From NCBI GenBank assembly GCA_965216915.1, contig CBDCGS010000007.1, positions 21,378 to 85,377 on the forward strand: 64,000 bases of DNA. Direction: 5' to 3'. Source of the DNA: Alphaproteobacteria bacterium. GTDB lineage: Bacteria > Pseudomonadota > Alphaproteobacteria > UBA828. The notes below the pieces were generated by a model. That model was not told the origin of the DNA, ran no database searches, and saw nothing but the letters and a program-made list of their open reading frames with translations. This document shows, in pieces, positions 1 to 64,000 of the stretch. A program made the position numbers and the translations under genes. Positions within the stretch are counted from its first letter, which is position 1, and the number at the start of each line of letters is the position of its first letter.

Positions 1-606
1 CCCGACGGCCGAGAGCACCGGCGCCTTGGTGAAGATCTCGGCATCGGGCCCGATGCCGACCTCGAGATATTGTGACCACAAGCCGCGCGCGATGAGCAGC
101 GTCTTGAGATGGGCCGCCTCCGCGGACCCCGGACGGATCCCGGCGAGATCGGCGCCGATTTCGCCGGCGAGCTCGTCCCGGATCGCCTTGGCGCGATCGG
201 GATCGCCCGCCGCGCGCTCTTCGACGACACGCTCGAGCAGGCTTGCCACGAAATTGACGCCGCCCGCCTTAATGACTTGAAGGTCGATCGGCGGCAGCAG
301 ATGCGGCACCGCGGGCGATCGCGCATCGGGCACCGTGTTCTCGAGGATCGTTGGAAGTGTGTCGATGGGGACGTCCGCGCTCGCTCTCACAAGCTGCGCC
401 GGATCGGCCACCTCCAACAGATCCGACATGGTTGGGCCGGCCGCCGAGATGTCGTAGAGGCCGTCATGGCGAACCGCCGCAACCGCGGGGCCCGCCGCCT
501 GGCCGGGCCGCCAAACGCGCGCAACCAGCGTGCCCTCGAAGCCGTCCGCCGGCAGAGTGTCCGCGAGGTCGAGCCGAAGGCGTGGGTGATCGGAGTCCAA
601 CGTCAC
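1..606 (-). CDS. possible fumarylacetoacetate hydrolase (FAH) family protein, 3' end outside window
   Basis: Absent from the ORF track because it runs off the window. Manual minus-strand translation from GTG 604-606 gives VTLDSDHPRLRLDLADTLPADGFEGTLVARVWRP...IDLQVIKAGGVNFVASLLERVVEERA. This resembles the N-terminal half of long FAH-family proteins as I recall them. GTGA overlap with the stop of the upstream ABC ATPase gene. Confidence 0.45.
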   Translation of the reverse strand, partial: MTLDSDHPRLRLDLADTLPADGFEGTLVARVWRPGQAAGPAVAAVRHDGLYDISAAGPTMSDLLEVADPAQLVRASADVPIDTLPTILENTVPDARSPAVPHLLPPIDLQVIKAGGVNFVASLLERVVEERAAGDPDRAKAIRDELAGEIGADLAGIRPGSAEAAHLKTLLIARGLWSQYLEVGIGPDAEIFTKAPVLSAVG

Positions 607-1679
607 GCGGCGGTGCTGATCAGCGCACCGGTCTCACCGTCAAAGAGATGGCAACGCGCAGGTGAGAGCGCGAGCGAGATCGGCTGGCCGAGCTCGTAGT
701 GCGGTTGGCCCGCAGCCTGAACTTTCAGCACTTGGTCGCCCATCTTCACGTCGACGATGGTGAAGGCGCCGAGGGGCTCCACTTCATAAATTTCCGCGGC
801 AGCGACGCCGTCGCCTTCACCGGGCGCGAGCACACGAATATCCTCCGGACGCACGCCCAGGCTCGCAGACCCCCTCGATTCGATCTGGTCGAACGGCAAG
901 ACCAGCCCGCCCTCATGAGCCGTGAAGCGCCGCGTGTCGTCCAGCGCGCCTTCGATGAAGTTCATCGGCGGCGCGCCGATGAGCTGCGCGACATAGCGGC
1001 TGTTGGGGTGATTGTAGATCTCGGACGGCGTGCCGATTTGGCGCACCTCGCCCGCCTCGAAGATGGCCATGCGGTCGGCGACCGACATCGCCTCCTCCTG
1101 GTCGTGCGTGACGTAGACGAGGGTGTGGTTGAGCTCCCGCTGCAAGCGCTTGAGCTCGACACGCATCTCCTCGCGCAGCCTTGCGTCGAGCGCGGCAATC
1201 GGCTCGTCCATCAAAAATGCCGCGGGCTCGCGCACGAGCGCCCGTCCGATCGCCACCCGCTGCCGCTCGCCGCCGGAAAGATGGGCAGGGAATTTCTTCA
1301 GGAGAGGCGTGATGTGCAGGGTCTCGGCCACCGCGTTCACGCGTCGTGTCACTTCGCTTTTGTCGAGCCTTCGCTCCGTGAGCGGAAAAGCGAGATTCTG
1401 GCCCGCGGTCATGTGGGGAAAGAGCGCGAGGTTCTGGAAAACCATCGCGAGATTGCGCTCTTTGGGTGCGATGCCATTGACGATCTGATCGCCAATCAGA
1501 ATGTCACCTTCGTCCGGCGCGACGAGGCCGAGGAGAATGCGCAGCACCGTCGTCTTGCCGCAACTCGGCGGCCCGAAGATGCAGAAGAACTCGTTGTCCT
1601 CGATGACCAGATTAATGTTCTTGATGGCGACCGTGTCGCCGTAGGACTTGCTGGCGTTTCGGATCTCGAGACGTGCCAT
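603..1679 (-). CDS. ABC transporter ATP-binding protein, MalK/UgpC-like
   Basis: ORF 603..1733(-) trimmed to ATG 1677-1679 (MARLEIRNASKSYGD). Walker A GPPSCGKTT, canonical signature LSGGERQRVAIGRA, Walker B FLMDEP, H-loop YVTHD, MalK-type C-terminal domain. Confidence 0.9.
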   Translation of the reverse strand: MARLEIRNASKSYGDTVAIKNINLVIEDNEFFCIFGPPSCGKTTVLRILLGLVAPDEGDILIGDQIVNGIAPKERNLAMVFQNLALFPHMTAGQNLAFPLTERRLDKSEVTRRVNAVAETLHITPLLKKFPAHLSGGERQRVAIGRALVREPAAFLMDEPIAALDARLREEMRVELKRLQRELNHTLVYVTHDQEEAMSVADRMAIFEAGEVRQIGTPSEIYNHPNSRYVAQLIGAPPMNFIEGALDDTRRFTAHEGGLVLPFDQIESRGSASLGVRPEDIRVLAPGEGDGVAAAEIYEVEPLGAFTIVDVKMGDQVLKVQAAGQPHYELGQPISLALSPARCHLFDGETGALISTAA

Positions 1680-1684
1680 GGCGG

Positions 1685-2788
1685 TCAGGCCCGCGCCAGC
1701 GCGTCGCCGGATTCGGCGTCGAAGAGATGGCACTTGCCGTGCGGCAGCGCGACGCGTACGGGCGCGCCAAGCTCGATGCCATAGTCCTTCTCACGCGCCA
1801 CTTTGATCGCCCGCTCCCCGGCTTCGAGATGGACGATCGTTCGCGGACCGATGGGCTCGACGAACGCGACGGTCATGTCGATGCCCGCACCCGCGAAGCC
1901 ACGCGGTTGAATCTCGAGATCCTCCGGGCGAACGCCGAACACCAGAGTTGCTTGCCGTGCCGCCTTGCAGCGCCGGTTCAGATCGTCGTCGTCGATCTCC
2001 AGCACGCCGGCCGATCCGAAATCGAGGGCATAGCCGTCATGTCCGCTCTGCAGGTCGCAAGGCACCAGATTCATGCTCGGGCTGCCCATGAAATTGGCGA
2101 CGAACGTGTTGCAGGGGTCGTTGTAGACCTCGATGGGCGAGCCGTATTGCTGCAGGACCCCCGCATCGAGCACGGCAATGCGGTCGGCAAGGCTCATCGC
2201 CTCGATCTGGTCATGCGTCACATACACCATGGTTTGCTGGAACTGATGCTGGAGATGCTTCAGCTCGGTGCGCATGAACGCCCGGAAGGCAGCATCCAAA
2301 TTGCTGAGCGGCTCGTCGAGCAGAAAGATCTCGGGCTCCGTGATGGCCGAGCGGCCGATCGCGACCTTCTGAAGCTCGTTGACGCTGAGCCGTTTGGTCG
2401 GCCAGTTGAGGCGATCCTCGAGCTGCATGAGCCGGGCCATTTGCTCGACGCGCCGCGCGATCTCGTCCTTGTTCACATGACGCACCTGGAGCCCGAAGGT
2501 GAGATTTTCACGCACGGTGAGGTGGGTAAAGATCGCGTAGTTCTGAAAGACGAAGCCCACGTCGCGCTTGTTGGGCGGCACGGTCTGCATGGACCGGCCA
2601 TCGAAGAGAATCTCGCCCTCGCTCGGCGTCTCGATGCCGGCGATCATGTTCATGGTGGTGGTCTTGCCGCAGCCGGAAGGCCCGAGCAACGCGACGAACT
2701 CCTTGTCGGCGATCTCGAGGCAAAGGTCGTTGACCGCCAGCAAATCGCCGAAGCGCTTGGTCAGGTTGATGAGAGAGATCGACGCCAT
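1685..2788 (-). CDS. ABC transporter ATP-binding protein, MalK/UgpC-like, with degenerate signature motif
   Basis: ORF 1685..2788(-). Walker A GPSGCGKTT, Walker B FLLDEP, H-loop YVTHD. The LSGGQ signature position reads LSVNELQKVA (nt 2375-2389). Confidence 0.9.
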   Translation of the reverse strand: MASISLINLTKRFGDLLAVNDLCLEIADKEFVALLGPSGCGKTTTMNMIAGIETPSEGEILFDGRSMQTVPPNKRDVGFVFQNYAIFTHLTVRENLTFGLQVRHVNKDEIARRVEQMARLMQLEDRLNWPTKRLSVNELQKVAIGRSAITEPEIFLLDEPLSNLDAAFRAFMRTELKHLQHQFQQTMVYVTHDQIEAMSLADRIAVLDAGVLQQYGSPIEVYNDPCNTFVANFMGSPSMNLVPCDLQSGHDGYALDFGSAGVLEIDDDDLNRRCKAARQATLVFGVRPEDLEIQPRGFAGAGIDMTVAFVEPIGPRTIVHLEAGERAIKVAREKDYGIELGAPVRVALPHGKCHLFDAESGDALARA

Positions 2789-2916
2789 CGCGGAACCCTT
2801 TGAGCCAGACCCGCGACGATACGGGCTCGCGCCTCGAAATCAAGTGCCGGCGATGCTGTCGAAGCCTGCGCCCGATGGGGTAAGGTGCGCGCATCCGCCT
2901 GTTTTGGGAGATCCGC

Positions 2917-3903
2917 ATGAAAATCGTGATCACCGGGGGAACCGGCTTCCTGGGCTTGCGTCTCGCCCGCGCACTGCTGGCGCGGGGCTCTCTGATCGGT
3001 GCGTCCGGGTCGCCGGAAGCCATCGATGCCATGGTGCTCTTCGATGCGGTCGCGCCCGGCACGCGGCCCGACGGGCTCGACGAGCGCGTGGAGATCGTGA
3101 CCGGCGATATCACCGATCGGGCACTCGTTTCGCGCCTGATCGCGGGCACCTCGGTCAGCGTGTTCCATTTCGCCTCGGTGGTCAGCGCCGGCGCCGAGCA
3201 GGATTTCGACCTCGCCCTCGAAGTCAATCTCACGGGCGGTCTCAATGTCCTCGAAGCCTGCCGCGCCAGCGACGGCCTGTCGCGCCTGGTGTTCACGAGC
3301 AGCATGGCGGTCTTCGGCGGCGCGGCCATGCCCGAGACCGTTGCGGACGACACCAAGATCACACCCCAGAGCACCTACGGCATGACCAAGGTGATCAACG
3401 AGCTTCTGGTCAACGATTACACGCGCAAGGGCTTCCTCGATGGCCGCGGCGCCCGGTTGCCGACGGTCATCATCCGCCCGGGCAAGCCCAACAAGGCGGC
3501 CTCCGGGTTCGCAAGCGGCCTGTTCCGCGAACCCCTCGCCGGGATCGACTGCGCTCTTCCGGTGCGCCGCGATACCCGCATGGTGGTGGGCGGCTACCGC
3601 ACGATGGTCGATGGCATGATCGCGCTGCATGAAGCCGACCGCGCGGCACTTGGCGACGACCGCACGATCAATTTCCCGAACCTCACGGCCAGCGTCTCCG
3701 ACATGGTCGCCGCGCTCGAGCGCGTCGCCGGTGATCGTGCCCTTGGCCGTATCACCGATGCGCCGGATCCCGCGATCCAAGCGATCTGCGGGACCTGGCC
3801 CGGCGAGGCGCGCGCCGATCGGGCGGCCGCATTGGGCCTGCCGCGCGACGCGGATCTCGACGGCATCGTCAGGGCCTATATCGAGGATTACGTCGACAGC
3901 TAG
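2917..3903 (+). CDS. NAD-dependent epimerase/dehydratase family (SDR), possibly D-erythronate dehydrogenase (DenD)-like
   Basis: ORF 2917..3903(+). Rossmann motif ITGGTGFLG, catalytic YxxxK (STYGMTK), RLPTVIIRPGKPNKAAS segment recalled from DenD-type enzymes. Divergent from the ABC ATPase pair. Confidence 0.8.
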   Translation: MKIVITGGTGFLGLRLARALLARGSLIGASGSPEAIDAMVLFDAVAPGTRPDGLDERVEIVTGDITDRALVSRLIAGTSVSVFHFASVVSAGAEQDFDLALEVNLTGGLNVLEACRASDGLSRLVFTSSMAVFGGAAMPETVADDTKITPQSTYGMTKVINELLVNDYTRKGFLDGRGARLPTVIIRPGKPNKAASGFASGLFREPLAGIDCALPVRRDTRMVVGGYRTMVDGMIALHEADRAALGDDRTINFPNLTASVSDMVAALERVAGDRALGRITDAPDPAIQAICGTWPGEARADRAAALGLPRDADLDGIVRAYIEDYVDS

Positions 3904-4006
3904 CGCAAATCCCGAGCAGGTGGGAGCACCTGCGACGACGCATTTACGTCAATGCCCATGAGAGAGTGTCTGTCGCGTGCGCCTGAGTGAACGTGAATTG
4001 CTCTAA
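3900..4006 (+). repeat. ~106-nt structured intergenic repeat (MITE/REP-like), copy 1 of 4
   Basis: ctagcgcaaatcccgagcaggtgggagcacctgcgacgacgcatttacgtc...gaattgctctaa aligns by eye along its full length with 14126-14231, 47999-48105 and 58667-58772. Internal hairpin gcaggtg/cacctgc. Confidence 0.85.
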
Positions 4007-4035
4007 AGAGCGCAGGCCGGCTCACCCGGCGCGGA

Positions 4036-4647
4036 TCACAGCACGGCATCGGCCCCGAGGACGGCCACGCGGAAGCGATCCTTGAGAAAGGCGCCGTCGC
4101 GGGGCGGTAGCACGCGCGGCAGCGGTTCAGCGGCTACCTTGACGGCCGAGAACACGGGACCGGGCTCCTCCCGAATCGCCGGGATCGCTCGGTCGAGATC
4201 GGCGGCGTTGCGCACGGTGTGGGTCAGCGCGAAGCCGCAACCCGCCGCGACCGCGGCAAGGTCCGTCGTATGAGCCGTGTGGGTCGGCTGCATGCCGGTC
4301 TCGCCGTGTCGCTCATTGTCGAGCACGACAATGGCGAGGTTGGCGGGGCGCTGCGTCGCGATAGTCGCGAGGGCGCCGAGGCCCATCAGCATCTCGCCGT
4401 CGCCGGTGAGCACGACGACGCGCTCTTCAGGTTGCGCGAGCGCGAGACCGAGGCCGATCATCGCCGCGTTGCCCATCGCGCCCCACAGCGAAAAATGCCG
4501 TGGATTGTCGCCGAGCGCCGCGCAATCCCACGTCGCCGAGCCGAGCCCGGGGACCACAAGAATGTCGGGCCGGCTGCCGAGCAAGGTGGCGACGACCGCC
4601 CGGCGGCCGAGCGCGGTCTCGGGCTGCGCGCGTCGGTCCACCGTCAT
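4036..4647 (-). CDS. TPP-dependent decarboxylase beta subunit (sulfopyruvate decarboxylase ComE-like)
   Basis: ORF 4036..5061(-) trimmed to ATG 4645-4647 (MTVDRRAQ). TPP-binding motif GDGEMLMGLGALATIA...NLAIVVLDNERHGETG. ATGA overlap with the alpha subunit gene. Confidence 0.8.
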   Translation of the reverse strand: MTVDRRAQPETALGRRAVVATLLGSRPDILVVPGLGSATWDCAALGDNPRHFSLWGAMGNAAMIGLGLALAQPEERVVVLTGDGEMLMGLGALATIATQRPANLAIVVLDNERHGETGMQPTHTAHTTDLAAVAAGCGFALTHTVRNAADLDRAIPAIREEPGPVFSAVKVAAEPLPRVLPPRDGAFLKDRFRVAVLGADAVL

Positions 4648-5165
4648 TCCCCGCCCCCGAAATCCTTGGCGCCGATCACGCGCTGCCCGATCAGCACGGC
4701 GATCGCCGCCTGATTCTCGAATGCGAGCACGGCTGCCGCGGCGACGGTCTCGTAGGTGTCGGCGGCATCGTCGACGCGCAAGACGGTTACACCCGAGGTC
4801 TCGAGGTGGGTGGCCGCGGTCTGACCCATGGGGAGTTGCCAGGGATTGGTCTCGCCCCATTCGCCGCGCATCGTCACGATCGTGAGGAACGGAAACCGGC
4901 CGGTGCGGATGAGCGAGAGCGCGTTCATGCAATTGCCGACGCCGCTGGATTGCATCAGCAGCGCACCGCGCACGCCACCGAGCCAGGCACCCGCGAGCAA
5001 GCCGGCGCCCTCCTGCTCGTGGGACAGAAGGACGCAGCGCATTGCGTCGTCTCGTTCGCAAAGACTGAGCAGCGTGCTCAGGCCGGCATCCGGAACGTAA
5101 CCGACCTGGCCGACCGACGCGTCCGAGAGCGCGCGGTAGGCGTCTTCACCCCAACTCGCAGCCAT
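4644..5165 (-). CDS. TPP-dependent decarboxylase alpha subunit (sulfopyruvate decarboxylase ComD-like)
   Basis: ORF 4644..5165(-), 173 aa. N-terminal TPP pyrimidine-binding domain pattern (HEQEGAGLLAGAWLGG...LMQSSGVGNCMNAL). Confidence 0.8.
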   Translation of the reverse strand: MAASWGEDAYRALSDASVGQVGYVPDAGLSTLLSLCERDDAMRCVLLSHEQEGAGLLAGAWLGGVRGALLMQSSGVGNCMNALSLIRTGRFPFLTIVTMRGEWGETNPWQLPMGQTAATHLETSGVTVLRVDDAADTYETVAAAAVLAFENQAAIAVLIGQRVIGAKDFGGGE

Positions 5166-5217
5166 GGCTGGCGTCGACGGTCGCGTGGCGTCTCGGTGAA
5201 CCGTGCCGGCGTCGGTT

Positions 5218-5538
5218 CTATTCGGCCGCGAGTTGCTCGACCGCCTCGCTCAGCAGCCGCTCCATCTCGTGGCGCACCTTGTGCTCGTCGATATCGAGTC
5301 CCTTTTCCTGCAGATCGCCGAGCACCTTGCGCAGAACGTCATCGTCGCCGGGCTCGTCGAAATCGGCGACCACGACTTGCTTCGCATAGGCCTCGGCATC
5401 AGCACCCTCGATGCCCATTTGCCCGGCCGCCCACAAGCCGAGCAGCTTGTTGCGCCGCGCGACCGCTTTGAACTGGAATTCCTGGTCATGCCTGAACTTC
5501 GCCTCAGCGGCCTTCTTGCGATCCTCGAACGCGGTCAT
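5218..5538 (-). CDS. DUF1476 protein (F1-ATPase inhibitor zeta-subunit family of alphaproteobacteria)
   Basis: ORF 5218..5538(-), 106 aa. MTAFEDRKKAAEAKFRHDQEFQFKAVARRNKLLGLWAA is the typical DUF1476 N-terminus. Location near purC is the usual alphaproteobacterial context. Confidence 0.8.
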   Translation of the reverse strand: MTAFEDRKKAAEAKFRHDQEFQFKAVARRNKLLGLWAAGQMGIEGADAEAYAKQVVVADFDEPGDDDVLRKVLGDLQEKGLDIDEHKVRHEMERLLSEAVEQLAAE

Positions 5539-5655
5539 GCTCGTGCTCCTTGGTGTGGGGTCGACCCGGTGAACGATCGGCGCCGCATTCTGCCAAAGTG
5601 GCTTGGCCCGGTCTATCCTAGGCGCCGCTGCGTCACCATTGTTTCACTGTCAAAG

Positions 5656-6411
5656 ATGGGGCCTATGTGCACCGTTGTCATCCTGCGGCGACCCGGCCAC
5701 GCTTGGCCGCTCCTCCTCGCGGCGAATCGCGACGAGGCGCTCGGCCGGCCCTGGCGCAAGCCCGACCGGCATTGGCCCGACAGGCCGAATGTGATCGCCG
5801 GGCTGGACGAGGATGCGGGCGGCAGCTGGTTGGGGATGAACGACGAGGGCGTGGTCGCGGCGGTGCTCAACCGGAGCGGCTCCCTCGGTCCGGCCCCCAA
5901 CAAACGGTCCCGCGGCGAGCTGGTGTTGGACGCGCTGGATCACGCGGATGCGGGCAGCGCCGCCGAAGCGCTCGCCGACTTGGACGGCCGCAGCTATCGG
6001 TCGTTCAACCTGGTGGTCGCGGATTCTGCGGAGGCGTTTTGGCTGCGCCACGATGGCACCGCCCGGCTCCGCTTCCAGGCACTTCCCGCCGGGATCAGCA
6101 TGCTCACAGCGCACGAACTCAACGATCCGCGCTCGCCCCGCACCACCACCTATCTTCCGCGGTTTCGCGCCGCCCCGGTGCCGAGTCCCGATACGGAAGA
6201 ATGGCAGGCCTGGCAGGCGTTGCTCGCGAGCACCGATCGGAACGGGGGCGGGCCGGGCGACGCGATGTGCGTCGAACCGACGGGTGGTTTTGGCACGGTC
6301 AACGCCTCGCTCATCGCCGTGCCGCCTGCGGAACGGCATCGGCAGACGCCGATCTGGCTGTTCTCAGACGGTCCTCCAAACAGAAATAATTTCGTAAAAA
6401 CAAATCTTTGA
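5656..6411 (+). CDS. NRDE/TANGO2 (DUF833) family protein
   Basis: ORF 5203..6411(+) trimmed to ATG 5656. ATG 5665, giving N-terminal MC, is equally possible. MCTVVILRRPGHAWPLLLAANRDE contains the family-defining NRDE motif. Confidence 0.75.
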   Translation: MGPMCTVVILRRPGHAWPLLLAANRDEALGRPWRKPDRHWPDRPNVIAGLDEDAGGSWLGMNDEGVVAAVLNRSGSLGPAPNKRSRGELVLDALDHADAGSAAEALADLDGRSYRSFNLVVADSAEAFWLRHDGTARLRFQALPAGISMLTAHELNDPRSPRTTTYLPRFRAAPVPSPDTEEWQAWQALLASTDRNGGGPGDAMCVEPTGGFGTVNASLIAVPPAERHRQTPIWLFSDGPPNRNNFVKTNL

Positions 6412-6568
6412 AGATCAATTCTCATAAGTTACGTTGATTCGTGATCGCTCCGCCGCAACCGCGCAGCCGATTGTCTTGAGCCGATGATTTGACTATGTTT
6501 TGGAACACCGAGCCACGGTATTGCGTGGCTCGATCGCCCGAGCGTTTTCCGCTCCTGAGGAGCCCACA

Positions 6569-7336
6569 ATGTCCCGTCGCAGGCGTATCTACGAAGGCAA
6601 GGGAAAGGTCCTCTACGAGGGCCCCGAACCGGGGACCCTGGTGCAGTATTTCAAGGACGACACCACCGCTTACAACAACAAGAAACACGCCGTGATCACC
6701 GGCAAGGGCGTCCTGAACAATCGTATCTCCGAGCACTTGATGGCGCGCCTCAACGAGATCGGTGTGCCGACCCATTTCATGCGCCGCCTCAACATGCGCG
6801 AGCAATTGATTCGAGAGGTGGAGATCATTCCGATCGAGGTTGTGATCCGGAACTTCGCCGCCGGCTCGCTCGCCAAGCGACTCGGAATCAAGGAGGGGAC
6901 GCAGCTCCCCCGCTCGATCGTCGAGTATTATTACAAGAACGATGAGCTCGACGATCCGCTTGTGTCGGAGGAGCACATCACCGCGTTCGGCTGGGCGACC
7001 CCGCAGGAGCTCGACGACATGCTGTCGATGTCTCTGCGGATCAACGACTTCCTGAGCGGCTTATTCTACGGCATCGGGATTCGCCTGGTCGACTTCAAGC
7101 TCGAGTTCGGGCGGCTCTGGCACGGCGACGACCTGCGCATCGTGCTGGCCGACGAAATCAGCCCCGACAGCTGCCGGTTGTGGGACTTGGAGACCGACGA
7201 GAAGCTCGACAAGGATCGATTCCGCCGGGATCTCGGGCGCGTCGCCGAGGCCTATCAGGAGGTTGCGCAGCGGCTCGGGATCATGCCCGAAGCCGGCGTG
7301 CGCGAGTTCTCCCACGGCAACGGCGCGACAGAGTGA
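6569..7336 (+). CDS. purC: phosphoribosylaminoimidazole-succinocarboxamide (SAICAR) synthase
   Basis: ORF 6500..7336(+) trimmed to ATG 6569. [18 protein letters not shown]...[14 protein letters not shown] is typical PurC. Confidence 0.95.
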
Positions 7337-7346
7337 TGCGCGCGGC

Positions 7347-7589
7347 GTGAAGGCGAAGATCCACATCACCCTCAAACCCGGCGTGCTCGACCCGCAGGGC
7401 AAGGCGATCGCGCGCGCGTTGAGCGCGCTCGGCTTTGACGGGGTGAACGGCGTGCGGCAAGGTAAGTTTCTGGAGCTTGAGCTCGCCGGCAGCGATCCTG
7501 ATGCCGCCCGCCAACAAGCGGACGAGATGTGCACCAAGCTCCTCGCCAACACCGTGATCGAGACCTACGCGATCGAGATCGAGCCGTGA
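7347..7589 (+). CDS. purS: FGAM synthase subunit PurS
   Basis: Same frame as ORF 7263..7589, GTG start at 7347. [30 protein letters not shown] is typical PurS, 80 aa. Confidence 0.9.
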
Positions 7590-7635
7590 GGAAACCGGTC
7601 CGCGACGGCTCTCGTCCGGCCGCCGGACCCCTCCC

Positions 7636-8325
7636 ATGAAGGCCGCCGTCATCGTCTTTCCCGGATCGAATTGCGACCGCGACGTCCGTGTTGCGCTCGA
7701 AGCGAGCACGGGGCGGGCGCCCGCGATGGTGTGGCATGGCGAAACCGAGCTGCCGGCTGTCGACCTCATCGTGCTGCCGGGCGGCTTCTCCTATGGGGAC
7801 TATCTGCGCTCGGGCGCGATGGCCGCGCAGTCGCCGGTGATGCGCGGCGTTCGTGACCGCGCGGATGCGGGCGTGGCGGTGCTCGCGATCTGCAACGGCT
7901 TCCAGATCGCGACGGAAACCGACCTCCTGCCCGGCGCGCTGATGCCCAACGAGACCCTGCGGTTCGTGTGCAAGGATGTGCATCTGCGAGTCGAGACGGC
8001 CGAATCACCCTTCACCTGTCATTACCGCACGGAGCAGGTGGTGCGCATGCCGGTCGCCCATCGAGACGGCAACTACTTCGCCGATGAGGCCACGCTCGAT
8101 CGGCTCGAGGGCGAAGCCCGCGTCGCCTTTCGCTATGTGAACGCGGCCGGCGACCGCGCGGACGGCGCGAACCCCAACGGCTCGGCGCGCGACATCGCCG
8201 GCATCCTCGACGAGCGCCGGCGCGTGCTCGGCTTGATGCCGCACCCCGAGCGCCTCGCCGATCCGGCCCTCGGCGGCACGGACGGCAGGCGCATGTTCGA
8301 CGGCCTCATCGAGGCGCTCTCATGA
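7636..8325 (+). CDS. purQ: FGAM synthase glutaminase subunit PurQ
   Basis: ORF 7636..8325(+). [16 protein letters not shown] and GICNGFQ nucleophile elbow. 4-nt overlap with purL. Confidence 0.95.
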
Positions 8326-10562
8326 CCGTGCACCTTGCACCCGACCCCGCCATCACCGATGCGCTCGTTGCCGACCACGGTCTCACGCCCGAAGAATACG
8401 CCGCAATCCGGTCTCATCTCGGTCGCACGCCCAACCTGACCGAGCTCGGTATTTTCTCGGTCATGTGGAGCGAGCACTGCTCCTACAAGTCGTCCCGCAT
8501 ATGGCTCAAGACGCTGCCGACCGAGGCGCCTTGGGTGATCTGCGGGCCGGGTGAGAACGCCGGCGTGGTCGACATCGGCGATGGCCAAGCCGCCATCTTC
8601 AAGATGGAGAGCCACAACCACCCATCCTTCATCGAACCCTATCAGGGCGCTGCAACCGGCGTCGGCGGCATCTTGCGCGACGTGTTCACGATGGGGGCGC
8701 GGCCGGTCGCCTCGCTCAATGCGCTCCGCTTCGGCGCCCCCGATCACCCGAGAACGCGCCATCTCGTCGCGGGCGTCGTCGCCGGCATCGGCGGCTACGG
8801 CAATTGCGTCGGCATCCCGACCGTCGGTGGCGAGTGCACGTTCCACCCCGCCTATGACGGCAACAATCTGGTCAACGCGATGTCGGTCGGCCTCGCGCAG
8901 ACCGACCGGATCTTCTATGCCGCCGCCGAGGGCGCGATCGGCCATCCGGTGATCTACGCGGGCGCCAAAACCGGGCGCGACGGCATCCATGGGGCGACCA
9001 TGGCGTCTGCCGAGTTCGATGCCGAGTCGGAGGAGAAGCGGCCGACCGTGCAGGTGGGCGATCCCTTCACCGAGAAACTCCTGCTCGAAGCCTGCCTCGA
9101 GCTCATGGCCACCGATGCGATCATCGCGATTCAGGACATGGGGGCCGCCGGGCTCACCTGCTCGTCGGTGGAGATGGCCGACAAGGGGCACGCGGGCATC
9201 GCGCTGAATTTGGATGCCGTCCCCGTGCGCGAAGTCGGGATGACGCCCTACGAGATCATGCTCTCGGAGAGCCAGGAGCGCATGCTCATGGTGCTGCGCC
9301 CCGGCAGCGAGGAGGTGGCGCACGCGATCTTCGACAAATGGGGCGTTGATTCGGCGGTGGTCGGAGAGATCACCGACACCGGCCGGCTCACGCTCGAGAC
9401 CGGCGGGCAGGCGGTGGCCGACATCCCGATCAGCCCTTTGGTGCATGCCGCGCCCGTCTACGAGCGACCCTACGTGTTGACGCCGCCGGTCCCTGCGTTC
9501 GACCCAACCAGCGTTGCGAGTGCGCACCCGCCGCCGCTCGAGGCCCTGACGCGTCTGCTCGGCGCGCCCGATCTCTGCTCGAAACGCTGGATTTGGGAGC
9601 AATACGATCACATGGTGATGGCCGACACCGTGCAGCGTCCGGGCGGCGATGCCGCCGTGGTGCGCGTGCACGGCACTAACAAGGGACTCGCCGTCACCAC
9701 CGATTGCACGCCGCGCTATTGCGCGGCGGATCCGCGCATGGGTGGCATGCAGGCCGTCGCCGAGGCGTGGCGCAACTTGACGGCTGTCGGGGCCCGGCCG
9801 CTCGCGATCACTGATTGCCTCAATTTCGGCAATCCGGAGCGGCCGGCCGTGATGGGCCAGTTCGTCGGCTGCATCGAGGGGATGGCGGCGGCGTGCGCGG
9901 CCCTCGCGTTCCCGGTCGTCTCGGGCAATGTCTCGTTCTACAACGAGACCGAGGGCCGCGGCATCCTGCCGACACCGGCGATCGGCGGCCTCGGCCTCAT
10001 CGACGATCTCTCGACCATGGTCGGCCCCGCGCTCCGCGCCCCCAACGAGATGCTGTGGCTGCTCGGGTCGACCCGAGGCCATCTCGGCTGCTCGCTCTAT
10101 TTGCGCGACATCCTCGGCCGCGAAGAGGGTGCGCCGCCGCCGGTCGACGTTGAGGCCGAGCGTCGGACCGGTGACTTCGTGCGCGCCGAGATCGGTGCGG
10201 GCCACATCAGCGCCTGCCACGACGTTGCCGACGGGGGCATCTTGGTGGCCGTCGCCGAGATGATCCTCGCGGCATGGGCGGAAGGCCGTGAGATCGGCGC
10301 GTCCGTCACGCCGCCGGATGATGTTGCCGCGTTGGATGCGTGGCTCTTTGGCGAGGATCAGGGCCGCTATGTGGTCAGCGTGCCGGCGCAGGCGCGTGCG
10401 GCGTTTCAACGAGCCGCTGCGGACGGCGAAATACCAATATTGCCCATAGGGTTAAGCGGGGGCCCCGGATTGACACTCGCGGGCGCAGGTGCCATATCCG
10501 TAGCCGAGCTGCAGCGAACACACGAACGCTGGCTACCCAGCTACATGGGCGGGGACGCATAA
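8322..10562 (+). CDS. purL: FGAM synthase subunit PurL
   Basis: ORF 8322..10562(+), 746 aa. [16 protein letters not shown] and AIR-synthase-like repeats. Confidence 0.95.
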
Positions 10563-10580
10563 GGAGGCGAGGAGCGGCGC

Positions 10581-10823
10581 ATGCCAATGGACGCGCGTGA
10601 GATCGAGTCGCTGATCCAGCAGGCGATCCCGGACGCTCAGGTCCACATCGACGATCTGCGTGGCGACGGCGATCACTATGCGGCGCACGTGACCTCGGCG
10701 ACCTTCAAGGGCAAAACCCGCGTCCAGCAACATCAGATGGTCTACAAGGCGCTCCGCGGCCGCATGGGAGACGAGCTTCATGCGCTCGCTCTGCAAACCG
10801 CCGTGCCCGACGACGCCTCTTGA
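10581..10823 (+). CDS. BolA family protein
   Basis: ORF 10581..10823(+), 80 aa. [17 protein letters not shown]...[12 protein letters not shown] is the BolA pattern. Conserved purL-bolA-grxD order. Confidence 0.85.
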
Positions 10824-10842
10824 CGAGAAAGGAAGGTCATCC

Positions 10843-11195
<353 letters not shown>

Positions 11196-11199
<4 letters not shown>

Positions 11200-11546
11200 G
11201 CGCTGCCGCCGGGTCGCCCGGTCCCATCACCGGCTACCACGCCCACATCTACTACGACGAGGCGAGCAGGACGAGCGCGGCGGAACTTCGCACCGCTCTA
11301 GTCGCGCGCTTCGTGATCCGTGTCGGACGTTGGCGGGACGAGCCCGTCGGGCCGCATCCGCAAGCGATGTTTCAGATCTCGTTCGCGCCCGACCAGTTTT
11401 CAGAGGTCGTCCCGTGGCTGATGTTGCACCACGGCCCGCATGCGGTCCTGATCCATCCCGAAACCGGCGACGACCTCGCCGATCATCGCGACTATCCGCT
11501 CTGGCTTGGAACGCGCTTGCCGCTCGACTTTAGCCTCTTCGAGTGA
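11196..11546 (+). CDS. DOPA 4,5-dioxygenase (DODA type 2) family protein, start codon uncertain
   Basis: The frame of ORF 11313..11546 stays open upstream to 11139. Manual translation gives [23 protein letters not shown], the family N-terminus. There is no in-frame ATG/GTG/TTG upstream of that motif. CTG 11196 sits 8 nt after a GGAG and overlaps the grxD stop. Confidence 0.6.
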
Positions 11547-11564
11547 GGCCGGCGCGGCGTCTGG

Positions 11565-12398
11565 TCAGGGCGCGCCGATCAGAAGCCGCTCGTTCAACGC
11601 CTGGATCGGTCGCGCGTTTGGGCCGGCAGTGTCCTCGAATGCGGCGATCGACGCTTCGACGAGCGAGATCCGTTCGGTCATGACGAACCAGCGCACGCCC
11701 TCGCTGCAGGGCGGCGTGGTGAGCGAGCCCTTGTAGCGGAAGTAGCGCTCGGTGTCGGGTGGCAGCAGCGCGGCCGCGTCGATCGTGGCGTCCGCCACGT
11801 CGGCGCGGCCCGGCTCGTGCGGCATGTGCTCCCAGACAGGCGCCAGCACGGCGTTGGCCGCGCCCGCATCCATCAGGACGCCGATGACCGCGAGCGTGCC
11901 AGCCGCGCTTTTGTGCACGAGATGCACCTCCATCGGCGCCCGGGCGCCGTCGACGCTGTGCTCGCTTGGCGCGTGGAAATGGAACTGGAGCAGCTCGAAA
12001 GCCTCGCCATCGACGCTGAGCGTGCTCCCCGGCGCGTAGTCGACCTGAATCGTGTGTCCATTGTTCACAATCGTCAGGGGTGACGGCTTGTAGGCGAAGG
12101 TCAACGCCGGTGGCGTCGCGTTCACGGCACCCGTCAAGTCGATTGGGGACTGCATGCGCCCCGCGGCGCAGGCCGCGAAGTCGGGGGAAAGCGTGCCCCA
12201 ATGCTCGGGTCCGTCGGCGCCCGCGTAGCTCCAGTGAACCGTCGCGCCGTGGCCATCGCCATGCCCATGGTCCGCCGCGGCGTTGCCATGCCCGCCATGG
12301 TCGTCGCCGTTGCCGTGACCACTGCTCAGAGGCCACGCCGAGAGGATGCCGATCGCGGCGATCGCGATCAGCACCGCAACGTGGTCAAGCTTGATCAT
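11565..12398 (-). CDS. alpha-class carbonic anhydrase, exported, with His/Gly/Asp-rich N-terminal tail
   Basis: ORF 11565..12425(-) trimmed to ATG 12396-12398, preceded by GGAGG. Signal peptide, HWSYAG...GRMQSPIDL and QFHFHAPSEH motifs. Confidence 0.9.
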   Translation of the reverse strand: MIKLDHVAVLIAIAAIGILSAWPLSSGHGNGDDHGGHGNAAADHGHGDGHGATVHWSYAGADGPEHWGTLSPDFAACAAGRMQSPIDLTGAVNATPPALTFAYKPSPLTIVNNGHTIQVDYAPGSTLSVDGEAFELLQFHFHAPSEHSVDGARAPMEVHLVHKSAAGTLAVIGVLMDAGAANAVLAPVWEHMPHEPGRADVADATIDAAALLPPDTERYFRYKGSLTTPPCSEGVRWFVMTERISLVEASIAAFEDTAGPNARPIQALNERLLIGAP

Positions 12399-12601
12399 CG
12401 CCTCCCCCCAAGGCTGCAAATCCAAGCGATTCCAACATTCTCAGCGCCTCCTGGTTCTGACGCAAGCGCGATCGGGGCAGCATGAAGCGTGGCGGCCGCG
12501 CCAACGCACGTCCGGAACGTGCCAGTTGCAGCGGGAGGTGGATCAGGTCCAAGGAGATTTGTGCGCCGCTCGGCGCTCGCGACCGCGACCGCGCCGCGGC
12601 G

Positions 12602-13216
12602 TCAGCGCGAGTAGTATTCGATGACCAGGTTCGGTTCCATCTGGACCGGATAGGGCACATCCGCGAATTTCGGCGTGCGCACGAAATGACCGACCATCCT
12701 GTTGTGGTCGACCTCGACGTAATCCGGGACTTCGCGCTCGGGCGATTCTACCGCCTCCAACACGATCGGCAACTCGCGTGAGCGCTCGCGCAACGCGATC
12801 TCGTCGCCCTCGCGCACCAAGTAGCTCGGGATGGTGACGCGCCGTCCATTGACGTGGACGTGGCCGTGGCTCACGAACTGGCGCGCGGCGAACACGGTCG
12901 GCACGAACTTCATCCGGTAGATCACGGCGTCCAGGCGCCGCTCCAGAAGGCCGATCAAGTTCTCGCTGGTGTCGCCCTTGTTGTGATCCGCGGTCTTGTA
13001 ATAACGCCGGAACTGCTTTTCGGTGATGTTGCCGTAATAGCCCCGCAGCTTCTGCTTCGCCATGAGCTGGACGCCGAAATCCGACGGCTTGCGCCGGCGT
13101 TGCCCATGTTGGCCGGGCGCATAGTCGCGCCGGTTGGTCGGGCTCTTGGGCCGGCCCCAGAGATTGACGCCGAGACGCCGGCAAACCTTGTACTTCGAGT
13201 TGAGACGCTTAGACAT
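12602..13216 (-). CDS. rpsD: 30S ribosomal protein S4
   Basis: ORF 12602..13216(-), 204 aa. [25 protein letters not shown] and S4 domain. Confidence 0.97.
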
Positions 13217-13321
13217 CGAAGGCCTTGCAAAAACACGGGATTGCGCTGCGCGGACCGCCGCCGACGCAGGCGCGCCACTATAGCGGCGAGCCCGGGTGTG
13301 TCAAACCATGATTCGATGCGC

Positions 13322-14116
13322 TCAGCCGTCTGCGTCGCCGCGCGGGCGGCGGGGCTCGGCCAGCGCCCGCACCATGCCGAACAGCGTCTGAACGTCTTGG
13401 CGGGTGAGCTGCATACGCTCGAACATCGCACGCATGTTGCGCGCCATTTTCGGGCGCATTTCCGGCGTCGGATAAAAGCCGTGGGTCTCGAGCGTGCTTT
13501 CCAGGTGCCTGAAGAAGCTCTCGACTTCGCCCTTGTTGGCCCAGCTGGTCTGACGCAACGGCAATTCGAGCGCGGGCGCGTCGACCACGCCAACCCGCCA
13601 CTCATAGGCGACGATCAGCACGGCTTGGGCGAGATTGAGCGAGGCAAACGCTGGATTCAGTGGGACCTGCACGATGGCGTCCGCCGCCACCAATTCCTCG
13701 TTGTTGAGGCCGGTGCGCTCGGGCCCGAAGATGACCGCCGCGCGCGCGCCGCCGGCGGCGCCTGCCATCATGTCGGCGGCGGCCTGACGGGGTGTCACGA
13801 CGGGCTTGATCATCTCGCGCGGTCGCGCGGTCGTCGCGTAGACCATGTGCGCATCGGCCGTCGCGTCGGCGACGGTGTGGAACACGCGCACGCGATTGAG
13901 AACCTCATCGGCACCGGATGCCGCATTGAGCGCCTTGACGTTGGGCCAGCCGTCACGTGGCGCGACGAGGCGCAGGTCGGCAAGCCCGCAGTTCAGCATG
14001 GCGCGCGCGGCGGTCCCGATGTTTTGACCGAGCTGCGGCCGCACGAGCACGATCGCCGGGCCGGCGACATCGACATGCGCGCCCGCGTCGCTCTTTCGGT
14101 GATCGGGCCCCGGCAC
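13322..14116 (-). CDS. SpoU/TrmH-family RNA 2'-O-methyltransferase (TrmJ-like)
   Basis: ORF 13322..14116(-). IVLVRPQLGQNIGTAARAMLNCG, FGPERTGL and LNLAQAV motifs. Confidence 0.85.
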   Translation of the reverse strand: MPGPDHRKSDAGAHVDVAGPAIVLVRPQLGQNIGTAARAMLNCGLADLRLVAPRDGWPNVKALNAASGADEVLNRVRVFHTVADATADAHMVYATTARPREMIKPVVTPRQAAADMMAGAAGGARAAVIFGPERTGLNNEELVAADAIVQVPLNPAFASLNLAQAVLIVAYEWRVGVVDAPALELPLRQTSWANKGEVESFFRHLESTLETHGFYPTPEMRPKMARNMRAMFERMQLTRQDVQTLFGMVRALAEPRRPRGDADG

Positions 14117-14125
14117 GGCGCGCGG

Positions 14126-14231
14126 CTAGAGCAAATCTCGAGCAGGTGGACTCACCTGCGACGACGAATTTGCGTCATTTCCAATGAGAGAGAGCATTCG
14201 CGTGAGCATGGGCGAGCGTGAAATGCTCTAG
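14126..14231 (+). repeat. ~106-nt structured intergenic repeat (MITE/REP-like), copy 2 of 4
   Basis: ctagagcaaatctcgagcaggtggactcacctgcgacgacgaatttgcgtc...gtgaaatgctctag, between the cysS stop and the methyltransferase start. Confidence 0.85.
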
Positions 14232-14283
14232 CGATCCGGCGTGCGCCGGCATCCGGCGGCGGTGCGCAAGGCACCACACCTGG

Positions 14284-15653
<1,370 letters not shown>

Positions 15654-15657
<4 letters not shown>

Positions 15658-17324
15658 GCGCTTCCTCGGTAGCGATTGGTGATCGGATAGCGCCGATCCT
15701 TGCCGAACGAGCGCCGCGTCAGCTTGACGCCCGGCGGCGCTTGACGCCGCTTATACTCGGCAACGTCGAGCATCCGCCAGACGCGCGTCACGGTGGCTTC
15801 GTCGTGACCCCGCGCGACGATCTCGGCGGTCGAGAGCTCCTCCTCGATGAGCGAGCGCAAAATGTCGTCGAGCACCTCGTAGGGGGGCAGCGTGTCCTGG
15901 TCGGTCTGATCGGGTTTAAGCTCGGCCGAGGGCGGCTTGGTGATGATCGCCTCCGGAATCACGGCGCCGTCCGGCCCCAGCAGACCGTCGCCCGCGCACT
16001 GGTTGCGCCACCGCGAGAGCGCGAACGCGGTGGTCTTGTAGACGTCCTTGAGCACCGAATAGCCGCCGCACATGTCGCCATAGAGGGTCGCGTAGCCAAC
16101 CGACATTTCCGACTTGTTGCCGGTCGTGAGCACCATATGGCCGAGCTTGTTGCTGAGCGCCATCAGAATGACGCCGCGAATACGCGCCTGGATGTTCTCC
16201 TCGGTCTCGTCGGCGGCACGGCCGTCGAACACCGGCGCGAGCATGTCCTCGAACGCGCCGACCGCAGGCTCGATCGCCACCGTGTGCAGCGTCACGCCGA
16301 GCCGGGATGCGCACTCGGCAGCGTCGTCGAGCGAGGCCTGCACGGTGTAGCGCGACGGCATGCGCACACAGAGCACCCGCTCTCGGCCGAGCGCGTCAAC
16401 CGCGACCGCCGCCGAGAGCGCCGAATCGATGCCGCCCGAGAGCCCGATCAGAACACCCGGAAAGGCGTTCTTCTCCACATAGTCGCGGAGCCCGAGCACC
16501 ATCGAGCGGTAGATCGCTTCCAGCCCCTCGGGCACGCGTGCGATGGGGGCCGCGGCTGCGCACGCCCACCGATCGTCGGCGGACCGGCGCCACTCGGTGG
16601 TCACGAGCGCGGGTTCGAAGGACGGCGCCTGGGCCTTGAGCGTGCAGTCGCCATTGAGCACGAACGAGGCGCCGTCGAACACAAGCTCGTCCTGACCGCC
16701 CACTTGGTTGAGATAGACCAGCGGCAGCTCCGTCTCGGTGACCCGCGCGACCGCGAGGTTGAGCCGTGCGTCCGCCTTGTCGCTCTCGAAGGGCGAGCCG
16801 TTGATGACGATGAGGATCTCGGCGCCCGATTCCTGCAGGCACTCCGGCACCTCGCTGAACCACATGTCCTCGCACACCATCACGCCAAGCCGAACACCGC
16901 GAAACGGGATGGGGCCGGGCAACGGGCCCTGCGCGAACACGCGGACCTCGTCGAACACGCCGTAGTTCGGCAGCTCGTGCTTGTAGCGGCGGGCCGCGAT
17001 CTCACCGCCGTCGAGGAGCAGCGCCGCGTTGTAGAGCGCGCCGTTCTCGTGCCACGGGGTGCCGAGAAGGATGCCGGGGCCGCCATCCGCGGTCGCGCGG
17101 GCGAGCGCCTCGACCGTGTCGGCGACCGCGGCCTGAAACATGGGCTTGAGCACCAGATCTTCCGGGGGATAGCCGGTGACCACGAGCTCCGAGCAGACGA
17201 GCAAGTCCGCGCCCTCGGCCGCCGCGTCCGCGCGCGCGGCGAGCAGGCGTCCCTTGTTGCCCTCAAGGTCCCCCATGATCGGGTTAAGCTGGGCGAGGGC
17301 GATGGTCAGAGCATCGGTCATCAC
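15654..17324 (-). CDS. nadE: glutamine-dependent NAD+ synthetase
   Basis: ORF 15654..17324(-), 556 aa. N-terminal nitrilase (CN hydrolase) domain plus C-terminal SGGIDS PP-loop synthetase domain. Confidence 0.95.
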
Positions 17325-17408
17325 CGCCTCGGGGTCTCTCGCGGCGGCGGACGTTAGGCCGGCGCGGCGCGGCCTGTCAACGCGCGCGCCAGGGCCACCA
17401 TCCCGCCC

Positions 17409-18569
17409 TCATTCGCCACCGCGCGGTTCCTGGCCCGCGCCGTTGCGCAGCAGGAACTCGCGGCCGAGCTTGACGCGCGCCTCGTCCCCATATTCGACGA
17501 TATCGGCGGTCGCATAGGTCTCAGACCAGACCTCCGGCAAGAATGAGCCCGTGCCGATGACATCGATGGGTGCGTCGACGCTCGCCATCACCTTGCACTT
17601 GGCCGGCGAGAACCCCGAGCTCGCGACGATTTTCACAGACGCGAAGCCGCCCTCATCGAGGGCATCGCGCAAGGCGAAGATAGCGGCCGCGCTGACGCCC
17701 GTGCCGATGAGCCACCTCAGCTCCGTCTCGGTGCGATACTCGCGGGTCGCGTTGGGGCTGTGACGCTCGAGCACGGCGTATGACGACGCCATGTCCAACC
17801 CTTCCACATAACGCCCGCCGTGAGTGTCGAGGCGCATGCTGAGCCGCCCGTCTTGCGCCAGGGATGGAAAGCGCCGGCAGACCTCGAGCGCGTCCGAGAT
17901 CTCTCGGCCGAAATAATCCACCAGGACCGTCATCGGCTCCTCGGGAAAGACCTCTTGAAACATCTCGGCCGCGCGCGCCGTCGAGCCGGCATAGCCGATG
18001 AGCCCGTGCGGCATGGTGCCGAAGCCCCGCTGATTGCCGAAATAGTGCGCGGTCGCGTCGGTCGCGTTGCCGATGAAGCCGACCGCGCCCGCGTCTCGCT
18101 TCGCCGCCTGCGATCCGACACTCGCTGCATAGGCCATCATCTCGGCCATCGCGTTGCCCGCGCAATGACGCGCGTCCATGGCGATGAACGAGACGGCGGG
18201 CAACGCGACGCTCATGGCATAGGCGTTGTATGCAGCGACGCAGCACGCGCCGAGCCGCTGCAGGTAGAGCGTCTCGAGGTCCACAAGATGCCGGAAAGAG
18301 CCCGACAAATAGACCAGCGGTTCGCCCGCGCCAACCCAATCACCCTCTTGAAAGCGGCAATCGATATCGAATGTCGTGCCGCGCTCGTCGGCCACGCTGT
18401 TCAGCCAATCGAGCATCAGACGAGGCGCAAAGCAGACGGGGCGGCGCATGAAGATCGCGTAGGTGACGCGCGCGTCGCCGAACCGCGCGATGGTCTCGCG
18501 CGTGCGCGCGAAGTAGCGGTCGGTGTACCGAGGGACGTCGGCCGCGGTGGGTGTGAGCGTGTCCGACAT
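17409..18569 (-). CDS. nicotinate phosphoribosyltransferase family protein (short, archaeal-like type)
   Basis: ORF 17409..18569(-), 386 aa. YTDRYFARTRE N-terminus, FGTMPHGLI, MRLDTHGG. Adjacent to nadE. Confidence 0.7.
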   Translation of the reverse strand: MSDTLTPTAADVPRYTDRYFARTRETIARFGDARVTYAIFMRRPVCFAPRLMLDWLNSVADERGTTFDIDCRFQEGDWVGAGEPLVYLSGSFRHLVDLETLYLQRLGACCVAAYNAYAMSVALPAVSFIAMDARHCAGNAMAEMMAYAASVGSQAAKRDAGAVGFIGNATDATAHYFGNQRGFGTMPHGLIGYAGSTARAAEMFQEVFPEEPMTVLVDYFGREISDALEVCRRFPSLAQDGRLSMRLDTHGGRYVEGLDMASSYAVLERHSPNATREYRTETELRWLIGTGVSAAAIFALRDALDEGGFASVKIVASSGFSPAKCKVMASVDAPIDVIGTGSFLPEVWSETYATADIVEYGDEARVKLGREFLLRNGAGQEPRGGE

Positions 18570-18598
18570 CGGTGTGCGCGAGTGTTCGGGCCCGGGCG

Positions 18599-19984
18599 CT
18601 AGCCGTAAGAGACGCGCGCCGTGGGCTCGAAGCCGTCGCGCTCCTCCTTCAGCTGTTCGGCGACGAGGAATGCCAGCTCGAGCGCCTGCGAGGCGTTGAG
18701 CCGGGGATCACAATGGGTGTGGTAGCGGGCCGATAGGCTCTCTTCGGTGATCGCCTGCGCGCCCCCGAGACATTCGGTGACGTCCTGGCCGGTCATCTCG
18801 AAGTGAACCCCGCCGGGATGCGTGCCCTCGGCGCGATGCACGTCGAAGAAGCCGCGAACCTCGGCCAAGATCGCGTCGAACGGCCGCGTCTTGTAGCCGT
18901 TGTTCGATTTGATGGTGTTGCCGTGCATGGGGTCGCAGGCCCACAGCACCTTGCGGCCCTCGCGCGCGACCGCGCGCACGAGCGGCGGCAGCTTCTCAAC
19001 CACCTGCTCATGGCCCATGCGTGCGATGACGGTGAGCCGGCCCGGCTCGTTCAGCGGGTTCAACCGGTCGATCAACGCGACCAGATCATCCGGCTCGAGC
19101 GACGGACCCGCCTTGAGACCGATCGGGTTGCCCACGCCCTGCAGGAAGGCGACGTGCGCGCCGTCGAGCTGGCGCGTCCGATCGCCGATCCACAGCATGT
19201 GCGCCGAGCAGTCGTACCAATCGTCCGTCGTGGAATCGATCCGTGTGAGCGCCTCCTCATATTGGAGGATGAGCGCCTCGTGAGACGTGAAGAACTCGGT
19301 CTCGCGGATCTGCGGCGTCGTCTCGGAGGTGAGCCCGCAAGCGGCCATGAAGGCCAGGGTCTCGCTGAGCTGCCCCGCCATCGCCTCATAGCGCGCGCTC
19401 TGCGCGCTGCCGGAGACGAAATCGAGGTTCCAGCGGTGCACCTCGTGCAGGTCGGCGTAGCCGCCCTGGGCAAAGGCGCGGAGCAGATTGAGCGTGGCGG
19501 CGGATTGGCTGTAGGCCTGCATCAGCCGCTCGGGATCGGGCGTGCGCGAGGGCGCATCGAACGCCATTCCGTTCACCATGTCGCCCCGGTAGGCGGGCAG
19601 GGTGACCTCGCCCTGGCTCTCGGTATCGGCCGAGCGGGGCTTCGCGAATTGACCGGCGAGCCGGCCCACCTTCACGACCGGCAGCTTGGCCCCGAAGGTC
19701 AACACCACCGCCATTTGCAGGAGCACGCGGAAGGTGTCGCGAATATTGTCCGGGTGGAACTCGGCGAAGCTTTCCGCGCAGTCGCCGCCTTGAAGCAGAA
19801 ATGCCCGGCCCTCGCACGCGTCGGCCAAGCGGGCGCGCAGGCTTCGCGCCTCACCGGCAAACACCAGTGGCGGCGAGCGGCGCAGGCGCTCCTCCACGGC
19901 CACCAGCGCCGCCCCATCAGGCCAGCTTGGCTGCTGCTTGATCGCGCAGTCGCGCCACCCCTCAGGGCTCCACTCGGACGACAT
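18599..19984 (-). CDS. class II 3-deoxy-7-phosphoheptulonate (DAHP) synthase
   Basis: ORF 18599..19984(-), 461 aa. [19 protein letters not shown] and KPRS motifs of plant-like class II DAHPS. Confidence 0.9.
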
Positions 19985-20049
19985 CCCGCTCTCCTTCTCG
20001 GGCTCTAAACGACTGCTATACGCCTGAAACGGTTAAGGTTCCAGTCTTT

Positions 20050-21420
20050 CTACTCGGCCGCCTCGGCCTCGAACTCGGGCGCGGGATCATACATCGTGAC
20101 AAATTCCTCCGACGATGTGGGGTGCACGGCCACCGTCGCGTCGAATTGCGCCTTCGTCGCGCCGGCCTTGATGGCGACGCCGAGGAGCTGCACGAGCTCG
20201 CCCGCACCGCTGCCGACCATGTGGCACCCGACCACCCGATCGCTGTCTCGATCCACGACCAGCTTCATGAAAACGGTCTCCGCGCGTCCGGTGATGGTGT
20301 GCTTGAGCGGCCGAAATCGGGTCTTGTAGATGTCGACGGAGCGGTAGGCGCGCCGGGCATCCTCCTCGGCGAGGCCCACGGTCCCCACCTCGGGCTGCGT
20401 GAAGACGGCGGTGGCGACGTCCCGGTGGTCCGGATCCTGGGGATTGTCGTTGTAGAGCGTCTCGGCGAGGCACCGGCCCTCGTGGATGGCAACGGGCGTG
20501 AGGTTGATTCGGTCCGTGACGTCACCCACCGCATAGATGTTCGACACATCCGTCCGCGAGGACGCATCGACCTGGATCGCGCCCTTGTGGTTCAGCTTGA
20601 CGCCGACCTCGGTCAAGCCGATCCCGTCGGTGCGAGGCGCGCGCCCGGTTGCGAAAAGCACCTCGTCGACCTCGATGACATCGCCATGGGTCGTGGCCAC
20701 CGCGACACCCTCGCCGGCGCGCGCCAGGGAGACGGCGTTCGTGTTGAGCCTCACATCCACGCCCGCCTTGCGCATCTCGTCGCACAGGACCTCGCGCACA
20801 TCCATGTCGAACCCACGCAGGATCATGTCCGAGCGGTAGAGCTGAACCACTTCGACGCCGAGGCCGTTCAGGATGCAGGCGAACTCGCAGGCGATGTAGG
20901 CCCCGCCGACGACGACGACCCGCGGCGGAAGCGTGGGCAGATCGAAGATCTCGTTCGACGTGATCCCAAGCTCTATCCCCGGAATATCCGGCAGGGTCGG
21001 CCAGCCGCCCGTTGCAATCAAGATGGTCTCGGCGGTGTAGTGCCGGTCGCCGACGGCCACCGTGTTGCGGTCGACCAGGCGCCCCGTTCCCTCGATCTCG
21101 GTCACCCCGGAATCGCTCAACAGCCGCCGGTAGATTCCCTCGAGACGGTCGAGCTCCTTGCTCTTCGCCGCAACCATGGCCGACCAGTCGAAGCTCTGCG
21201 GGCCCACCGACCAGCCATAGGCCTCGGCATCCTGAAAGTCGTGACTGAAGTGGGACGCGTAGACCAGGAATTTTTTCGGAATGCAGCCGCGGTGAACGCA
21301 GGTTCCGCCAAGCTTGCTGTGCTCGACCAAGGCGACGCGTGCGCCGTAGGAGGCCGCACGCCGCGCGCACGCAACGCCGCCGGAGCCCCCTCCGATCACA
21401 AAGAGGTCAAGATCCGCCAT
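20050..21420 (-). CDS. gor: glutathione-disulfide reductase
   Basis: ORF 20050..21651(-) trimmed to ATG 21418-21420 (MADLDLFVIGGGSGG). Redox-active GGTCVHRGCIPKK. Confidence 0.9.
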   Translation of the reverse strand: MADLDLFVIGGGSGGVACARRAASYGARVALVEHSKLGGTCVHRGCIPKKFLVYASHFSHDFQDAEAYGWSVGPQSFDWSAMVAAKSKELDRLEGIYRRLLSDSGVTEIEGTGRLVDRNTVAVGDRHYTAETILIATGGWPTLPDIPGIELGITSNEIFDLPTLPPRVVVVGGAYIACEFACILNGLGVEVVQLYRSDMILRGFDMDVREVLCDEMRKAGVDVRLNTNAVSLARAGEGVAVATTHGDVIEVDEVLFATGRAPRTDGIGLTEVGVKLNHKGAIQVDASSRTDVSNIYAVGDVTDRINLTPVAIHEGRCLAETLYNDNPQDPDHRDVATAVFTQPEVGTVGLAEEDARRAYRSVDIYKTRFRPLKHTITGRAETVFMKLVVDRDSDRVVGCHMVGSGAGELVQLLGVAIKAGATKAQFDATVAVHPTSSEEFVTMYDPAPEFEAEAAE

Positions 21421-21499
21421 TGCTCGTCTCCCGCTGGTCCGGTTGGGTCCGCACGCACAAGGATCATAGTGCGCCATCCTGCCGCAGCAAGACGATGCC

Positions 21500-21725
21500 A
21501 ACGTGCCACGATGAGGTTCGAGAGAGGACGCGCTGACGACCGCGAGCAGCTCCGCTGCCATCTCGGAGATTGTCTCGACGCATGCAACGACGCCCGAAGA
21601 CTGAAGACCCTGAACGGGCTCACACCCTACGAGGCCATCTGACGAGGCCATCTACAGCTCATGGGAAGCCGAACCTCGAACGTTTAGGCTACTTCCTATC
21701 CAGCAAATGACGCGACGAAACACCT
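21500..21725 (+). mobile_element. relic of the 3' end of a DDE (rve/integrase-core type) IS transposase gene
   Basis: The tail of the + frame reads RFERGRADDREQLRCHLGDCLDACNDARRLKTLNGLTPYEAI*. A second frame continues IYSSWEAEPRTFRLLPIQQMTRRNT. This matches the recalled C-terminal consensus ...AYNfarRLKTLkGLTPYEfI...W..EP.RF...PIHQMPGLNT. Frame-broken, with no upstream catalytic domain. Confidence 0.55.
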
Positions 21726-21805
21726 CGCTGGCGTCGGTTCGACGACGAGGGCGTTTTCGGCGGATCGCCCAGCGCGGCGCGGTCGGGCGTGCGGCTCGTC
21801 GAGCT

Positions 21806-21975
21806 GTTAATTAGAGTCATATTGCACCAAAATACGTCAAAATCGTCTCACCGCGCGATGTTAATATAACAAAAGTAATATTCGCAAGGTAGAGGAATTA
21901 AAGGTTGAAGCTAGATCAACCACAGGTTATATTTTTTACCTCATCAGTTGTATGTTAATAGTAGTAAAATCGATG
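21806..21975. other. ~170-bp strongly AT-rich non-coding tract
   Basis: gttaattagagtcatattgcaccaaaatacgtcaaaatcg...gtatgttaatagtagtaaaatcg. No ORF. Contains ATGTTAATA twice (about 21858 and 21951) plus tgttaatta at about 21805. The flanking DNA is GC-rich. Confidence 0.7.
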
Positions 21976-22237
21976 GGATCGCATGGTGATTGCTCGTCCG
22001 CACGAGCGGCCGCGCGGTTGGGGACCGCGGTCGACAGTCGACATCACCCAACGAACACTTGAGCCGTACGCCAGCGGCAGGGCGATGCCTCACCCGCCGA
22101 CGAAGACCATCGCGGGCCTTCGACGTGGGCGCGGCTTGCCTTTTTCGTGTCAGAACCGCAGGCCTTCAAACTGCGGCGGCGCAATAGGTGTGGAGGGGCT
22201 TCGCATTATCGAGGCGCAGGAGGGAACGGACTGCAAC

Positions 22238-22639
22238 ATGATGAAGGACCGTGTGACATTGGACATCCTGCCCGGGACGCTGGCCGAGATCGCCCGGGAG
22301 ACGTCGGTGCCGGTCGCGCTTGCGATCGCCCGCCGATTTGGCGGCACAGACCTCTACGTGCCATTGAACCCGACCGAGCATGATCCTCTCGCCCGCTGTG
22401 TCGGCATCGATGCCGCGAACCGCATCGCCCGTCTCTATGGCGGCGGGCGTGTCGAAATACCCCTCGGCAACACGGCACGACGGGCGGAGCGCAACCGCGC
22501 GATCCGTCGAATGGCCGCGGAGGGGCGCAGCGTGAGCGAGATCGCGCGCCGCTTCGGCATGACCACGCGCAGCATTCGCCGCATCAAGAACGCACGCCGC
22601 GACAAGCATGGCCGGCGCGCACCGCCGCGGCTCCGCTAA
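22238..22639 (+). CDS. Mor (phage Mu middle-operon regulator)-like transcriptional activator
   Basis: ORF 21983..22639(+) trimmed to ATG 22238, preceded by aggaggg. AIARRFGGTDLYVP matches Mu Mor AICKHLGGGQVYIP. C-terminal HTH RSVSEIARRFGMTTRSIRRI. Confidence 0.65.
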   Translation: MMKDRVTLDILPGTLAEIARETSVPVALAIARRFGGTDLYVPLNPTEHDPLARCVGIDAANRIARLYGGGRVEIPLGNTARRAERNRAIRRMAAEGRSVSEIARRFGMTTRSIRRIKNARRDKHGRRAPPRLR

Positions 22640-22778
22640 GCACGACCTTGCCCCCGCGCTGGCCCATCCTGCGGTTCGCCGGCGCGGGGGCGCCGCCGTT
22701 TTCATCCTTGATTAACCCGGTCTCCTCACCCTGACCTCGCGGCGGGCATGTCGCGATTGCGGTTTTGGGGGAGGCGCT

Positions 22779-23687
22779 ATGACGACGAGACGCGGCATCC
22801 TTTTGGCGGGCGGCCATGGCACGCGCCTCGCGCCCCTCACGCGCGGCACGTCCAAGCAGCTGCTGCCGCTGTTCGACAAGCCGATGATCTACTACCCCCT
22901 GACGACACTGATGCGTGCCGGGGTCAGGGAGATTTTGGTGGTGACCGCGGCCGACGCGCTGCCGCGATACCAGGCCCTTCTCGGCGATGGCTCGGCGTTT
23001 GGCATCGAACTTCGCTATGGCCTGCAAGCGGCGCCTCGGGGCATCGCCGAAGCGTTGCTGATCGGCGCGTCCTTCATTGGTGGCATGCCGTGCGTCCTGG
23101 CCCTGGGCGACAACCTGTTTCACGGCCAAAATCTCGACGCGATCATTCGACGCGCGAGCGAGCGCCGCCGCGGTGCGACGATCATCGCGTGTTCCGTCGC
23201 CGAGCCGACGAACTATGGCGTCGTCACATTGGGGGACGACGGAGAGCCGCGCGAGATTGTCGAAAAACCCGTCGCACCGACGTCTGACCTCGCGGTCACC
23301 GGGCTCTATTTCTATGATGACTCAGTCGTCGAGATCGCCCGTGCGCTGCGACCGTCGGCGCGCGGTGAGCTCGAAATCACCGACGTCAACCGCGCCTATC
23401 TCGCGCGCAATCGCCTCACGGTCGAGGTGCTCGATCGCGGTACGACATGGCTCGACGCCGGCACGCCGGAGGCGCTCTTGGCGGCCGCGAATTTCGTGGC
23501 GACCACCGAGCGCCTCAAGGGGCTCAAGATCGGCTGCCCGGAGGCGGTGGCGTGGGAGCAAGGCTGGATCGACGGGTCTGCGCTCGCGCGTCAGGCGGCG
23601 TTGCATGTGGGCACGGCCTATGGCGAGTATCTCTCCCGCATGTTGACGGATGGAGACCTGGTCGAACGCACCGCGGTGAGGGCGTGA
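22779..23687 (+). CDS. rfbA: glucose-1-phosphate thymidylyltransferase
   Basis: ORF 22779..23687(+). GILLAGGHGTRLAPLT...SKQLLPLFDKPMIYYPL is typical RmlA. Confidence 0.95.
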   Translation: MTTRRGILLAGGHGTRLAPLTRGTSKQLLPLFDKPMIYYPLTTLMRAGVREILVVTAADALPRYQALLGDGSAFGIELRYGLQAAPRGIAEALLIGASFIGGMPCVLALGDNLFHGQNLDAIIRRASERRRGATIIACSVAEPTNYGVVTLGDDGEPREIVEKPVAPTSDLAVTGLYFYDDSVVEIARALRPSARGELEITDVNRAYLARNRLTVEVLDRGTTWLDAGTPEALLAAANFVATTERLKGLKIGCPEAVAWEQGWIDGSALARQAALHVGTAYGEYLSRMLTDGDLVERTAVRA

Positions 23688-23692
23688 GCCGG

Positions 23693-23914
23693 TCAGTCTT
23701 GGCTTGCCGCGAAGAACCCAGCAGCCAACGTTGCGAGGATCGCGACGCCGGCGGCGATGATATCGGAATCGAAGATGCCGCTTTCCGAGCGGGCCGCGCG
23801 GTCCGATGGCTCCGGCCCATGGGCGCAACCACCCACCTGGGCGCCGATCAACGCGGCAGCGACCAGGCCCACACACAAACGATAGCGAACACGCACAGAA
23901 GTTTGCCCCGACAC
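23693..23914 (-). CDS. hypothetical small lipoprotein-like membrane protein
   Basis: C-terminal part of ORF 23693..24604(-). GTG 23912-23914 gives VSGQTSVRVRYRLCVGLVAAALIGAQVGGC (a signal plus a lipobox-like sequence) and a C-terminal hydrophobic helix IIAAGVAILATLAAGFFAA. Weak SD. Confidence 0.3.
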   Translation of the reverse strand: MSGQTSVRVRYRLCVGLVAAALIGAQVGGCAHGPEPSDRAARSESGIFDSDIIAAGVAILATLAAGFFAASQD

Positions 23915-23964
23915 CAAGTTCGGGGGCTGTGTTATCGCCAATTGCGGCGCACCGCAAGCGTCGA

Positions 23965-24948
23965 TCAGGCGCCGTGGTAGGCGCGGTACCAGGCCACGAA
24001 GCGGGGTAGCCCCTCCTCGATGGGCGTGCTCGGCTCGAAGCCGTGATCGCGTTGAATCTCCGAGATATCCGCCCAGGTCTCCTTGACGTCGCCGGGCTGC
24101 ATCGGGGCGTGCTCGATGATCGCCTTCTTTCCGATCGCCTCCTCCAGGATCGCGACGTAGCGGGTGAGGTCCTCGGAGCGGCTGTTGCCGAGATTGTAGA
24201 CCTTGTGTGGCACGCGCCCCTCGCCGTTGGCCGGCGGCTTGTCGAGCACCCTGACGACCGTGGGCGCGACGTCTCCGACATAAGTGAAGTCGCGCTTCAT
24301 GTCGCCGGCGTTGAAGAGTTGGATGGGCGTGCCGTCGAAAATCGCCTTCGTGAAGATATAGGCCGCCATATCCGGACGGCCCCAGGGACCGTAGACCGTG
24401 AAGAAGCGCAGCCCGGTCGCCGGCACACCGTATAGATGGCTGTAGACGTGCCCCATCAGCTCGTCCGCTTTCTTGGTCGCGGCGTAGAGCGAAACCGGCT
24501 CGTCGACCCGCGCATCCAAGGAGAACGGAACATCTCGGCAACCGCCATAGACGGAGCTCGAGCTCGCGTAGACGAGGTGGCGCAGATGGGGCAGCGAGCG
24601 GCACAATTCCAAGATCACCACCTGGCCCATCAGGTTGGATTCGACATAGGCGTAAGGGTTGATGAGCGAATAGCGCACGCCCGCCTGGGCGGCGAGATGG
24701 ATGATCCCCGTGATCTCCTCTTGGCGGCCCTCGACCGCGCCGGCGACGGCCGCGCGGTCCGCGATATCGACGCGGGCCAGCGTGAAGCGCTCATCGGCCT
24801 CGAGTTGTGCGAGGCGCGCCTCCTTGAGGGCCACGTCGTAATAGTCGTTGACGTTGTCGAGACCGATAACCGTCTCGTCCCGCGCGAGCAGGGTGTTGAC
24901 GACGTGGAAACCGATGAAGCCCGCGGCGCCGGTCACAATGGTGGTCAT
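23965..24948 (-). CDS. NAD-dependent nucleotide-sugar 4-epimerase (UDP-glucuronate/UDP-GlcNAcA 4-epimerase-like)
   Basis: ORF 23965..24948(-). VTGAAGFIGFH, YDVALKEARLAQL, YAATKKADE (YxxxK). Confidence 0.85.
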   Translation of the reverse strand: MTTIVTGAAGFIGFHVVNTLLARDETVIGLDNVNDYYDVALKEARLAQLEADERFTLARVDIADRAAVAGAVEGRQEEITGIIHLAAQAGVRYSLINPYAYVESNLMGQVVILELCRSLPHLRHLVYASSSSVYGGCRDVPFSLDARVDEPVSLYAATKKADELMGHVYSHLYGVPATGLRFFTVYGPWGRPDMAAYIFTKAIFDGTPIQLFNAGDMKRDFTYVGDVAPTVVRVLDKPPANGEGRVPHKVYNLGNSRSEDLTRYVAILEEAIGKKAIIEHAPMQPGDVKETWADISEIQRDHGFEPSTPIEEGLPRFVAWYRAYHGA

Positions 24949-25073
24949 GGAGACGTTCCTTGGCCTAGGAGGACGGCGTTGTCGCGATCACGGTGCGTTT
25001 TGCCGTCTGCGTATCTGATCCGGTCCACTGTTAACATTTGGTTTTGGCGCGTGGGTCGACCCCGGTCGACGGG

Positions 25074-26072
25074 TTAGTGCATGGCGGCCAAGCGGCACTC
25101 CCAATCATAGGCGGTGCGCACGATCGTCGTGAGGTCATCGTGGCGGGGGTGCCAGTCGATCAAGGATTTCAGGCGCGCGGAGTCCGCGACGAGCGCGGGC
25201 GGGTCGCCGGGGCGACGTCCCGCCACGCGGTGCGGCACCGGGCGTCCGGTCTCCTTCTCGAGCGCGGCGATGACCTCGCGCACCGAGAATCCGCGGCCGT
25301 AACCAAGGTTGAACATCCCCGATTCGCCCTTGTTCCGGAGGCGCTCGAGCATGGCGACATGGGCGGCGGCGAGATCCGACACGTGGATGTAGTCGCGGAT
25401 GCAGGTGCCATCCGGCGTGTCGTAGTCATCGCCGTAGATCTCGAGGGTGTCGCGAAGCCCGAGCGCCGTTTGGCAGGCGACCTTGATGAGGTGGGTCGCC
25501 CGTGGCGTGCACTGACCCGTGCGCATGGCACGGTCGGCCCCGGCGACGTTGAAATAGCGGAGCGCGGCGTAGTTGAGAGCGCCGGTCGCTCCGACGTCAC
25601 GCAGAAAATGCTCCGTCATCAGCTTCGATCGACCGTAGGGGCTGATCGGGCGGGTGGGCGCCTTTTCGTCGACCGGATTGGCGTCCGGAATCCCGTAGAC
25701 GGCCGCAGTAGACGAGAAGACGAAATGCCGCACGCCGGCGGTGACGCTCGCGTCGATGAGGGCGAGGCTGACGCCAGTGTTGTTCTGGTAGTATTTGAGC
25801 GGATTCGCCACCGATTCATCGACGACGGTGGAACCCGCGAAATGGATGACGGCGTCAATCTCGTGCTCGGCGAAGACACTCTCCAGCAAGGCGCGATCAC
25901 CGGCATTGCCTTCGATCAGGCGGGTATCGGCGTCCAAGGCGTCGCGCCGTCCGGTCGACAGGTCGTCGATCACGACGACGTTCCATCCGCCTTCGCGCAA
26001 CGCCAACACTGTGTGGCTACCGATATAGCCGGCGCCGCCGGTGACCAGCACGCCGCTTTCAGTGGATGACAT
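25074..26072 (-). CDS. galE: UDP-glucose 4-epimerase
   Basis: ORF 25074..26084(-) trimmed to ATG 26070-26072. VTGGAGYIGSH, SPYGRSK, DGTCIRDYIHVSDLA. Confidence 0.9.
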   Translation of the reverse strand: MSSTESGVLVTGGAGYIGSHTVLALREGGWNVVVIDDLSTGRRDALDADTRLIEGNAGDRALLESVFAEHEIDAVIHFAGSTVVDESVANPLKYYQNNTGVSLALIDASVTAGVRHFVFSSTAAVYGIPDANPVDEKAPTRPISPYGRSKLMTEHFLRDVGATGALNYAALRYFNVAGADRAMRTGQCTPRATHLIKVACQTALGLRDTLEIYGDDYDTPDGTCIRDYIHVSDLAAAHVAMLERLRNKGESGMFNLGYGRGFSVREVIAALEKETGRPVPHRVAGRRPGDPPALVADSARLKSLIDWHPRHDDLTTIVRTAYDWECRLAAMH

Positions 26073-26296
26073 GGCTTTTCGCAACCAAACTGCTAGGTGG
26101 GTGTCGTAGACTCTTGCTCGTGCGTGGTTTACCCGGCGTTAAAGCGCTTGTGGTCAGGTCGCGCCTGGACACTATGGTGTCATCGGATGTTGGTTTGACA
26201 AAGGCTCGCGTTTAGGCGACGGAGCCTTTGCGGACTGCGCCGCGACGCCCGTTCCACCCTCTGGCGTCATGCTCCCATTGAACGAGACAGCCTATC

Positions 26297-27556
26297 ATGC
26301 GCATTGCGGTCATCGGTCTTGGCTATGTCGGGCTTCCGCTCGCGGTTTCACTCAGCCATCACTACGACACGGTCGGCTACGATATCAGCCGGCCCCGGGT
26401 TGATGAGCTTCTGGCGGGCGAGGATCGCACCGACGAGGTCTCGCGCGACCGACTCGACGAAGCGCCGCTGCGCCTCACGGCAGATGCGACCGATATCAAG
26501 GGCGCGGATGTCTTCATCGTGACGGTTCCGACGCCGGTCGATGACGAAAAGCGCCCCGATCTCGGCGCGGTCGTGTCGGCCTCGCGCACGGTCGGCGCGC
26601 AGCTCGCGCCGGGTGCGGTCGTCGTCTACGAGAGCACGGTTTGGCCCGGCGTGACCGAGGAGGTTTGCGGTCCCGAGCTGGAGCAAGCCTCGGGCCTGAC
26701 GCGGGGCAAGGATTTTTTCCTGGGCTACTCGCCCGAGCGGATGAACCCCGGTGATCGCGAGCACACGGTGGAGCGCATCACCAAGGTCGTCGCAGCGGAG
26801 ACGCCCGAGATCGCCGAGCGCCTCGCCGCCCTCTATGGGGTCGTGAACCAGGGCAATACCTACATCGCGCGCGACATTCGCACCGCCGAGGCCGCCAAGG
26901 TGATCGAAAACGCCCAGCGCGATATCAACATCGCGTTTATCAACGAGATCGCCCAGATCTTCGCCAAGATGGGGATCTCCACCTATGACGTGCTGGCCGC
27001 GGCGCGCACCAAGTGGAACTTCCTGGACTTCGAGCCCGGATTGGTCGGCGGCCACTGCATCGGTGTCGATCCCTACTATTTGGCCCACCGTGCGGTCGAG
27101 ATCGGGCACCATCCGGAGATTGTTCTCGCCGGGCGCCGCATCAACGATTCGATGGGCCCCTTCATCGCCGACGCCGTTGCCGCAAAGCTCGACGGCGTTG
27201 CCGGGCCGGTGCTGGTGCTCGGCCTCACCTTCAAGGAGAACGTGCCGGACCTTCGCAACACCCGCGTCGTCGACATCGTCGAAGCCCTGGTTGCGCATGG
27301 CCGCGAGGTCGAGGTCCACGATCCTTATGCGGACAGCGCGGAAGCGAAGGCGCTCTATGGCATCGAGCTCAAGCCCGGGCTGAATGGCCGCGACCGCTAT
27401 GCCGCCGTCATCGGTGCCGTGTCGCACAAACCCTATTGCGCGTTCACCACCGAGACCTTTGCGTCGCTCGTGGAGCCGGGCGGACTCGTCGCCGACGTCA
27501 AGAACATGTGGCACGACGTCGCGCTCCCGGAGGGCCTGCAGCGCTGGACCCTCTAG
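26297..27556 (+). CDS. nucleotide-sugar 6-dehydrogenase (TviB/WbpO-like UDP-N-acetyl-hexosamine dehydrogenase family)
   Basis: ORF 26297..27556(+). IAVIGLGYVGLPLA, catalytic GGHCIGVDP. Confidence 0.9.
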   Translation: MRIAVIGLGYVGLPLAVSLSHHYDTVGYDISRPRVDELLAGEDRTDEVSRDRLDEAPLRLTADATDIKGADVFIVTVPTPVDDEKRPDLGAVVSASRTVGAQLAPGAVVVYESTVWPGVTEEVCGPELEQASGLTRGKDFFLGYSPERMNPGDREHTVERITKVVAAETPEIAERLAALYGVVNQGNTYIARDIRTAEAAKVIENAQRDINIAFINEIAQIFAKMGISTYDVLAAARTKWNFLDFEPGLVGGHCIGVDPYYLAHRAVEIGHHPEIVLAGRRINDSMGPFIADAVAAKLDGVAGPVLVLGLTFKENVPDLRNTRVVDIVEALVAHGREVEVHDPYADSAEAKALYGIELKPGLNGRDRYAAVIGAVSHKPYCAFTTETFASLVEPGGLVADVKNMWHDVALPEGLQRWTL

Positions 27557-27603
27557 GCGCGGCCCACGGCCGCGCACCATTCAATTCGCGGCGCTGCGCC
27601 GCG
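27557..27603. terminator. two GC-rich hairpins between convergent genes (possible bidirectional terminator)
   Basis: gcgcggcc-cac-ggccgcgc (27557-27575) and cgcggcg-ctg-cgccgcg (27587-27603). No clear T-tract. Confidence 0.3.
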
Positions 27604-27635
27604 TGCTATTCAATCGCGGCGTCGGGCTGCGCGGG

Positions 27636-29264
27636 CTATTCCGCGGCTGCCTGGCCTCTGGTCGCGGTGCGCAGCTGCATGCGCCACTGATCGACCGTCT
27701 GCTCCACGAGCCCGATCGGCGCATCCTCACGCTTCCAACGGCGCGCGAATTCGGCGTTGCCGCCCTTCGGTCGGTGCGCCTCCGCGAGATCGTCGAAGCG
27801 CAGCCGCAAGGGCAGCACGACGCCTTCGCCGACGGCGATGGCCTCCTGCGTGCGAAGCGACGGCAGCGCGTTCAGCAGTCCGAGCGCGGCCTCGGGCAGC
27901 GCGCGACGCACCACCTCCTGGTCCCGCTCGTTGCTCATGCGAAGGGCGAAGAGCGTGCTGCATTGAGAGAGGATGTTGGGCGAGAGCTCCGACGGCCGTT
28001 GGCTGACAAGGCAAAGCGAGACGCCGTATTTGCGGCCTTCCATGGCCATGCGGGCGATCGCCTTGCGCGTGGGGCCGAAACCCATGCTCGGGTCGTGCGG
28101 CACGTAACGGTGCGCCTCCTCGCAAACAAGTAGAACCGGAAGGGCGCGCGCCGGGACGCTCCAAAGCGCGAAATCGAAGATCAGCCGGCACATCACGGAG
28201 ACGGCGACATCGACAATCTCCGACGGCACGCCGGAGAGGTCGAAAATCGTGATCGGCCGACCCTTCACGGGGATGCTGAGGATGCGCGAGACGATCTCGG
28301 TCAGCGAATCGCGCACGACCAGGCCCGAGAACATGAAAGCGTAGCGCCGGTCCGCGCGAAGGTTCTCGAGACGCGCTTTCAGCCTAAGATAGGGCGCCGT
28401 GCTCTCGGGGTTGTCGAGATGCCCCATTTGGTGGCTGATCTCCTTGACGAGTTCGCTCAGGCTGTAGGGAACCGGTGTGTCAACGGTGATGTAGTCGGTG
28501 GCCGGCCCTTCGCCGGCGAACTTCTTCTTGGATGCCACGATAGCTTGTTTGAGGATGCCCGCTTGGACCTCACTGTCGGTCCGCCGCCCAATCATCACCT
28601 CGACCATCTCCTCGAAGTTGAGGAGCCAGTAAGGAAGCTGAAGATTGTCGGGATTGAGCACATCGGCGATTTCGCCGAACGCTTGCGTGTACTCGTTGTG
28701 CGGATCGAGCATCACGACATGGCCGTTCTCATACTCCTCGAGGAGAGAACGGAGGATGAGCGCCGTGGCGCAGGATTTGCCCGAGCCCGTCGAGCCAACG
28801 ACCGCGAAATGCTTGCCGAGCAAATCGTCCGTGGTCAGAAAGACCGGCCGCTCGTTGGTTGGATGCACCGTACCGATCCGCACGCAGGCGCGTTCCGGGT
28901 GGGCGAAGATGCGCGCAAGCTCGTCCGGCGCGGCGGGGTAGATCTCCTGATCGAGAACGGGGTAGTCCGCCACGCCGCGCTGGAACCCCAGGCCTTCGGT
29001 GTTGCCGTTGACGATGGGGATCTCGCCGATCAGCTCGACGGAGAAACGATGCGGCGCTTTATCGCCAATCGTGCCCGTCGGGTCGGTCACCGCCATGTCA
29101 CTGATCGATCCGAACACGAGCGCATTGGGGGTGGCGACCTTGATGATCGCGCCAATGCACAGGTTGAAGCCTTCCAGCTCGTGCTCCTCGTGATGAAAGA
29201 GCCCCACGACTTTGGCGCCGTCAACGGCGGTGACATGACCGATCGCTTTGGGTTGTGTGCCCAT
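27636..29264 (-). CDS. HerA-like (DUF87) ATPase/helicase
   Basis: ORF 27636..29324(-) trimmed to ATG 29262-29264. N-terminal HAS-barrel-like IGHVTAVDGAKVVGLF...GAIIKV, Walker A GSTGSGKS, Walker B LLVCEEAH, QRPSEL. Confidence 0.85.
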   Translation of the reverse strand: MGTQPKAIGHVTAVDGAKVVGLFHHEEHELEGFNLCIGAIIKVATPNALVFGSISDMAVTDPTGTIGDKAPHRFSVELIGEIPIVNGNTEGLGFQRGVADYPVLDQEIYPAAPDELARIFAHPERACVRIGTVHPTNERPVFLTTDDLLGKHFAVVGSTGSGKSCATALILRSLLEEYENGHVVMLDPHNEYTQAFGEIADVLNPDNLQLPYWLLNFEEMVEVMIGRRTDSEVQAGILKQAIVASKKKFAGEGPATDYITVDTPVPYSLSELVKEISHQMGHLDNPESTAPYLRLKARLENLRADRRYAFMFSGLVVRDSLTEIVSRILSIPVKGRPITIFDLSGVPSEIVDVAVSVMCRLIFDFALWSVPARALPVLLVCEEAHRYVPHDPSMGFGPTRKAIARMAMEGRKYGVSLCLVSQRPSELSPNILSQCSTLFALRMSNERDQEVVRRALPEAALGLLNALPSLRTQEAIAVGEGVVLPLRLRFDDLAEAHRPKGGNAEFARRWKREDAPIGLVEQTVDQWRMQLRTATRGQAAAE

Positions 29265-29423
29265 GATGCCTGCTCTCTGCCTGTGGCGGACGATGCGGGA
29301 TTGCCGCGTCCGGCAAGGTGACATGGAGCGGGTTTCTTCCCCGTTAACGAATAATGCGGCTTTTCCGATGTCGGGGATTGGAGCCTGGCAAAACCCGGTG
29401 CGCGGCCCATATCCTTCGGGACC

Positions 29424-29606
29424 ATGGCGAGGAAGAGCAAGAAGCGACGTCCGCGAGCCAAGCGGGTGCGGATCCGTGTGAACCCGGCGGCACGTGCTCT
29501 CGCCGATCCGCGGTTTCGGCCGCGCCGGACCCGCGCGCGGAAGGCGTATCAGCGCGCCCGGGTTCGTGCCGCGCTCCGCCGACAGCTGTCGGACGGCGAC
29601 AACTAG
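29424..29606 (+). CDS. hypothetical highly basic 60-aa protein, possibly ArfA-like (alternative ribosome-rescue factor A)
   Basis: ORF 29424..29606(+). NPAARALADPRFRPRRTRARKAYQRA resembles the ArfA core N..A.AL..P.FR.R...KGKGSY.R. No obvious SD. 14-bp perfect palindrome ccgacagctgtcgg at 29579-29592 near the 3' end. Confidence 0.3.
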   Translation: MARKSKKRRPRAKRVRIRVNPAARALADPRFRPRRTRARKAYQRARVRAALRRQLSDGDN

Positions 29607-30448
29607 GCCTTACGTCGCGGACCCAGCGCCCGCGGCGGGTGCTTCGCGCCGCGATAAAGGACCGAGGCCTGAACCTCCACCTTGCGGCGCCACGCGGCCA
29701 AGGCCGCCTCGGACATCTCGGCGTCGGGCCGCGGGTCGACGTCGAAATGGCCGTGCCTGTCTTGACCGCGCACCAGCATGGCCGACTCGCGCGGCGCGTG
29801 CTGGTAGGCGTGCGCCGGCACATATTCGAGCAGAAAGATGATGCGGCGATCGGCGGTGCAATTGGCGCCGGAGCTGTGGCAGATCGCGTTGTTGAAGAAC
29901 ACCATCTCGCCTGCCGCCAGCGGGAGGGTGATCGCGCCGGCTGTCTCGAGTGGCCCGTCGATCGCCTGTTCGCGCGTCAGCAGGCTCGCTGTCCCGAAAT
30001 GCTCCTTGTGGGGGAGGAGGGGGCCCGCGTGCGAGCCGGGAACCACGCGAAGCGGCCCTGCGTCGACCCCGCAGTCGGAGAGCGCGACCGCCGCGATCAC
30101 CACGATCGGCTTGATGTCGCAGTAAGCGGTGTCCTGATGCCACCCGGCGAATGTCTTCGAGTTGGCTTCCTTGACGCGGAGAGAAACACCCCAGCAGAGG
30201 AGATCGGGCCCGAGCACGTCCTCGATGGGATCGAGGATGCCGGGCAGGCGCGTCATCTCGTCGATCCAGGGACAGAGCAGCGAGGCGCCCTGATCGAGCT
30301 TCGCCACATGCGCCGGCCAGCGCGCCTCGAAGCGCTCGAGCGCCCGGCGATAGACGGCGGCCTCCGCTCCACTCATGACGCGCACCGGGCTGTGATAGCC
30401 CTCGCTGCGAAACCGCTCGACCTCCGCGGATGACAAGACCTTCGGCAT
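29603..30448 (-). CDS. phytanoyl-CoA dioxygenase (PhyH) family Fe(II)/2-oxoglutarate oxygenase
   Basis: ORF 29603..30448(-), 281 aa. LSSAEVERFRSEGY N-terminus and WHQDTAY (HxD) motif. Confidence 0.85.
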   Translation of the reverse strand: MPKVLSSAEVERFRSEGYHSPVRVMSGAEAAVYRRALERFEARWPAHVAKLDQGASLLCPWIDEMTRLPGILDPIEDVLGPDLLCWGVSLRVKEANSKTFAGWHQDTAYCDIKPIVVIAAVALSDCGVDAGPLRVVPGSHAGPLLPHKEHFGTASLLTREQAIDGPLETAGAITLPLAAGEMVFFNNAICHSSGANCTADRRIIFLLEYVPAHAYQHAPRESAMLVRGQDRHGHFDVDPRPDAEMSEAALAAWRRKVEVQASVLYRGAKHPPRALGPRRKA

Positions 30449-30494
30449 CGGCGCTGTTGCTCTGTTAGGCCACCGCGATCGTCGCCGTCCCGCC

Positions 30495-30547
30495 GAACCG
30501 CAAAGGTTTAGGCCAAACCCTATCCAGCATCCCGGGACGAAACACCT
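30495..30547 (+). mobile_element. second relic of the same transposase 3' end / IS terminus
   Basis: gaaccgcaaaggtttaggccaaaccctatccagcatcccgggacgaaacacct aligns by eye with 21671-21725 at roughly three quarters identity. It translates piecewise to EPQRFRPNPIQH / PGRNT*. Confidence 0.5.
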
Positions 30548-31934
30548 AGACGACGACCACCTTGCCCGGGTTCATCAGATTGTGGGGGTCCAGCGTCTGT
30601 TTGATCGCACGCATGACGGAGACCGCTTCGGAGCCGTGCTCGGCCTCGAGATAATCGAGCTTGCCGCAGCCGATGCCGTGCTCGCCGGTCGACGTGCCAC
30701 CCATGGCGAGCGCGCGGTTGATCATGCGCTTGTTGAGCCGGTGCGCCTCCGTCATCTCACCCGGCTCGTCGGGCTTGATGATGAAGCAGACGTGGAAATT
30801 GCCGTCACCGACATGCCCGACGATCGGCGCAATGAGCGGCGAGGCATCGAGGTCTTTCTTGGTTTCGAGCAGGCACTCGGCGAGGCGCGAGATGGGCACG
30901 CAGACATCCGTCGCCCAGCCCGACGCGCCCGGCCTGAGCGCGAGACAGGCGTAGTAGACATCGTGGCGTGCCTGCCAGAGCTTGCTGCGATCCTCCGACC
31001 GGGTCGCCCAGCGAAAGTTCGAGCCGCCAAAATCGTCCACGATCTCCCGCACCTGGGCGACCTGCTCGGCGACCCCTGAGTCGGTGCCGTGGAACTCGAA
31101 GAACAGCGTGTGGGCGACGGGAAAATCGAGCTCGGAGAAGCGGTTGCAGGCGTCCATCTGGATGTCGTCCAAGAGCTCGATGCGCGCCACCGGAATTCCC
31201 GATTGGATCGTCAGGATCACCGCGTTGACGCAATCCTCGAGCGATGGGAAGGAGCAGACCGCGGCCGAGATCGCCTCGGGAATGCCGTAGAGCTTGAGCG
31301 TCACCTCGGTGATCACGCCGAGCGTGCCCTCCGAGCCCACCATCAGCCGGGTGAGGTCGTAGCCCGCGGCCGATTTGCGGGCGCGCCCGCCGGTCTTCAT
31401 GATGCGCCCGTCGGGCAGCACCACCGTCAGCCCGAGCACGTTCTCCTTGAGCGTGCCGTAGCGCACCGCGTTGGTGCCGGAGGCGCGTGTCGCGGTCATG
31501 CCGCCGAGGGTCGCGTCGGCGCCGGGATCGATCGGGAAAAACAAGCCGGTGTCGCGCAGATGGGTGTTCAGCTGCTTACGGGTGACGCCGGCTTGAACGG
31601 TGACGTCGAGGTCTTCCGGGCTGACTCTGAGAACCTCGTTCATCTGCCCCATGTCGATGGTCACGCCGCCCTCGAGCGCACAGACATTGCCCTCGACCGA
31701 GGTGCCGACCCCGAACGGAACCATCGGAACACGGTGATCCGCGCAAATCCGCACGATCTCGGCCACCTCCTCGGTGGTGTGAGGAAACACCACCGCATCG
31801 GGCGGCCGCGGCGCATGATAGGTCTCGCCGGTGGCGTGGTGGGCCCGGACGGCCTCGGCCGTCGAAAGGCGGTCGCCGAGCAGCGCGCGCAGCGCGTCGA
31901 CCGCCGTCTCCGTATCTTTGAGCGCGGTTGCCAT
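30546..31934 (-). CDS. FAD-linked oxidase (D-lactate dehydrogenase / GlcD-like)
   Basis: ORF 30546..31934(-), 462 aa. FAD_binding_4 pattern (VVFPHTTEEVAEIVRICADHRVPMVPFGVGTSVEG) and C-terminal GTSTGEHGIG. Confidence 0.9.
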   Translation of the reverse strand: MATALKDTETAVDALRALLGDRLSTAEAVRAHHATGETYHAPRPPDAVVFPHTTEEVAEIVRICADHRVPMVPFGVGTSVEGNVCALEGGVTIDMGQMNEVLRVSPEDLDVTVQAGVTRKQLNTHLRDTGLFFPIDPGADATLGGMTATRASGTNAVRYGTLKENVLGLTVVLPDGRIMKTGGRARKSAAGYDLTRLMVGSEGTLGVITEVTLKLYGIPEAISAAVCSFPSLEDCVNAVILTIQSGIPVARIELLDDIQMDACNRFSELDFPVAHTLFFEFHGTDSGVAEQVAQVREIVDDFGGSNFRWATRSEDRSKLWQARHDVYYACLALRPGASGWATDVCVPISRLAECLLETKKDLDASPLIAPIVGHVGDGNFHVCFIIKPDEPGEMTEAHRLNKRMINRALAMGGTSTGEHGIGCGKLDYLEAEHGSEAVSVMRAIKQTLDPHNLMNPGKVVVV

Positions 31935-32043
31935 CGTCCGAGGTTACCCCATCGGCGCCGCCATTTCACCCAACGGCGCCTGCCCGCCGCGCACCGCTCG
32001 TGTACAATCCGGCGCCGATTGCCAAGGCTCCGGGAGAGATCCG

Positions 32044-34116
32044 ATGGCGTACCGCATATCCGTCGATACCGGCGGTACCTTCACCGATGCCGTGATCGCG
32101 GATGACAGTGGTCGCCAGACCATCGGGAAGGCGCTCACCACGCCCGCGCGTATTTTCGACGGCATGCGCGATGCGATTGCGGTTGCGGCCGACGAACGCG
32201 AGGTCCCGCTTGGCGCGGTGCTGCGTGACGCGACGATCCTGATCTATGGCACGACCCGGGCCACCAACGCCGTCGTGACCGGGGCCACGGCCAAGACCGC
32301 CTTCCTCACGACCGAAGGGTTTCCCGACGTGTTGGTGTTGCGCGAGGGCGGCAAGTTCAATCCGCATGACTACAGCACCCCTTATCCGGACCCCTACGTC
32401 CCGCGCCGCTACACCTTCGAGATCCACGAGCGGATCGATGCGCAGGGCGAGGTGGCGCGTGCGCTCGACGAGGGGCAAGCCCGCACGGTCATCGAGATGC
32501 TGAAGGCGCGGGGCTTCGAGGCCGTCGCCGTCTCGTTCCTTTGGTCGATTGCCAACCCGGCGCACGAGCAAGCGGTCGGCCGCCTGATTGCCGAGATCAT
32601 GCCCGGCATCCCCTGCACCCTTTCGCATGAGCTGATTCCGATCGTCCGCGAGTACCGCCGGGCCTCGGCGACGGCCATCGATGCCTCGCTCAAACCCCTG
32701 ATGCAGAACCACCTCCGTCAGATGGAGGAGGACCTTCGCGCCGCCGGGTTCTCGGGAGAGACGCTCATCTCGACCTCGGTCGGGGGCTGCCAACATGTCG
32801 CGGACGTGGCGACCAAGCCCATCCACACACTCAAATCGGGCCCCGCGATGGCACCGGTCGGCGGCAAGGCCTACGGCATGATCGAGGCCGTCGGCGGGGA
32901 CGTCATCGTCTGCGACACCGGTGGCACCACGTTCGACGTCGGCCTCGTGCGCGACGGCGGCCTGGTCTATACCCGCGACAGTTGGCTCGGCGGCCAGTGG
33001 CTCGGCCACCTGGTGAGCATGTCGACCGTCGACGTGCGCTCGATCGGGGCCGGCGGCGGCTCCATCGCCTGGGTCGATTCGGGCGGGCTGCTACGCGTCG
33101 GCCCTGCAAGCGCGGGCGCGGTGCCGGGGCCCGCCTGCTACGCCGCCGGGGGCGACAAGCCGACCGTGACCGATGCCGCGCTGGTGCTCGGCTACTTCGA
33201 TGCCGACTACTTCAACGGCGGGCGCATGACGCTGGACCCCGACGCCGCCAACCGCGTCATCCGGGGGCTCGCCGAGACCATCGGGCAGTCGCCGGAGGCG
33301 GCGGCCGCCGCCGTGGTCACGATCGCGAACGAGCTCATGATCAAGGCGATCCACGAGATCACCGTGTCCGAGGGGCTGAACCCGCGGGAGAGCGTGATCG
33401 TCGCGGGCGGCGGCGCGGCCGGGCTCAACATCATGCCGATCGCCCGCGAGCTCGGCTGCGCCACCGTGATCCTGCCCAAGACCGCAAGCGCGCTCTCCGC
33501 CTGCGGCATGCAGTTCTCCGACATCATCAGCGAACACACCGTGAGCCGGGTCACGCTCTCCGGCCGCTTCGACTTCGACGGCGTCAATGCCGCCCTTGCC
33601 GAGATCGATGAGGCGCTGGAGCGCTTTCGGACGAACCTGCCTGGCGGGGCGGCGGCATCCTACGCAAAGACGCTGCTCGTCGAGGCGCGTTATCAATCGC
33701 AGGTGTGGGAGCTCGACACGCCGCTGCCCGTGGCCCGCTTCGAGGATGACGCGGATGTCGAGGCGCTCGTCCAAGCCTTTCACGCCGTGCATGACCGGGT
33801 CTACGCGGTGATCGACGAGGGCAGCCAGGTCGAGTGCGTCAATTGGAAGGGCCGGCTCTCCGTGACCCTTTCGGACCCGCCGGCACCGGCTGCCACTGCA
33901 CCCGCCGCGCACACACCGGAGGCGGAGCGGCGCCGCGATGCCTATTTCCCCGGCATCGGGCGGCGGCCCACGCCCGTGTTCCGCGGGGATGCGCTCGTCG
34001 CCGGCGCCACGATCGAAGGCCCCGCGATCATCGAGGAGCCGACCACGACCATCGTGATCTATCCGGAGATGACCGCGCGGGTCAGCGCCGCAGGCAACTA
34101 CGTGCTGACGGCCTAG
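32044..34116 (+). CDS. hydantoinase/oxoprolinase family protein (HyuA-type, A subunit)
   Basis: ORF 31831..34116(+) trimmed to ATG 32044. YRISVDTGGTFTDAV, VCDTGGTTFDV. Confidence 0.9.
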   Translation: MAYRISVDTGGTFTDAVIADDSGRQTIGKALTTPARIFDGMRDAIAVAADEREVPLGAVLRDATILIYGTTRATNAVVTGATAKTAFLTTEGFPDVLVLREGGKFNPHDYSTPYPDPYVPRRYTFEIHERIDAQGEVARALDEGQARTVIEMLKARGFEAVAVSFLWSIANPAHEQAVGRLIAEIMPGIPCTLSHELIPIVREYRRASATAIDASLKPLMQNHLRQMEEDLRAAGFSGETLISTSVGGCQHVADVATKPIHTLKSGPAMAPVGGKAYGMIEAVGGDVIVCDTGGTTFDVGLVRDGGLVYTRDSWLGGQWLGHLVSMSTVDVRSIGAGGGSIAWVDSGGLLRVGPASAGAVPGPACYAAGGDKPTVTDAALVLGYFDADYFNGGRMTLDPDAANRVIRGLAETIGQSPEAAAAAVVTIANELMIKAIHEITVSEGLNPRESVIVAGGGAAGLNIMPIARELGCATVILPKTASALSACGMQFSDIISEHTVSRVTLSGRFDFDGVNAALAEIDEALERFRTNLPGGAAASYAKTLLVEARYQSQVWELDTPLPVARFEDDADVEALVQAFHAVHDRVYAVIDEGSQVECVNWKGRLSVTLSDPPAPAATAPAAHTPEAERRRDAYFPGIGRRPTPVFRGDALVAGATIEGPAIIEEPTTTIVIYPEMTARVSAAGNYVLTA

Positions 34117-34275
34117 AGTCTCGGGCCCGCGATACTCTGCGCAATTCGGAGACCGGCCGTTCCGATCGGAGCCAACCATGTGGTCCGGCGGCAAGAGATA
34201 GCGCTGGCATTTGCGCGCGCGAGCGGCTACCTCCTACGCATCGCCCGCGGCATCGTGAGCAATGCCGCGACCGGT

Positions 34276-34352
34276 CGGGGTGTGGCGCAGTCTGGCAGCG
34301 CATCTGCTTTGGGAGCAGAGGGTCGCCGGTTCGAATCCGGCCACCCCGACCA
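34276..34352 (+). tRNA. tRNA-Pro (anticodon UGG)
   Basis: Manual cloverleaf: cggggtg/caccccg acceptor, gcgc D-stem, tctgc-tttggga-gcaga anticodon arm, gccgg-ttcgaat-ccggc T-arm, encoded CCA. 77 nt. Confidence 0.9.
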
Positions 34353-34459
34353 ATTATTTCAAGAGGTTGATTCTGGTCGAGCCGCGCGAGACGGCTCTGT
34401 CGTGCGTCCTGGCGCTGAGCCAGGCGACTATGGCGGCAGCGATACCGGCGTTCTCATCG

Positions 34460-35959
34460 TCAGGACGTTTTGTGAGGGTCGTACATCCATCCGGTATTGA
34501 CGACCACGACCTTTTCGTCGGTCCGAATCTCGAACTCATCGCATTTGTCGATGAACAGGCCCAATCCGGCCATTCCGGAGAGCTCCGATTGAATCCCTTC
34601 TCTCTTCGCGATCTGTCTCGCTTCCTCGGCGCGTTTGTCGGGGATGGTGTAGATACCGGACTTGCGCCCCAGAATGCCTTCGTTCTTTAGATTCTTGACC
34701 TTGTTTTCCACGTCCTTTTGTGTCGGTCGGAAGGCGGCGAATAGCTTGTCCATTCTCGTATTGGGCTCGTGGGTTGTTGCTCCGTAAACATTTATCCCTC
34801 TCAAACTATCCATGCTGGGCAGGCTCAAAAGCCTTCTGTCCCGCACCTTCGATTTGCATTCCTTCTCTAGCAACAGCGCGATTCCCGTAAACAAGTCCCC
34901 GGTTCCAAACGGGACAAAAATGTGGCTCGGTTCTACCTGCAATATTTCATAGGTCAGCCAATCATAAAATTGATGACGCTCCGGCGTGACGACATTTCGC
35001 GTCGTAATGTCGATTCCGCCCGGGTTGTTTGTGATTTCCAGGACCAGATCTTCATCCAATTCCTCCGCGTCGAGGTCATAGGGAAACACTTCCGCTCCCA
35101 TGACCCTCAGCCTGGCGATCACGCCCGGGTCGGCGCGTACTTGATCCACGATGACTCGCAGCGGGGGGAGATCGTATTCCTTCAACAGGGTTTGCAGGGC
35201 GTAGGCGGCACTACCACTCGAAATCATTGACAACACAGGGATGCTAATATTTCCACTCACTGGAGATTTCGCGTGGCTCAAGCCTTGTAAAATTTTCTTT
35301 TTATAGAGGATCAACTGCTCCCACGCCCATCGATCCTTGTGGGTTCCCGTGTGATTGCGCGACTCATCCTTGATCAGCAGATTCCGCCCACAAACATCAA
35401 GGGGCATCATGGGTGTGGCTGGAAACCGTGGCGATTTCGGCGGATATTCAGGCCTTTCCGGGTCATCGTCGCTCCTGGGTATGACGATCCAATGCAGAGC
35501 CTGCTTAAGGTGTTCGCGCGAATATCGTGGTCGATTTCCCGCGGTAATACTGTCATCAGTCAGCAATTTTGATAAAAAAACAGGAAAATTCACGTTTGTA
35601 CTAGTGAACAAATCGTCCAAATCAGAGACGTGTTTTCCCTTGTCACTATTTTCTATGTCGGCCGCTCTGTCTTCATAGTATAAGTTGCGCATTGCATGAC
35701 ACAATGCGGTCAATTGAAAAGCATTGTTTTTGAAAACAAAACGTTTTTCTTCTCTAAGAAAGTTTCTGATATGCCGGGGTGTTGGAGTTTCCTTTTCCCC
35801 GATCAACATCGTCATCGCAAAATGGATGTCGGCAACCTGTGCTCCCGTGTCGTCGCACACCTGCAGCGCTGCCTTTCGCAGCGCCTGGTATCGCCCAGCG
35901 GCTTTCCAGAACCTTAGATGCGCCCTTTTGTCCCGCGCCGAAAATACCGAAGAAGGCAC
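34460..35959 (-). CDS. two-domain protein: unknown N-terminal domain (~185 aa) fused to a fold-type-II PLP-dependent enzyme (threonine synthase/cysteine synthase-like)
   Basis: ORF 34460..36139(-) trimmed to GTG 35957-35959, 6 nt after AAGGAG. LIKDESRNHTGTHKDR is the PLP-lysine motif (Lys codon 35336-35338). FVPFGTGDLFTGI is the phosphate-binding loop equivalent. Visibly low GC. Confidence 0.75.
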   Translation of the reverse strand: MPSSVFSARDKRAHLRFWKAAGRYQALRKAALQVCDDTGAQVADIHFAMTMLIGEKETPTPRHIRNFLREEKRFVFKNNAFQLTALCHAMRNLYYEDRAADIENSDKGKHVSDLDDLFTSTNVNFPVFLSKLLTDDSITAGNRPRYSREHLKQALHWIVIPRSDDDPERPEYPPKSPRFPATPMMPLDVCGRNLLIKDESRNHTGTHKDRWAWEQLILYKKKILQGLSHAKSPVSGNISIPVLSMISSGSAAYALQTLLKEYDLPPLRVIVDQVRADPGVIARLRVMGAEVFPYDLDAEELDEDLVLEITNNPGGIDITTRNVVTPERHQFYDWLTYEILQVEPSHIFVPFGTGDLFTGIALLLEKECKSKVRDRRLLSLPSMDSLRGINVYGATTHEPNTRMDKLFAAFRPTQKDVENKVKNLKNEGILGRKSGIYTIPDKRAEEARQIAKREGIQSELSGMAGLGLFIDKCDEFEIRTDEKVVVVNTGWMYDPHKTS

Positions 35960-36375
35960 CGCTCGCTCCTTCTCGACGGTGGTTGATCGGTTGCCGCAAC
36001 GCCCGTGACCGCCGCCCAGCCGCGCGCGAAACCATCTCTCCGCATTGAGGCGTGGCGACGGTCTCCTCTCAGCTGGACGGTAGCAGCGGAGCACGAGAGA
36101 GGCGAAGAGAATTAACCTGGCAATCCGGTGGAAAAACAACGACGCGCCGGGGTTTCCTTTTGCGCGCCGCGCAGCGTCGGGGAAATACGAATGAAATGAG
36201 GTCGGCCAACCCCAGCCGATCCTGCGACAATCCGAAGCATTGATGATTCATGGGAAAAACGTCGACCCGACCGAGGTGACACACGCGGCAATTAACCATT
36301 TTCCCGAAGTTATCCCCACAACAGCGGGAGTGAATCACGGACAATGTTGCGGCGAGTAAACGGAGGAGGAAGGAG

Positions 36376-36564
36376 ATGGACCAGATGACCAAGGGACCGC
36401 AGCAGCCCAGTGACGACCCGCGATCTTGCCGCGCCATCGAGTTTGCCTTCGGGATTGAGGGTCGGGTCGCCCAGCTTCGCGCGTTCGCCTCGTTCGCAAT
36501 TCGCATCAACCATGAGCTGCTCGAGGCATTGCGAGGCCTCCTTCTCGCGGTGCGGAAATCTTGA
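36376..36564 (+). CDS. hypothetical 62-aa protein
   Basis: ORF 36376..36564(+), preceded by the very strong SD run cggaggaggaaggagATG. Host-like codon bias. No recognisable motif. Confidence 0.35.
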   Translation: MDQMTKGPQQPSDDPRSCRAIEFAFGIEGRVAQLRAFASFAIRINHELLEALRGLLLAVRKS

Positions 36565-36771
36565 CCCGATCCCACCGATACCCCGATCGCGCACATCCGA
36601 TGGGCTGCGACCGGGGGGCGGGAGACTCCAAGCACGTGTTCCTTCGGGCGGGCGCCGTTTCTGCGGATCGATTCCCCAGAACCGCCGCGCCGCCCGAACG
36701 CCCGTTAAGGCCCCGTTATAGCCGGCGAAGGAAAATCCTGACCGGCATCTGTTGCCTCGAGGGACCCAACG

Positions 36772-39459
36772 ATGCGCGTTTTGCTGGCTGCCGCTGCGGC
36801 AGCGTTGATCGCCACCGGCGCGGGCGGTTACTGGTATCTGACCACCAAGGTCGAAGCCGAGCCGGTGCCCCGCGACGTGCTGGTGGCCGAGCAGGCGCTC
36901 GCTCTGCCCGGGATCGCTGGCCTCTTTCATCTCGACCTGGCCCATGCCATCGCGGTCGAAGAGTTCTTTCTGGGTGAAGCAGACAGAGACATGCTGTTCG
37001 CGCCCATGGCGGGCTCGGGGACGCTCGTCGATGTGCTGCGCAAGAGTGGGTTGGATCCGCGCCGCTCCGTCAGCCATGTCGTGGGTGCCCTGACGTTCGG
37101 CGAACCGGGGCCGCGCGCCGTGGCCGTTCTGCTCGGCGCGTTCCCGGTCGAGCCGCTGCGCGACCTGCTGTCCGAGCGCTATGACGCCAAGGAGAGCACC
37201 GTCGGCGGGCGCCCGGTCCTTTTGTTCAGCCATCTCGACACCGAAAGCTGCGAGGTGACCGGCCCCTACGCCCTCCATCTTTCGCCGGAGCGCGTCGTGC
37301 TCGGGAACCCGACGCTCGTCGGCACCGTTCTCGCGCGCCTCGACGACGGTGCCGCCTCCACGGTCGATCTGACGGCCTGGCGCGCCCACCGGGATGGCAA
37401 GATCTTGAGCCTGGCGATCTTGCGCGGCCCTCAGGAACTGGCGGCGCAGACACCACCCCCGATGGCGCAGATCGCAACCGGGGACGGCGAGGAGGCGCTC
37501 GAGCCGATCGAGCAGATCTATGCCGGCGTCGCGTTCCAACTGCTGCCGCGGCGTTTGATCGTCAGCACGCGCGTGGTTACCGAAGAACCCGCCTGGGCCG
37601 CCGAGGCGGCCGCCAGCTACGCCGCCTGGACCGACGAGGTCGATGCACGGCTCGGCGCGCAGCTGCCGGCCCTCGCGCGCCTCACGGACAGTCTGAGCGT
37701 CACCGCTGAGGGCGGACAGCTGGCGGCCGAAGCGGCCCTTGACGCTGATTTCGTCGGTCATGCGGGTGCGGTGCCCGGCGAAATCCTGCGGCTTCTGTTC
37801 AACGGGCCCGGTGGTGGCGCGGTGATCATCGGTGATGAGCGTCCGGCAATGGACGAGCAGATTCTGGAACCCGACGAGGTCACCAGCTATCGGGCGAGCG
37901 CGCACCACGCCAACCTAACCGGCTTCGACGCGGCGCTCGAGCACGGCTTCGAAACGGCGGCACTGACCGGTCCCTTCGGACTGCAGGCCGACGAATTTCG
38001 CCTGGTCGAGGTGGAGGGCGAGGAGCTGGTCGAGGTCTCGGTCGAGGCCGTGAGCGGCGAGATTCCGAACATGAGCGTGGACTCCCTGCACGCGGCGCGC
38101 GGAAACGCCCGCGCCCAGCTCGTCATCACCGCGGTGAGCGGCGCCGATGGCGAGGCTCTGTTGCGGGAGGAGCGCTGTGGGGCCGACCGCAACGAGCTCC
38201 CGGGCGGACTCCAGTCCGGCGTGCGCAGCCGCTACGTCGACGAGACGTTTGTCCAGGTTCCGATGGTCCAGGGCAAGAAGACGGTTCGTTTGAACGCTGG
38301 CGTCGGCGTCAATGAGATCGCGTCGATCGCGGGCTACATCGATCTTCGCTTGCCGACGCGGGTCGACGCCCACCGCGTGGAGGCGCCGTTCGACGGCCAG
38401 GCGATCGAGCTGCCGGGATTGCGCATCAGTCTAACCGAGGGCGAGCAAGGCACCGTGAGTTACGAGATCAGCGGCAGCAGCGACCGTGTGCTGGCCGTGC
38501 GCGCGTTGAATGCGGCGGGCCGGTATCTACGCGGCGCAGGCTCGTTTGCATCGGATCGTATCCTGGGTAGCGGCAAGACGGTGCGCAAATCCTTCGCCGG
38601 GACGCCGGCTGCCGTCGAGTTCGTGATCGCCGTCGAGGAAGCTCTCGAACGCTACCCTTTCGAGATTGCATCCGTCGCGCCAGTCTTCGACCGGTGGGAT
38701 CACCCGCAGCCGTTCACCGTCACCGCGACGTCGGCGAAGGCGTTCCGGCGCGAGAGCGCGGCCATCGACCTCAGCGCCGCGTGCGAAGGGCGAGCGGCGG
38801 ACACGCAGGTCACGCCATTCCAAGTCTGCCCGCAATCGGTCGCCGCTCGGTGGGGCGGTCTGACGGGGCAGTTCCAAATTCTCGGCCCTCCATCGCCGGC
38901 CCTGCTGGGCAACTTGTCGGCGTTGGAGCTGCGTCTCGACGCCGTCGACGTGGGAGATGGCGAGACGAGGCCGGTGCCGGTGAACGTGGGGACCTTCCTG
39001 CGGCTCCGCGCGGTCCATGGCAGTGATCATTTGGAGGACACACCCTGGCTTCAGGCCGAGGCCCCCGAGGCCCTCGAGGACAAGGACATCCGGGCCATCC
39101 AAGGCCGGCTCGTGGCGCGCCTGCCGCTCGGCTTCGAGCATCTGACGCTCCCGGTGACCGAGCTCGGCGGCGAGGCCAGCCACGCCAACGGCCTGGCCGC
39201 CCGGCTCGTCGGTTTTTGGAACGGCAGTCTTCAGATCGACGTCCGCGGTCCGCGCGAGCGCATCGTCCAATTCGTGCCCCGAGACGCAGCGGGCCGGGCG
39301 CTGGCCGCGATCAATGCACGCCTCGATGCGACCGACGAGCCCGGCCAATGGCGCGCCTCGCTGTCGGTCTCCGGCCGCCCGACAAGCCTCGACATCGTCC
39401 TGGCAGCCGAGCAGAAGGTCATCGAGTATCCGTTCGCCATGGCGATGGACGGGCGCTAA
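36772..39459 (+). CDS. hypothetical 895-aa membrane-anchored/exported protein
   Basis: ORF 36772..39459(+). N-terminal hydrophobic anchor MRVLLAAAAAALIATGAGGYWYL, GAGGGA 7-8 nt upstream, high GC3 and balanced amino-acid composition. The Arg-rich antisense ORFs are unlike this. No domain recognised. Confidence 0.7.
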   Translation: MRVLLAAAAAALIATGAGGYWYLTTKVEAEPVPRDVLVAEQALALPGIAGLFHLDLAHAIAVEEFFLGEADRDMLFAPMAGSGTLVDVLRKSGLDPRRSVSHVVGALTFGEPGPRAVAVLLGAFPVEPLRDLLSERYDAKESTVGGRPVLLFSHLDTESCEVTGPYALHLSPERVVLGNPTLVGTVLARLDDGAASTVDLTAWRAHRDGKILSLAILRGPQELAAQTPPPMAQIATGDGEEALEPIEQIYAGVAFQLLPRRLIVSTRVVTEEPAWAAEAAASYAAWTDEVDARLGAQLPALARLTDSLSVTAEGGQLAAEAALDADFVGHAGAVPGEILRLLFNGPGGGAVIIGDERPAMDEQILEPDEVTSYRASAHHANLTGFDAALEHGFETAALTGPFGLQADEFRLVEVEGEELVEVSVEAVSGEIPNMSVDSLHAARGNARAQLVITAVSGADGEALLREERCGADRNELPGGLQSGVRSRYVDETFVQVPMVQGKKTVRLNAGVGVNEIASIAGYIDLRLPTRVDAHRVEAPFDGQAIELPGLRISLTEGEQGTVSYEISGSSDRVLAVRALNAAGRYLRGAGSFASDRILGSGKTVRKSFAGTPAAVEFVIAVEEALERYPFEIASVAPVFDRWDHPQPFTVTATSAKAFRRESAAIDLSAACEGRAADTQVTPFQVCPQSVAARWGGLTGQFQILGPPSPALLGNLSALELRLDAVDVGDGETRPVPVNVGTFLRLRAVHGSDHLEDTPWLQAEAPEALEDKDIRAIQGRLVARLPLGFEHLTLPVTELGGEASHANGLAARLVGFWNGSLQIDVRGPRERIVQFVPRDAAGRALAAINARLDATDEPGQWRASLSVSGRPTSLDIVLAAEQKVIEYPFAMAMDGR

Positions 39460-39794
39460 CGCTCCGGTCTCCCGTTCGCCTTGTCTCAAGACGTACGCCC
39501 TTCCGACCAATTTTCGGCTCATCGACTCACTCGGCGCCGAGCGGAAGCGGCAAACCGCGGCTTCCCGGCGGCACAGCGCGTCGAGCGGCGTCAATGTGCC
39601 TTTCACCGTGAGGTTCTGTGCGGGGCCAGCCCGCTGACAACCCGGCACAAATGGAGCATCATCCGCCCAAGTCGGCGCGAACTTCTTCAATCGTTGAAGC
39701 CAACCCTCCGCCGCAGAGGCCTACACGGTGTCGACGGTTTGATCAGCGCCCGTTAGATCATCGTGAAAACTAAATTAGACACCGGCAATATCTG

Positions 39795-40733
39795 ATGCAC
39801 AGCAAAATGATATGCAGTTGGGTCAAGAGCCTCTTGGTTGCGTTCACAGCAACTATTTGTGCTGCATTTTCTGCGATGGCGGATTCTCATTTACCAAGTT
39901 CGCCCAGCGAGTGCTGCAAGGAAATGACAGATTATTTCTCACATCGTGCTCCGATTTTGAAAGAAAGAGATTTATTTAATGGATTTGTTCTGGGTTGTTC
40001 CATCGCTGAGCATCACATAGAAAGCAAAAATGACGCAAAGAAATTTCTTAATACGGATCGCAGCGACTGCAACATACTTTGCTCTCTTGCGGTCGGGATA
40101 AGTGGGTTGGAAAATGCGGCCTGTCGAGATGGCTGTTATTTTTATGGTACTAACTACAGTTCTCGGGGCCGTGAATTCACACATGCTTGGAGTTCCTGCA
40201 GAAAAGATGCTGTGGAGCGAACAACTGTAACGGTGCAGAGTCTGGGTGGGTATTTGACAGTGGAAAAGGGCGATGCCGTAATAGGGCGATTCAAGCATGG
40301 GTGGGGCGCATCGTTGTCAAAAAATCAAATTCATTTGGTGTTTGTCAAGCCAACAAAAACTAGGACAATGGATGATGGAGCAGTTTTATTTATAGATCAG
40401 GACTATTTTTATCTAAATGTCGAAAGTAGAGAAGTCAAAAGATTGTCGTTTACCGGAGGGCGAAAGCAGCTTGGAGCCATTTCCGGAAACGGTAGATTGT
40501 TCGCCTTCTTTGATTTAAACTCGGAAGTTGATCAGGTCATAATTGTGAGGACAGGAGATTTGGATAGCATCAATCTGATCTCGTCTGAAAAGTATGAAGT
40601 TCCTCCTTCAACTATTCCGGAGTGGACCGGGGAAAATGAAATAAGATTCGGATGTTTCGTTACTCGAAATGGCAACCCCTCTCTTAGGTGGTGTATTGGG
40701 GATGTGAATACCAAAACTGTGCGTGTCAAATAA
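39795..40733 (+). CDS. hypothetical secreted Cys-rich protein (312 aa)
   Basis: ORF 39795..40733(+). Signal-peptide-like WVKSLLVAFTATICAAFSAMA, 12 Cys in total with 10 in the N-terminal half (incl. the signal region), beta-rich C-terminal half. Very low GC (line 40321-40380 = 21/60). Confidence 0.7.
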   Translation: MHSKMICSWVKSLLVAFTATICAAFSAMADSHLPSSPSECCKEMTDYFSHRAPILKERDLFNGFVLGCSIAEHHIESKNDAKKFLNTDRSDCNILCSLAVGISGLENAACRDGCYFYGTNYSSRGREFTHAWSSCRKDAVERTTVTVQSLGGYLTVEKGDAVIGRFKHGWGASLSKNQIHLVFVKPTKTRTMDDGAVLFIDQDYFYLNVESREVKRLSFTGGRKQLGAISGNGRLFAFFDLNSEVDQVIIVRTGDLDSINLISSEKYEVPPSTIPEWTGENEIRFGCFVTRNGNPSLRWCIGDVNTKTVRVK

Positions 40734-40972
40734 TCCGTATCTACTATCAGGCCGAACTTAGGCTAACTATCACTCGGGAGACCTTGGCCGAATTTGGTGA
40801 GGCACGAGATATCATCAAAGTCGGCGCAGAATCCAGATTTCGCGCACCGGAGAACGCCGCCTCGCCGCCTCGCCGCCTCTTTGGCGTATGAAGCAGGTCT
40901 TCCACGGCGTGTGCCTGACGTGTCCCGCGAGGATGTGACCAGATGAGACCAGCGCTAAATCACTGAAATAAC

Positions 40973-41049
<77 letters not shown>

Positions 41050-41149
41050 GCGTCGGCGGACCCTACTGCAAGGCGCCGGCCGCGGCAATCCACCCCGGCG
41101 CCTCGGCGGGGCGCGCGCCTGGCTCGCCGCGATCGCGTCTCACCGGTGA

Positions 41150-42046
41150 TCACGCGCGCCGGTACCGCGCCTCTTCATTCGCTGCGGGCTCGGCGGTCAC
41201 GCGCCCGGTCTCGGCCAGGTGGATCAGGTGCGAGAGCACCGTGCGGGCGGCCGCCGCGTGCAGCGCGGGGTCAACGTCGCGGTAGAGCCGCGCGACCATC
41301 GCGGGGATCGTCTCGACGCCCTCGTCGATGCAGCCCAAGATCGCGGCCTCGCGCAGCTTCCTGTGGTTGAGGAGCTGGCGCACGAAGCGCGCCGGCTCGC
41401 GGATCGGCCCGCCATGGGTCGGCCAATAGGTCGCCTCGGCACGCAGCGCGAGCTTGCGGAGCGAAGCCATGTAGGCGCCCATGTCGCCATCGGGCGGCGA
41501 GATCACCGTGGTCGACCAGCCCATCACATGGTCGCCCGAGAACAGCGCGTTCTCCTCGCGCAGGCGAAAGCAGAGATGGTTCGAGGTGTGGCCGGGCGTG
41601 TGCACCGCCTCGAGCGTCCAGCCCGGCCCTTCGAGCGCCGCGCCGTCGGTGATCCGATGGTCCGGCGCGAACGCATAGTCCGCGCCTTCCTCGACCTTCG
41701 GCTCGCCGCGCGCGCCGCCATGCGGGCCGAAGCCGTAGCTCGCCGCGCCGGTCGCGGCTTTGAGGTGGCGCGTCGCGGGCGAGTGGTCGCGGTGCGTGTG
41801 GGTCACGACGAGGTGGCTCACGGTCTCGCCGTCGAGCGCGGCGGTCAGCGCATCGACATGGGCGGCGAGATCGGGCCCGGGATCGATCACCGCCACCGTG
41901 CCGCGGCCCACAATGTAGGTGCCGGTGCCGTAAAAGGTGAAGGCGCTCGGGTTGCGCGCGATGACACGGCGGATCAGCGGCGACACCTGATCGACCACGC
42001 CGTAGTCGAACTCCAACGTGCGGCTGAGCGCGAGACCGTGCGCCAC
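41150..42046 (-). CDS. MBL-fold metallo-hydrolase
   Basis: ORF 41150..42046(-). [11 protein letters not shown] (HxHxDH) and HTPGHTSNH motifs. Confidence 0.85.
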
Positions 42047-42049
42047 GGC

Positions 42050-43153
42050 TCAGGCCTCGTCGGCGTGAATCAGATGCAGGAAGATGTCCTCCAAGTCGGA
42101 TTCGTGGGTCGTGATGTCGAGGATCGTCGCGCCGGCATCCTTGACCGCGTCCAATATCTCGCCGATCTCGGTCTCGTGCCGGCGGTAGCGGACGACGAGC
42201 TGACGCGGCGAGCGGAGCTCGACGGCGAAGCGGCCGAGCGCCTCCGGCACGACCGCATGGTCCTCACCGGTCACGATCACGAGCTCCTTCGTGTCGATGC
42301 GCGCGAGCAGCGCGTGGGTCTCGTCGTAGGCGACGACCGCGCCGTGATGAATGATCGCGATGCGGTCGCAAAGCGCCTCGGCCTCCTCGAGATAGTGGGT
42401 GGTCAGCACCACCGTCGTGCCGCGCTCATTGAGCTGGCGCACATAGCTCCAGAGCTGTTGGCGCAGTTCGACATCCACGCCGGCGGTGGGCTCGTCGAGG
42501 ATGACGATCGGCGGGTCGTGAACCAGCGCCTTGGCGACCATGAGACGCCGCCGCATGCCGCCCGAGAGCGCCCGCGGATAGGTGCTGGCCTGATCGGTGA
42601 GGCCGACCGCGGCGAGAAGCTCGTCGGTGCGCCGCGCGCTTCGGCGCACGCCGTAATAGCCGGCCTGCACCTCGAGCGCCTCGCGCGCCGCGAAGAAGGG
42701 GTCGAGCACCAGCTCTTGCGGCACGACGCCGATCGAGAGGCGCGCGCCGCGCATCTCGCGGTCGAGGTCGTAGCCCCAGATCTGCACGCTGCCGCTCGTC
42801 TTGATGGCGAGGCCGGCCAGGATGTTGATGAAAGTCGATTTGCCGGCGCCATTGGGCCCCAACAGGCCGAAAAAGGCGCCACGCGGGATCGCGAGGTCGA
42901 TGCCTTTCAGCGCTTCGACGGTTTTCTTGCCGCTGCGATAGACCTTGCGCAGTCCCTGCGTCGCGATGGCGTTTGCGGGCGTGGTGCCGCCGGCCATCGC
43001 CCCGCCGCCGGCCATCGCCCTGCCGCCAGCCGTCGCCGCGCCGTCGCGCCCCTGCCGCGCGACGGGATCCGCCGGTCCCCCCGCGTGTCGCAACGATGTC
43101 GTGTCGGCCATGTCGTGGAAACCTCTCGCCGCCGCTTGAACGGCGGCGGGCAA
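42050..43153 (-). CDS. ABC transporter ATP-binding protein (ABC-2/CcmA-like) with Gly/Ala-rich N-terminal extension, start uncertain
   Basis: ORF 42050..43153(-). Walker A GPNGAGKST, signature LSGGMRRR, Walker B VILDEP. The extension contains three 18-nt tandem units. Confidence 0.85.
   Translation of the reverse strand: MPAAVQAAARGFHDMADTTSLRHAGGPADPVARQGRDGAATAGGRAMAGGGAMAGGTTPANAIATQGLRKVYRSGKKTVEALKGIDLAIPRGAFFGLLGPNGAGKSTFINILAGLAIKTSGSVQIWGYDLDREMRGARLSIGVVPQELVLDPFFAAREALEVQAGYYGVRRSARRTDELLAAVGLTDQASTYPRALSGGMRRRLMVAKALVHDPPIVILDEPTAGVDVELRQQLWSYVRQLNERGTTVVLTTHYLEEAEALCDRIAIIHHGAVVAYDETHALLARIDTKELVIVTGEDHAVVPEALGRFAVELRSPRQLVVRYRRHETEIGEILDAVKDAGATILDITTHESDLEDIFLHLIHADEA
42986..43039. 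repeat. 3 x 18-nt imperfect tandem repeat inside a coding N-terminal extension
   Basis: gccgccggccatcgcccc / gccgccggccatcgccct / gccgccagccgtcgccgc, encoding AATAGG-RAMAGG-GAMAGG on the minus strand. Confidence 0.8.
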
Positions 43154-43204
43154 TGGGTATCATCGCCGGCGCGCCGCGGTCAATGTCAGCCGAGCCGAGC
43201 CATC

Positions 43205-43390
43205 GTGGTCACCAAACCGCCAGAAACCGTTTACGTCGAGACCAAAACCATCGCCTGCGATGGTGGCGGCGGCGCGCTGGGGCATCCGCGCGTGTACCTG
43301 AATCTGGAGACCGAGGGCGCGATCGACTGCCCCTATTGCGACCGCCGCTTCGTGTTGAAGGAGGGCGCCAAGGGCGCGGCCGAGCACTAG
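43205..43390 (+). CDS. zinc-finger (zf-CHCC / NDUFS6-like) domain protein
   Basis: Last 61 codons of long ORF 41219..43390(+), GTG start at 43205. IACDGGGGALGHPRVYLNL...IDCPYCDRRF is the zf-CHCC pattern. Confidence 0.6.
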   Translation: MVTKPPETVYVETKTIACDGGGGALGHPRVYLNLETEGAIDCPYCDRRFVLKEGAKGAAEH

Positions 43391-44568
43391 GCCGCGCGGC
43401 TCCCGGCGCGGTCCCCACGCCCGAGGCTTCGCGCGAGCGCGAGCGCAGCCAACCCGCCGATACCGGACATCACGACGGCCGCCCAATAGGCATCCGCCTG
43501 CCACAGGGCATAGAGCCAGCCCGCGAGCAATAGCCCGAGGCCAAGACCGGCGCCGTTGGTCAGAGCCGCGAAGAGGGCCTGCGCCGTGTTGGCCAGCCCG
43601 CCCGGCACGCGCCGCGCGATGAACAGCATCGCGCCGAGATGCATGGCGCCGAACGTGAAGCCATGGAGCGTTTGAGCAAGGAAGAGGAGCCATATCTCGG
43701 CGGTGCTCGCCAAGACCGCCCAGCGCACGACACCGGCGAGCGCCGCGATGAGAAACAGGTGCGCCGGCCCCAGGCGACGCGCCAACGGCGCGCCGAAGGC
43801 GAACAGGATGATCTCGGCGATGACCCCCGTGGACCAGAGCAACCCGACGATCCAGGTCGGGATGCCGATCGCCTGCCAATGCAGGCTGGCGAAGCCGTAG
43901 TAGACCGTGTGGGCGCCATGGATCGCGGCGGTTGCGAGGATGAACAGGCGAAACGGACGGTCCGAGAGCAGCGCGCGGAAGGAGACCGCGGTCGGTGTGC
44001 GGGGTGACGGACGTTCCGGGAGCGCCGCCGACGCGGCGACCAGGATTGCGACCGTCCCGAGCACGAGCCAAACGATCAGCGTGGCAGACGGCGCGCGCTC
44101 GGCCTCGAGGGCCGCGCCGCCGAGCGCGGCGGCGGCGACGAAGGCGACCGATCCCCAGAGGCGCACGCGACCATAGCCGGCTTCGGCCGAGACGCTGCGC
44201 AGGGCAAGGGTCTCGCCGAAAGGAAGCACGCTCGCATAGGCGAGGGAAAAGGCCGCTGTCGCGAGGAGGAGCGGCCAGAAGCCGGCCGTCCAGAAGAACG
44301 GCACCATCAGCATGAGCGCGAGCACCGCCGCGAGCACCAGCGGCGCCCGGGTCGTGCCGGCGCGATCGGCATAGCGTCCGATGAAGGGGCCGATGCCCGC
44401 GCGAAGCCACAGGGCGAGGCCGAGCACGAGGCCGATCTCCGCGCTCTCGAGGCCGCGCGCACCCAGATAGAGCGGCCAAAACGGCAGCATGACGCCGGCC
44501 ACGAGAAAGTAGGCGGCGTAGAATGCGGACAGGCGCAGGGCGCTGCCGGCGTGCGCGCGCGGGTTCAT
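43387..44568 (-). CDS. MFS transporter
   Basis: ORF 43387..44631(-) trimmed to ATG 44566-44568. About 12 hydrophobic segments. LRLSAFYAAYFLVAGVMLPFWPLYL is typical of the HcaT/MFS_1_like group. Confidence 0.85.
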   Translation of the reverse strand: MNPRAHAGSALRLSAFYAAYFLVAGVMLPFWPLYLGARGLESAEIGLVLGLALWLRAGIGPFIGRYADRAGTTRAPLVLAAVLALMLMVPFFWTAGFWPLLLATAAFSLAYASVLPFGETLALRSVSAEAGYGRVRLWGSVAFVAAAALGGAALEAERAPSATLIVWLVLGTVAILVAASAALPERPSPRTPTAVSFRALLSDRPFRLFILATAAIHGAHTVYYGFASLHWQAIGIPTWIVGLLWSTGVIAEIILFAFGAPLARRLGPAHLFLIAALAGVVRWAVLASTAEIWLLFLAQTLHGFTFGAMHLGAMLFIARRVPGGLANTAQALFAALTNGAGLGLGLLLAGWLYALWQADAYWAAVVMSGIGGLAALALARSLGRGDRAGSRAA

Positions 44569-44677
44569 GCGTCGGGCCTCTTGGGCGGGGATGCGCGGGC
44601 GTGGCATAGTGGCTCGGCGCGCTGCATGCAAGGGCGCGCTCGGCGCCAGTGCCGGCCAACGAACAATCGGGGGAATC

Positions 44678-47440
44678 GTGGCGCAGCCCGCGCGAAGCGC
44701 ACCGGCCGAGACCGGCCACGTCTATTTGATCGACGGCTCCGGCTTCATCTTCCGCGCGTTTCACGCGCTACCGCCGCTCACGCGCGCCGACGGCACGCCG
44801 GTCAACGCGGTGCTTGGCTTCACCAACATGCTGTGGAAAATCCTGCGCGAGACCGACGCCGACCACCTCGCGGTCGTGTTCGACAGCTCGCAGCGGACCT
44901 TCCGCAACGACCTCTACGCCGAATACAAGGCCAACCGCGGCGCACCGCCCGACGAGCTGGTGCCGCAATTCCCGCTGGTGCGCGAGGCGACGCGCGCCTT
45001 CAATGTCGCTTCGGTGGAGCTAGAGGGCTACGAGGCGGACGATCTGATCGCGGCCTACGCGCGCGCCGGTGAGGCGGCGGGCACCAAGGTCACCATCGTC
45101 TCGGCCGACAAGGACCTGATGCAGCTCGTCGTGGATGACCGCGTCGTGATGTACGACTTCTTCAAGAACAAGGTGATCGGCCCGACGGAGGTCGAAGAGC
45201 GGTTCGGCGTGAGCCCTGAGCGGGTCATCGACGTGCAGGCGCTCGCCGGCGACAGCACGGACAACGTTCCGGGCGTGCCGGGAATCGGCGTCAAGACGGC
45301 CGCTCAGCTGATCAACGACTATGGCGATCTCGACGGGCTCTTGGCGCACGCCGAGGAGATCAAGCAGCCGAAACGCCGCCAGAACCTCATCGAGCACGCG
45401 GAGATGGCGCGGCTTTCGCGCGAGCTCGTGACGCTGCGCACGGATACGCCGCTTCCCGTGCCGCTCGAGGAGCTCGCGCGGGCCGATCCGGATCGGGATG
45501 TGCTGCTCGCCTTTCTCCGGGCGCAGGAGTTCAAGTCGGTCGCGGCGCGCGTCGAGGCACAGATCGACGAAGCGGCCGGTGTTCCCGCGCCGGCCGAGGC
45601 CGAGGCGCCGGGCTTTCCCGACACCTATCCATTGGTCGCGGATGGGGACGCGCTGGGTGCCTGGGCGACGCGCGCCCGTGAGACCGGCTCGCTCGCCGTC
45701 GAACTCGTCACCGGCGCCGGCACGCCCGAGGAAGCGCGGATCGTCGGCCTCGCGCTGGCGGTGGCGCCCGGCGAGGCGTGCTATGTGCCTGTCGATCACG
45801 CGGCGCCCGATCTTATCGGCGCGGAGGAAGCGGTGCCGGGGATCGCGCTTACCGCCGCGCTGGGCGCGCTTGCGCCGGCGCTCGCCGATCCGGGCATTCT
45901 CAAGGTTTCGGCGGACGCCAAGCAGCTGCTTCGCGCGCTCGCGCGTTTCGACTTGGCCATCGCGCCGATCGACGACACCACGCTGATGTCATGGGTGCTC
46001 GATGCGAACCTGCATAGCCATGCGATCGGCGATCTCGCGCAGATCGTGCTGGAGCATGCGACCCGCGCCGAGGCCGATGTCATCGGCAGTGGCCGCAAGC
46101 GGGTCGGCTTCGAGCTGGTGGCGCCCGACGGCGTGCGCGATTTTGCGGCGGAGCGCGCCGACGTCGTGCTGCGCCTGCATGGAGCGCTGCGCCCGCGTTT
46201 GCCGGAGGAGCGCCTCACGACGGTCTACGAGCGCATCGAACGGCCGCTCGTCGCCGTGCTCGCGCGCATGGAGGGCGCCGGCATCCTGGTGGATCGTGCC
46301 GCGCTCGCCCGCCTGTCGCAGGATTTCGCGGCGCGCATCGGCGGCTTCGAGGAGGCGATCCATGCGCTCGCGGGCCATCCCTTCACGATCGGTTCGCCGA
46401 AGCAGCTTGGCGAGGTGCTCTTCGACGAGATGGGATTGCCGGGCGGGCGCAAGGGCAAATCGGGCGCCTATGGCACCGGCGCCGACATTCTCGAAACGCT
46501 CGCGGCGGAAGGCCACGCGCTGCCCGCGCAGGTGCTGGAATGGCGCCAGCTCACCAAGCTCAAGAACACCTACACCGACGCGCTCGTCAACCACATCAAC
46601 GGCGAGACCGGCCGGGTGCACACCACCTTCACGATGACGGCGGCGAACACCGGCCGCCTTTCCTCAAACGACCCCAATCTGCAGAACATTCCGGTGCGCA
46701 CGGAGGAGGGGCGCAAGATTCGCCGCGCCTTCGTGGCGGCGCCCGGTCATGTGCTGCTCTCCGCCGACTACTCGCAGATCGAACTCCGCATCCTCGCGCA
46801 CATCGCCGATGTCGACGGGCTCAAGGAAGCCTTTCACGGCGGTCTCGACATCCACGCCCTGACCGCGAGCCAGGTGTTCGGCGTTCCGCTCGAGGGGATG
46901 GACCCGATGGTGCGGCGCTCGGCCAAAGCGATCAATTTCGGGATCATCTATGGCATCAGCCCGTTTGGTCTCGCGCGCCAGATCGGCGTGCCGCAAGCCG
47001 AGGCCAAGCACTATATCGAGGCCTATTTCGAGCGCTATCCCGGCATCCGAGATTACATGGAGTGCGCCAAGAAAGACGCCCACAAGCAAGGCTACGTCAC
47101 CACGCTCTTCGGTCGGAAATGCCGGCTCCCCGGCATCAACGACCGCAACCACGCCCACCGCTCGTTTCAGGAGCGTGCGGCGATCAACGCGCCGATCCAA
47201 GGATCGGCGGCGGATGTGATCAAACGCGCCATGATCCCCATGGGCGCCGCGCTCGAACAAGCGGGCTTGCGCGCGCGCATGCTGCTGCAGGTGCACGACG
47301 AGCTCGTTTTCGAGGTCCCCGTCGAGGAGACGGAGGAGACCGGCGCGGTCGCGAAGCGGGTGATGGAGAGCGCCGCGCAGCTCGACGTGCCGCTCACCGT
47401 CGATGTCGGCGTCGGCGAGAGTTGGGCGGATGCACACTGA
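44678..47440 (+). CDS. polA: DNA polymerase I
   Basis: ORF 44567..47440(+) trimmed to GTG 44678. 5'-nuclease N-terminus YLIDGSGFIFRAFHALP. Pol motifs DYSQIELR, RRSAKAINFGIIYG and QVHDELVFE. Confidence 0.95.
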   Translation: MAQPARSAPAETGHVYLIDGSGFIFRAFHALPPLTRADGTPVNAVLGFTNMLWKILRETDADHLAVVFDSSQRTFRNDLYAEYKANRGAPPDELVPQFPLVREATRAFNVASVELEGYEADDLIAAYARAGEAAGTKVTIVSADKDLMQLVVDDRVVMYDFFKNKVIGPTEVEERFGVSPERVIDVQALAGDSTDNVPGVPGIGVKTAAQLINDYGDLDGLLAHAEEIKQPKRRQNLIEHAEMARLSRELVTLRTDTPLPVPLEELARADPDRDVLLAFLRAQEFKSVAARVEAQIDEAAGVPAPAEAEAPGFPDTYPLVADGDALGAWATRARETGSLAVELVTGAGTPEEARIVGLALAVAPGEACYVPVDHAAPDLIGAEEAVPGIALTAALGALAPALADPGILKVSADAKQLLRALARFDLAIAPIDDTTLMSWVLDANLHSHAIGDLAQIVLEHATRAEADVIGSGRKRVGFELVAPDGVRDFAAERADVVLRLHGALRPRLPEERLTTVYERIERPLVAVLARMEGAGILVDRAALARLSQDFAARIGGFEEAIHALAGHPFTIGSPKQLGEVLFDEMGLPGGRKGKSGAYGTGADILETLAAEGHALPAQVLEWRQLTKLKNTYTDALVNHINGETGRVHTTFTMTAANTGRLSSNDPNLQNIPVRTEEGRKIRRAFVAAPGHVLLSADYSQIELRILAHIADVDGLKEAFHGGLDIHALTASQVFGVPLEGMDPMVRRSAKAINFGIIYGISPFGLARQIGVPQAEAKHYIEAYFERYPGIRDYMECAKKDAHKQGYVTTLFGRKCRLPGINDRNHAHRSFQERAAINAPIQGSAADVIKRAMIPMGAALEQAGLRARMLLQVHDELVFEVPVEETEETGAVAKRVMESAAQLDVPLTVDVGVGESWADAH

Positions 47441-47537
47441 CTGAGCTGCGTCGCATCGGAGAGGCGCTCGCCCGCCCATCGTTCTGTGCTAACGTTGCGC
47501 CACGCTCGGCGAGCGGGAGCAGGGGGGGATTGGCCGC

Positions 47538-48002
47538 ATGCGGCACGCGTTCATCATTTTCGACTACGACAACGACCTCGCGGCGGCGAAGGAGATTGCC
47601 GGTGCGAAGGGTATCAGGGCGACGGCACCGGCCGGCCTCGAGAGCGCGGCCGATTTCAAGGAGGCGCAATCCAAAGGTGACGCGGCGGTCAAGGAGCTGA
47701 TCGACAAGACCATCCGAGGAACCTCGGTGACGGTGGTCGTGATCGGCCAGAACACCGCCAACCTCGACTATGTCGAGCACGCGATCTCCGAGAGCCTAGA
47801 GCGGCAGAACGGCGTGCTCGGCGTGTTCGTGGGCGCGAACCGTGGCGCGGTTCCCTTCGAAGCGGAAGCGGCTGCGCTCATGGAGTCGGGCGGCTACGAA
47901 ACCGTCGCGTGGGATGCGGGCTCGTTTGCCCAGCAACTCGAGGATGCCGCGACCGATTGGAAGCGCTTCGCGCGCGCGAAACCGCTCGGCTCACGCGGCT
48001 AA
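47538..48002 (+). CDS. TIR-like domain protein (DUF1863 / Thoeris ThsB-like)
   Basis: ORF 47538..48002(+), 154 aa. HAFIIFDYDND ... VKELIDKTIRGTSVTVVVIGQNTANLDYVEHAISESLERQNGVLGVFVG follows by eye the ThsB pattern RVFFSFHYQD ... LKRLINGGLNNTSVTCVLIGSQT..RWVRYEI..SIEKGNKIIGI. Confidence 0.65.
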   Translation: MRHAFIIFDYDNDLAAAKEIAGAKGIRATAPAGLESAADFKEAQSKGDAAVKELIDKTIRGTSVTVVVIGQNTANLDYVEHAISESLERQNGVLGVFVGANRGAVPFEAEAAALMESGGYETVAWDAGSFAQQLEDAATDWKRFARAKPLGSRG

Positions 48003-48105
48003 AGCAAATCCCGCGCAGATGGCAACACCTGCGACGACGCATTTGCGTCAATTCCAATGAGAGAAAGCATGTCGCCTGAGCATGAGTGAACGTGAAATGC
48101 TCTAG
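47999..48105 (+). repeat. ~106-nt structured intergenic repeat (MITE/REP-like), copy 3 of 4
   Basis: ctaaagcaaatcccgcgcagatggcaacacctgcgacgacgcatttgcgtc...gtgaaatgctctag. Its first CTAA contains the TAA stop of the TIR-like gene. Confidence 0.85.
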
Positions 48106-48120
48106 CCGCTTCGACCCGCG

Positions 48121-48807
48121 TTATTGGTCGCCAGGACCCGCGGTGAGCCCGTCAATCACCACGTCCAGAACCTGATCGATCAGCGCGTCGGCGGTGCCGG
48201 CCTCGGTCGTCGCCGGCACCACCTTGCCGTCGGCGAGCAACGCCGCGAGGCCGTGGACGATCGACCAGGCCGCGATGGTCGCGGTCATCGGGCCCATGGT
48301 GCCGCGCGGTCCCCGGTTCCCTTCGGCAACGAAGCGACCGATCGCCTCGGAAATGATCGCGAAGGCCGATTGAGCGTCGGTCGCGAGGTCCGGATGGGCC
48401 GCCATGGCGGGCGCGTGGGCCCCGAACATCAGGTTCAAACGCTCGCGGTTGGTCAGCGCGAAATCGAGATAGCCGCGGCCGAGCGCATGGATCATGCTGG
48501 CCGTGTCGGCAGGCTTCTTGCGGGTGGCGGCGGCCGTCATCGATGCCGAGAGCATGCGAAAGCCTTCGGCAGCCAGCGCCGCGAGCAACGCGTTCTTGTC
48601 GGAAAAATGATTGTAGGGCGCGGTTTGCGACACGCTGGCGCGGCGGGCGACCGCGCGGAGGCTGAGCTTCGCCGGCCCGTCGGCTTCAAGCATCTCACCG
48701 GCAACGTCTAGCAACACGGGCTTGAGGTTGCCATGGTGATAGCGCGCCGGCCGGCGCCTCTTCGGCGCCGCTGCGCCCTGCACCGTCTTCGATTTGCTGT
48801 CTGACAT
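48121..48807 (-). CDS. TetR/AcrR family transcriptional regulator
   Basis: ORF 48121..48807(-). HTH LSLRAVARRASVSQTAPYNHF. Confidence 0.9.
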   Translation of the reverse strand: MSDSKSKTVQGAAAPKRRRPARYHHGNLKPVLLDVAGEMLEADGPAKLSLRAVARRASVSQTAPYNHFSDKNALLAALAAEGFRMLSASMTAAATRKKPADTASMIHALGRGYLDFALTNRERLNLMFGAHAPAMAAHPDLATDAQSAFAIISEAIGRFVAEGNRGPRGTMGPMTATIAAWSIVHGLAALLADGKVVPATTEAGTADALIDQVLDVVIDGLTAGPGDQ

Positions 48808-48864
48808 GCGTCGACTCGCGGTGGCTTCCCCGGCGGGCGGCGCAGATTATCGCGCCTCCGGCCC

Positions 48865-48923
48865 TTGACACCATCTCATGAGATAATATATTCACTGTCA
48901 ATATAATGTTCAATGTCAATATA
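48865..48923 (+). promoter_or_regulatory. sigma70-like promoter with candidate TetR operator
   Basis: TTGACA (48865-48870), 16-nt spacer, TATATT (48887-48892). A perfect 12-bp palindrome atctcatgagat (48873-48884) lies in the spacer. Direct repeats TGTCAATATA at 48896-48905 and 48914-48923. Confidence 0.4.
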
Positions 48924-48959
48924 AGCGGTGGCCCGTCACCGCCAGAGGAGGCCTATCCG

Positions 48960-49397
48960 ATGAGACATTTGCTTTGCCAAGCGGCGTTGGCCTTGGGGTT
49001 GCTCACCGCCGGCACCATGGCCGCGCAGGCCGGCGATCTGCGGGTCACGGTGGCGGGTGTCAAAGACGGCACCGGCCGCATCATGATCGCGCTCCACGTC
49101 CCCTCGGGCGCCGATTTCCCCGACGACGTCGGTGTCGTCGCGGCGCAGTGGAGTGGCGCGGCGGCGAGTCAGGTCTCGTTCGTCTTCACCGATCTTGCGC
49201 CCGGCCGCTACGCGATCGCGGCGTTTCACGACGCCGATTCCGACGGCGTGCTCAACACGAACGCGATCGGGATCCCCACCGAGGGCTACGGCTTCAGCCG
49301 CGACGCGAGCGGTACTTTCGGGCCGCCGAGCTTCGATGCGGCCGCGCTCGAGATCGGTGGCACCGACCTCGAGGCGACGCTCACGCTTGCCTATTGA
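48960..49397 (+). CDS. DUF2141 domain-containing exported protein
   Basis: ORF 48906..49397(+) trimmed to ATG 48960. Signal peptide, then YAIAAFHDADSDGVLNTNAIGIPTEGYGFS, the typical DUF2141 pattern. Confidence 0.8.
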   Translation: MRHLLCQAALALGLLTAGTMAAQAGDLRVTVAGVKDGTGRIMIALHVPSGADFPDDVGVVAAQWSGAAASQVSFVFTDLAPGRYAIAAFHDADSDGVLNTNAIGIPTEGYGFSRDASGTFGPPSFDAAALEIGGTDLEATLTLAY

Positions 49398-49426
49398 TCC
49401 GCGAACTCAGCCCGGAGGGCCATACG

Positions 49427-50977
49427 ATGATCACCCGCAGAGACGTTCTTCGCAGCCTTGCCGCCGCCGGTGCGGCAGTTGGAACGGCGACGTTCGCACG
49501 GCCCAGCCCGGCCTCGGCGCCCGCCGATTCTTGGAAGACGGCGTTCGATGACGCGCTCGCCGCCGACCGGCGCCTTCTCGGCTGGAAGAGTGTCGACGCG
49601 TCGCAGCTCGATGCGCCGTCGCTCTCGGTCGAGGGGCGCTTACCGGCCGCGCTGGTTGGCACGTTCTATCGCATGGGCCCGGCCCGGCATGAGCGCGCGG
49701 GCAAGCGCTATCGCCACTGGTTCGATGGTGACGGCATGGTTCAGGCCTTCCGCTTCGACGGCGCGGGCGTCAGTCACCGCGGCCGCTTCGTCGGAACCAC
49801 CAAACTGGAGGCCGAGGAAGAGGCGGGCCGCTTCCTCTATCCGGGCTTCGGCACGGTGATCGCCGACGGCGTGCCGATACGCCGGCCGGACGATCTCAAC
49901 CCCGCCAACATCAACATCCTGCGCTACGAGGATGAGTTGCTGGCTCTGTGGGAGGGCGGCTCGGCCCATGCGCTCGACCCCGAAACGCTGGCGACGCGCG
50001 GCAAGAAGGTCTGGCGAGCCGATCTCGCGGGCGTGCCGTTCTCCGCCCACTACAAGCGCGAGCCCGACGGCACGGTCTGGAATTTCGGCAGCGCCTTCTC
50101 CCAGAAGCGACTCGCGCTCTATCGATTCGCGCCGGTTGGCACGCTCGTCGCCGGCGAGGCGGTGCCCGTGCCCGCCCTACCATATGCGCCGGGTATGACC
50201 CACGATTTCGCCGTGACCGAGCGCCACCTCGTATTCGTGCTATCGCCGTTCGTGTTCGAGCAGGCGGCGATGGCCGATGGCGCGTTTCTCGACGGCTTCG
50301 TTTGGCGCCCGGAGCGCGGGTCACACGCTCTCGTCATCGACAAGGACGATTGGTCCCGCCAACGCTGGTATCCCTTGCCGGCCGGCTTCTCGTTCCATTT
50401 CGGCAACGCCTGGGAGGAAGCCGACGGCACCATCCGCTTCACCTACTGCGTTGCGGAGGACGGTTCGATCCTGACCGAAACGTTCCGCGACGTCATGCGG
50501 GGTGTGTGGAAGCCCGCCACCGCCACAACGCGCTTCGCGCAGGTTGTGCTCAAGCCGAATGGTCAGGCCGAGCAGGCGGTTGCACAGTTCGCCGCCGAAT
50601 TTCCGCGGGTCGCGCCCGGCGTGGTCGGGCGCCGGCATCGCCATGAGTATTGTCTCTCAGGGGCGCCCGGCACCGGCGCGTGGAATCCCTATGGCGGCAA
50701 CGACCGCATCGGCGTGACGCGGCAAGATCTCGAAACCGGGCAGTCGGACAGATTCGACTATGGCCCGGATGTGATCCCCGAGGAGCATGTTTTCGTGCCG
50801 CGGCGTGGCGGCGGTGAGAGCGACGGTTGGCTCGTCGGGACGTCGCTCGATACCGTGGCCGGCGTGACGCGGGTTTCCGTGTTCGATGCGCGCGGGGTTG
50901 CCGATGGACCGATCGCCCAAGCGACGCTTCCCTATCCGCTTCCGCTCGGCTTCCACGGGCAGTGGCACGCCGGCTAG
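49427..50977 (+). CDS. carotenoid cleavage oxygenase (RPE65/CCD family), Tat-signal
   Basis: ORF 48974..50977(+) trimmed to ATG 49427. [17 protein letters not shown] is a twin-arginine signal. HWFDGDGMV and [12 protein letters not shown] motifs. Confidence 0.9.
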
Positions 50978-51272
50978 CCGCTGGAGCGTGAATCTTCTCG
51001 ATCGCGGCCCGCCCCACCGAAAGCGCGGGAAGCTGAGGTCCGGCGTCGTGGGCCCTTAGCGAGATCTCCACCCGGCGGTAGACGTTGAACCATTCGGGAT
51101 GGTGATCCATCTTCTCGATGACCAGCGCCACCTGGCTCATGAAACCGAAGGCGGCGCGGACGTCGGGAAGGTGAACGCTTTGCAGACGGCATCCCGCGCC
51201 TCGACGGCGTGTGTCCAACCGGGAAGGTTTGACAGCCTCCGCTCGATCTCCGGGCGCTCCGCGTGAGTGCTT
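50974..51272 (-). pseudogene. pterin-4a-carbinolamine dehydratase (PCD/PhhB) gene, frameshifted
   Basis: One frame reads [32 protein letters not shown]. It continues in another frame as [40 protein letters not shown]. The junction is at ttcccgacg (about 51157-51165), one nt short. No canonical start and no in-frame stop at the expected length. Confidence 0.5.
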
Positions 51273-51664
51273 CGGGCCCAACCGTCGCGCCGAGCGTGGC
51301 GGACATCGAGCTGATCGCGGATCGGGCGTATCGGCGCATTCCGGCGCGGCTGCGCCGTCTCGTCGATGTCGTGCAGATCAGGATCGAGGAGTTTCCGAGC
51401 GACGAGGTGCAAGCCGATATGGGCCTCGAGAGCCCGTTCGACCTCCTCGGCCTCTACCAAGGCATCTCCCTCGATCAGCAGAGCCTGCACGACGTGCGCG
51501 ACGACGTCGACCTGATCTACCTCTATCGCCGGCCGCTGCTCGACTATTGGGTCGAGTCGGGCGAGAGCCTCGAGGATGTCGTGCGCAACACGCTGATCCA
51601 CGAGATTGGCCACCACTTCGGCCTGAGCGATGAGGACATGGCCCGCATTGAGGACCACGCGTGA
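51263..51664 (+). CDS. metallopeptidase family protein (DUF1025, minimal zincin)
   Basis: ORF 51263..51664(+), 133 aa. HExxH in [16 protein letters not shown]. Confidence 0.8.
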
Positions 51665-51669
51665 GCGGC

Positions 51670-52248
51670 TCAGTCCCCGAGCTCGAAGGTCTCGATGTCC
51701 TCGAACCCACCGCCAAGGGGATAGGTCGCCTCGATCATGTAGTCGGCGCCCGCCGAGCCGAGGTGGCTCGAGAAGAGGTGAAAGGCCGAGACCGTGAAGG
51801 GCTCACAGGCGAACAGCGCGTGATGTGTGATGAAGTCGTGGACATTGCCGGCAGCGATGCCGCGCCGGCTGCGCGCCAGGGTGATGTGTGGCGCGAACTT
51901 GCGCGGCTCGGGGGCGAAATCGAGCTGCGTGACCGCGGCCTCGACACGGTCGCGCAGCTGCGCCAACGCTGGGTTGCGCGCGACGCCGGCCCACAAGGTC
52001 CGCGCCGCGCCGCGCGGGGGAAACTGGCCGACACCTTTCAGCGTGAGCGGAAAGGGAAACGCCTCCACGGTCGCGAGCACATCGCAGAGGTCGCGGAACG
52101 TGCGGCGGTCGACATCGCCCAGGAAGCGCAGCGTGAGATGAAAATTTGCCGGGTCGAGCCAGCGCGCGCCCGGCATGCCGCCGCCGAGCGCGCCGAGGCG
52201 CACGCGGATCGCCTCAGGAAGATCGAGCGCGACGAAGAGCCGTTGCAT
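51670..52248 (-). CDS. thpR: RNA 2',3'-cyclic phosphodiesterase (2H family, ThpR/LigT)
   Basis: ORF 51670..52248(-). The two HxT/S motifs are HLTLRFLG and HITLAR. Confidence 0.85.
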   Translation of the reverse strand: MQRLFVALDLPEAIRVRLGALGGGMPGARWLDPANFHLTLRFLGDVDRRTFRDLCDVLATVEAFPFPLTLKGVGQFPPRGAARTLWAGVARNPALAQLRDRVEAAVTQLDFAPEPRKFAPHITLARSRRGIAAGNVHDFITHHALFACEPFTVSAFHLFSSHLGSAGADYMIEATYPLGGGFEDIETFELGD

Positions 52249-52271
52249 GGCCGGTTTGCGGGATCCGGCGC

Positions 52272-52952
52272 TCAGCCGGCCTTGTGGCGCCGGATGACCG
52301 CCACCACATGCGGTAAGATGCGCCGCACGATCTCCTCGACACCCGCGACGTTCGGGTGGAGCCCATCGGATTGGTTCAGCGACGGCACAGCTGCGACACC
52401 ATCCAGGAAGAACGGATAAAGAGCGACACTGTGCTTCGCGGCGAGCCTTTCGTAAACGGCGCGGAATGCCTGCGTGTAATCCTCACCAAAGTTGGGGGGC
52501 GCGAGCATGCCGGCGAGGAGCGTGGTCGCCCCGAGTTCGCCGAGCCGCGTCAGAATCGCATCGAGATTGTCGAACAGGTCCTCGGTCGGCAGCCCGCGCA
52601 GGCCGTCATTGGCGCCGAGCTCGACGATGACGATCTCGGGCCGGTCGGCGAGCACCCAATCGAGGCGCGCGAGGCCGCCCGCGCTGGTGTCGCCCGAGAT
52701 GCCCGCATTGATGACCTCCCAGTCGAACCCCTGCGCGCCGAGCGCCGCTTGGAGCTTCGCGGGAAACGCATCTTCGGCCGCAAGGCCGTATCCCGCCGTG
52801 AGGCTGTCGCCGAGCACCACCATGCGCCGGGCAGGGTCCGCTGCCACGGTCTCGCCAAGAATGATCAGCGCAATCGCGGCGGCGGCGAGCCGCGGCACGA
52901 TCGCATTGGCGCGCCGCGTGAGCCTGAGAAAAATGAGCGTGGAGCGGCGCAT
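52272..52952 (-). CDS. GDSL/SGNH arylesterase-lysophospholipase (TesA-like), exported
   Basis: ORF 52272..53261(-) trimmed to ATG 52950-52952. Signal peptide, VLGDSLTAGYG, GANDGLRG, DGLHPN. Confidence 0.85.
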   Translation of the reverse strand: MRRSTLIFLRLTRRANAIVPRLAAAAIALIILGETVAADPARRMVVLGDSLTAGYGLAAEDAFPAKLQAALGAQGFDWEVINAGISGDTSAGGLARLDWVLADRPEIVIVELGANDGLRGLPTEDLFDNLDAILTRLGELGATTLLAGMLAPPNFGEDYTQAFRAVYERLAAKHSVALYPFFLDGVAAVPSLNQSDGLHPNVAGVEEIVRRILPHVVAVIRRHKAG

Positions 52953-53643
52953 GTCGGATAGGCCTCGGGTCATCGAACTGGAAGATGTGCATCTAACCCT
53001 CACAAGCCAAGCGGGTCCGGTCAATATTCTGCGCGGGGTGTCGCTCGCCGCCGCGCGCGGCGAGAGCGTCGCGGTGCTCGGGCCGTCCGGTGCGGGCAAG
53101 TCGACCCTGCTCGCCGTGATCGCCGGGCTTGAGCGCGCCGATAGCGGCACGGTCACGGTCGACGGCCGGGACATTCGTGGCCTCGGTGAGAGCTCGCTCG
53201 CGTCGTTTCGGCGCGACACCGTCGGCATCGTCTTCCAGGCGTTCCACCTCATTCCCACCATGACGGCGCTCGAGAACGTCGCCTTGCCGCTCGAGCTTGG
53301 CGCGCGTCGCGACGCTCTGGAGCGGGCGCGCGCGGCGCTCGGTTCGGTCGGCCTCGGCGCCCGGCTGCGTCACTATCCGAGCCAGCTGTCGGGCGGCGAG
53401 CAGCAGCGCGTCGCCTTGGCCCGCGCCTTCGCCCCCGAACCCGCGGTGCTGCTCGCCGACGAGCCCACCGGCAACCTCGACAGCGAGACCGGTGACACGG
53501 TGATGGGTGTGCTGTTCGACCTCTGCGCGGCGCGTGAGGCGACGCTCGTGCTCGTGACCCACGACAAGGCCATCGCCGCGCGCTGCGATCGCACGGTTCA
53601 TATGGTCGACGGCCGTTTCGACGGCCCGGCGCCGGGCGTGTGA
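52951..53643 (+). CDS. ABC transporter ATP-binding protein (YbbA/LolD-like)
   Basis: ORF 52492..53643(+) trimmed to ATG 52951. Walker A GPSGAGKST, LSGGEQQRVALARA, LLADEP. Confidence 0.9.
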   Translation: MSDRPRVIELEDVHLTLTSQAGPVNILRGVSLAAARGESVAVLGPSGAGKSTLLAVIAGLERADSGTVTVDGRDIRGLGESSLASFRRDTVGIVFQAFHLIPTMTALENVALPLELGARRDALERARAALGSVGLGARLRHYPSQLSGGEQQRVALARAFAPEPAVLLADEPTGNLDSETGDTVMGVLFDLCAAREATLVLVTHDKAIAARCDRTVHMVDGRFDGPAPGV

Positions 53644-53653
53644 GGCGCGGCGC

Positions 53654-56170
53654 ATGATCGGCGTCGCCTGGCGCCTCGCACGCCGGGAGCTGCGCGGCGG
53701 TGTGCGCGGCTTCCGCGTGTTCTTGGCGTGCCTCGCGCTCGGCGTCGCAATCACGGCCGGCGTCGGCTCGCTCGCCGAAGCGCTCAAGGCGGGGCTCGCG
53801 CGGGATGCGCGGATCCTGCTCGGTGGTGATGTCGAGATCACCCTGTTCTCACGCGCGCTCGAGGCCGAGGCGCTAACCTATCTGGCGCAGGAAAGCCGCG
53901 CACTCTCGCACGTCGTCACCATGCGCGGCATGGCGCGCGCGGCCGAGCCCGGGGGCCGCGCGCGCGGCTCTCTGATCGAGCTCAAGGCGATCGACGGGGC
54001 CTATCCGCTGCTCGGCACGCTGCGCCTCGCCGACGACCAGCCGTTCGACGAGGCCCTCGCCGGGAGTGGCGCCGTTGCCGACCGCGCGCTCTTCGACCGG
54101 CTCGGCCTCGAGGTGGGCGACGCGATCCGCGTCGGCGCCGCGACCTTGACGCTGCGCGGTGTGATCGAAAAAGAACCGGATCGGGTCACCGGCGGAATCG
54201 CGCTCGGGCCGCGCGTGATGATCGCCGGCGAGGCGCTGGCGGCGACCAAGCTGGTGCAGCCGGGTGTGCTGCTCCGCCATCGCTATCGCGTGCTTGTTCC
54301 CGAGGCGGCATCGCTCGGCGCCTGGACCGATGCGCTGGATGAGGCCTTTCCTGAAAGCGGCTGGCGCGTGCGCGATGCCCGCGACGCCAATCCGGGCCTC
54401 CGCCGTCAGCTCGATCGCGTCGGCCTTTTCCTCACCCTGGTTGGGCTCTCGGCGCTGTTCGTCGGTGGCATCGGCGTCGCGAGCGCCGTCTCGAGCCATT
54501 TGCAGGGCAAGGTGCGCACGATCGCGACACTGAAATGCGTCGGTGCGACGCACGGCACGGTCCAGCTCGCATTCCTGCTGCAGATCACGCTGCTCGCCTT
54601 GGTGGGCATCGCGATCGGGCTCGCGCTCGGCGCCGCCGCGCCTCCCGTGCTCTCCGCGATCTTCGGCGATCGGTTGCCCGTTCCGCTGGCTGGCGGCATC
54701 TATGGCGGCGCGCTCGGCCTCGCGACGGCCTATGGCCTGCTGACCATGCTCGCCTTCTCGCTCTGGCCGCTCGGCCAGGCGGCGCGCACGCCACCGGGCC
54801 TCCTGTTCCGAGCCGCGGTCGCGCCGCACACGGGCTGGCCGCCGCTTGTCAGCATCGCCGCCACTGCGTTCGCCGCGCTCGCGCTCGGAGGGCTCGCGGT
54901 CGCGACTGCCTCGCGGCCATCGATCGCGCTCTGGTTCGTCCTTGGCGCGTTGTTCTCGCTCGCGCTCTTCCGCGGCGCGGCGGCGATGATGAAACTGCTC
55001 GCCCGCCTCGCTCGGAGGGCCCAGGTCCCGGCGCTCCGCCTCGGCCTCGCCAATCTGGGTCGGCCCGGCGCGCCGACCGTACCGGTCGCGATGTCGCTCG
55101 GCGCGGGGCTTGCGGTTCTCGTCGCCATCGCCCTCGTGCAAGGCAACCTCGGCGCCCAAATCACCGAGCAGCGCGATGCCGACCGGCCAAGCTACTTTTT
55201 TCTCGATATCCAGCCGAACCAGGTCGAGCCGTTCGATGCGTTGCTGGCCGACACCCCGGGCGCGGAGCGTGGACAGCGCGTGCCCATGCTGCGCGGGCGC
55301 ATCGTGCGCATCAACGACGTGCCGGTCGCCGAGGCCACCATCGCGCCCGGCTCGCGCTGGGTGGTGCAGAGCGATCTCGGCCTGAGCTACGCCGCCGAGC
55401 CGCCGGTCAACGCCGAGATCGTGGCCGGCGCATGGTGGCCCGCGGGCTATCGCGGCGAGCCGCTGATCTCGTTTAGCAACGAGGTCGCCCGCGATTTCGG
55501 CATCGGGGTCGGCGATTCACTGTCCATCAACATCCTTGGGCGCGAAATCAAGGCCAAGATCACGAGTCTCAGGACAGTCGACTGGACGGCTTTCGACGTG
55601 AATTTCGTCGTGATTTTCTCGCCCGGCGTGCTCGAGTCGGCACCGCAGACCCATCTTGCGACCGCCCGTGCGACGCCGGAGGCCGAGCCTCTGCTCGAGC
55701 GCGCGGTCGCGGACCGTTTCGCCAACGTGACCGCGATCCCGGTGCGCGCGATCGTCGATGCGCTGGACGACGTGTTCAGCCGCATCGGCGTGGCGATCCA
55801 ATCGATCGCCGGGCTGACCGTGATCGCCGGCGTGCTCGTCTTGGCGGGCGCGATCGCGGCGGGCCACGAGCGGCGGGTCTACGATGCGATCGTGCTCAAG
55901 GTGCTCGGCGCCCGCCGCGTCGATCTGCTCCGCATATTCCTCTTCGAGCACGTGCTGCTCGGCTGCATCACGGCGGCGGTCGCGATCGGCATCGGCACGG
56001 CCGCCGCCTACGCGTTCGTCACCCAAGTGCTCGATTTGCCCTGGTCGTTCCTGCCGAGCTATGTGGCGGTCACGGCGGTTGGGTGTATCTTGATCACCTT
56101 GTTCTTCGGCTTCGCGAGCACGTGGCGCGCGCTCGGCCGAAAGGCGGCGCCGCTGCTCAGGGTGGAGTAG
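53654..56170 (+). CDS. ABC transporter permease, FtsX-like double domain (YbbP-like)
   Basis: ORF 53654..56170(+), 838 aa. Two FtsX-type 4-TM modules separated by a large extracytoplasmic domain. Confidence 0.9.
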   Translation: MIGVAWRLARRELRGGVRGFRVFLACLALGVAITAGVGSLAEALKAGLARDARILLGGDVEITLFSRALEAEALTYLAQESRALSHVVTMRGMARAAEPGGRARGSLIELKAIDGAYPLLGTLRLADDQPFDEALAGSGAVADRALFDRLGLEVGDAIRVGAATLTLRGVIEKEPDRVTGGIALGPRVMIAGEALAATKLVQPGVLLRHRYRVLVPEAASLGAWTDALDEAFPESGWRVRDARDANPGLRRQLDRVGLFLTLVGLSALFVGGIGVASAVSSHLQGKVRTIATLKCVGATHGTVQLAFLLQITLLALVGIAIGLALGAAAPPVLSAIFGDRLPVPLAGGIYGGALGLATAYGLLTMLAFSLWPLGQAARTPPGLLFRAAVAPHTGWPPLVSIAATAFAALALGGLAVATASRPSIALWFVLGALFSLALFRGAAAMMKLLARLARRAQVPALRLGLANLGRPGAPTVPVAMSLGAGLAVLVAIALVQGNLGAQITEQRDADRPSYFFLDIQPNQVEPFDALLADTPGAERGQRVPMLRGRIVRINDVPVAEATIAPGSRWVVQSDLGLSYAAEPPVNAEIVAGAWWPAGYRGEPLISFSNEVARDFGIGVGDSLSINILGREIKAKITSLRTVDWTAFDVNFVVIFSPGVLESAPQTHLATARATPEAEPLLERAVADRFANVTAIPVRAIVDALDDVFSRIGVAIQSIAGLTVIAGVLVLAGAIAAGHERRVYDAIVLKVLGARRVDLLRIFLFEHVLLGCITAAVAIGIGTAAAYAFVTQVLDLPWSFLPSYVAVTAVGCILITLFFGFASTWRALGRKAAPLLRVE

Positions 56171-56172
56171 GC

Positions 56173-56910
56173 GTGTCGAACGGACCTCCCCCGACCCGCC
56201 CGCAGGAGCTTCGGGCCTTCGAACTCGTGGCCGAAGGCGCCGGCATGACCTTTCGCGATTTTCGCGTGGTCGCCGGGCTTGGGGCCCTGCCGGCGCTGAT
56301 GTCCGTTCTGTGGGCGTTGGTGCTTGGGATCGGCGAGGTGGGTCCGCTGCACGTCAGCACGATCGCCTATTCGCTGGGCGAGCTTTTCCTCTTCTCAACC
56401 TTCGCGGTGGCGTGGCACCGATACATCCTGCTGCGACGGCGCGACACGCGCGCCTCGCTACAGTTTTGGCCGAGCACGCGCGATTTCCTCTACTTTGTGC
56501 GTTTGTCGCTTTTTCTCGTGCCGCCGCAGGCGGTTGTCGTCGCTCTGGCTGCATCGCGCACGCCTGAGGAATCGCTCGGCCTCCTTCCGTTGTATTTGGT
56601 CGCCGAACTGGGCGCGATGATCGGCGCCGGTCTGTTCAGCCTCGGTTTCCCGGCCATGGCGATCGACCGGTTTCACGGCTTCGCTGCGGCCCGCCAAGCG
56701 CTGCGCGGTGCCACGCCGCCGCTCATCGGCGCACTTGCGATCGTGACCGTCGCGGCCACCATCCTGACGCAAGCGCTCGTCGTGCCGCTGGCCGCGGGCG
56801 GCGTGTCGACCCTGCTGGGGGCGGTGCTGCACACGCTCATCACGCTCGGCTATGTCGCGGTCGTCGTCGCGATCGTTTCGATCGCCTATCGACGGCGCGT
56901 CGGCACTTAG
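56173..56910 (+). CDS. hypothetical integral membrane protein
   Basis: Frame of ORF 56083..56910(+). GTG 56173 lies 2 nt after the permease stop, and ATG 56245 is an alternative. Several hydrophobic helices. Confidence 0.55.
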   Translation: MSNGPPPTRPQELRAFELVAEGAGMTFRDFRVVAGLGALPALMSVLWALVLGIGEVGPLHVSTIAYSLGELFLFSTFAVAWHRYILLRRRDTRASLQFWPSTRDFLYFVRLSLFLVPPQAVVVALAASRTPEESLGLLPLYLVAELGAMIGAGLFSLGFPAMAIDRFHGFAAARQALRGATPPLIGALAIVTVAATILTQALVVPLAAGGVSTLLGAVLHTLITLGYVAVVVAIVSIAYRRRVGT

Positions 56911-56955
56911 GCACGCCGTTTTTCGCGGACCGTTCACAGAACCTTAACGCTAAGC

Positions 56956-56986
56956 GCCAAAAAACGCCGGAATCGGCGCTTTTGGC
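56956..56986. terminator. hairpin terminator candidate
   Basis: gccaaaa-aa-cgccg-gaat-cggcg-c-ttttggc. T-run on the + strand and a longer T-run when read on the - strand. Confidence 0.45.
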
Positions 56987-57060
56987 CTCGTCAAACGTTG
57001 AAATCGCCGCGTGCCTTCATAATATAGAGGCCGAGTTCTCCGTTTTCTTGAGGGAGTCAC

Positions 57061-57774
57061 ATGGCTTTCGGCACACAATCGCGCCCGCTTGGCCGCACTC
57101 TGACCCAGGCCCAGGTCGATCAGGGCCTGCGGACCTACATGCTGCGGGTCTACAACTACATGGCCTCGGGCTTGGCGCTCACGGGCGTGACCGCGTACGT
57201 GGTCGCCCACACCGGCCTCTACGAGGCGCTGTTCACCTCTGGCATCGGCTTCGTCGTGATGCTCGCCCCGCTCGGCATCGTGTTCTTCATGAGCATCAAG
57301 ATCGAGCGCATGAAGGAGACCACGGCGCAAACGCTGTTCTGGGTCTTCTCGATCCTGATGGGCGCATCGCTCTCCTACATCTTCATGGCCTACACGGCGA
57401 CGAGCATCGTGCGCGTGTTCTTCATCACGATGGGCATGTTCGGCGCGATGAGCCTCTACGGCTACACCACCCGCCGCTCGCTCGCCCACTGGGGTTCCTT
57501 CCTGATCATGGGCCTGATCGGCGTCATCATCGCGATGGTGGTCAACATCTTCCTGAATTCGGAGCTGCTGCATTACGTGATCTCGGTGATCGGCGTGCTC
57601 GTGTTCACCGGCCTCACCGCGTGGGACACGCAGCGCATCAAGCTCGCCTATGTCGAGAGCGACGGGAAGGCCGTGATGGTGAAGAAGTCCATCATGGGCG
57701 CGCTTTCGCTCTATCTGAACTTCATCAACCTCTTCATCCTCCTCTTGCACCTCTTCGGAGGCGCGCGCGAGTAG
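57061..57774 (+). CDS. Bax inhibitor-1/YccA family membrane protein
   Basis: ORF 57061..57774(+). QGLRTYMLRVYNYM N-terminus and 7 TM segments, typical of BI-1/YccA. Confidence 0.9.
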   Translation: MAFGTQSRPLGRTLTQAQVDQGLRTYMLRVYNYMASGLALTGVTAYVVAHTGLYEALFTSGIGFVVMLAPLGIVFFMSIKIERMKETTAQTLFWVFSILMGASLSYIFMAYTATSIVRVFFITMGMFGAMSLYGYTTRRSLAHWGSFLIMGLIGVIIAMVVNIFLNSELLHYVISVIGVLVFTGLTAWDTQRIKLAYVESDGKAVMVKKSIMGALSLYLNFINLFILLLHLFGGARE

Positions 57775-57798
57775 CACTATCCGCAATCGATTTGCGCG

Positions 57799-57824
57799 AA
57801 GCACCCGGCTCTGCCGGGTGCTTT
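57799..57824 (+). terminator. rho-independent terminator candidate after the BI-1 gene
   Basis: aagcacccgg-ctctg-ccgggtgctt followed by tcg. 10-bp stem. Confidence 0.55.
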
Positions 57825-57841
57825 CGCGTTGAGGGGGCGCG

Positions 57842-58654
57842 ATGGAGTGGCTGTGGCGAAGCGTCGCTGAGGGCGCGCGCGCCTACGCGACCGCGTTCGG
57901 TGTGCTCGCCGTCGGTCAGCGGCGGGTCATGTATCTGCCCGACCCCGCTTGCCCTCGGCCCGCCGATGCCGGCGTGCCCGAGATGGCGCCTGTCACCTTC
58001 GAGACCGAGGACGGCGTCAGCCTGCTTGCCTGGCACGCGCCGCCGCGGCAGGCGGATGCGCCGACGCTAATCTATTTCCACGGCAACGCCGGCCATATCG
58101 GGATGCGCGGCATGAAGGTACGGCCATTTCTCGATGCCGGGCTCGGCGTGCTCCTCACCACCTGGCGGGGCTACTCCGGCAATCCCGGCCGGCCGAGCGA
58201 GGATGGCCTCTATGCCGACGGGCGCGCGGCCCGGAATTTCCTATCGCGTCGAGGGGTGCCGGGCGCGCGCCACATCCTCTATGGCGAATCGCTCGGCACG
58301 GGCGTCGCGGTGCACCTCGCCCGTGAAGCCGCGCCCGCCGCGCTGGTTCTCGAGGCGCCCTACAGCTCCATCCCGGATCTTGCCGCGCACCTGATGCCGT
58401 TCGTGCCGATCAAGCCCTTGGTGCTGGACCGCTTCGACTCGACGGAGAAGATCGGCGCGGTAACCGCCCCGATCCTCGTCGTGCATGGCGCCCAAGATCA
58501 AACGATCCCGATCGCGCTCGCCCAGCGTCTCTATGCCGCCGCAGGCGATCCCAAGGAAGCCGCGTTCATTCCCGAGGGCGGCCACGCCGACCTCATCGAC
58601 CACGGCCTCGCGCCGATCGTTCTCGAATTCCTCGCACGGCGCGTGCTGCGCTGA
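57842..58654 (+). CDS. alpha/beta hydrolase
   Basis: ORF 57842..58654(+). Nucleophile elbow GESLG, HGNAG, VVHGAQD and GGH catalytic-triad context. Confidence 0.85.
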   Translation: MEWLWRSVAEGARAYATAFGVLAVGQRRVMYLPDPACPRPADAGVPEMAPVTFETEDGVSLLAWHAPPRQADAPTLIYFHGNAGHIGMRGMKVRPFLDAGLGVLLTTWRGYSGNPGRPSEDGLYADGRAARNFLSRRGVPGARHILYGESLGTGVAVHLAREAAPAALVLEAPYSSIPDLAAHLMPFVPIKPLVLDRFDSTEKIGAVTAPILVVHGAQDQTIPIALAQRLYAAAGDPKEAAFIPEGGHADLIDHGLAPIVLEFLARRVLR

Positions 58655-58666
58655 GAGGGCAATCAG

Positions 58667-58772
58667 CTAGAGCAAATCCCGAGCAGGTGGGATCACCTGC
58701 GACGACGCATTTGCTTCAATTCCAATCAGATGGAGCGTTCGCGTGAGCATAGGCGAGCGTGAAATGCTCTAG
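58667..58772 (+). repeat. ~106-nt structured intergenic repeat (MITE/REP-like), copy 4 of 4
   Basis: ctagagcaaatcccgagcaggtgggatcacctgcgacgacgcatttgcttc...gtgaaatgctctag. Its terminal CTAG contains the minus-strand TAG stop of the FemAB-like gene. Confidence 0.85.
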
Positions 58773-59833
58773 CCGAGCTGGCGCGCCACCCAGGGGCCAA
58801 GTCGGTTTGCGACGGGCATCGGTAAGCGCTGCCAGACACGCACCATCGTGCGATATTTCGGGTTGAGTGGATTGATATCGGGCACGTCGTCGGCCTTCAC
58901 CAGATGATACTGGTAGTGGAGGGGGGTCGGCTCGAAGCCCCAATAGGTCTTGTAATCGTAGGCCCCCGTGCCCGCTTTGCTGCGCCCGAAATCGAAGATG
59001 CATGCGCCGCGGGCGACGGCGCGGCCCATCAGCGACCAATAGAGATAGTCGTAGGCGTGGAGCCGGCGCGCGTTGGGGAGGGCGCCGCCATAGTAGGGGA
59101 GCACCTCGTCGCGGAAGAAGAAGCTGAGGAGCGCCGCGACCGGCCCGTCGGGTCCGTGCACGACCGCGACCTCCGTGTCCTCGGGAAAGGTGTTCACGAT
59201 GGCTTCGGCATAGCGGAGCGAAAAGACCGGCGTGCCGAGATCGCGCAGGCTGCGCGCATAAAGGGCATGGAACTGCGCCACCGGCGCGCTCGTGTCGACC
59301 CGAAGGTCATTTTTTAGGCTCTTGCGCACATCGGCGCGCTTCTTGCGCGGGATGGCCTTGAGGTTGGCGTCGTCGTCTTCCGAGAGGGTGCGCTTGAAGG
59401 TCGCGTAGACCCCCGATTTCGTGCGCCAAGACGGCATTGCGGGCGCGGCGCTCCGAAGCTCGACATAGTCGACGCCCAACCGGTCGCCAAGCGCGGCGGC
59501 GGCGTCGCCCAGCGCGGCAACGGCCTCCTCGCTCTCGGCCGCGATCCCGCCATAGACGCAAAAACCGGTCGAGATGAGCGCGCTTCCGAAGAGCAGGCTC
59601 TTGACGTGCACGAGCGGCAGCACGCCGACGATCCGGCCGTCGACGCGCGCCGTCAGATAGTGGCAGCGATGGCGATAGATCCCCTCGATGACGCGACGCC
59701 AGCCCGCGCGATGGAAGAACGTGGCGTCCGGATGCGAGAGAACGAAGGCATCCCATGCCGCCTCGTCGCCATCGGTGAGCTGCTCTACCTGCACGGTTTC
59801 CGCTCTTGGCGTGATCGCCTGCGCTAGCGCCAT
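58769..59833 (-). CDS. FemAB-family (GNAT-fold) protein, PEP-CTERM/exopolysaccharide-associated type
   Basis: ORF 58769..59851(-) trimmed to ATG 59831-59833. WDAFVLSHPDATFFHRAGWRRVIE and FDFGRSKAGTGAYDYKTYWGF patterns. Confidence 0.8.
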   Translation of the reverse strand: MALAQAITPRAETVQVEQLTDGDEAAWDAFVLSHPDATFFHRAGWRRVIEGIYRHRCHYLTARVDGRIVGVLPLVHVKSLLFGSALISTGFCVYGGIAAESEEAVAALGDAAAALGDRLGVDYVELRSAAPAMPSWRTKSGVYATFKRTLSEDDDANLKAIPRKKRADVRKSLKNDLRVDTSAPVAQFHALYARSLRDLGTPVFSLRYAEAIVNTFPEDTEVAVVHGPDGPVAALLSFFFRDEVLPYYGGALPNARRLHAYDYLYWSLMGRAVARGACIFDFGRSKAGTGAYDYKTYWGFEPTPLHYQYHLVKADDVPDINPLNPKYRTMVRVWQRLPMPVANRLGPWVARQLG

Positions 59834-59936
59834 TCTACGCCGGGTCCGCAATGGAGAAAGATTGCCGCAACAATGGCGGCAGCCCCGTTAAGAACTTCCT
59901 TCCGCACCGAGAAACTTGCGGTGCGCGCGTGAAGCC

Positions 59937-60350
59937 TCACGCCGGGTCGTAATAGTGCACCTCGAGCAGGAGACACCCGCCTTCGGAGCGAAACGGCCCA
60001 TGGGGCGTGCCGGGCGGCCGGCACGCATAGGTGTTGGGGGCGAACCGCTCGACCGCGCCCGCCGACGGATCGCCGACGACCAGATCGCCGGAGAGCTGGT
60101 AGACCTCCTCCCAATAGTCATGGACGAAGGGGCGGTCGGTGTGCGCGCCTGGCTGAAAGCGGAGCAGGCGCGTGCGTCCGCCGCGCCGCCCGGCCTCGTC
60201 CAAGTCGCCCGCGAGGATCTTCTGCTCGATGCCGGCCGGATAGCCGGGCGGCGTGTGCCAGCCGCTCTCGAGATCGAGCGCGTGAAACTCCAGGTGCGGC
60301 TTCTCTATCGCCAAAACCGGTCCCCCCGGGCGCCGGCCGGCGCCTCGCAC
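59937..60350 (-). CDS. cupin domain-containing protein
   Basis: ORF 59937..60350(-), 137 aa. HDYWEEVYQLSGDL...PPGTPHGPF beta-barrel pattern. Confidence 0.65.
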   Translation of the reverse strand: MRGAGRRPGGPVLAIEKPHLEFHALDLESGWHTPPGYPAGIEQKILAGDLDEAGRRGGRTRLLRFQPGAHTDRPFVHDYWEEVYQLSGDLVVGDPSAGAVERFAPNTYACRPPGTPHGPFRSEGGCLLLEVHYYDPA

Positions 60351-60367
60351 CGGCCGCTGGGCCGCGT

Positions 60368-62461
60368 CTAACCCACGGCGAACTTGGCGATGATGGCGAG
60401 GAGCAAGATCGCCACGATGTTGGTGATCTTGATCATCGGGTTGACCGCAGGTCCGGCCGTATCCTTGTACGGATCGCCGACGGTGTCACCCGTGACGGCC
60501 GCCTTGTGGCTCTCCGAGCCCTTGCCGCCGAAGTTGCCATCCTCGATGTACTTTTTCGCGTTGTCCCAGGCGCCGCCGCCCGCGGTCATCGCGATCGCGA
60601 GGAAGAGTCCGGTCACGATCGTGCCCATCAGCGCCGCACCGAGCGCGGAAAACGCCGCCGCCTGGCCCGCGAACGAATAGATGATGAAGTAGAGAATGAT
60701 CGGCGCGAGCACCGGCAGGAGCGAGGGCACGATCATCTCGCGGATCGCGGCGCGGGTGAGGAGGTCGACCGCCCGGCCATATTCCGGCTTGGCCGTGCCC
60801 TCCATGATGCCCGGAATTTCCCGGAACTGCCGGCGCACCTCGAGCACGACGGACGCCGCAGCGCGGCCGACCGACAGCATCGCCATCGAGCCGAACAGGA
60901 AGGGCAGCAGGCCGCCGATGAAGAGACCGATCACGACATACGGATTGCTCAGCGAGAAATCGAGTGTGACGTCGGGGAAGTATCGCCCGACATCCTGGGT
61001 GTAGGCCGCAAACAGCACGAGCGCCGCCAGTCCCGCCGAGGCGATGGCGTAGCCCTTGGTGACCGCCTTGGTGGTGTTGCCGACGGCATCGAGCGCGTCG
61101 GTGGTCTTGCGCACGTCCTCGGGCAGCTCCGCCATCTCCGCGATGCCGCCCGCGTTGTCCGTCACGGGGCCGTAGGCGTCGAGCGCCACGACCATGCCGG
61201 CCAGCGCCAACATCGCGGTCACCGCGATGGCGATGCCGAAGAGCCCGGCCGCGAGATAGGCCAGAATAATGCCGGCGGCGATGATGATCGCCGGCACCGC
61301 CGTCGCCTGCATGGAAATGGCGAGGCCCTGGATGATGTTGGTTGCATGTCCCGTTTCGCAGGACCTCGCGATCGAGCGCACCGGCCTGAACTCGGTGGAG
61401 GTGTAGTACTCCGTGACCCACACCATCAGGCCCGTGACGACGAGGCCGATGATGCCGCAAAGGAAGAGGTCTGAACCACTCGCCGCGACGCCGCCGACCA
61501 CGAACTCCGTGTCCCAGCCGATCACCCAGTCGGTGACTGGCCAGAGCCCGACCGCGGAGATCACCGCCGAGACCAGGAAGGCCCGGTAGAGCGCCGGCAT
61601 GATCTTGCCGCTCTTGCTCAGGCGCACGAAGAACATGCCGATCACAGAGGCGAGGATGCACGCACCGCCGATGGCGAGCGGGTAGAGCATCATGGCTTCT
61701 TGCAGCGGACCGGTGAAGTAGACCGCCGCGAGCAGCATGGTCGCGACCACCGTCACCGCATAGGTCTCGAAGAGATCCGCCGCCATGCCGGCGCAATCGC
61801 CGACATTGTCGCCGACATTGTCCGCGATCACGGCCGGGTTGCGCGGATCGTCCTCGGGGATGCCGGCCTCGACCTTGCCGACCAGGTCGGCGCCGACGTC
61901 GGCGCCCTTCGTAAAGATGCCGCCGCCGAGGCGCGCGAAGATGGAGATCAGCGAGCCTCCGAAGCCGAGCGCGACGAGCGCCTCCAGCATCTCGCCGGTA
62001 TGAACGTCGGCCGCCAGCAGAATGCCGTAATAGACGACAACGCCGAGCAGCCCGAGGCCCACCACCAGCATGCCGGTGATCGCGCCGGAGCGGAACGCCA
62101 CCGAGAGGGCCTGCTTGAGCCCGCCGGTCCGCGCCGCATCGGCCGTGCGCACGTTCGCCCTGACGGAGACGTGCATGCCGATGTAGCCCGCCGCGCCCGA
62201 GAGGACGGCGCCGATCAAGAAGCCGATGCCCACGAGATGGCCGAGCAAGCCGGTCAATAGGCCAAACACCACCAAACCCACGATGCCGATGGTGAGATAC
62301 TGGCGGTTGAGATAGGCGCGGGCGCCCTCCTGAACGGCCCCTGCGATCTCTTGCATCCGCTCGGTGCCCGCGCTCGCAGATAGCACGGACCGGATGGCGT
62401 ACGCGCCGTAGACAAGCGCGATGATGCCGCAAATCAAGGCAAACCAGAAAACCCCTGACAT
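60368..62461 (-). CDS. hppA: membrane-bound proton/K+-dependent pyrophosphatase
   Basis: ORF 60368..62461(-), 697 aa. [31 protein letters not shown] and [11 protein letters not shown] motifs. Confidence 0.95.
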
Positions 62462-62632
62462 TCTGACGACCTCTCGACGGGATGGCGGGATGATGCGCGG
62501 AGCCGCGCGCCACGAGGCGCCACGCTCCGCGACGCGAGAGCCTGGAAATTGGCCGCGCGGAAAATGACAGAAGACGTTTGTGAAAGCAACTCCGCCCCGG
62601 GGCCTCTCTCCCGAGGGCGGGGTGGCGCGCCG

Positions 62633-63076
62633 CTAAGACCCGAAGTCGAGAACTTCGGTGATGAGGACTTCGTGGACCGTGTCCTCGCCGAGCACGCGCT
62701 CGGCGAGCACGCGAAAACGCGCCTTGATGCGCGGCAAGACCACGCCCCGGCCATCGTTGCGCATCTGCGCTTGGAAGAACAAATCCTGAATAAACGCGTT
62801 GCGCAGGGCGGGTAGATTAGCGCGTGCGCGCCGCGCCACTTCGGAATTGGCGAGCTCCAGGGTAATGCCGAGATGGACGTAGCGTTCGATCTGCCGGCCT
62901 TTGAGCACGGGCGCCGGAAACGGCGACAGGGGAAGGAACTCGGGGTCGTCCTGATCGATGAATGGCGTGGCGCTCGATCCGGCGGCCCACGCCGTCGCCG
63001 TGCTCTCGACGGCAGCAACCGCCATCGCGACGAGGAGCATCGTGACCAGACGGCGTGTTGAGGAGAGGAAGCTCAT
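62633..63076 (-). CDS. hypothetical exported protein (FliL-like pattern, weak)
   Basis: ORF 62633..63166(-) trimmed to ATG 63074-63076, preceded by GGAGG. Signal anchor LVTMLLVAMAVAAV. FLPLSPFPAPVLKGRQIERYVHLGITLEL resembles the FliL core. Confidence 0.5.
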   Translation of the reverse strand: MSFLSSTRRLVTMLLVAMAVAAVESTATAWAAGSSATPFIDQDDPEFLPLSPFPAPVLKGRQIERYVHLGITLELANSEVARRARANLPALRNAFIQDLFFQAQMRNDGRGVVLPRIKARFRVLAERVLGEDTVHEVLITEVLDFGS

Positions 63077-63137
63077 CCTCCAATCGTGCCACCGACGGGT
63101 GAACATCCAGTGAACGGACGTGCGGCCGCGGATGACG

Positions 63138-64000
63138 CTAGAAGTGGCGGTAGCCCTGCTCGGCAAAGGGAATCGCCCGGCCCGCGGCGTCCAGGACGGT
63201 CACACCCGCGCCCCGCTCGACCAGGCCAACGCGCGCGATGGGGGTCGCTGTGCGCGTGGCCAGTTCCGCGATAGTCGCGCGCTGCTCGCGCGGTGCAGAA
63301 AATGCGAGTTCATAGTCGTCGCCACCGGTCAACAGATGTGGGTGCAGCGCAGGGTCTGCGGCGAGCGCGTTGCGCGCGGCATCCGACAGGGGGATCGCGT
63401 CGGCCTCGATCCGGAGGGCCACGCCTGAGGCGCGCGCCACATGGCCGAGATCTGCGATCAGGCCGTCAGACACGTCAATCGCGCTCGTCGCGATGCCGGC
63501 GAGCGCGCCGCCCACCCCAAGGCGCGGCATCGGCAGGCGGAAGCGCGCCTCGAGCGCCGCGCGGTCGTCCATGCTCAGGTCGGTGAGCGCGCCGCGCACC
63601 GCGCGGAGGCCAAGGGCGGCATCGCCGATCGTGCCGGTGACGTAGATGTCGTCTCCGGCAACGGCGCCGCTGCGGCGCAGCACGGCGCCCCGCGCGAGCT
63701 CGCCGACTGCCGTCAGGGACAGCACGGCGGGGCCGGCCGTCGTGACGGTGTCGCCGCCGCCCAAGGTCATGCCAAAGCGCGCTTGGTCGTCCGCCAAGCC
63801 GCTCACGAAATCTTCCAGCCAACTCGGCGCGAGCCCGTCGGGAAGTGCGAGCCCCAAGAAATAGGTGCGCGGTGTTGCGCCCATCGCGGCGAGATCGGAC
63901 AGATTGACGCGGATCAGGCGCTGGGCCACGGCCGCGCCTGGATCCTCAGGTAGGAAGTGCCGCCCGGCCACGATCAGGTCTTTGGTGACGGCCAGGTCGC
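63138..64000 (-). CDS. thiL: thiamine-monophosphate kinase, 5' end outside window
   Basis: ORF 63138..63971(-), with the frame open to the window edge (DLAVTKDLIVAGRHF...). NLSDLAAMGA, GGGDTV, RRSGAVAGDDIYVTG. Confidence 0.85.
   Translation of the reverse strand, partial: DLAVTKDLIVAGRHFLPEDPGAAVAQRLIRVNLSDLAAMGATPRTYFLGLALPDGLAPSWLEDFVSGLADDQARFGMTLGGGDTVTTAGPAVLSLTAVGELARGAVLRRSGAVAGDDIYVTGTIGDAALGLRAVRGALTDLSMDDRAALEARFRLPMPRLGVGGALAGIATSAIDVSDGLIADLGHVARASGVALRIEADAIPLSDAARNALAADPALHPHLLTGGDDYELAFSAPREQRATIAELATRTATPIARVGLVERGAGVTVLDAAGRAIPFAEQGYRHF

Follow-up and report, generated by a model that had tools for sequence, protein, structure and literature searches.

Two single-gene low-GC islets, each beside a tRNA gene, probably bracket a native gene in an alphaproteobacterial genome

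Two tRNA genes whose 3' ends face each other bound a short run of genes with unannotated products, and the question raised by this locus was whether these genes form one undescribed system or were brought together by separate insertions. These are the only two tRNA genes in the 64-kb window (the whole stretch of DNA analysed here) as determined with ARAGORN and Rfam, which confirmed the positions, strands and facing 3' ends given in the initial annotation. The four open reading frames and the two spacers, of 416 and 335 nt, likewise have exactly the coordinates and lengths reported there (Table 1). The locus is flanked by a gene for hydantoinase A on one side and by genes for an MBL-fold hydrolase and an ABC ATPase on the other.

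Table 1. Coordinates and properties of the features of the tRNA-bounded locus (positions in the 64-kb window).
Feature	Position	Strand	Length	GC	Remarks
tRNA-Pro(UGG)	34276-34352	+			ARAGORN; Rfam RF00005, 67.4 bits; encoded CCA end; left boundary
Low-GC islet A	34353-35990		~1.6 kb	0.45-0.55	From composition profile; PLP gene is its sole gene
PLP gene	34460-35959	-	499 aa		GTG start at 35959
Divergent spacer	35960-36375		416 nt	0.59	
62-aa ORF	36376-36564	+	62 aa		Strong Shine-Dalgarno run GGAGGAGGAAGGAG directly 5'; coding status uncertain
895-aa gene	36772-39459	+	895 aa		N-terminally anchored, beta-rich predicted envelope protein; native composition
Spacer	39460-39794		335 nt	0.68 falling to 0.49	GC drop along the spacer gives the left limit of islet B
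Low-GC islet B	about 39600-40800			0.42-0.49	From composition profile; holds the 312-aa ORF
312-aa ORF	39795-40733	+	312 aa		ORFan; signal-peptide-like N-terminus; 12 Cys
tRNA-Arg(CCG)	40973-41049	-			ARAGORN; Rfam, 70.8 bits; encoded CCA end; right boundary

The low/high/low GC mosaic that had been read from hand counts of single sequence lines proved to be real. All three counts were exact on recomputation (24/60, 21/60 and 41/60), and in a 600-nt profile of the window (mean GC 0.661, s.d. 0.046) the two lowest troughs in the 64 kb were found within the locus, at 0.46 near position 35200 and 0.437 near 40000. Low-GC DNA begins at 34353, directly 3' of tRNA-Pro, while the right end of islet B falls ~180-240 nt short of the 3' end of tRNA-Arg. 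GC at third codon positions (GC3) was 0.60 in the PLP gene (overall GC 0.51) and 0.42 in the 312-aa gene, values unlike the host's and unlike one another, and 0.83 in the 895-aa gene, with most flanking genes at 0.81-0.91. The earlier proposal of two insertions around native DNA thus gained support from codon composition, as it did from the homologs of the 895-aa gene, which are solitary and matched to the GC of their hosts. We consider it probable that the locus is a composite and not a system, in which two independent single-gene islets, each by the 3' end of a tRNA gene, bracket the native 895-aa gene.

A single functional module, in which a small molecule made or modified by the cytoplasmic PLP enzyme acts with two exported proteins, would be in keeping with the adjacency of the genes between two bounding tRNAs, with the divergent orientation of the PLP gene relative to the 62-aa ORF and 895-aa gene, and with the fact that every product is unannotated. 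A lack of co-occurring homologs had been named beforehand as evidence against such a system, and among 166 related loci (1.94 Mb), of which 88 carried a homolog of the PLP protein and eight a homolog of the 895-aa protein, none carried two of the four products. Further evidence against a module came from the three distinct codon compositions of the three large genes, from the solitary placement of 895-aa family members in housekeeping contexts, from the PLP relatives, which have other partners or none, and from the 312-aa protein, which was found in this genome only. The module reading is largely refuted because of this absence of co-occurrence, leaving the suggestion of an undescribed system unsupported, and we regard it as extremely improbable. 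Shared regulation is formally possible, since the PLP gene is oriented divergently from the pair formed by the 62-aa ORF and the 895-aa gene; no RNA family was recognised by Rfam in the 416-nt spacer that separates them.

Insertion at each tRNA gene, the other part of the initial proposal, was less well supported than the mosaic itself. None of the four ORFs encodes a recombinase Pfam domain, four integrases of related loci used as tblastn queries revealed no integrase remnant in 34000-41200, the locus had no PHROG match, and none of the four products matched PADLOC-DB v2 at E ≤ 1, in agreement with the absence of integrase and defence hallmarks described initially. A search for att remnants, which had been suggested as a means of tracing the insertions, found neither tRNA 3' end repeated except as a lone 10-mer within the PLP gene, at 34563 (13/15 match), which is at chance level (~0.9 such 10-mer matches expected by calculation). 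The closest relatives of the hydantoinase gene hyuA were 70-79% identical, and a tRNA was nearby in 0 of the 20 loci scanned. Because neither an integrase fragment nor a tRNA-derived direct repeat was found, the case for tRNA-targeted integration is circumstantial.

As in tRNA-associated islands, DNA of foreign composition lies 3' of a tRNA gene at each end of the locus, and the cargo consists of accessory genes without assigned function. Unlike such islands, each islet comprises one gene in about 1.3-1.6 kb, and the locus contains no integrase, even a fragmentary one, and no duplicated tRNA 3' segment of the kind seen in locus L165. There, ~50 nt of the 3' part of tRNA-Thr are duplicated at most ~150 nt from an integrase gene, upstream of an 895-aa homolog. 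We infer that islets A and B would each represent one gene acquired horizontally from a lower-GC donor, having entered by island integration at, or recombination beside, a tRNA gene, with the integrase and att sites lost later.

The gene between the islets belongs to a widespread family. The membrane anchor initially ascribed to its product was confirmed as a hydrophobic helix at the N-terminus, and the protein has four close homologs (49-72% identity) within a family that numbers at least 381 clusters (50% identity), mostly full length, at E ≤ 1e-3, including 199 at E ≤ 1e-30. Members are ~900-aa N-terminally anchored proteins, those with named sources coming mostly from Alphaproteobacteria MAGs. 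No Pfam or NCBIfam match was obtained in 50 members and no PDB match was found; the structure model of the window protein was poor (pLDDT 52). Homologs elsewhere stand alone, with unrelated housekeeping genes around them, such as parC and recO in L166, and the GC of the family follows that of its hosts from 34% to 69%. The best explanation of these data is that the 895-aa gene is resident and vertically inherited, encoding an anchored periplasmic/envelope protein of a large uncharacterised proteobacterial family. In its nearest relatives homology to the window ends at the ends of the gene itself, beginning only 11-41 nt upstream of the ATG, and the flanks are unrelated to those in the window. 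Since the neighbours differ in this way, the whole region could be rearranged, instead of being native DNA with two inserts. The initial description of a native gene pair was supported for the 895-aa gene, which is native by composition, but not for the 62-aa ORF, for which the 166 fetched loci contained no homolog and which was not found upstream of the 895-aa gene in the closest relatives; the ORF shows a coding-like pattern of GC at codon positions 1, 2 and 3 (0.67/0.46/0.73).

The same observations bear on whether the entire interval was once covered by one ancient island, with the 895-aa gene as cargo or as a later arrival and with all mobility genes since lost. Such an island would account for the two tRNAs that bound the interval and would recall the other lineage in which an 895-aa homolog adjoins the tRNA-Thr integration site, but the host-like GC3 of the 895-aa gene and the tracking of host GC by its family, the strong difference in GC3 between the two low-GC genes, and the lack of both repeats and an integrase make a single island quite unlikely.

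The product of islet B was matched only by itself among 5.8 billion proteins; it had no match in Pfam, PADLOC or PHROG, and no relative was found in plasmids, phages or IMG/VR. A stop-free frame of 312 codons in DNA of 44% GC has a chance probability of ~1e-8, as calculated from base frequencies. The description of the protein as Cys-rich and secreted agrees with its 12 Cys residues, eight of which lie between residues 40 and 135, and with its signal-peptide-like N-terminus; its C-terminal half is beta-rich, with a non-significant TolB/PD40-like match (E 0.07). Islet B would carry an ORFan secreted Cys-rich protein.

The product of islet A could be placed more closely. The longest reading frame over the PLP gene is 559 aa, from a TTG at 36139, and the GTG at 35959 is favoured as the start because AAGGAG lies 6 nt upstream of it and the N-termini of homologs agree. 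The PLP domain recognised initially was substantiated by a PF00291 match (E 3.8e-23; 82.7 bits, curated cut-off 35) spanning residues 182-490. In this cytoplasmic protein an all-helical N-terminal domain of no recognised type (residues ~8-130) is followed by a conserved Pro-rich linker (about residues 150-185) and by a divergent fold-type II domain (182-490), in which the predicted catalytic Lys208 lies in the motif HKDRWAWE. The protein has 641 homologs, and in an alignment of 26 full-length sequences, the window protein included, 50 columns were invariant in all 26, among them K208 (in HKDR) and the loop G352-T-G354. No PDB match was obtained by single-sequence search. A Foldseek search with the AlphaFold model (pLDDT 84), a structural comparison proposed in the initial annotation, led to fold-type II enzymes, the best matches being threonine synthase, cysteine synthase and serine racemase at 15-20% identity (for threonine synthase 6nmx, E 2e-12 and a TM-score of 0.65 normalised to the target). 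Assignment as a threonine synthase was rejected, with the best NCBIfam score at 36.8 bits against an equivalog cut-off of 421.

The PLP protein is like fold-type II enzymes (threonine synthase, CysK, serine racemase/dehydratase) in exceeding the PF00291 cut-off, in keeping both the (S/T)xKDR motif of the Schiff-base lysine and the Gly-rich loop for phosphate binding, and in the fold of its model, which matches 6nmx, 8b9y and 3l6r (Foldseek E 1e-10 to 1e-12). It differs from them in its low identity to any solved enzyme, in scoring far under every NCBIfam equivalog cut-off, and in possessing an extra 140-residue helical N-domain together with the conserved Pro-rich segment ahead of the PLP domain. 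These results indicate that it is an intact yet divergent member of the fold-type II enzymes that carries a helical N-terminal domain, and its most likely predicted activity is a beta-elimination or beta-replacement reaction on an amino acid.

Relatives of the PLP gene elsewhere also stand out in composition, as N-extended genes of this PALP type were 5-15 GC points under the rest of the locus in 7 of 10 loci measured. One homolog lies within an integrase island (L001) and another in a 3-gene cassette with no integrase in 8 kb on either side (L005); the family had no members in phages, plasmids or IMG/VR in database searches. The neighbours of the homologs differ, and include a WelO5-like dioxygenase, MetK with MetRS, and an aminotransferase; a further neighbour cluster is amino-acid-permease-like by the look of its sequence only. 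In L001/L002 and L005/L006 the PLP homolog is divergent from a WelO5-family (PF22814) Fe/2OG gene and a 213-aa gene. It was previously shown that pazAB is a two-step cassette for non-canonical amino acids, in which an Fe/2OG halogenase/hydroxylase is paired with a PLP enzyme, the SHMT-like PazB (PMC10760155). L001/L002 and L005/L006 resemble pazAB in pairing a PLP homolog with an Fe/2OG gene, but the PLP enzymes are of different kinds, PF00291 in these loci as opposed to SHMT-like in pazAB. The PLP fold type of the SHMT-like PazB differs from that of PF00291 enzymes. Unlike pazAB, the window contains neither an Fe/2OG partner nor a remnant of one by tblastn, and tblastn with partner proteins of PLP homologs and with integrases found no remnant of partner genes in the 416-nt spacer. 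The enzyme of islet A would be stranded, lacking the partner enzymes seen beside some of its relatives.

About 30 of the best 120 PLP homologs are TIR_2-PALP fusions, which in a neighbour-joining tree form their own clade, apart from the helical-N clade that contains the window protein. N-terminal modules in the PLP family are clade-specific. A CAP12/Pycsar-effector-like TIR gene, matching PADLOC models of CBASS effectors, PycTIR or PDC-S35, immediately precedes the TIR-PALP gene in three loci (L007, L084 and L088); L007 and L008 are near integrase genes, and L008 also has a relaxase-like gene. Fusion to TIR_2 in the sister clade recalls TIR anti-phage systems (Thoeris, CBASS/Pycsar TIR effectors), and the gene order in the three loci recalls the CBASS/Pycsar TIR effectors in particular. 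Unlike these systems, the window PLP protein has no TIR domain, no TIR neighbour and no PADLOC match, and belongs to the other clade.

This sister clade, its effector-like neighbours, the nearby integrase and relaxase-like genes, and the GC of the PLP family, which is below that of its hosts, would be in keeping with the PLP gene being a single-gene conflict or defence element, whose PLP domain depletes or converts an amino-acid-derived metabolite during infection and whose helical N-domain serves as a sensor/effector module in place of the TIR domain. Both parts together form a reading that we consider unlikely, given the separation of the two clades, the lack of a TIR domain or PADLOC match in the window protein, the amino-acid metabolism genes and permease-like cluster beside helical-N relatives, the lack of nearby defence genes in the window, and the family's absence from phages, plasmids and IMG/VR. 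A broader form of this idea is doubtful to a similar degree, namely that the helical-N/PALP protein functions as a single-gene element of an undescribed PLP-based family in which an amino-acid-derived metabolite is made or destroyed for biological conflict, as antimetabolite or phage defence, and which is related by domain swapping to the TIR-PALP fusions paired with CBASS/Pycsar-like TIR effectors.

Under the composite reading favoured here, the interval is an ordinary genome patchwork of three large proteins without assigned function. The window itself represents typical accessory DNA beside tRNA genes, for which the designation of a system would be a false lead, and the useful by-products are the 895-aa family and the PLP family with its TIR-fused clade. 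The former would be a reasonable choice for family curation and structure prediction. The latter includes, outside the window, a candidate two-gene conflict module made up of the TIR-PALP fusion and the adjoining TIR-effector-like gene; this pair is absent from PADLOC v2, we found no paper describing it, and it represents the most interesting lead to emerge from the analysis.

All four ORFs and both spacers that the initial annotation described between tRNA-Pro(UGG) and tRNA-Arg(CCG) were present in the sequence at the coordinates claimed, and its three hand counts of GC content proved exact on recount; its observation of the locus was thus confirmed in every described feature. ARAGORN and Rfam detected no further tRNA gene in the 64 kb. 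The 3' ends of the pair face each other, and the locus between them was flanked by hydantoinase A on the left and by an MBL-fold hydrolase and an ABC ATPase on the right. Mean GC of the window was 0.661 (sd 0.046, 600-nt windows), and codon-position GC separated three classes of genes. The spacers matched no RNA family in Rfam, and promoter and terminator scans gave results near shuffle expectation.

Coordinates and composition of features in the window and in related loci (prefixed L)
Feature	Position	Strand	Details
Shallower GC dip	21650-22780		GC 0.54-0.57
218-aa ORF	21983-22639	+	
tRNA-Pro(UGG)	34276-34352	+	ARAGORN, Rfam
Locus between the tRNA genes	34353-40972		
Deepest GC troughs (600-nt windows)	34300-35800; 39400-40600		minimum 0.46; minimum 0.437
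PLP gene (499 aa)	34460-35959	-	GC 0.51, GC3 0.60
895-aa gene	36772-39459	+	GC 0.69, GC3 0.83
312-aa gene			GC 0.44, GC3 0.42
Most flanking genes			GC3 0.81-0.91
tRNA-Arg(CCG)	40973-41049	-	ARAGORN, Rfam
723-aa ORF	41219-43390		
zf-CHCC domain	43244-43351	+	PF10276
414-aa ORF and AT skew	43387-44631	-	AT skew up to 0.43
PLP-homolog cassettes, type 1	L001:6061-9458; L005:6054-9455		divergent
PLP-homolog cassette, type 2	L003:4737-9452		divergent
tRNA-Thr(UGU), then 895-family gene	L164:45-336		tRNA intact
Integrase gene and duplicated tRNA-Thr part	L165:473-2059		
TIR gene followed by TIR_2-PALP gene	L007:7118-9779; L084:1238-3721; L088:1613-4209		

Elsewhere in the window, large genes are separated by a 1.1-kb gap in which GC shows a third, shallower dip; this gap holds a 218-aa ORF whose C-terminus looks like a helix-turn-helix. 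A 723-aa ORF overlaps the MBL and ABC genes in antisense over most of its length and is therefore unlikely to be a gene in its entirety; a significant zf-CHCC domain (E = 6e-17) in its final 50 residues points to a small genuine gene at that position. A strong positive AT skew coincided with a very hydrophobic 414-aa ORF resembling a membrane protein, and this skew looks ordinary.

The initial annotation had also proposed that the locus might be an undescribed system. We searched the four products (the 499-aa PLP protein, the 62-aa ORF termed orf62, and the 895-aa and 312-aa proteins) by tblastn against 166 related loci (1.94 Mb), and observed a PLP homolog in 88 loci, an 895-family homolog in 8, and two of the four products together in none. 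As the products did not co-occur and the genes fell into three compositions, the reading of the locus as one system is unsupported; lack of co-occurrence is an outcome that the initial annotation had itself named as counting against it. No locus product matched PADLOC or PHROGs models. We conclude that unannotated genes form an ordinary compositional mosaic at this locus.

The PLP protein carries a PF00291 (PALP) domain at residues 182-490 (Pfam, 82.7 bits vs a cut-off of 35) and was near no NCBIfam equivalog, threonine synthase, whose cut-off is 421 bits, scoring 36.8. Among 641 matches in a search of 5.8 billion proteins, approximately 25 shared the full architecture, at 35-46% identity. The alignment of these full-architecture homologs contained 50 invariant columns, including Lys208 in the HKDRWAWE motif and the G352-T-G354 loop; thus the window enzyme looks intact from its sequence. 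In its confident AlphaFold model (pLDDT 84), residues 8-130 form an all-helical N-domain ahead of the PLP fold. Foldseek returned threonine synthase, cysteine synthase and serine racemase, each sharing 15-20% identity; sequence-only PDB searches barely detected these enzymes. The chemistry would, judging by this modelled fold, be beta-elimination or replacement. A SLATT_6 match to the N-domain (E = 0.23) was rejected, since the domain has no strongly hydrophobic segment and was modelled as a soluble helical bundle. In a neighbour-joining tree of the PLP domain, three architecture-coherent blocks were resolved: stand-alone proteins of ~340 aa, TIR_2-PALP fusions, and proteins with a helical or other N-extension of 130-165 aa, among which the window protein was placed.

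For the PLP family as a whole, clustering of neighbours over 88 loci revealed no conserved partner, the most widespread occurring in at most 8 loci. Within the clade with helical N-extensions, neighbouring genes differed between loci. Two types of divergent cassette were observed beside full-length homologs. In the first, found in two distinct contig pairs (L001/L002 and L005/L006), the PLP homolog is accompanied by a divergent gene for a WelO5-family Fe/2OG enzyme and a gene whose 213-aa product gave a faint tRNA_SAD match; in the second (L003/L004), it is divergent from a SAM synthetase (MetK) gene and a MetRS-like gene. Both types resemble small cassettes for amino acids or antimetabolites. 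The L001 homolog is housed in an integrase island, and the L005 cassette consists of three genes amid housekeeping genes. An aminotransferase gene was the neighbour in one further locus (L082), and in three others (L087, L089 and L092) the neighbour cluster resembled an amino-acid permease, as judged from sequence only. Beside the window gene, tblastn detected no such partner and no remnant of the WelO5-like, MetK, MetRS or aminotransferase genes. In 7/10 loci measured, the GC content of the N-extended PALP gene was 5-15 points lower than that of the remaining locus. The stand-alone forms occurred in low-GC contigs with apparently ordinary metabolic and regulatory neighbours, which apart from one AsnC-type regulator (Pfam) were assigned by sequence alone. 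No relative of the PLP family was found in plasmids, phages or IMG/VR. The PLP enzyme of the paz pathway, SHMT-like according to PMC10760155, is of a different kind from the window protein. We read the window PLP gene as an accessory, horizontally moving gene for an amino-acid-transforming enzyme that is an orphan here.

A word-indexed search with the 895-aa protein returned only four close homologs (49-72% identity); a HMMER profile search of 1.84 billion representatives returned 381 clusters defined at 50% identity, 199 of them with E ≤ 1e-30 and most at full length (880-1030 aa). All source names were 'hypothetical protein', the named members coming mostly from Alphaproteobacteria MAGs. The family forms a large set of ~900-aa, N-terminally anchored proteins (P0125-P0275). 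Neither 8 long nor 50 diverse members showed a consistent Pfam or NCBIfam family, the latter giving scattered single matches only, and profile searches of the PDB returned nothing significant. AlphaFold, given an alignment of 5 sequences, produced a poor model (pLDDT 52) with beta-rich segments, to which Foldseek found no credible match (E > 0.04). Gly122, Gly400, Pro401 and Cys469 were invariant in the family, and a Cys at position 160 was nearly so.

Genes of this family were solitary and lay in unrelated housekeeping contexts, such as adjoining a DUF8034 gene and rotamase genes (L162), downstream of tRNA-Thr (L164) or between parC and recO (L166), and their GC content tracked that of the host, from 0.34 to 0.69. 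The nearest relatives of the window gene, in L009 and L011, shared 75% nucleotide identity, with homology running from 11-41 nt before the ATG to the stop codon. The plasmid collection contained no relative of the protein. An origin of the 895-aa gene as island cargo was rejected on the basis of the solitary homologs in housekeeping contexts and a GC content that follows the host; the gene is resident and belongs to an unannotated family of envelope proteins.

The 312-aa protein matched only itself among 5.8 billion proteins, with no family, defence or phage-library match; plasmids, phages and IMG/VR likewise contained no relative. Its N-terminus is hydrophobic and signal-like, its sequence includes 12 Cys residues, and we estimate the chance of a stop-free frame of this length in DNA of 44% GC at ~1e-8. 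The 312-aa gene is real but an ORFan of foreign composition. The putative gene orf62 lies behind a strong Shine-Dalgarno run, and its GC1/2/3 values follow a coding-like pattern; no homolog was found in any fetched locus, and it was missing upstream of the 895-aa genes of the relatives.

The PLP and 312-aa genes each lie directly 3' of a tRNA gene, a classical position for genomic islands. Used as tblastn queries, integrase, AlpA and relaxase proteins from related loci had no match in the locus, where not even an integrase fragment was detected, and searches for att remnants of both tRNAs (k-mers, fuzzy matching, direct and inverted repeats) yielded only a chance-level 10-mer. A hyuA scan of 185,579 species genomes identified 70 loci, the closest relatives being 70-79% identical, with no tRNA nearby in the 20 loci scanned for one and no other window gene nearby in any of the 70.

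A textbook occupied/empty tRNA integration site was provided by two contigs (L164 and L165) that encode an identical 893-aa homolog of the 895-aa protein. In L164 the homolog follows an intact tRNA-Thr; L165 has an integrase gene and then, within ~150 nt after it, a duplicated 3' part (~50 nt) of that tRNA, downstream of which the contigs are identical. In contrast, nothing comparable occurs in the window, so integration at a tRNA followed by decay, or recombination beside conserved tRNA genes, are routes that we can only infer for its foreign genes. The simplest reading offered by the initial annotation, namely two separate insertions, one at each tRNA, around DNA of native composition, is likely to be the best explanation.

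Outside the window, the PLP homologs revealed a two-gene arrangement in three independent metagenomic loci (L007, L084 and L088), in which a gene for a 260-300-aa CAP12/Pycsar-effector-like TIR protein (PF10137) is directly followed by a TIR_2-PALP fusion gene. The first protein matched PADLOC models for CBASS-effector TIR, PycTIR or PDC-S35, the fusion protein matched no PADLOC v2 model, and the L007 pair lies near integrase and HTH genes. A literature search on TIR plus PLP in defence found nothing relevant. The pair is a candidate undescribed conflict module, and the TIR-PALP gene after a TIR gene is the lead worth keeping.
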